Positions 1 to 64,000 of a stretch of 64,000 nucleotides of DNA are shown piece by piece. Position 1 is the first letter of the stretch. Each line of letters opens with the position of its first letter. The notes beneath the pieces were generated by a model. The model was not told where the DNA came from. It saw only the letters and a list, made by a program, of their open reading frames with translations, and searched no databases. Source of the DNA: Sphyrna mokarran (lineage: Eukaryota). Location of the stretch: positions 41,788,001 through 41,852,000 of the forward strand of contig JAGIQG010000021.1 of assembly GCA_024679065.1 (NCBI GenBank). The letters run 5' to 3'. The position numbers were made by a program, and so were the translations under genes.

Positions 1-224
1 CCATGACTCAATAAATGGAAATTCAATTTACAATTTACTGAGGGTTTTCAGAAATTGAGAATTAAGATAGTGAATGAGTGGCATAAGCTGCAGCCTTCTG
101 GCACTAGTGTTTCTTCAAACCAACCAGTTAATCTGATTCCAGGTGGGAAATGCATTTAACACTATTAAGGAGTTCCAGCCATTCATTCCAATAGAATCAC
201 CTCATGCAGGCAATGCCAGCTTCT

Positions 225-491
225 TTAGAAGAGAGCTGAGGAGAAACTTCTCTCAGAAGGAGGTGAATCTCTGGAATTCTCTGCCCATTGAAGTGGTGGA
301 GGCTTCCTCGTTGAATATGTTTAAGTCACGGTAGATAGATTTCTGATAGATAAGGGAATTAAGGGTTATGGGGAGTGGGCTGGAAAGTGGAACTGATCCA
401 CTTCAGATCAGCCATGATCTTAATGAATGGCAGGGCAGACTTGAAGGGCTAGATGGCTTACTCCTGCTCCTATTTCTTAAGTTCTTATGTT
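225..491 (+). mobile_element. CR1 LINE 3' fragment, specific to MYH copy A
   Basis: LRRNFSQKEVNLWNSLP motif and CR1 tail (ctcctgctcctatttctta...). Absent from the paralogous intron near 53450. Confidence 0.75.
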
Positions 492-554
492 CATGATCTT
501 AAGCCTCAGCCACACTCTTCCCAAGTTCAAGTTGACATCAATGTCTGTACAAAC

Positions 555-16039
<15,485 letters not shown>

Positions 16040-17264
16040 AGTTTCGGTTTATTGCTAAAATAGACAGGTGAGTTTATGTAAATAACGGAATCAGTACCTT
16101 ATATTGCATCATTTCTTGACACCATTAAATACTTCCCTGGGTTTGTCGGAAAGCAAGATCTCTCACATTTGAACTCAATCTAATCTAACTGCTTTGTAGA
16201 GATAAAAGTGTTAGTTACTATTTTAACAGTCACTCCGTTGTCGTACTCATGTAAAACCTATTTGTGACACCAATAAATAAACTTTAAAACATAATGTCGA
16301 GCCTCTCTAAACATGAAAGCTATTCAGATCCTTTAAAATGATTGATGATCTGTGATTTGATTGACACGAGATTACAAATTGCGATTTGTGTGTTAAAGAC
16401 GATAAAATTTGTAAGAAGCCTCTGTGAGCTACATGTTTGCATTTTCAGGAGTAGCTGTTTCTCACATGAAGCCTATTGTTACGATTTTCCTGGTTTGTTC
16501 ATTTCTAGGGAAAGAAAACACATCTTTGGTTTGATGATCCCAAGTTACTGCCAAAAGATGTGCCTTGATATTTTCAAAACGAGAACATTTGTGTTGTGTG
16601 CCGCTGAATTTAATAGGTTGAAAACGTCTTATCCTGTGAAGTTGTCTGGCATCTTAAGAATTTCAAGGTGTTTTATAGGTTTTAATGGTCCGGAATAATT
16701 GTGTGAAATGATTTCCAAACTGTAGGAAGCAGTGCCTGATCGCCCAGCCGGTTTTACATAGACCGTGTCCAGTATATGTGGCCGTGGTCTGCTACATGGT
16801 GTTGTGCTTCTTGCTGCTAAGCTAGCTTCTTACAGTGAAATATTTATAAGGTAACAGCCTCTTTGAAAGCAGTAAAGCAAACTAGATGTGAAATGACTCT
16901 GAAATCCTTTAGTCTCAAGAACCCACTGTCAAATGCAAATACTGGCACTGACACGTTTTCTATCCAAGAAATTTGAGTTTACATTTGGTTGTCATAACAG
17001 CCGTTACCTTTATGCGTCCCAAGTAAGAAAAATCCTTCACAGCAATTCTAGTAAAAAAAATGCACAACAAATCAATTAATTTTTCTTCTTTAGATCCGAT
17101 TTGAACGGACAAATTACATTTATATTTTACGGCGCTTATTTTGAGATAATTTTCTGGATTGTTCATTCGGTTAAACTTTACATAATTTGATGAGATCATC
17201 TTTGTACTGAAAAATAAATAAATACCTTCACTCAGATACTTGAGAAAGTTAACAAGAAACTTAC

Positions 17265-17361
17265 CCTGATGATTGGGCACCAGCAGCTTTTTCTGTTTCC
17301 TGGATAACTTATATACGTGTGTTTTTTTTGTCGGTACAGCAAGTCCTGCTCCTATATTTAG
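17265..17361 (-). promoter_or_regulatory. Candidate core promoter and short non-coding exon 1 of MYH copy A
   Basis: On the minus strand: TATATAA at 17309-17315, a MEF2 consensus CTATATTTAG at 17352-17361, and a strong donor (agg|GTAAGT, GT at 17264-17263) about 45 nt after the TATA box. This implies a first exon of about 20 nt, as is typical for MYH genes. Confidence 0.6.
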
Positions 17362-17867
17362 CGTACAAAAGCACGATGGTTACTTAAAGTGATATTCTCA
17401 TGTTAGGGTATAATTAGAGAAGCAAGATCAGTAATTTGGTTTGGAATTTTTGACCATCGATCCAGTCCCCATCATGTATATCCATATTAGTTTACCCCGT
17501 GAAACTGAATATGACAAGTCCTGTTTTTAATATCTTCATGGACTGAATCTCTAAAATAGACTTGTGCTGATCAGGTGAAACTGTTATAAGCAACGACTGC
17601 ATATATCGTTAAGAAATCTAATTGCAAATATATAACTTGCTTGATAGGTTTATCCCTTCAGTTGTCGGTAACATATATTTTGGAAATATGGTCACAGCAT
17701 CTTGTATATGTAACTTTTTAATTAAAATACAAAATTGCATCTTATTTTCATTTTGCTATCTGGCTTGAAAAGCAAGCAGAACCTGTCTGTAAGATTGCCT
17801 TCTGAGATGCTTTGGGAGGCAAGGGCTGAGAGTGTGGAGCCTTTAGCTTTGATCTTTGGGTTCTCAT

Positions 17868-17961
17868 CCAGAACACTGCATTTGCCTGAGGAAGACACAA
17901 GAGTGTTGAAAGCTCACAATTTTACTATCAAATAAATCGGTTGGATTAAAAATTGGTGTTG
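17868..17961 (+). mobile_element. Solo PLE 3'-end fragment with a degenerate hammerhead
   Basis: Aligns with about 30063-30155. Core is CTGAGGA-a-GACAC-aaga-GTGTT-GAAAGCTC. The 3' strand of stem I is mutated. Confidence 0.75.
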
Positions 17962-17971
17962 CTAAATTCTT

Positions 17972-19942
17972 ACATGGGGATTGTGCCAGAGGACTGGAGA
18001 GTGGCGAATATCAAGAAAGGGATTAAGAATGACTCTGGTAATTATAGGCCAATTAGTCTTACTTCAGTGGTAGGTAAATTAATGGAAAGAGTCCCAAGAG
18101 ATAGTATTTATGACAATTTGGAAAGATGCAGTTTAATCCAGCATAGTCAGCACGATTTTGTGAGGGGTAAATCCTGCCTCACAAATTTGATTGAATTCTT
18201 TGAGGAAGTAACTAAGTGTGTAGACAAAGGTAGAGCAGTTGATGTTGTAAACATGGATTTTAGTGAGGTATTTGCTAAGGTTCCTCATGGTAGGCTCATA
18301 AAGAAGGTAAGGAGATGTGGGATAGAAGAAAATTTGGCCGATTGGATAGAACAAAGAGAACAAAGAACAAAACAGCACAGGAAACAGGCTCTTTGGCCCA
18401 ACGATCCCGCGCCGCCACCCCGATGTTCCCACCTCTACCCGTGATCCCTGTCTATGTTTATAGATCTATGGGTTAAAAACCAAATTTGAGACAATTTAGG
18501 GAGAATTTGTTTTGCCAATCAGCCTAAGAGCACATCTTTGGGATGTAGGAGGAAACCGGAGCACCCGGAGAAAACCCACGCAAGCACGGGGAGAATGCAC
18601 AAACTCCCACAGACACAGGCCCAAATCCATGTATCTGCACAGCACAGCGATAGTCACTGAGCTGTTGTGTTGCCCATCAAATGGTCCAGGTCAAGCGTAT
18701 ACTAACGATGTGAAGCACTAAGATACTCTCGAAAAAAAAATCCAAGAGCAGCCCTCTCACGACCCATCGCGTGTATGCCCCTCGTTAGACAACAAGGTGG
18801 ACAAAGCACCTGTAGGATAAAAACAAGTACATCAATATCATCATCTATTTACACACTTCCCAGGGACTCCCAAGGCTCATTATCCGATAAGTAACTGGCT
18901 GTCTTGTAGAAGGCAGAGGGTGGTGGTGGAGAGAAAATTTTCAGACTGGAGGCCAGTTACCAGCGGTGTACCACAGAGATCAGTGCTGGATCCTGTGCTA
19001 TTTGTGATTTTTATTAATGATTTGGACAAGAGGGCTGAAGGAGGGGTTAGTAAATTTGCTGATGACACCAACTTTGGTGGAGTAGTGGATGAAATGGAGG
19101 GCTCTTGTAGGCTGCAAAGAGACATTGATAGGATGCAGAGCTGGGCTGAAAAGTGACAGATGGAGTTCAACTCTGATAAGTACGAGGTGATTCATTTTAG
19201 TAGGACAAACTTGAATACAGATTACATGGTCAATGGCAGGGGTCTGAGGAATGTGGAGAAACAAAGAGATCTCGGCATTCAGATCCACAGATCTCTGAAG
19301 ATTGCCACTCAATTGGATAGAACTGTGAAGAAGGCTTATAGTTTGTTAGCGTTTATTAACAGGGGGTTTGAGTTTAAGAGCGATGGGGTTATGTTGCAAT
19401 TATACAGGATCTTGGTGAGACCACATTTGGAATATTGTGTGCAGTTCTGGTCACCTCACTATAAGAAGGATGTGCAAGCATTGGAGACAGTGCAGAGAAG
19501 ATTTACCAGGATGCTGCCTCATTTGGCGGTGTAGGTCTTATGAGGAAAGGTTGAGGGAGCTGGGCCTTTTCTCTTTAGAGTGGAGGATGATGAGAGGCAC
19601 CTTAATAGAGGTTTGTAAGATGATGAGTGGATGTGCAGAGACTATTTCCTCTGGTGGATGTAGCTGTTATTAGGGGATGTAACTTTAAGGTTGATAGTGG
19701 GAGACATAGGAGGGCTGTCCGAGGTAGATTCTTTACTTAGAGAATGGTTGGGGTGTGGAATGCACTGCCTGCTGTGATAGTAGAGTCGGACACTTTAGGA
19801 ACTTTCAAGCGGTTATTGGATAGGTACATGGAACACACCAGATTGATAGGGAGTGAGATAGCTTGATCTTGGGTTCAGACATAGCTCGGTACAACGTAGA
19901 GGGCCGAAGCTCCTGTACTGTGCTGTACTGTCCTATGTTCTA
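17972..19942 (+). mobile_element. CR1 LINE, 5'-truncated and decayed
   Basis: [40 protein letters not shown] and RPHLEYCVQFWSP motifs. Tail ends tgtactgtcctatgttcta. Confidence 0.92.
18348..18880 (-). mobile_element. 5'-extended V-SINE derivative, copy 3 (apparently full length, nested in CR1)
   Basis: Same family. It interrupts the CR1 RT sequence. Confidence 0.85.
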
Positions 19943-20828
19943 GATGTAGTATCAATTTCCCTTCGTCTGCAACCCACTTGTGCTCGATTTCTCACCACAT
20001 GCCAATCTATTAAATCTCTCTATTACCTTGTAATTTTTTTTCCGTTATTGTAATAGTCATTGAACTTCAAAAGTATTCATTGACCATAAAACACTGTGAG
20101 CTGCCTAGTACTCATAGAGAGCACTGTGTAACTAGTCTGTCACTTTTGTTTTCAGTTTAATGGAGCTGATGGCTTTGATTGCTGGAACAAGTGATGGTGA
20201 TTCTACATCAGATGCCTGGTGCATCTGTGATCATTCACAAAAAGACTGGACTGCTGAAAGTTCTTGGATATCTTAAATGAGAAATGCAGAAAGGGAGTAA
20301 TGTCAGTGGGGCTTGGATAAGAGGGAAGTAACTGATCTATGGTCACACTATAGAGAAGGCAGATGAGGCCTTCACTGGGCAGTGTACAAGAGAATGACAA
20401 TAGGTATAATGGCTGGCCTACAACAAAGCAACTACCAAGGAATATGGAGGAATCCAACATCCAATATGGCATGCAGGGCTTTGTACAGCCCATGTTTAGT
20501 AGCATGGAAGTGGTGACCAATTCCATGACAGCATCTGAAGACTCACCCATCTTGCAGGCATTTGGTGAACAATATCTCAACTTCAGTTGCAGCCCAGGTA
20601 GAAACGACCAACTTCTCAGTGCTATTGTGAAAATTCAACCTGAAGTCATGAGATCCATGCTTGTCACCATGCAAACACAACTTGATGCCATGCTGGCTTA
20701 GAATGCTACAACCATGGTTGCCAACACCAGTTCCCAAAAGAGTCATGCAGACTCTCACAACAGGTCAGCAATCTGAACTCCAGTAGATTGTTAGCATTGT
20801 TGAGGCAATGCCCCAGGGGACCAATGCA

Positions 20829-22735
20829 CCATAAGACGTAGGAGCAAAAGTAGTTCATTTGGCCCATTGAATCTGCTCTGCCATTCAATGAGATCATGAC
20901 TGATCTCATTATGATCTTCCTCAACTCCAATCTTTTGCCTCGTTCCCATAATCCTTCACTCCTTTACTGATTAAAAATTGGTCTAGCTCAGCCTTGAATA
21001 TATCTAACGACCCAGCCTCTATAGCCTCAAATAGAAAAAATTTCATAAATTCAGTATTCTCTGAAAGAAGAAATTTTTCCTGAGCACTGTCTTAAATGGG
21101 CAACTCCTTACCCTGAGATACGGCCCTCTGGTGCTAGACTGTCCAATAAAGGGAAATAACTTCTCAGCATTTACTCTGACAAACGCTGTGAGAATCCTAT
21201 CTGTCTCAATAAGGTTACCTGTCATTCTTCTAAATTCCAATGAGTACAAAGTGCTTAACCTCTCTTCTAAGAAAATACCTTCATACCCAAGGTCAGCCTA
21301 ATGAAGTTCCTCTAATTCCAGTTATATATTTCTTTAAGTAAGGGAGCCAAAACTCTTCACAGTCTTCCAAATGTGGTCTAACCTTGTATAGTTTTATCAT
21401 GGCTTCCCTGTTTTTATATTTCAATCTCTTTTGAAATTAAGGCCAATATTCCTTTGCCTTCCTTATTTCCTGCTGAATTACATGCTAGCTTTGTTTGAAT
21501 TATATATGAGGATCCCCGAATCCCTCTGTGCTGCAGCTTTCTCCGTTTAAATAATATTCAGCTCCTTTAATCTTCCTACCAAAGTGCAAAGCTTTACATT
21601 TTCCTCCATTATATTGTCATTTTTTTGTCCACTCATGTACTTTGTCTATATTCCTCTTAGAGTCTTATGCTATCCTCACCATTTACATTCCCAACCATTT
21701 TTATGTCATCTGCAAACTTGACAACGGTACATTCACTTCTCTCATCCGCGTCTTAAATATATATTGTAGATTATTGATCCCTGTGGCACTCTATTCTACT
21801 AGTTATAGATTACCATCATAAAAATCCTATTCCAACTCTGTCTTTCAGCCATTCCTCTGCTTATGCTAATATATTAGCCCAAACACTATGGACTCATATT
21901 TTATTAAGTAGCCTTTTGTGCAGCATCTTATCAAATGCTTTCAGGAACTCCAGTTATACAACATCTCTACTATCCTACTATGTATTCTGCTCATTACCTC
22001 AAAGAGTTCTAACAAATTTATCAGACGTGATGGTTCCCCTTCGTGAAGCCCGACTGATTCTGCTTGATTGTGTTTTTTATTTCTATATGCTCTGCTGGAT
22101 GTTCTTTTGTAATGGATGTTAAGCTAAATGGACTGTAATTACCTGCTTCATGTCTTCCTTTTTGAAAAAGAGTCTTACATTGGCAGTTTTCCAATCCTCT
22201 GGCATTTTTGCAGAATTTAAGGATTTTTAGAAGATTACTGTTCCTGTGCATTCACTATCTCCGTAGCTATTTTCTTTAATATCTAAGGATGCATTCCATC
22301 AGGTTTGGAGGACTTATCAGCACTTAGCTTTATTAGTTTCCCTTGTACTTACTTTTCCAGTGATAGTTATATTTATTTTCTCCCCAGCTGCAAGCTTTTA
22401 CCCCACCACTTTACCCCTTTACTATTTCATATTTTTGGAATGATATTAGCATCTTCCATTGTAATGACTGATGTGCAGTATTTAATTAATACCTCTGCCA
22501 TTTTCTGCTTCTCCATTATTATTTCACCACTCTCACTCTCTAAGTGGCCTATTTCAACTTTGGCCCCTCTTCCTGTTTGTATATTTAATGAAGCTGTTAC
22601 TGTGCGTTTTTATATTGCTTATGATTTTGCCTGCCTAGTTTATCTGCTCCCTCTTTGTTATTTTTTAGGTCAACTTTTGTTGGTTTCTAAAACTTTCACA
22701 GTCCTCTGTCTTATGACTAATCTTTGCCACATTGT
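20829..22735 (-). mobile_element. Decayed CR1 LINE
   Basis: CR1 tail at 20829 and the fragments YSLEFRRM...RKNFFFQRILNL and AGNYSPFSLTS. Confidence 0.75.
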
Positions 22736-22989
22736 TGGTTTTGCGATTGTGGCGTTCTATAGTGTGGCAGAGAGACTATCCGGTTCTTGTTCAGCTGCAG
22801 TCTTTGCTGACTTGATTGATTTCCACAGTCAGAGAGAGATTCTTGCAAAATGGCTATTTGCATGGGAAATGTGAGTTTGTTTGTTGGCTTTTACTTCTAT
22901 GTTAGCATTTACAACACTTGTTTTCACAGAGCTCATACAGACAGACAGCGTTGGGCCTGCTTTTCAGCTAGCTTTAAACCCATTCTTCG

Positions 22990-24007
22990 GAGGTGAATCT
23001 TACCATTGCACCCTTCTAGACTGATGGCTGATCATGCAGGAACCGAGAAATCATGCTTACACCCAATTTCTCCCCTCTGGCACTGGATATCTGGTATGAT
23101 CAGCCTCATGCCCATTTCTGGTGCAAGGCTGAATAATTTATTTAACTATGTTTAAATTAGTTTTACATGATTTAATGCGCCCGGGACGATATCATCCGGA
23201 TTCACTTGCCTCTGTGACTTTGCCGGCAAGAACCTGGAATGGAGGATCACAGCTGATCCCCAGCAAAAGAGACAAGTCATGATGGTCTTGCTGGTAGATC
23301 TGGAGGTCATTGAAGCCCCCTGGGAATGCTGGGGGCTAAGGGGGTGGCCCTTGCACAATGTCAAACTTTTACGCAAGAGGGGCACCAGGCAGTGCCAAGG
23401 AAGCATGGCTAGAGAGGGTGGGGCCTTTGGGGGGAGGTGGGGGGGCAGACCAAGGGTAGCCAGTTGGTGGTGAGGGATCCCACTGTGTATTCTGCATCAG
23501 GGATCAGTGGGGTGAGGAAGGGGGACAATCAGGGCTGGCCATGAGGATGGGCATGAAGGTCAGACGATTGGCAGGGAGTTGGGTGGCCGATTGCGGGGTG
23601 AGGGAGGGCAGCTGATCACTGAGCAATCAGGCCGGTGATCAGGGCAGTGGATCGGCTAGCAATTGTTGGGAAGGGGGAATCGGTCCAGGCGGGAAGGGGA
23701 TGTGGTAGCTGGAGGGTGCTTTGTTTAGGCAGGGAGGCTGGCTGAGAACAGTAGAGGCTGAGTAATGGGTCTCTACTTCTAGAGACCTGCACAGATGCAA
23801 GGGCATCCCAATGCTCTCAGCCAGCATTCGGGTATGTAAGCCCTGCTGTCCTCCCTCTGCAGGCAAAAAAACCATTTCTGCTGTTTTTTCATGCACTGAG
23901 TGCATAAGATCACAGATTTGAACTCGCCCAAAAAATGGATTTTTTCTGTTTTCTTCTCTGTTTTCATGCCTGTCCTGGACTTAGAACTCTTTTGATAAGA
24001 TTGCACC
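22990..24007. mobile_element. GC-rich non-autonomous DNA element (MITE-like)
   Basis: Imperfect terminal inverted motifs ggaggtgaatcttacc / gataagattgcaccc. The G-rich interior resembles 39588-40518 and about 2640-3100. Confidence 0.4.
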
Positions 24008-24379
24008 CTCCCCACCACCCTTCTCCACCCCCAGCATTGAACATTCCAAGCATGAAGACGAATCCACAAATCTGGGTATTACGCAAGAAATCTTGTTATG
24101 AGATAACCATTACATATAATTGTCACTACCAGATATGGCAATTACTCCCTGACTGCTCTGATGACAGGATAGGCTTTCTTCTGTCTCTTAGAGAATTGCC
24201 CTGCAGTAATTCAGCCAATGGATTGTGTGTCCATTAAAAAAAAGTCTTAGATCTTATTAAAAGCTCAATCTTTCCAGACATAACTCAGTGCTTTTTACTT
24301 TATTATTATGATACATCATCTTCTTACTGCTTTTCGTCCTCTTATTCTTCTTTCTCTATCTGAGGTAACATCCAAAATT

Positions 24380-25330
24380 TTGGTGACAAAGGCTATGCCC
24401 TCATGATAGCAAGGTTGTAGAGAGTGCTTTAGAATACCCATTCTTGTTAATCCTAGAGGATTCCTATGAGCAGTCCAGAAAGTTGTTTCATTATGTCAGT
24501 GTTTTCTTGGTACAGGATAGGTGTGTTATAATTATTGCAGTGTTGCAAGTATTCAAGAAGAAATATCTTTGAGAAAAGGTCGCACACCATGTGGTAGAGT
24601 TTGTGATTATACCTGTTTACTTACGGAGCTTGCCAAAGCCAGAAGTGCAGTTCATTGCACTTTACGTCATTGTGAATCCTGCCAGTCTGGCAAATTCATA
24701 TGGGGTGACGCGGTGGCACAGTGCGTAGCGCTGCCCTCTCAGAGTGTTCTGGGTTCAATTTATGGCTTAGGTCGCTACATGGAGTTTGCACATTCTCTCT
24801 GTGTCTGCATGGATTTCCTTTGAGTGCTCAGGTTTCTTCCCACATTCCAAAGATGTGTGGATTAAGATGATTGGCCATGCTAAATTGCCCCTTAGTGTCC
24901 CGGAACATGTAGGTTAGAGAGATTAGCAGAGTAAATGTTTGGGGAAAGGGCCTGGGTGTAACTGTTGTCGGTTCAGACTGGATGGGCAGAATGGCTTCCT
25001 CCTGTACTTTCTTCTGGATTTTTGGATTCTATGGATTTTATGATTTTCTAGTTTTGCATTTCTCTGGCATTTAAGAAGATGATGAAGGCCCCTCTCCAAC
25101 AAAGAGGCCTTGTCCACCTCTCTGATATAGCAAACAGCGGTGAACTGTGAGATGTTACTGATGTTCCCTCTTCATATCTGGGAAGATCCACTGGCATAGT
25201 AATTGAAGGCAGCAGTAACTTTGATAGCCAATGGCAGCATCATCCTCACCCTGGTATAAGACTGTAGATCAAGTTGTAGGAAGTGGCACAGTTCAGTAAC
25301 CATCACCTTGGTGAAATACAGCCTAAGAAG
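24380..25330 (-). pseudogene. PIF/Harbinger (HARBI1-like) transposase fossil, interrupted by a V-SINE
   Basis: Minus-strand translation RLYFTKVMVTELCHFLQLDLQ...LPLAIKVTAAFNYYASGSSQ*...NISQF...IREV, then ARLAGF..SAMNCT (a decayed GAIDCTH motif) and LYNLAIMRA. Confidence 0.72.
24702..25045 (+). mobile_element. HE1/V-SINE
   Basis: tRNA-like head, V-domain and tail. Confidence 0.82.
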
Positions 25331-26418
25331 CCACTCTGCTACTGGCTGAGGTTGCAGCAGGAGAAGTACTTCTTTAAAACTCTTTGTGGATAGGATTTTA
25401 TGTTGAAAGCCCTCTTGCTCCCTTTGCGTAATACATTTCCTCTTTATTTCCTGTGCTCCATTTCCTAATCATACTGCAAGCCAGAGAGGCAAAAACTATA
25501 GCTCTATTACTGAAGCTGACTTCTTCCTAACAGGCCAACTAGTTCCTCTAACCACCCTTGTCAAGAAATAGAACTGCTCCCTGGAAAATCCAAAAATCCT
25601 GTACTAACACAGACAGTACCTCCATCAATGCAGCAATAATTGCCCTAAAATTGGCCAGAAATATTTTGGTACACAATTTTTCAGTTTGGAGTCTGCACAG
25701 TATCTACACCATTGGTGCTAAAGAGGTCAGTTTTACAGCCATAATAGCTTGACAAGAAGTGCAGTGGATTGCATCTTACACCTGTGGCAAGCCAGCCAGT
25801 GATGTTAATCTGCGTGCCCACTCTCTCTCATTTCATCATGGGAAAGCTTATATATCACCCAATCCTGGCAAACATTGCATATCCTATGCATTTATGTAAA
25901 GCTGACAGTACCTCTGAGTTTCCTGGAAGAAATCAGAGGCCAAGCACCACAGGTAATTTGTGTCTGCGAGGTCCAATAAGCAATAACCTGCAATAAGCAG
26001 GTTTCATCTTGGAGCCGGGGGATATGTACTGTCCACTTGAAGTATCAATCTAACGCATCAGAAGTGCTGTTCCTTTGAAACACAAAGGAAGCTGAGCCTT
26101 TGTCTGTTCAATCTATTAAATGGGCATTGTTTGCGAGGGCTCAGCCATTCTGTTGCTCGCTTTACTGCTGGCCATTTGTAACCTCTTCCATATTTATAGC
26201 TGAAATGCTGTGCTTATTACTCCACCTCTGGTGAAGCCAAGAGTAACTATTGGCACCAAATAACGTGCTCCTCTATTTGATGAATTCAAGACTCTCATAA
26301 ACCAGGCATGTTTGTCAAACTATATGTCATGATGTAGAGATGCCGGCGTTGGACTGGGGTAAACTCAGTAAAGTTTCACAACACCAATTTTAAATCCAAC
26401 CAATTTATTTGATAGTAA

Positions 26419-26459
26419 ATTCGCGAGCTTTCGACACTATGTGCCTTCGTCAGGCAAAT
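26419..26459 (-). ncRNA. Minimal type I hammerhead ribozyme (mirror copy in the left PLE arm)
   Basis: Exact reverse complement of 30075-30115. Confidence 0.82.
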
Positions 26460-26673
26460 GCAGTGTTCTGGTCTGCAATAGCACTCATACCAACACAGAC
26501 AGTCATAGATTGCTGATTAGAATGCGAATCCTTACATCTAACCTGCTATTCAAGTGTTAAAGTGGCTAACAATGTGTGTGAAGGGAATCCTGAGCATTGG
26601 TTAGAGAATTGTGTATTTTCTCCAGATAGCATAGTAAGTGAGGTTTTTTGCTAACCCAGGCAAGTTACGGGGG

Positions 26674-28299
26674 TTACAGATAGTGTGTCATGAAGCCAAA
26701 ATCCCTATTAAGACCGTCCTCATATGTGCGGAACTTGGCTATCAGTCTCTGCTCAGCAACTCTGCGCTGTCGTGTGTCACGAAGGCCCCCTTGAAGAACA
26801 TTTACCCGCAGGTCGGAGGCCGAATGCCCATGACTGCTGAAGTGTTCGCCCACAGGAAGGGAACTGTTTTGCCTGGTGATTGTTGAGCGATGCTCATTCA
26901 TCCGCTGTCGTAGTGTCTGCATGGTCTCCCCAATGTACCATGCTTCGGGACATCCTTTCTTGCAACGTATTAGGTAGACAACGTTGGCCGAGTTGCAAGA
27001 GTATGTACCGTGTACCTGGTGAATGGTATCCTCACGTTTGATGATGTCGTCCATGTCTATGATCTGGCATGTCTTGCAGAGGTTGCTGTGGCAGGGTTGT
27101 GTGGTATTGTGGTCACTGTTCTCCTGAAGGTTGGGTAGTTTGCTGCGAACAATGATCTGATTGAGGTTGTGCGGTTGTCTGAAAGCAAGAAGTGGGGGGG
27201 TGGGGATGGCCCTAGCGAGATGTTCATCGTCATCAATGATATGTTGAAGACTCCGGAGAAGATGTCGTAGCTTCTCCGCTCCGGGGAAGTACTGGACAAC
27301 AAAGGGTACTCTGTCCACCATGTCCCATGTTCGTCTTCTGAGGAGGTCAGTGCGGTTTATCGTTGTGGCACGTCGGAACTGTCGATCGATGAGTCGAGTG
27401 CCATATCCTGTTCTCACGAGGGCATCCTTCAGCGTCTGGAGGTGTCTGTCATGATCCTCCTCATCTGAGCAAATTCTGTGTATACGGAGGGCTTGTCCAT
27501 AGGGAATGGCTTCTTTAACGTGCCTAGGGTGGAAGCTGGAGAAGTGGAGCATTGTGAGGTTGTCTGTCGGTTTTCGGTACAGTGAGGTGCTGGGGTGACC
27601 GTCCTTGATGGAGATGCGTATGTCCAAGAAAGCAACTGATTCTGGAGAATAGTCCGTGGTGAGTCTGATGGTGGGATGGAACTTGTTGATATCATCATAC
27701 AGTTGTTTCAATGATTGTTCACCATGAGTCCAAAGGAAAAAGATGTCATTAATGTATCTAGTATATAACCTTGGTTGAAGATCTCGTGTAGTGAAGAAGT
27801 CTTGTTCGAACCTGTGCATGAAGATGTTGGCATACTGAGGTGCAAATTTGGTCCCCATGGCTGTTCCATGTGTCTGGATGAAAAGCTGATTGTTGAAGGT
27901 GAAGACATTGTGGTCCAAGATGAAGCGGATGAGTTGTAAAATTGCATCCGGAAATTGACAATTGTTGGCATTGAGTACTGAGGCAGTTGCAGCAATACCA
28001 TCGTCGTGGGGGATGTTGGTGTAGAGCGCCGAGACATCCATTGTGACAAGGAGTGTCCCTGGTTCAACTGCTTCATGCGTGCTGAGTTTCTGTAGGAAGT
28101 CTGTAGTGTCAAGACAAAAGCTGGGGGTTCTTTGTACAATGGGTTTCAGGATGCCCTCGATATAGCCGGAGAGGTTCTCACACAGGGTCCCATTGCCCGA
28201 TACGATGGGACGGCCGGGTATGTTTGCCTTGTGTATCTTTGGGAGGCAGTAGAGATCTCCAATGCGGGGAGTACGTGGAATGAGAGCCCGGAGGGTGTT
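26674..28299 (-). pseudogene. 5'-truncated PLE polyprotein (RT plus GIY-YIG); frame open, catalytic YIDD mutated to YIND
   Basis: The frame is open from 28299 (NTLRALIPR...LYCLPKIHKANIPGRPIVS) through MDVSALYTNIPH, GTAMGT, RYINDIF, the Cys linker PCHSNLCKTC and VVYLIRC...WYIGET...RQRMNEH to the stop at 26674. Confidence 0.88.
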
Positions 28300-28301
28300 G
28301 T

Positions 28302-29861
28302 AACATACCTGGCCGTCCCATCGTATCGGGCAATGGGACCCTGTGTGAGAACCTCTCCGGCTATATCGAGGGCATCCTGAAACCCATTGTACAAAGTAGC
28401 CCCAGCTTTTGTCTTGACACTACGGACTTCCTACAGAAACTCAGCACGCATGAAGCAGTTGAACCAGGGACACTCCTTGTCACAATGGATGTCTCGGCGC
28501 TCTACACCAACATCCCCACGACGATGGTATTGCTGCAACTGCCTCAGTACTCAATGCCAACAACTGTCAGTTTCCGGATGCAATTTTACAACTCATCCGC
28601 TTCATCTTGGACCACAATGTCTTCACCTTCAACAATCAGCTTTTCATCCAGACACATGGAACAGCCATGGGGACCAAATTTGCACCTCAGTATGCCAACA
28701 TCTTCATGCACAGGTTCGAACAAGATTTCTTCACTACACGAGATCTTCAACCAAGGTTGTATACTAGATACATTGATGACATCTTTTTCCTTTGGACTCA
28801 TGGTGAACAATCATTGAAACAACTGTATGATGATATCAACAAGTTCCATCCCACCATCAGACTCACCACGGACTATTCTCCAGAATCAGTTGCTTTCTTG
28901 GACATACGCATCTCCATCAAGGACGGTCACCCCAGCACCTCACTGTACCGAAAACCGACAGACAACCTCACAATGCTCCACTTCTCCAGCTTCCACCCTA
29001 GACACGTTAAAGAAGCCATTCCCTATGGACCAGCCCTCTGTATATACAGAATTTGCTCAGATGAGGAGGATCGTGACAGACACCTCCAGACGCTGAAGGA
29101 TGCCCTCATGAGAACAGGATATGGCGCTCGACTCATCAATCGACAGTTCCAACGTGCCACAGCGATAAACCGCACTGACCTCCTCAGAAGACGAACACGG
29201 GACATGGTGGACTGAGTACCCTTTGTTGTCCAGTACTTCCCCGGAGCGGAGAAGCTACAACATCTTCTCCGGAGTCTTCAACATATCATTGATGACGATG
29301 AACATCTTGCTAGGGCCATCCTCACCACCCCCGCCCCCCCCCACTTCTTGCTTTCAGACAACCGCACAACCTCAATCAGATCATTGTTCGCAGCAAACTA
29401 CCCAACCTTCAGGAGAACAGTGACCACAATACCACACAACTCTGCCACAGCAACCTCTGCAAGACATGCCAGACCATAGACATGACGACATCATCAAACG
29501 TGAGAATGCCATTCACCAGGTACACGGTACATACTCTTGCAACTCGGCCAACGTTGTCTACCTAATACGTTGCAAAAAAGGATGTCCCAAAGCATGGTAC
29601 ATTGGGGAGACCATGCAGACACTACGACAGCGGATGAATGAACATCGCTCAACAATCACCAGGCAAAACAGTTCCCTTCCTGTGGGCAAACACTTCAGCA
29701 GTCATGGGCATTCGGCCTCCGACCTGTGGGTAAATGTTCTTCAAGGGGGCCTTCGTGACACACGACAGCGCAGAGTCGCTGAGCAGAGACTGATAGCCAA
29801 GTTCCGCACACATGAGGACGGTCTTAATAGGGATCTTGGCTTCATGACACACTATCTGTAA
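28302..29861 (+). pseudogene. 5'-truncated PLE polyprotein with intact YIDD but frameshifts and a stop
   Basis: ORF pieces 28485-, 28607-29215 (RYIDDIF, ending at an in-frame TGA) and 29466-29861 (GIY-YIG) match the left arm but lie in different frames. Confidence 0.88.
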
Positions 29862-30074
29862 CCCCGTAACTTGCCTGGGTTAGCAAAAAACCTCACTTAC
29901 TGTGCTATCTGGAGAAAATACACAATTCTCTAACCAATGCTCAGGATTCCCTTCACACACATTGTTAGCCACTTTAACACTTGAATAGCAGGTTAGATGT
30001 AAGGATTCGCATTCTAATCAGCAATCTATGATTGTCTGTGTTGGTATGAGTGCTATTGCAGACCAGAACACTGC

Positions 30075-30115
30075 ATTTGCCTGACGAAGGCACATAGTGT
30101 CGAAAGCTCGCGAAT
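30075..30115 (+). ncRNA. Minimal type I hammerhead ribozyme (PLE-associated)
   Basis: AUUUGC-CUGACGA-A-GGCAC-aua-GUGUC-GAA-AGCU-C^-GCGAAU. Stem I has 6 bp, stem II has 5 bp and stem III is the palindrome AGCU. Predicted cleavage after 30109. Confidence 0.82.
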
Positions 30116-32667
30116 TTACTATCAAATAAATTGGTTGGATTTAAAATTGGTGTTGTGAAACTTTACTGTGTCAGACTATATTCCAGAGGAAACTGAGAAA
30201 CTAGCTTGAGCATGAAATCTCTTTTGGGATCGAGCTTTCTGATGTTTTATAATAAAAATGCTACATAATCTCATCTCCATTTCACTGCTGATTTTAGTGC
30301 CTCCTGAAACCAGTGAAGAGTGGCTGTTAATTTAAAATGAGGATTCTAATGGCATTAAAGGAGTTGATTTACATTTGTTAATGAACATGCTGCCACTCCA
30401 CAATGAAACACTTGAATGCCCTGGTATCTACTGCCTTAAAAGAGGTGGTGGTCTGATTGTAAATAGTTCAGGTTACATTTTGCATCTTTAATCTTCCACC
30501 CTCTGCCACTGGCCTTGAGAGTGGTGGTGATGTAACATTGATATGTGAGTCCTTATCTTGTGAAGTTCATTCTGCCAACACAAAGCTGCCAGTTGGAAAG
30601 CTGAATAGTATGGCTGTTCACAATTTTAACTGCATGTGGGATATTTTCATTTCGTATCAGGAAAGATCTTTGTGCAAAATTGTGAACTGATCAACATGAC
30701 TTTAAAAGAACAAAACCAGTCAGTTTAATAAATACTCCAATATTCTAATGACGTCATTCTGATTAAAGAATGGCTACTTCGCCTGTAAATCCTATACACT
30801 ACTTGTTTTAGTGTTACTTTCATTCTTTTGAAGCAATTCTTCAGTAAAAATGAGGCAAAAAGCAACACTAGCAGGGATGTGAGAACCTCTCCCCAAAAGA
30901 AAATCTAGTGCTAACTTGATTAATACTAATTTGATAAGGAAATAATTACTCCAGGTTAAATGTACCATGTCAAAGTGAACAAGGGAATTCCATTTGAAGA
31001 GATTGAGTTTCATTCGGGATGCATAGATGAGAAATGTCACCCATTTGGACTCAGTGGTTAAGGCATTGAATAGACACTGCAACAATAAATCTCTATGCCA
31101 TAGGATCAGCCAGTTTGTGAGGTGCTACTGGCCCAAAACTTGTGTCAAACAAGAAGGCTGCAATTCATTAAATGCCTAGCAAGGTCAGCATTTATTGTCC
31201 ATCTTGATTTGCCTTGATGAAGGTGGCGATGAGCCGTCTTTCTGAGTCACAGCAGCTTATGTGAGGTAGATACATCCACAATCCTGAAAAATGACAGAGT
31301 TTCATGTGTTTTCACTCATTGATGATGAAGAAATAGCAGTATGATCCCAAGTCAGGATGTTGGGTAAGTTAATGGAAAACATGCATGTGGTAATGTTCCC
31401 ATACATTAGCAGTCCTTGATCTCCTAGTGGTAGAGGTCACAAATTTGAAAAGTGCTATCAAAAGATCATTGGCAGTTGCTAAAGTGTATTTTTTGATGTA
31501 ACACACTGCTGCCACTGTATGCTAGTGATGGAAGGATTGAATGTTTATAGTGGTAGATGAGGTACACCAATCAGGCTGCTTTAACCTAGATGATGGTAAC
31601 TTCTTGAGTATTGTTGGAGCTGCACTCATTCAAACCAAATTGGGAGAGTTCAGTCAAACTCAGGACTTGTACTTTTAGATGTTGAACTGGTCCTGGGGGG
31701 GGGGTCAAAAAGTAAGTTATTGGCTGCAGAATTTCAAGCTTCTGACCTGCTTCTTTTTGCCACAGTATTTAATAGTTGATCCAGTTAAGTTTCTAATCAG
31801 TGGTAACTCTCAGGAAGTTGTTGGTGGGGATTCAATGATGATGATGCTGTTGAATAACAAGGTGGATCATTTGATTGTCTTTTGCTGGAGATGGTAATGC
31901 CTTTTCACTTGTGTTGTGCAAATATTATCACTTCCACAAAAAATGCGAACTGCTTTGGAATCTGAGACTTTATTAAATTCTGTGAAATCATCAATGAAAA
32001 GCCCCATTTCTGACACGTTATGATAGAAAAAAATTCATCAATAAAGCAGTTCAAGAATATTAATCCTATATGCTACACGTGTTACACTTATGGCAATGTT
32101 CTGAAGCTAAGATGCTTGGCTTCCAACAATCACAAACAAGTTAGGCATGATTCCGCCCAGTTGAGAACTTTCTTCTTTGATTCTTGTTGACTTTAATTTC
32201 ATTAATGTTCCTTGATACCACACTTTGTTAGATACTGGCTTGATATCAAGGGCAATCACTCATCTCACCTCCAGAATTCATCTCTTTTGTACATGTTTGG
32301 ATCAAGGCTATAATGAGGTCAGAAGCCATGTTCCCTTGACAGAATCTAAAGTGATCTTAAATGAACAGGTGAGTAAATACCACTTGATATTCTTGACAAC
32401 AACTCCATTAGTTTGTTGATGACTGAGAGTAGAATGATGAAATGGTAATTAGCTATATTGGAGTTGTCCTGCTAAATGAGGACATTGAAGCCACTTGCAA
32501 ATATTGTCTGGGAGTACGCCTTTTTTTTTGGACTTCCTTGTCCTCTTCATTTTACATTCAGTTGACTCAACAGTTTGCATAATGTGCTGAATGTTATGTA
32601 TAGCACTTATGTTTTTATTATGCAAGCCATTTAGCAATTCAGTAGCATTGTTGCAGGTTTTTCATAA

Positions 32668-32976
32668 AATCATTGAATCCCCAGAGTGCAGAAGGAGGCT
32701 GTTCAGCTCATCAAATCTGCACCGATCACAATCCCATCCAGGCCCTATTTCCATAACCCCACATGTTTAACTTGCTAATCCGCCTGACAGTAGGGTCAAT
32801 TTAACATGGCTAATCAACCTAACCTGCACATCTTTGGACTGAGAGAGGAAACTGGACCACCCAGAGGAAACCCGCACAGACACAGGAAGAATGTGCAAAC
32901 TCCCCACAGTGACCAGAAGCCAGAATTGAACCTGGGTTCCCGGTGTTGTGAAGCAGCAGTGCTAGCTACTGCGCCC
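32668..32976 (-). mobile_element. HE1/V-SINE
   Basis: V-domain, B box and tail on the minus strand. Confidence 0.82.
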
Positions 32977-33469
32977 AATTCTTGATTGAATGCTCAGTTA
33001 TAGATGTAGCAAAAATTAGTAGCAGGAATGAGAAAAACATAGGTTTCTGAGCATGTTGAACTGTAAGGGAAAGCAAACTAATTATTGCAGACTTTTTATG
33101 AAAAAAATCTGAGTTAATTCCCCAAGTTAGTGAAGAAAATATCAAGAAAGTGAACTCCTATCGATTACTATACTGTACTAATATTAACTGTTGATAACCT
33201 TAATCCTTCGTTGGTTAATTTTTATGAAGGAAAATCCTAGGCTTAAAATTTTACCTCTCGCTATAACCTCAGGTATAAAGCTGATCATTTTGTTTTGAAA
33301 TGCAGTAGTTAAATGTAAAAATATTTTGAACATCGATTTAAAGAACATAATTTTAAATGGACTTGCAACTTTTGGAAAGGATGAATATACTTGCTTCATA
33401 ACAAGCAATGCTTCAAAATCTCCAAATAGTCCTTGAAGCATTATGTTACATTACCCTCCAGAATGTGGA

Positions 33470-33815
33470 TGGTGCAAATATTTGGGCTTGTATAACATCA
33501 GCAGCACGTGTTTACATTTCAGGCTGAAATATAACACTTCTCTGAGATTAAGATATCTGGTAACTATGCAACATAATATTTAAATCAAAATAACACATGC
33601 AAAGTATATATGTATCTTCCCCGGATGCTATAAAATTATAGATTTAAGTACATGGCTTATTTGTTTACACCATCGTGCCATATTTGACCCAATAAGGTTT
33701 AATAGATCTCATAAATACCAAAAATTGTTGCATTTTCCTGCAAACTGGTTACAATGACATACAATCTTATTAGACCATAAATGGAGCAATCTGTGACAAG
33801 TATAAATAGAGAAAG
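33470..33815. promoter_or_regulatory. Candidate muscle enhancer (CArG, forkhead, E-box and AT-rich motif cluster)
   Basis: Perfect CArG CCATAAATGG at 33775-33784. CArG-like sites at 33678-33687 and 33688-33697. TGTTTAC at 33509 and 33662, CACGTG at 33505, and MEF2-like AT-rich motifs. The cluster lies in a stretch without recognisable repeats. Confidence 0.35.
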
Positions 33816-33905
33816 AAAATAAAGCATATGACACTGATGTTTGCTGCATGGTTCCGTATGAAGTAGATATTTAATTAAAAAACAAATTACTATGGAATTT
33901 GAAAC

Positions 33906-34056
33906 AAAAACAGAAAATATTGGATAATCTTACCAAGTCAGATAGCATCTGTGGAGAGCGACAGAGCTAATGTTTCAAGATTGGATGATTCTTCTCTCTG
34001 TTCTCTTTCCACAGACACTATCAGACTGCTGAGATATTTCAGCATTTTCTATTTTT
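33906..34056. mobile_element. Palindromic remnant of a second PLE-derived family
   Basis: Imperfect inverted arms at 33906-33966 and 33996-34056. The spacer reads gaagaatcatccaatcttGAAACATT on the minus strand, like a decayed hammerhead core. A related single-arm copy lies at about 12208-12297. Confidence 0.55.
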
Positions 34057-34198
34057 GGAGAGATTTAAGTAGATGTGAATGCTAATAATTGGTTAAATGA
34101 GAATATTTCTTTTCTTTCTCCCATTATTGTGTTTACATTCACAAGGACGCGTAAATTGACTCTCGGTATTCAATTTTTCATGTTAGCCAACACATGTT

Positions 34199-34510
34199 TT
34201 CATTGAATCCCCTACATTGCAAAATGAGGCCATTCGGCCCATTGAGTCTGCACCAACCACATTCCCACTCAGGCTCTATTCCTGCAACCTCACTTATTTA
34301 CCCAGCTAATCCCCCTGATACTAGGGTCAATTTAGCATGGCCAATCCACCTAATCCACACATCTTTGAGGCATGGGAGGAAACTGGAGCACCAGGAGGAA
34401 ACCCATGCAGACAAAGAGAGAATATGCAAACTCCACACAGACCTGAGGCCAGAATTGAACCCAGGGCCCTGATGCTGTGAGGCAGCAATACTAACCATTG
34501 TGCCACCATG
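34199..34510 (-). mobile_element. HE1/V-SINE
   Basis: V-domain, A and B boxes, and tail. Confidence 0.82.
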
Positions 34511-34657
34511 TGTCCATTTTCAATGATAAAGTATTTCTGCCATTCAATAATTTTGGTCTAATTCAAGCTTTTTTTTATATATTCCATTCTATTAGAAAGC
34601 CTTTCTTCTACAACTATACACTGCATTTCTCCCATTCTCTACTATCTTGAAGGCATT

Positions 34658-34967
34658 GAATCATAGAAACGCTATAGAAAGACAGTTGGCCGCTGGATTT
34701 GCATCAACTGTCCAACAGAGCATCTGACCCCAGCCCGATGCTGTAACCCTGCTAATCCCCTTAACCTATGCATTTTTGGACTAAGGAATAAATTTAGCGT
34801 GGCCAGTCCACCTAACCTGCACATCTCTGGACTGTGAGAGGAAACCAGTTGAAATCCACATTGGTATGGGAGAACGTGAAAATTCCACACGGTCAGCCAA
34901 GGCTAAAATCGAACCAGAGTTCCTAGTACTGTGAGGCAGCAGTGCTAACCATTGTGCCACCGTGCCA
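34658..34967 (-). mobile_element. HE1/V-SINE
   Basis: V-domain, A and B boxes, and tail. Confidence 0.8.
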
Positions 34968-35833
34968 GCTGGTTTGATTCATACTACAGTGCAGTTCAAT
35001 ATCCAACATGAACTGCAATGCATCGTACATTACAAAAATTCCTATGTCAACATCAAGAATCACTATCACAGTTGTCATGCTACCATTTTCATATCAATTC
35101 AAAATAATTTCATATGCATTTGGAAGAAGTAGTGGCAGAAAACTTAAAAACAAATATTGTAAAATTGCTAGTAGAAAACCAAGAAACTTTACTTTAATGC
35201 TCAAACTCCTCATCATTATAAGAACTGGTCATATTACGACCTATTCTTTTCTAGTATCAGCATTTAAATGGCCTAAAGTTAAGGTTGCCTGTGACAACAG
35301 GATGGGTTGATCAACTGTGCAACTCTCAGACTAGTGCCTAATAAGTAGTTCCCAAAATGGCAGTTTAATGTCATACTTGAAGGGATACGTAGCTGTGTGA
35401 GAATCCCACTCAACCCCATCCAGACATGCCAATTTTAGATGTAGATAGAAATGCAATTGTAAGGCATGTCCTGCCTCAGCTGTTTCACCAATCTGAGGCT
35501 CCTGCGTCACTTAACTTCAGCAAATATACTTATGTATGAGTAACTTATTGTGCTATCAGAAATTGCTTTTAATATATACAATTTCTTCTAAATTTAAATT
35601 GATAATTGGAGAATCAATGCATGTTCACTCATTTTTAGTTTCATAATTACCTTTATGACATTTTCTAATTTTAAAACTAAGTTTAACTAATGAAAATGCC
35701 AAATTATGTGGACTCATTTTGACTCTTTGCCCCTTCACACACAATAACTCACAGAAAAGGCTCAGGTGAATTATGGAATGCCAATAAGTCATAATTATTC
35801 CATTCATTTATTAATGGAAATGATAATAAGTTG

Positions 35834-36140
35834 AGGGCAGCACAGTAACTCGTACCATTGCCTTACAGTGCCAGGGACCCAGGTTCAATTCTGGCCTGGG
35901 GTGACGATGTGGACTTGTATGTTTGCCCTATATACATGGGTTTCCTTTGGATGTTCCAGTTTCCTCCAATAGTCCAAAGATGCAGAAGTTAGGTGAATTG
36001 GTCATGGTGAACGAGCAGAGTTACAAGGATAGTGCAGGTAGGTGGAGGCTTGCCGAGGAAGAGAGGGTGTTCCTCGGTAAGATGGTCTTTCAGGTGGGCC
36101 AAAAAGCCTACTTCTGCACAGTAGGGATTCTATGTGATTC
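35834..36140 (+). mobile_element. HE1/V-SINE (decayed)
   Basis: tRNA-like head and V-domain. Confidence 0.75.
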
Positions 36141-36399
36141 TGTGTGATAATAACATGTCTACATATTAATCGATATTTGCAGTGTTCTACCCATATACTT
36201 GCACAAGGTGTTTGAATTTAACAGTTTAATTCAACGTCAAATAAATGAGTTCTTGTTCTCAAAACATTTTTTACCATTTAATTGGTATTTGCATGCAATT
36301 CGATGATACAGATTCAAAAATCTGTAAATACAGATACCAAAGCTTCTTTTCAAATAATTTCAATTGATTTGATTTATTATTGTCACGTATTAGTATACA

Positions 36400-37185
36400 A
36401 TGAAAAGTATTGTATCTTGCATGCTAGACAGACAAAGCTGACCATATATTGAGAAGGAAAGGAGTGCAGAATGTAATGTTACAGTTATAGCTAGGGCATA
36501 GAGAAAGGTCAATTTAATGTAAGGTAGATTCATTCAAAAGTCTGATGGCAGCAGGGAAGAAGCTGTTCTTGAGTCGGTTGGTATGTGTTGTCAGACTTTT
36601 ATATCTGACAGAAGAAGTACGTCTCAGCTGTGTGGGATCCTTAATTATACTGGCCGTTTTATCGAGGCAGTGGGAAGTGTAGATGGAGTTAATGCTTGGG
36701 AGGCTGGTTTGAGTAATGGACTGGGCTTCATTCACGACTCTTTGTAGTTTCTTGCAGTCTTGGACAAAGCAGAAGCCATACCAAGCCATGATATAACCAG
36801 AAAAAGTGCCTTCTATAATGCATCTGGAAAGTTGGTGAGAGTCTTAGCTGACATGCCAAATTCCTTTAGTATTCCTACTCAGTAGAGGGCTGATGAGCTT
36901 TCTTAACTATAGTGTTGGCATGGAGGGACCAAGACAGGTTGTTGGTGATTTGGACAACTAAATGCATGAAACTCTTGACCAGTTCTACTTGATCCCAATT
37001 AATATAGACAGGGACACATCCTCCATTACACTTTCTGAAGTCGATGACAATCTCCTTTGTTTTGATGATATTGAGGGAGAGATTATTGTTGTCACACCAG
37101 TCACCAGATTCTCTATCTCTTTCCTGTATTCCATCTCATCATTGTTTGAGATTTGACCTACAACAGTGATGTCATCAGCAAACAT
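36400..37185 (-). mobile_element. Rex/Babar-like LINE 3' part
   Basis: FADDITVVGQISNNDEMEYRKEIENL and KLQRVVNEAQSITQTSLPSI...NSFFPAAIRLLN. Confidence 0.7.
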
Positions 37186-37745
37186 TTGCCATCCTCCAAT
37201 CGTCAGGCACCTCACTTCTGGTGTTGATGATTCAAATATCTCTGCTAGGGACCTATAATTTTCCTCCCCAGTTTTCCACAACATCCTGGGATGTACTTCA
37301 TCAAGTCCCAGAGATTTATTTATCTTGATGCACTTTAAGACTTCCAGCACTTCCTCCTCTGTAATATGTACGCTCCTCAAGATATCACTATTTATAGCCC
37401 CAAATTTCCTAACATCTAAGCCTTTCTCAACAGTAAATACTGATGAGAAATATTCTTTTAGGATCTCACCCATCTTTTGTGGATCCTCAAATAGATGACC
37501 TTATTGATCTTTAAGAGGACCTGCTCTCTCCCTAATTACTCTTTTGTCGTTTATGCACTTGTTGAAATTCTTTGGATTCTTTTTTGCCTTATCTGCCAAA
37601 ACAATCTCATGTCCCCTTTTTGCCCTCCTGATTTCTCTCTTAACTTTACTCCTACACCCTCTATACTCTTCAAGGAATCCACATGATCCAGCTGCCTGTG
37701 CATGTCATATGCATCCTTCTTCTTGACAAGGGCCTCAATATCCAT
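37186..37745 (-). mobile_element. CR1 fragment (EN-RT linker)
   Basis: MGEILKEYFSSVFTVEK...ITEEEVLEVLK. Confidence 0.7.
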
Positions 37746-37759
37746 ACTTCTATCAGCTT

Positions 37760-38269
37760 TGCCCTTTACAAAAGGCCTTGAGATGAAACATCCCAAGGCC
37801 TTGTTCATCATGGCTAGGGACTTCAATCAAGCAAAGTTCAAGAGTGTCCTAAAAAATAGCACCAACATGTGCCCTTTTCCACCAGAAGCCCAAACATCGT
37901 AGACCACTGCTACACAAACATTCTACCATTTTCTCGCCTGCCCATACTTTGGCAAATCAGATCACAATCTGTGCTCTTGCTCCTAGCTTGCAAGCAAAAA
38001 CTGAAACAGGAAAATCCATCAAAGAGAGTCATGCAGTATTGGTCTGGGGAATTGGGTGATCTCCTACAGGATTGGACCAGTAGACTGGTCAGTATTTAAA
38101 ACTCTGTGACCATCCTTCCAGTTCATACTGTAACTGACTTCATTAGTAGGTGTGTAGAAGACTGTGTGCCAAATAAGCAAATCAGTGTGTTTCCTGGAAT
38201 CTATGGATGAACACGGATATCCATTGCTTGCTGAAGTCCAGACGTTCAAGTCAGGCAACTCTGACATAT
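37760..38269 (+). mobile_element. Rex/Babar-like LINE endonuclease fragment
   Basis: LEMKHPKALFIMARDFNQA and TRSPNIVDHCYTNI. Confidence 0.65.
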
Positions 38270-38792
38270 AGAACAAAGAACAAAACAGCACAGGAAATAG
38301 GTCCTTTGGCCCAACGAGCCTGCGTCGCCACCTCGATGTTCCCACTTCTACCCATGACCACTGTCTATGTTTATAAAAATCTGCATTTGAACCAAATTTG
38401 GGAGACAATTTAGGGAGAATTTGTTTTGCCAATCAGCCTAAGAGCACATCTTTGGGGTGTGGGAGGAAACCGCAGCACCTGGAGAAAATCCATGCAAGCA
38501 TGGGGAGAATGCGCAAACTCCCACAGACACAGGCCCAAATCCATGTATCTGCACAGCACAGTGATAGTCACTGAGCTGTTGTGTTGCCCATCAACTGGTT
38601 CAGTTCAAGCATACACTAATTACGTGAAGCACTAGGATACTCTTGTAAAATCCAAGAGCAGCCCTCTCACAACCCATCGCGAATATGCCCCTTGTTAGAT
38701 AACAAGGCAGACTGAAGTACCTGTAGGATAAAACAGAAATACATCAATACCATTCACAATTTCACACTTCTCAGCGAACTCCCAAGGCTCAT
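38270..38792 (-). mobile_element. 5'-extended V-SINE derivative, copy 4 (apparently full length)
   Basis: Same family. Its 5' end coincides with that of copy 3 (atgagccttgggag). Confidence 0.85.
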
Positions 38793-38794
38793 GA

Positions 38795-39490
38795 TGCCTA
38801 TTTTAAATCAGTCTTCTATATCCCTCCATCCCTATTCTGTTCATGTGCCCACCTAAGTATCTCTTAAATAACTCCAGAGTGCCTGCCTCCACCACCTTAC
38901 TTGGCAATGCATTCCATACCCCCCCAACCCTTTGTGTGAAAAAACTCCGTCTAGCATCCAAATTATACCTTACCCCCCTCATCCTAAGCCTGTGACCCCT
39001 CATGATATTTGATTCCAACCTAGGGTAAAGCTTACTACTGTTTATCTATACCCCTCATTACACCGCTATTAGATCTCCTCTCAGTCTACGTCTTTCTAAA
39101 GAAAACAGCGTCAATTTGCCTAATCTGTCGTCGTAACTCAGACCTTCCATACCAGGCAGCATCCTGGTGAACCTCCTCTGCACTCTCTCCAGAGTCTCCA
39201 CATCCTTCCAGTAGTGAGGTGACCAGAACTGGACGCAATGTTCCAAATGAGGTCTAACCAACATTTTATACAACTGTAACATTAAAGGCCAGCTTTTGTA
39301 CTCTATACCCCCTTCCTATAAAGGCTAGCATACTATATGCTTTTTTCACAACTTTCTCTACCTGCTCTGCCACCTTCAGAGACTTGTGCACCTGCACACC
39401 CAGGTCCCTCTGCATTTCTATACTCTTAATATATCTACCCTTTATCATATACCTTCCCCCTACATTCTTTCTCTTGAAATGCATCATATA
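38795..39490 (-). mobile_element. CR1 LINE 3' part
   Basis: LQLYKMLVRPHLEHCVQFWSP and FFTQRVGGVWNALP. Confidence 0.85.
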
Positions 39491-39587
39491 AAATTGGGAC
39501 TAGCTTAATGGTTTAAAAAAAAGGGTGGCATGGACAAGTTGAACCAAAGGGCCAGTTTCCATGCTGTAAACCTCTAACACTTTATGA

Positions 39588-40518
39588 GGGTGATTTTACC
39601 ATTCTGCTTCTATGTCCTCGGTGGATTTGAAACTCAGAGAGTTTCAGATTTGTCCTTTGGCCATGTTTTTAGACCTCCATACGCTCTCTACCTGTAAAAT
39701 TCTGAGCAAGGCTGTTGCTTGCTGCAGAATCCTATGGGTGGAGCTTAACATACCGAAAGCCTGCACAGGGAGGTATTGCGCATGTGCAGGCTTCTGATGC
39801 TGCACATACACATTTGCAGTAGCAGGGGTCTGACAGAAAAGAGAAAACTGTCAGGCCCCTGCTAGTGCAGGCAGCCTGAAGCAGCCCTCTTCCCATGCAA
39901 TCGTGGGGACCTGCAATCTGAGATATAGGCCCTGCTGCCGAGACCAATCATGACCCTCTCCCCCACCGATTGCAGCCCTGCTGCCCAACCACCCCCCTCA
40001 CCAATTGCTACAGAGTGGCAGCCAGCCCCTCCCCCAGTATCACTGCCCCCCACACCCCATTAGCCCCATCCCTTGGCACTGCCCAGTAGGCATTGTCCAG
40101 ATGCCAGACTGGCATTGTCCAGGTGCTAGGTGACACTGCCAGTCTGGCTGTGCCAAAGGGATGCCCCCTTGCCCTTGGTCTCCCCAGAAAGCCTCAATGG
40201 CCTCCGGTTCCTCCGGTGAGGCCAATTTGACTGCTCCCCGTTCACGTGTCTCGTCTATTCCTCGCCAGTGAGAATCTTTCCTGGCAAGGTTATGAAAGCA
40301 GTGCCAAGCCTGGATGATTGAATGTTGAATAACATTTAATTAAATCTCCATCTGTTAACCTGCCTCTTTCGGCAAGAGACTGACTATGCTGGAAATCCGG
40401 TGCTCATAAAATGGCGCCGGTTGCAAAAACCAGCGCCAATCACAGTAAACACTTTACACCCCACTTCACTACCGTGTTGTGCCCAAAAATGGGTGCAACA
40501 TGATGGCAAAGTTACCCC
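39588..40518. mobile_element. Harbinger-type MITE
   Basis: Imperfect TIRs GGGTGATTTTACC / GGCAAAGTTACCCC flanked by a 3 bp TGA duplication (39585-39587 and 40519-40521). Confidence 0.5.
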
Positions 40519-40521
40519 TGA

Positions 40522-40900
40522 AGATTCCATAATGGTGTATATTTTCTCCAGCATGGTTTTCACATCCCCGTGTGGTGGGATGTGAGCTGCTGCCAAAATA
40601 CAGAAGTGAACTCCCATGGAAGATAGAAAGGGACGGTAGTTTAGCGTCAGATGTTCTAGGGAGCAGAAACTCACCATTGTTGCTACATCTAGGCACCATG
40701 AGGTGTTGATTAGGAGGCAGACCCCACTACCACAGCCTTCCCTGAGGCCACTGTATGATCCATTCGTTGGATTGACAAGCCCTCTGGTTGTAGGGCACTG
40801 TCCAGTGAACTCGGAGTGAGCCATGTCTCTGTGAAATAGAGAACACAGCAGTCCTTCAGTTCTCTTTGGAAAGTGAGTCTCGTTTTAAGTTTGTCTCGTT
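40522..40900 (-). mobile_element. Rex/Babar-like LINE endonuclease N-terminal fragment
   Basis: CCVLYFTETWL and GSGVCLLINTSWC. Confidence 0.7.
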
Positions 40901-43020
40901 TATTTTCCAGAGGGAAAGAGCAAGAGGACAATATTGGTGAAATATTAATGGGGAACACAGAGATGGCAGAGGCATCAAAACAAAATTTTTCCTGTCTTCA
41001 CAGCAGACAATAATGAAGATTTTTCAAGAGCTGTCGTTAGTACAGCGCAGCTCTTTGCAATAACCATCACAAGGAAGAAGGTATTGAATAAACTGATGGG
41101 ATCAAAGGCAGAAAAGTCTCTGGGACCTGATGGCCTGGATCCTAGCATATTTAAGGAGATGGCAGCAGAGAAAATGGATACGTTGATTGTGATATTTCAA
41201 AATTTATTGGAATGTGGTATGGTGCGGGTGAATTGGAAACACTAATGTGATACCCTTATTCAAAAAAGGAGAGCGGCAAAAAGTTGGAAACACTAGGCCA
41301 ATTAACTCAACCTCTTGTGGTGGGGAAATAGGTGGAATCAATCATTGAGGAGGAGATGACTCAGTATTTGGAAAGGCAAAGCTCAATCTATTATTGTCAG
41401 TATGATTTTATCATAGAAAGAAACCCTACAGTGCAGAAGGAGGCCATTCAGCCCATTGAGTCTGTGCTAACAATCCCACCCAATTCCTGTTCCCATAACC
41501 CACATATTTACTCTGCTAATTTCTCTAATCTATGCATCCCGGGATACTAAAGGGCATTCTGACATGGCCAGTCAACCGAACCCACACATTTTTGGGATGT
41601 GGAAGGAACCAGAGCACCTGGAGGAAACCCAAGCCAACAGAGAGAGAACATGCAAACTCCATACATACAATGACCCAAGCCAGGAATCGAACACAGGTCA
41701 CTGGAGCAGTGTTAATCACTATGCCACCATGCCGCCCCCACTGTGCACCATGCAGTCTTTTTATGAAGGGAGGGTCATGCTGGATAAACTTGTTTGAATA
41801 CTTTGAAGATATAACCAGCAAGGTGGATAGTGGGGAGCCTATATGTAAACATCCAGAAGGCATTTAACACGGTGCTGCATAAAAGCCTGATTCAGAAGGT
41901 AAGATTGCAGGGGATTGGGGGTAGAGATTGGATTGAGGATTGACTCTGACAGAAAGCAGAGAATTGGATTAAACAGGTCCTTCTCTGGCTGGCGAAATGT
42001 AACTAGTGGGGTTTTCAAGGGTCAGTCCTCAGACCTCACCTGTTTACAATCTATCCAAACGATTGCAAGCAGGGATAGAGTGTAACATAGCAAAATCTAT
42101 GGATGATACTAAAATAGGTGGGAAAGCAGGCAGTGGATATAAAGACGTTACAAACAGAAAAAAGATAGGCTAGGAAGTTGGGACAAAATTTAGTTTAATG
42201 TAGATAAGTGGTGTTTAATGTAGATAAGTGTGAGGTCATCCATTTTGGCAGAAGATATAGAAAGGCAAATTATGATCTAAATGGAAAGCAGATTCAAAAC
42301 GCATCTGGGCAAAGGAATCTGGGCGTTTCTGTTCGTGAATTGCAGAAAGTTAGTATGCAAGTGCATCATGTAATGAAAAAGGCAAATGGCATTTATTACA
42401 AAGGATCTGGAATACAAAAGTAGAAAAGTGCTGTTGCAATTATATAGAGTGTTGGTGAGACCACGTTTGGAGTATTATGTCCTGTTTTAGTCTCCTTATT
42501 TGAGCAAGAATGTGTCAGCATTGGAGGCACTGCAGAGGAGGTTCACTAGATTGATTCAGGAGATGAAGAAGTTAACATATGAGGAGAGATTAGACTATTT
42601 GGGTTTGGAGTTTAGAAGGATGGAGGGGAGATTTGATTGAGGTATATAAAATTTTAAAAGGGATTGATAAAGTAAATGTAGACCAAATGGTTCCTCTTAT
42701 GAAGCAATTTAGGCAAGAGGTCACAAGTATAGGTTGAGAGATGGCAGATTTAATACTGAGATGAGGAGGACTACTTCTTCCAAAAGGTGGCGAATTTGTG
42801 GAATTTTCCACCCCATAACACAATGGACTCTGAATTGTTGAAAGGTTTCAAAAGAGAGTTACAAACATATTTCTAATGAAAAAAAGGAACAAGCGATATG
42901 GGGAACAGGTGGGTAGATGGATTGGAGACCAGAGAGCGATCAGCCATAATCTGATTAAATGACGGAGCTGGTTCAATGAGCTGAATTTGCCTACTTTTGC
43001 TCTTAATTCATATTTCCAGG
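40901..43020 (+). mobile_element. Decayed CR1 LINE with a nested V-SINE (about 41412-41750, minus strand)
   Basis: KGGSCWINLFEYFEDITSKVD, FNVDKCEVIHFGR and a CR1 tail near 43000. Confidence 0.82.
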
Positions 43021-44444
43021 TTCTGATATTCCTAAAATTCTCTGGAAACCTAACATATAATCCATGTGAAATCCGAGGGTCGGAGACAATTTTTTTGCTT
43101 TAAAAATATAAACCACAGTTAAACACTATTTAATTGATATAAATAAATGTCAAGCATTGCTTTCCAATCAATGGTAATAAAGAATGCATTACTATGTTTC
43201 TATATTGCAGGTATTTTGGGTGAATTAATTAAATGGATTTTATTTACACTTTGTAATGGCCAAAGAAAAGCTACTTGTCTCAATTAAAGTTTCCATTTCA
43301 TCAAGATTTTGCACTTGATAAAAAATTGCCACGTTAGCTGGATGTGATCAGTTCTGAAGACATTTGGAGAGGGCAGGATCATTTCCACACAAAACTACTG
43401 ACATTGCTTCTCTAATTTTATCCTGATGTGAGAACACGAGAGTTCATGTAATAACTAAATCTGCTGGTCAGGCTTTTCACGTATCAGATGGGAATGAAAC
43501 TGCTGTGTAGGCAGAAGAAAATATGTATATAAGTTGTCAGACAGAGCATCGAATGTTTCTGAAGTCCAACCATCTAGTCTCTTCATCATTAATTTTCTTC
43601 ATGGTCATGAGGCTACTCATGATATTAGAGTATTGCTCTGATTGAGATTTGTGATTTTCAGATATTTATTTAGATATCTTGTGCTGCTTAAAATATTGAA
43701 ATGTTTATACTTGTGAGGACCTTGTTTAATATGTAATGACTTTGTACATTGTATTGTATAATTTCTGAACACTACTTTCCGCTTTCAGAAATGATAGACA
43801 GTTGATTCACTTGCCTCTTTTCTCTTCTTTTGTAACAGTGGCCGTTGTGCACCTTTTAAAAGCTGAATTCATCAAGGTAAGGAATGATAATATAGTAGAG
43901 TCAAATCTATTTAGCTTTAAGCAAAACAAGTGTTAATCGATCATGTTAAAGTTGAATTTATTGTAAATGCTGATTATTCAATCTAAGGCAATGAGCTTGT
44001 TATTCACCGTACCCCGGTTGTCATTCAACATTTTACTACAAGTTAACTGATTCAGAAATGTTGTATACAAAATATCGTATATCAATTTCAATGAAATTTA
44101 ATCAGGGCTTATAATAGTGTGTATTCATCTGTTCACAACATCCAGCTTTTTTCTACTAAAATTGATACAGAGGATGAAATGTAATGACCAACAAATTACT
44201 TGCCTTATCCTGAAAGTGCTAAGTTTAGCTCTTTAGACTTGTGTTGTACGTATTACATAGCTCCTTTAATGTAACTAAATGGCCCATGGAACTTCAGAGG
44301 AGTCTTATCAAGCAAAATTAGACACCAGTACACATTACATAAGATGAGAGCAGGTATCATAGAGGCGGGGAAGAGAATTAGTATCGAGTCAGCTAATGGC
44401 AGAAGGAATCATGAGGTTGTAAATGAATTATATGTTGCTGCTAT

Positions 44445-47235
44445 TCTCCCCCCCCCCCACCCCTCGGCCCCCCCGTTATGTCTTTTCTTTTTGCAATGTT
44501 ATTAAAGCAGGATGGCTAAAACACCATCCATCCCCCCCTCCCTCCACCCCCAATACCGCCCCTCCACCCCAGTATCATCCACCCTTCCCGCCGCCCCCAA
44601 CACCATTCAACTCACCTCCACCCCCAACACCATCCACTCCAAATCACTGCCCCAACACCACCCACCCCCTGCCCCAATATCACCCATCCACCTGCCTCCA
44701 ACACCACCCATCCCCTCCCACCCCCACACTCCCCCAACACCTCTGCCCAGCCCTGCTGCTCCCATATCCCTCGCATTTATGCTTCCACCACTCCTTCCCT
44801 CCACCCACCCCTGCCCTCACACCTACCCTTCCCCATCCCTCCATTCCACTCACCCTTCCCTTCACCCACCCCTCCCCTCAACTCCTACCCTCTCCCTCCT
44901 CTATCACTTCTCCCCTAACCCTACCCCTCCACTATCCCTCCCTTTCCCCATCCCTCATCCCTCCCCATCTCCTCCCCTACCTCTCTCCCGTCCCCACATC
45001 CCTATCCCTCCCACTTCCTCCTAACCTCCCACCCACACCTTAACCTCCCACCAACTCCACTGAACCCATCCCCTACCCTCCCACCCACCCCGCTACTCCT
45101 CCTCCTGTCCCATCCATCCCTCAATCCCTTCCCTTCCCTACACCCCAACTTCCCCTAACCCTCTACCCTTCCCCTAACCCTCTACCCTTCCTCTCCCCCA
45201 CCCTTCTCACCCCTTCACTCCCCCTCTACCTCTCCACCCACCCCGTCTATCCCACCCATTACCCCCACCCATTACCTCTCCCCCATTCCCTACACTTCTG
45301 CGCTTCCTCCCCTACTCCCTTCTCCACTCCCCCTATTCTGAAACCCCCTCCCCTACAACTTTCCACCCCCTCTACTGTTCCACTCCCTACACACTACCCC
45401 TCCCCATCCCCTTGCCTCCCCACTACCTTATCACTTCCCACACCTCCACCTTCTCAACCCCTACCATTCCGCTCTCCACCCTTCCCCTCTCCCACCCCTA
45501 CCCCTCTCCCACCCCTACCCCTCCTTTCCTCCCAAACCATATCAGTCTCCGTACCCCCTCCATTCCTACCTTCCCTCATTCATCTATCCTTCCCCTCCCT
45601 CCCTGACTCCACCCCTCCCCTACCCTTCCTCCCCATCTCTCCACTTCAACCCTCTCCTCCAGCCCTCCCCCTCCCACCTATACCTTCCCGCACTCCCTAA
45701 TCCTCCCCTCCCCATCCCTCCACTTCAACCTCTCCCGCAGCCCTCCCTCTCCCACCTACTCCTCCCCTTCCTTCTCCACACTCAACCTCTCTCCCATACC
45801 CTACCTCTCCCCTATGCCCTACTTCTCCTGCCAGTCTTACCCCCACCTCCTACTGCTCCCTCCATCCCATACCACTCCCCATATTCCTCCCCAAATCCTT
45901 ACTCCTGCCCCCACCCCTTACCTTACCCCACCATTACCCAACCGCTTATTCTATTCTTCTCCCACGTGTCCCCGATCCCCTAATCCTCCTCGAACCCCTC
46001 TCACCTCTACCCATCTCCCACCTCTGCCCAACCTGCAACCCATACCTCACTCCTCATCTCCCCAACCCTTCCCATTCTCAACCTATCCATTCCCCACCCT
46101 CTCCCCTTCCCTTCTTCATCCCTCCCCTATCCCTTCCCCCTTCCCACCTATCCTACCCCTCCTCCTGCCCCACCCTCCCCTCCCCTTCCCTACTCCTCCT
46201 CCTATCCCACCCCTTCCCCTCTACCCCCACCCCTTCCCCTCTATCCTCACCCCTTCCCCTGCCCCACCCCGTCACCCTTCTCCCCTTTCATTCCTTCGCC
46301 TCCTCACCCCTCCTCTACCCACCCCCTCATCTTTCTTCCCTCCCCCTCCTCTCCACATCCCTCCCCTTCCTCACCCTTCCCTTCCTCTCCACATCCCTTC
46401 CTCTTCCTCCTGCTCCCCTTCCTCCCCCTCCCCTTCCTCTTCTTCCTCTCCCTCCTCCCCTTTACCCTTCCTCCTCCCCTTTGCCCTCCCTCCTCCCCTC
46501 CACCTCTCCCCCCTCCTCCTCTTCACCCCTCCCTCCTCCCCTTTCCCCCTTCTGCTCCTCTCCCACTCCTCCCCTCCTCCACCTCCCTTCCCCTTTTCCT
46601 CTCCCTTTCTCTCCTCCTCTTCCCCCTTCTCCTTCCTGCTCTCCCTTCTTCCCCTCCCCTCACCTCCCCTCTATCCCCTCCCCTCCATCCCCTCCCCTCC
46701 CCTCTGTTCCCTCCCCTCTTATCCCTCCCCTGCCTGCCTACTCCTTTCTCTCTCTTTCCCCCACCTCCTCCCCTCCCCTTTCCACTCCCCTTCCTCACCT
46801 CCCTCTCTCCCACCTCCTTGTCCCCTCCCTCATATGCCCCTTCCTCCTCTCCCTCCTCTCCCTCCCCTCCCTCCCCATCCTTCTCCCTCCCCTCACCTCC
46901 TCCATCCTTCCTCCCACCCCTCACCTCCTCCCCTCCAAGCCCTCACCCCACTTCTCATCTCCTCCCCTCACTCCCCCTCATCCCTTCCCTCCCCCAACCC
47001 CTCCTCTCACCCCTCCCCCTCATCCCTCTCCTTCCCCTCACCCTCCTCACACCACTGCCCTCCTCCCCTCCCCTCACCACTCCCCCCCTCCCCCTCCCCT
47101 CACCACTCTCCCCCCTCCCCCTCCCCTCACCACTCTCCCCCCTCCCCTCCCCTCACCACTCTCTCCCCTCCCCTCACCACTCTCCCCCTCCCCTCACTCC
47201 TCCTCTGCCCCCTCACCACTTCTCCACCCTTTTCC
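44445..47235. repeat. 2.8 kb C-rich (plus strand) / G-rich (minus strand) low-complexity tract
   Basis: Almost no G on the plus strand. Composition grades from C/A/T to nearly pure C/T. The tract ends in degenerate cctcaccactctcccc units at about 47045-47220. Confidence 0.95.
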
Positions 47236-47249
47236 CTTACGTTCTTGTT

Positions 47250-47540
47250 GCCGTTGAACTTAGTGGCATGCTAGGCTATTTGAGAAGGCAGTTAAGCGTT
47301 AACCACATTGTTATGGGTCTGGAATCACATATAGGCCAGACTGGATAAAGATGGCAGATTTCCTTTCCTAGAGGACATTGGCAATGGTTTTTACAACAAT
47401 CGACGATTATTTCATGGTCACTATTACTGAGATTAACTTTTATTAATTAAATGGATTTGAACCTATATCCCTACAGCATTAGCCTGGGCATTTGGATTAC
47501 TAGTCAAGTGACAATACCACAACTTTTCTGCCTCCCCGTG
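47250..47540 (-). mobile_element. SacSINE1/DeuSINE-like fragment
   Basis: tRNA-like head (gtggtattgtcacttgactagtaatcc) shared with 51638-51915. Confidence 0.5.
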
Positions 47541-49366
47541 AACTGAGTAAGAACAAAAGATCTGATGCTGTAAAAATCATTTTATGTTTGTGTAGTGTTG
47601 CTGAACACCTTTTGCCATTATGATTAATTGCTAGATTCTTTTTTAAATTATTTTTTAAAATAATCTCATTTTGCTAGCCCATTTATAATTAAGGGATTAT
47701 GCATTGAAATATCCTTATCAGCCAGCTATTTAAGCTATAGCACCCTCTACAGAACATGTGAAAGATGTGTGAAGCATGCAAGTGATTGCTAGTTCCTTAC
47801 CTAATCAGTGCAGAGTCTGAACTAAGATATGTCAGTACATTCAATTCAATGTCAAATCAGGTACAGAAGATAAAACAAGGACAGCATTAAATTGAGAGAC
47901 AAAAGAAACAGGAAGAATAAAACCAACTGTAGTTTATGCTTTCATTTTTGAAACTCTCAAACAATAATTGAAGTCTAAAGAGATCAGACTCCATGCTTGT
48001 AAAATATAAATCTTCAGTCCAAGAAATGACATTTGACAATTTCATATGCCATTGATGGATAAGCCCTACCTTTTTTTTCAGTGAGTTTGATCTATATAAA
48101 GAAAATAGAGAATTCTCACACCTTTCAGTGTATTTGAATGGTGAGTCCAGATGGTGAAATGTTGTTAGTGCACAACTTTGAGAGAAGAACAGCATCTGGG
48201 AGAGTAACCTGCTGATTACTGTGATTCCAGTATTTTGTTGCATGTGCAACAAATAATAGTGAATGCTATTAGTCTTAGTGTTTTTTATTCCCCCAATATC
48301 CAGCCCATAACCTTCAATAGTTACAGACTAGGTGCATGTTTGGTGCTGCAACAAGCTACCTTATATACAATAAAAATCACCCTGAGAAGCTGGAAGAATT
48401 AAAGGTTCCTCACCTATGAATAAGACTCTCATCTTCCACATTTTCAATTTTGATTTGTTCTGGTTTTATGAATTTATAATGTGTAAGATTATACAATAAA
48501 ACATGAACTAGAGCTAATATTTTTGCATCCATTGCTCATTGATTTTTCAGGTGTTTTCTCTTAAGGCACTGAGAGACCTTAAGAAATGTGCAAAGCCTCC
48601 AACCACTTCAGACATGGCCGTCGTGGCACCTGTACTGGGAAGGATGCTCCTGCAGATGTTCCTTGTGTGCATTGGAAGCCTCCCATCTGTGATTGTGACA
48701 GTAAAGAATCGTATTGGCTGATGTGATGCATGACTTACAAACTTGGACCACACAAGTCCATTCAACATACTTACTTGTCACGTGATTAGAGGGGCCGAGC
48801 TCTGGAATTATTTAAAGGACCAAGTACCTAACTCAGAGGTAAGGTCATTTGAAATAACTTCTCCTATTAAAAAGCCTGTGGAAGTATGTATGCTGTGATT
48901 TTGGAAGCATTTGATGAGTTGCTGGATTTGGCAGGAAGTGTTGCTACACCCTCACAGGTTGGGCAGAAAAATAGTCAACCATCTCCCCAAAAGCTGCAGC
49001 ATATATGAGAGCTACAGTTTTAGTGCCCCTGGGCTAGACCAGGACAGTGGAGCAGAGAGACTGCTGAGTGGTGAAGTTCTGGGCAATGCCTGATGCCAAG
49101 ATAGGCAGGACTCACCCTTGCCTACAGGTCAGCTAATGCACCCAGCATCTTAGTGTACATCTTGATCAGTGGTCTTCCGTGCACCACTCCAGTATCAAAG
49201 ATGTGGGGAAGTCAAATTCAGCTGTAGAACTTTTGCCAACAGTATAGAAAAATTATACGAATCTAATGTTCCATGGTCTATTCCCAGAATTAAATTTATA
49301 ACTGTACAATAAAGGTGCTTAAAGAACAGTAGCAGAAATTCTAACAAAGCCTGGCTGATGGAAGAA

Positions 49367-49527
49367 GTGATGTGGAGATGCTAGCATTGGACAGAGATAA
49401 ACACAGTTTCTCAACAAGAAGTCTCACAACACCAGATTAAGGTGACCTAATGAAGGGGCAAACCCCGAAAGCTAGTGGCATTTACTGCCAAATAAACTTG
49501 TTGGACCTTAACCTGGTGTTGTAAGAT
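49367..49527. mobile_element. Miniature inverted PLE remnant with a mutated hammerhead and an 8 bp TSD
   Basis: Inverted arms at 49420-49443 and 49505-49528. Core is CTAATGA-a-GGGG-caaa-CCCC-GAAAGCTA. Flanked by TGGAAGAA at 49359-49366 and 49528-49535. The left terminus resembles that of the large PLE. Confidence 0.75.
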
Positions 49528-50029
49528 TGGAAGAAACACAACAAAACTTGTGTTCTGAGCATTGGGATTGTTAAATTGAGATGGTTCAGTTGTGGGGGAG
49601 AGTGGGAAATGTTGCAGAGTTCCTGGTCTCCTGGAACAAAGATAGTTAGTTGCCAGCTGGCACATCTGAAGACGCTGGGCGCAGATCTGACAGCCCCAGA
49701 GCTCAGTGCTGGGCACTGCTGAGCTGCAACAAGGAGCAGGAAGAAGACTTATGACTGCCTCAGACAGCTAAGTTCTGGGCTTTAAGGGAAGGGATGGTTT
49801 TCAGAGCTCAGGTAAAAGGCACAGGATGGTGTGGAACCAGCATTCGGGAGGAGGGAAGTGCTCCTGTTACAAAATTTCATGTGCATCAATTTAATGAGTT
49901 CCCTTCCTTTTGACACATCAAGCTTTTTTCAAAATATAATGTCATTTGATTTTTCTGTGCAGCATTTTTATTACTAGAATGATTATCAAACCAGCTAACA
50001 GACAAAGAAAGATTTTTCATAGATGCTCT

Positions 50030-50035
50030 TTTATT
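50030..50035 (-). terminator. Polyadenylation signal (AATAAA) of MYH copy B
   Basis: AATAAA about 90 nt after the TAG stop, followed on the minus strand by a U/GU-rich stretch (tctttctttgtctgtt). Confidence 0.7.
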
Positions 50036-50123
50036 TCTACTGACAGAGTTATCTTTATGAAACTATGTTACAAAGAAACACACATTTTGTGGATTTCCTC
50101 TTTGGACCATTTCACATTGTCAT

Positions 50124-63065
<12,942 letters not shown>

Positions 63066-64000
63066 CTAATAAAATAGAAATGACAATCCAGTATATTTGT
63101 GTACAACATCTAATTTTATACTTGGAATGCGATAATGGAATAAACACTGAGAAGTAACATTTTCTTATGTTTAGTTCAGATGCCTTACGTTGGTGCTGGA
63201 ATGTTTTGTGATGCAGGGCTGGTGTCTCTAAGTCAAAGTCTCTAAGACTCTAAGTCAAAGCTCTGTGTTCAATCCCCACTGCAGGATTTCAAGTCTGAAA
63301 AAAGTTCATGCATAATATGAACTGACAGGTCACATATCAACCTGCATATCCTTTCAACACATGACACTGGCAGGCAGTAAGAATGGGAGAGATTCCTGGT
63401 CAACCTTATGATGGAAGGAATAATATTACTATGCAAAGCTCCTGACTGCACCATGAGTGTAAAATGCATATTGCCATAGAAACCCTGAGTGACCATAAAT
63501 CAATATATATGTATTTTCGATCACAAATTTTCAAAACAGTATTGAAGACAATACAGACGTCAGATTGACAAATGGAAAATTTTGTTCCTGTAACAAATAG
63601 GGAATGTTATGTCATCTCTTTCATTTATGCAACTCTAGCTCAGTTGGCTAGCTGACTAGGTTGTGATGCAGAATAATGTCTACAGCATGGGTCCAATTTT
63701 CATACTGGCTGTAATAGTTCATGGAGGCTTCTTTTCTCACCATGCCAGCTCAAGCTGTTTATAACCAACAGTCTCTCTCTCTCTCTATATATATATTGGA
63801 GAGAGAGATACCTATAGTCCGTTGTGACTATGCCCAAAATGAGAGTACTCGCACTCGTTTATATCACAGGATATCATACTTTACTTTTTAATTGCAATCA
63901 GTCACGTTTTATGTATGCAGAGTAATTATGATGTAACATTTGTTGTATTAGTTGTATCCTGAGAAGGATTCCTCTGCCATTTTTCAGGGATTGCCATCCT

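What the first reader, a model, noticed from the sequence alone, without database searches (positions are those of the whole stretch)
26313..30181. 3.85 kb palindromic Penelope-like insertion: two 5'-truncated copies joined at their 5' ends, tails outward, inside one candidate TSD
Seen in the sequence: inverted arms of about 1.86 kb each surround a 77 bp spacer, which is simply extra 5' coding sequence of the left copy. A 13 bp direct repeat with one mismatch flanks the whole structure, and the left arm has about 40 nt more 3' terminus than the right. Established knowledge: PLEs encode RT plus GIY-YIG and are known to form inverted arrangements. Inference: this was a single event in which both target strands primed reverse transcription from an element 3' end and the two cDNAs were joined in the middle. 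That differs from L1 twin priming, where the two parts do not overlap. Arm divergence would then date the insertion in the way LTR pairs do, and read-through transcription would make about 1.9 kb of dsRNA in the MYH intergenic region.
Basis: partly seen in the sequence, partly recalled or inferred. Interest (0 to 1): 0.75.

Follow-up and report, generated by a model that had tools for sequence, protein, structure and literature searches.

The report
Head-to-head Penelope retroelement palindrome
Two shortened copies of a shark-type Penelope jumping gene sit head to head as one 3.8-kb palindrome between two myosin genes, which is the already described way these elements insert, and its centre likely formed when the first DNA copy folded back on itself.

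Summary
The palindrome is real. Two 5'-truncated copies of an RT + GIY-YIG Penelope-like element (Neptune-type motifs, closest relatives in sharks) lie head to head, with 37 substitutions in 1,856 aligned bases (2.0%), inside a 13-bp TSD with one mismatch; one end has a 40-nt tail. A contig from related organism F follows the left flank to the last TSD base and then leaves the element, as an empty site would. Both arms share two bases carried by about 1% of the family, so one event from one source is well supported. Correction: the 77-bp spacer is 75 nt of ORF plus a 2-nt filler, and both arms start with the same AACA. The centre therefore looks like a snap-back hairpin that slipped or lost 75 nt. 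I slightly prefer fold-back of one cDNA (0.5) over two cDNAs joined (0.38); sequence cannot separate them. An inverted truncated copy, TSD and one-sided 30-40 nt tail are published PLE hallmarks, and this scan noted the same arrangement before in another genome. No listed contig spans the centre, and the dsRNA idea is untested. Ordinary kind, unusually clean example.

The parts
26313..26325 (+). Left copy of the 13-bp target-site duplication
   Evidence: Sequence; organism F contig aligns up to 26325 and then departs (table 8, record 12)
26326..26365 (-). 40-nt tail, present on the left arm only; it ends a few bases past an ATG (26330-26328) that may be the start codon of the next unit of a tandem template (inferred)
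   Evidence: hundreds of family contigs have unrelated flanks beginning at 26326-26330 (table 7)
26326..28299 (-). Left arm: 5'-truncated PLE copy, 1,974 nt
26429..26453 (-). Minimal hammerhead-like core (CUGACGA, 5-bp stem II, GAAA) in the left pLTR
   Evidence: Pattern scan and stem fold; no Rfam match; cleavage untested
26674..28299 (-). Open 541-codon 3' part of the ORF: RT, CX4CxxC linker, GIY-YIG-type EN with CCHH; catalytic motif reads YIND instead of YIDD
28225..28299 (-). 75 nt of ORF present only in the left arm, bounded by the direct 4-mer AACA
28300..28301 (.). 2-nt filler GT at the inversion junction, matching neither copy
   Evidence: Family continuation at 28299 differs (table 7)
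28302..30168 (+). Right arm: 5'-truncated, tail-less copy, 1,867 nt; frame broken near 28514, 29322-29335 and 29484, stop codon at 29213
30081..30105 (+). Hammerhead-like core in the right pLTR
30169..30181 (+). Right copy of the target-site duplication (one mismatch)

Best explanation
This is a pair of 5'-truncated copies of an endonuclease-bearing Penelope-like retroelement joined head to head inside a 13-bp direct repeat, likely made in one insertion event in which the first cDNA folded back on itself and was copied. Inferred steps: (1) the GIY-YIG endonuclease nicked both strands 13 nt apart; (2) the top-strand 3' end primed reverse transcription at the family's main 3' start site (tail end, 26326-26330) and ran to 28299; (3) two untemplated bases were added, the end snapped back and copied its own TGTT into AACA, and it either slipped at once to the next TGTT 75 nt back on the same cDNA or formed a perfect hairpin that later lost 75 nt between the two AACA; (4) copying ran back along the cDNA; (5) the bottom-strand 3' end engaged at the second, tail-less site 40 nt inside, and fill-in left the TSD. 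Both arms are now dead and decay neutrally. Single event of the known PLE inverted type: about 0.9. Fold-back of one cDNA as the origin of the centre: about 0.5.
For: Shown: TSD abutting both ends, 1 of 2,986 random pairs as good. Organism F contig (1,556 nt) aligns 26128-26325 and carries 1,354 further letters unlike the element (record 12). Of the 12 element positions shown table 3, the arms agree at 8, including 26627 and 27160 where 98.8% and 98.7% of X1 family depth has another base; at the other 4 the right arm has the majority base. Left end coincides with the commonest listed family end (X1: 416, 538, 395 contigs at 26328-26330; X12: 281, 311, 339, 279 at 26326 and 26328-26330). A separate related fragment at 17868-17973 ends 2 nt from the right arm's end point. 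Right arm is nested in the left at both ends. Both arms start with AACA, found at 20 of 1,969 other element positions; random ORF pairs match for 4 nt in 0.5% of trials. Literature: palindromic head-to-head junctions in PLEs were read as self-priming (PMC3846280, passages); both-strand extension and two RT start sites bounding the tail (PMC11167929, main text); perfect palindromes acquire central deletions (PMC8701086, passages).
Against: Snap-back synthesis of AACA followed by annealing to the TGTT end of a second cDNA (SD-MMEJ type, PMC5728401 passages) gives the same junction. The 4 opposite-strand joints shown for X1 (of 15 joints shown, 387 hidden) have offsets of 403-876 nt and no shared letters, so near-equal arms are not the rule among those shown; their orientation is not given. 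Two independent truncations would fall within 75 nt in 6-9% of cases, and this locus was picked for being symmetric. The 4-nt stem has no stable fold on its own. The AACA test was made after seeing the junction. No listed contig spans the centre; X1's flank contig reaches only 25 nt into the element, under the tool's 31-nt rule, and X1 may be the source sample. The letters that follow 26325 in organism F were not shown. The right end's position was not among the 20 loose-end rows shown (4,694 hidden).
Confidence: 0.5

Rival explanations
1. One reading: both nicked target strands primed reverse transcription on two RNA templates (or two units of one tandem transcript), at the tail site and at the tail-less site. 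The two cDNAs stopped independently and were joined end to end, by an RT template jump after untemplated GT or by snap-back-assisted end joining at TGTT.
For: The anole PLE protein cuts and extends both strands, starts at two sites with no strand difference, and is predicted to be a dimer (PMC11167929). Both outer ends match family end points. The four opposite-strand joints shown have long offsets and no shared letters. Shared rare bases fit two templates from one source locus.
Against: Needs two truncations within 75 nt (6-9% by chance) and nesting at both ends; the published reading of PLE junction palindromes is self-priming (PMC3846280). No arm difference at any of the 6 family-polymorphic non-CpG-decay sites shown, though this is also expected from one source.
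Confidence: 0.38
2. Two independent insertions at one site, or one insertion followed by a later fold-back rearrangement of the chromosome, with gene conversion making the arms alike.
For: The family is very abundant (154,972 X1 contigs laid). Differences are unevenly spread along the arms (2, 8, 6, 12, 3, 6 per sixth; p = 0.06). Conversion between palindrome arms is known (PMC8981503, abstract in search listing only).
Against: One TSD around the whole unit and none at the centre; palindrome limits coincide with family end points rather than running into flank; one-sided tail as in published PLE units.
Confidence: 0.08
3. Assembly artefact from a fold-back read or a misjoin of two family copies.
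For: No listed contig spans the centre or bridges the left junction by 31 nt.
Against: Arms differ at 37 sites with a 33:4 transition bias and 15 CpG changes, unlike read error; a TSD links the two flanks; the relative's contig stops at the TSD's last base.
Confidence: 0.04

Closest known systems
Canonical EN+ PLE insertion unit with an adjacent inverted 5'-truncated copy, TSD and one-sided tail (PMC8557442 Fig. 2 legend; Adineta vaga Pen2/Pen2a, PMC3846280)
   Same: Head-to-head inverted copy, TSD around the whole unit (8-10 bp in A. vaga, 13 here), 30-40 nt tail on one end only, short palindrome at the inverted junction.
   Different: No direct partial tandem here; both copies are cut inside the RT region and are almost equal (1.97 and 1.87 kb) rather than a short inverted pLTR beside a long copy. 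PMC3846280 also describes long tandem/inverted structures in Pen3/4.
Neptune clade of PLEs (shark relatives annotated as uncharacterized proteins in Heptranchias, Scyliorhinus, Mustelus)
   Same: C-terminal EN with CCHH, CX2-5CxxC linker, DKG motif in longer relatives, 83-86% protein identity to the top four shark hits.
   Different: Clade not tested by phylogeny; Nematis shares the linker motif.
Poseidon of Anolis carolinensis (PAc, PMC11167929)
   Same: Two 3' end points separated by a tail; hammerhead in the pLTR; AT-rich target.
   Different: Different clade (no linker Zn-finger in Penelope/Poseidon). PAc start sites lie 111-118 nt into the ORF, with the hammerhead at the ORF start; here the tail ends at a candidate ATG about 100 nt downstream of the hammerhead core.
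L1 twin priming (PMC5668948, passages)
   Same: Both target strands proposed to prime; inversion, TSD and small junction indels.
   Different: [quoted passage not shown]

Membership tests
EN+ Penelope-like element | Single ORF with RT and C-terminal GIY-YIG endonuclease | tested here: met
   RVT_1 E 1.5e-8 above cut-off; GIY-YIG E 2.2e-4, 21.9 bits, just under the 22.6 cut-off; one open frame of 541 codons
EN+ Penelope-like element | CCHH motif with two cysteines between GIY and YIG | tested here: met
   VVYLIRCKKGCPEAWYIG followed by two His (NEH, GEHF) in P0001; definition from PMC8557442
EN+ Penelope-like element | DKG motif upstream of the RT core | tested here: inconclusive
   Lost by truncation in the window; present (ADKG) in relatives P0002, P0003, P0005-P0007
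EN+ Penelope-like element | Hammerhead motif in the pLTR | tested here: inconclusive
   Core CUGACGA-stem II-GAAA in both arms and in the fragment at 17886, but the loose pattern hit 13 places in the window, Rfam gave no match and free folding did not give the hammerhead
EN+ Penelope-like element | Inverted 5'-truncated copy adjacent to the 5' end, TSD, 30-40 nt tail on one end | tested here: met
EN+ Penelope-like element | Direct partial tandem (pLTR-ORF-pLTR) in full-length units | tested here: inconclusive
   Neither copy reaches the ORF start (full-length relatives are about 880 aa), so no upstream pLTR can be present; no genome was held to look elsewhere
Neptune clade | CX2-5CxxC linker between RT and EN | tested here: met
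   CHSNLCKTC at residues 403-411; excludes Penelope/Poseidon, not Nematis
Neptune clade | RT phylogeny with reference clades | not tested
   No labelled reference set was held; assignment rests on the motif and on Neptune and Poseidon being the clades reported in vertebrates (10.64898/2026.07.22.740005, passages)
L1-type twin priming product | Inverted and direct parts come from different, non-overlapping parts of one copy | tested here: not met
   Right arm is wholly contained in the left arm

The most novel reading that the evidence does not exclude
The unit is the fossil of a perfect 1.9-kb cDNA hairpin with a 2-nt loop: PLE inverted copies arise by snap-back self-priming of the first cDNA as the route to the second strand, with the opposite target strand captured at the tail-less site. 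With many thousands of family contigs in sharks, junction offsets, filler and arm identity across palindromic pairs would directly test this unresolved step of PLE transposition and give an LTR-like clock.
Probability: 0.35. Interest if true: 0.55.

Novelty: new member of a known kind. Interest (0 to 1): 0.27.

Why it matters
The structure itself is ordinary for PLEs. Its value is as a clean specimen: both outer ends, the TSD, the junction filler and a probable empty site can be read, and how PLEs form inverted copies is still open (PMC8557442 section 15 names it as unresolved; PMC11167929 leaves second-strand synthesis unvalidated). A survey of such pairs in this abundant shark family could decide between fold-back and two-cDNA joining. 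A 1.9-kb inverted repeat 10 kb upstream of an MYH gene could form dsRNA or a hairpin, but nothing here shows that it does.

Tried and rejected
Whole-genome survey: no genome held. Rfam found no ribozyme in 26200-30300; its only hit was a chance lncRNA match, E 3.2. Free folding of the pLTR gave z-scores near 0 and not the hammerhead. No PDB relative of a full-length homologue. Microhomology priming by element sequence upstream of the right arm: rejected, the bases before AACA (GGCA) do not match the observed TTGT. Selection on the arms: 11 synonymous against 24 non-synonymous or nonsense changes, in line with neutral decay. Flank continuity through an older repeat in the window: no usable match across the site. 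No TSD found around the fragment at 17868-17973, so its end point is weak evidence. Earlier-finding look-ups by sequence and by place returned nothing. [quoted passage not shown]
Full report
OBSERVATION. The inverted repeat is present as described. Global alignment of the arms gives 1,856 aligned bases with 37 substitutions (2.0%, 95% interval 1.4-2.7%), 33 transitions and 4 transversions, 15 at CpG, and 5 internal gap segments, two of which are probably one 11-nt expansion in a C-rich tract. The right arm lies wholly inside the left: the left has 40 extra 3' bases and extra 5' bases. A 13-nt direct repeat with one mismatch abuts both outer ends; 1 of 2,986 random position pairs of the window did as well. 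The unit lies between two minus-strand myosin heavy-chain genes, about 10 kb upstream of the first myosin-coding exon found (about 16048).

WHAT IT IS. [quoted passage not shown] It has the CCHH motif and a CX4CxxC linker, which PMC8557442 gives for Neptune and Nematis and not for Penelope/Poseidon. A search found 932 homologues among 6,529 candidates; the top four are shark proteins at 83-86% identity, and full-length relatives are about 880 aa, so both copies lack roughly the first 340 codons. The left copy reads YIND where 64 of the 68 stored proteins with that motif read YIDD; the right copy has frameshifts and a stop. Arm differences in the ORF are 11 synonymous and 24 not, as for neutral decay. 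A minimal hammerhead-like core sits in each pLTR; Rfam did not detect it and it is not shown to cleave. The host is inferred to be a cartilaginous fish from the homologues; no genome was held.

EVIDENCE FROM PUBLIC RUNS. I laid 4 of the 24 listed runs on 24900-28400, that is left flank, left arm and centre; the right flank was not examined, all runs are contigs, and most table rows were hidden. (a) The family is very abundant in organisms A, B and F (154,972, 21,517 and 95,930 contigs laid; not copy numbers). (b) In organism F a 1,556-nt contig aligns to 26128-26325 with its letters 1355-1555 and carries 1,354 more letters that do not fit the element. I read its orientation from the 30-nt overlap of records 9, 10 and 11. 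It stops on the last base of the left TSD, as an empty site should, but the onward letters were not printed, so the join to 30182 is not verified. (c) Flank divergence to F is 102 of 1,399 letters (7.3%; records 9, 11, 12; record 10, a more divergent overlap of record 9, was left out), so the arms are about 0.27 as divergent as the two species (0.18 if CpG changes are dropped from the arms only): the insertion is younger than that split, unless gene conversion has reset the arms. (d) Hundreds of contigs in X1 and X12 have unrelated flanks starting at 26326-26330, so the left end is a main 3' end of the family. (e) Of 12 element positions shown (40 of 455 rows shown in all), the arms agree at 8, two of them bases held by about 1% of X1 family depth (26627, a non-CpG transition, and 27160, a transversion); at the other 4 the left arm departs and the right has the majority base. 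The arms thus come from one source. (f) Family contigs leave the window at 28299 and continue in the upstream ORF, so 28300-28301 is filler. (g) Against a neat picture: no listed piece spans the centre, X1's flank contig enters the element by only 25 nt, X1 may be the source sample, and the 4 opposite-strand joints among the 15 shown (387 hidden) have offsets of 468, 876, 620 and 403 nt with no shared letters and unknown orientation.

THE ENDS. The tail is 40 nt and ends just past an ATG; that this is the start codon of a following unit is inference. A related fragment at 17868-17973 ends 2 nt short of the point where the right arm ends, a single weak case that the tail-less end is also a recurring end. 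This matches PMC11167929, where an anole PLE protein nicks and extends both strands and starts at two sites whose interval is the tail.

THE CENTRE. The top strand reads GGGTGTT-GT-AACATACC. Both arms begin, in sense, with AACA, 75 nt apart in the element; AACA occurs at 20 of 1,969 other positions and random ORF pairs match for 4 nt in 0.5% of trials (the test was made after seeing the junction). The junction is therefore what one gets from a perfect hairpin with a 2-nt loop after a slip or deletion between two AACA. Central deletions in perfect palindromes are known (PMC8701086). The same letters also result if the snapped-back end anneals to the TGTT end of a second cDNA, as in snap-back SD-MMEJ (PMC5728401). 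Cis and trans cannot be separated from this sequence.

MECHANISM. Shown: geometry, TSD, shared source, end positions, filler. Inferred: staggered nicks 13 nt apart; top-strand priming at the tail end; synthesis to 28299; untemplated GT and snap-back; copying back along the same cDNA; capture of the bottom strand at the tail-less site; fill-in. Fold-back is favoured by nesting at both ends, closeness of the two truncations (6-9% by chance, weakened because the locus was chosen for its symmetry), the one-sided tail and the published self-priming reading of PLE junction palindromes. Two cDNAs are favoured by the in vitro both-strand extension and by the long offsets of the few other joints seen. 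Independent insertions (0.08) and artefact (0.04) fit poorly.

COMPARISON WITH WHAT IS KNOWN. [quoted passage not shown] PMC3846280 shows such units with 8-10 bp TSDs, an empty site, head-to-head as the most frequent inverted arrangement, and palindromes at the junction read as self-priming. The locus works like these and meets the tested features of an EN+ PLE; Neptune membership rests on a motif, not a tree. It differs only in having two long, near-equal arms and no direct tandem. It is not L1 twin priming (PMC5668948).

WHAT I SAW OF EACH PAPER. PMC11167929: parts 1-2 of 4 (main text and start of methods). PMC8557442: passages and section 15. Passages only: PMC3846280, PMC8969392, PMC6155905, 10.64898/2026.07.22.740005, PMC8701086, PMC5728401, PMC5668948. 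PMC8981503: search listing only. No figures or supplements were seen; the supplements of PMC3846280, PMC8557442 and PMC11167929 may hold comparable long palindromes or end counts. The hammerhead core pattern, the myosin motifs used to find exons, RT untemplated addition with template jumping, and the SINE, CR1 and Harbinger labels are recalled, not from a call.

VERDICT. Real, single-event, known architecture; new member of a known kind; interest 0.27. The boldest reading left open, that it is a relic of a perfect cDNA hairpin and a handle on the unresolved second-strand step of PLEs, has probability about 0.35 and would merit 0.55. The dsRNA idea is untested.

Noticed in passing
Run X8 (organism E) laid on window 26373-28299: Only 13 contigs were laid, yet pieces cover most of the left arm at about 96-98% identity (e.g. 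743 nt with 15 differences) and none covers the flank. Seven runs of organism E from 5 samples and 3 studies hold 0.24-0.28 of the words (only X8 laid). A low-copy, near-identical element in a genome without the flank could be horizontal transfer or contaminating DNA.
   Followed up: no
window 17868-17973 (+): Short pLTR fragment of a related subfamily (89% identity), starting about 18 nt upstream of the hammerhead core and ending at the tail-less site, directly before an RT-bearing repeat; no TSD found.
   Followed up: partly
window 490-12170 and 53454-63747: Two tandem MYH paralogues about 52 kb apart, with stretches of 80-94% identity that include introns (3.36 kb at 94%) and one 300-nt block at 100% (6022-6321 / 57947-58246), suggesting recent duplication or gene conversion.
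   Followed up: no
window 44500-47350: About 2.8 kb of pyrimidine-rich low-complexity sequence with GC skew near -0.7 between the MYH genes; possible triplex or G-quadruplex former.
   Followed up: no
window 17950-19531 and 36988-37500: Decayed RT-coding repeat pieces (RVT_1 hits at 17950 and 18821), CR1-like by recall, interrupted by a repeat family with copies at 10457-10850, 12523-12950, 18350-18880 and 38264-38795.
   Followed up: no
window 25172-25468 (-): Short frame that resembles a Harbinger-type transposase piece by recall; no Pfam match.
   Followed up: partly
window 1663-1956, 6877-7184, 24712-25043, 32670-32975, 34194-34525, 41422-41728, 58795-59131: Dispersed repeat of about 300 nt at 69-76% identity between most copies, SINE-like by recall.
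   Followed up: no
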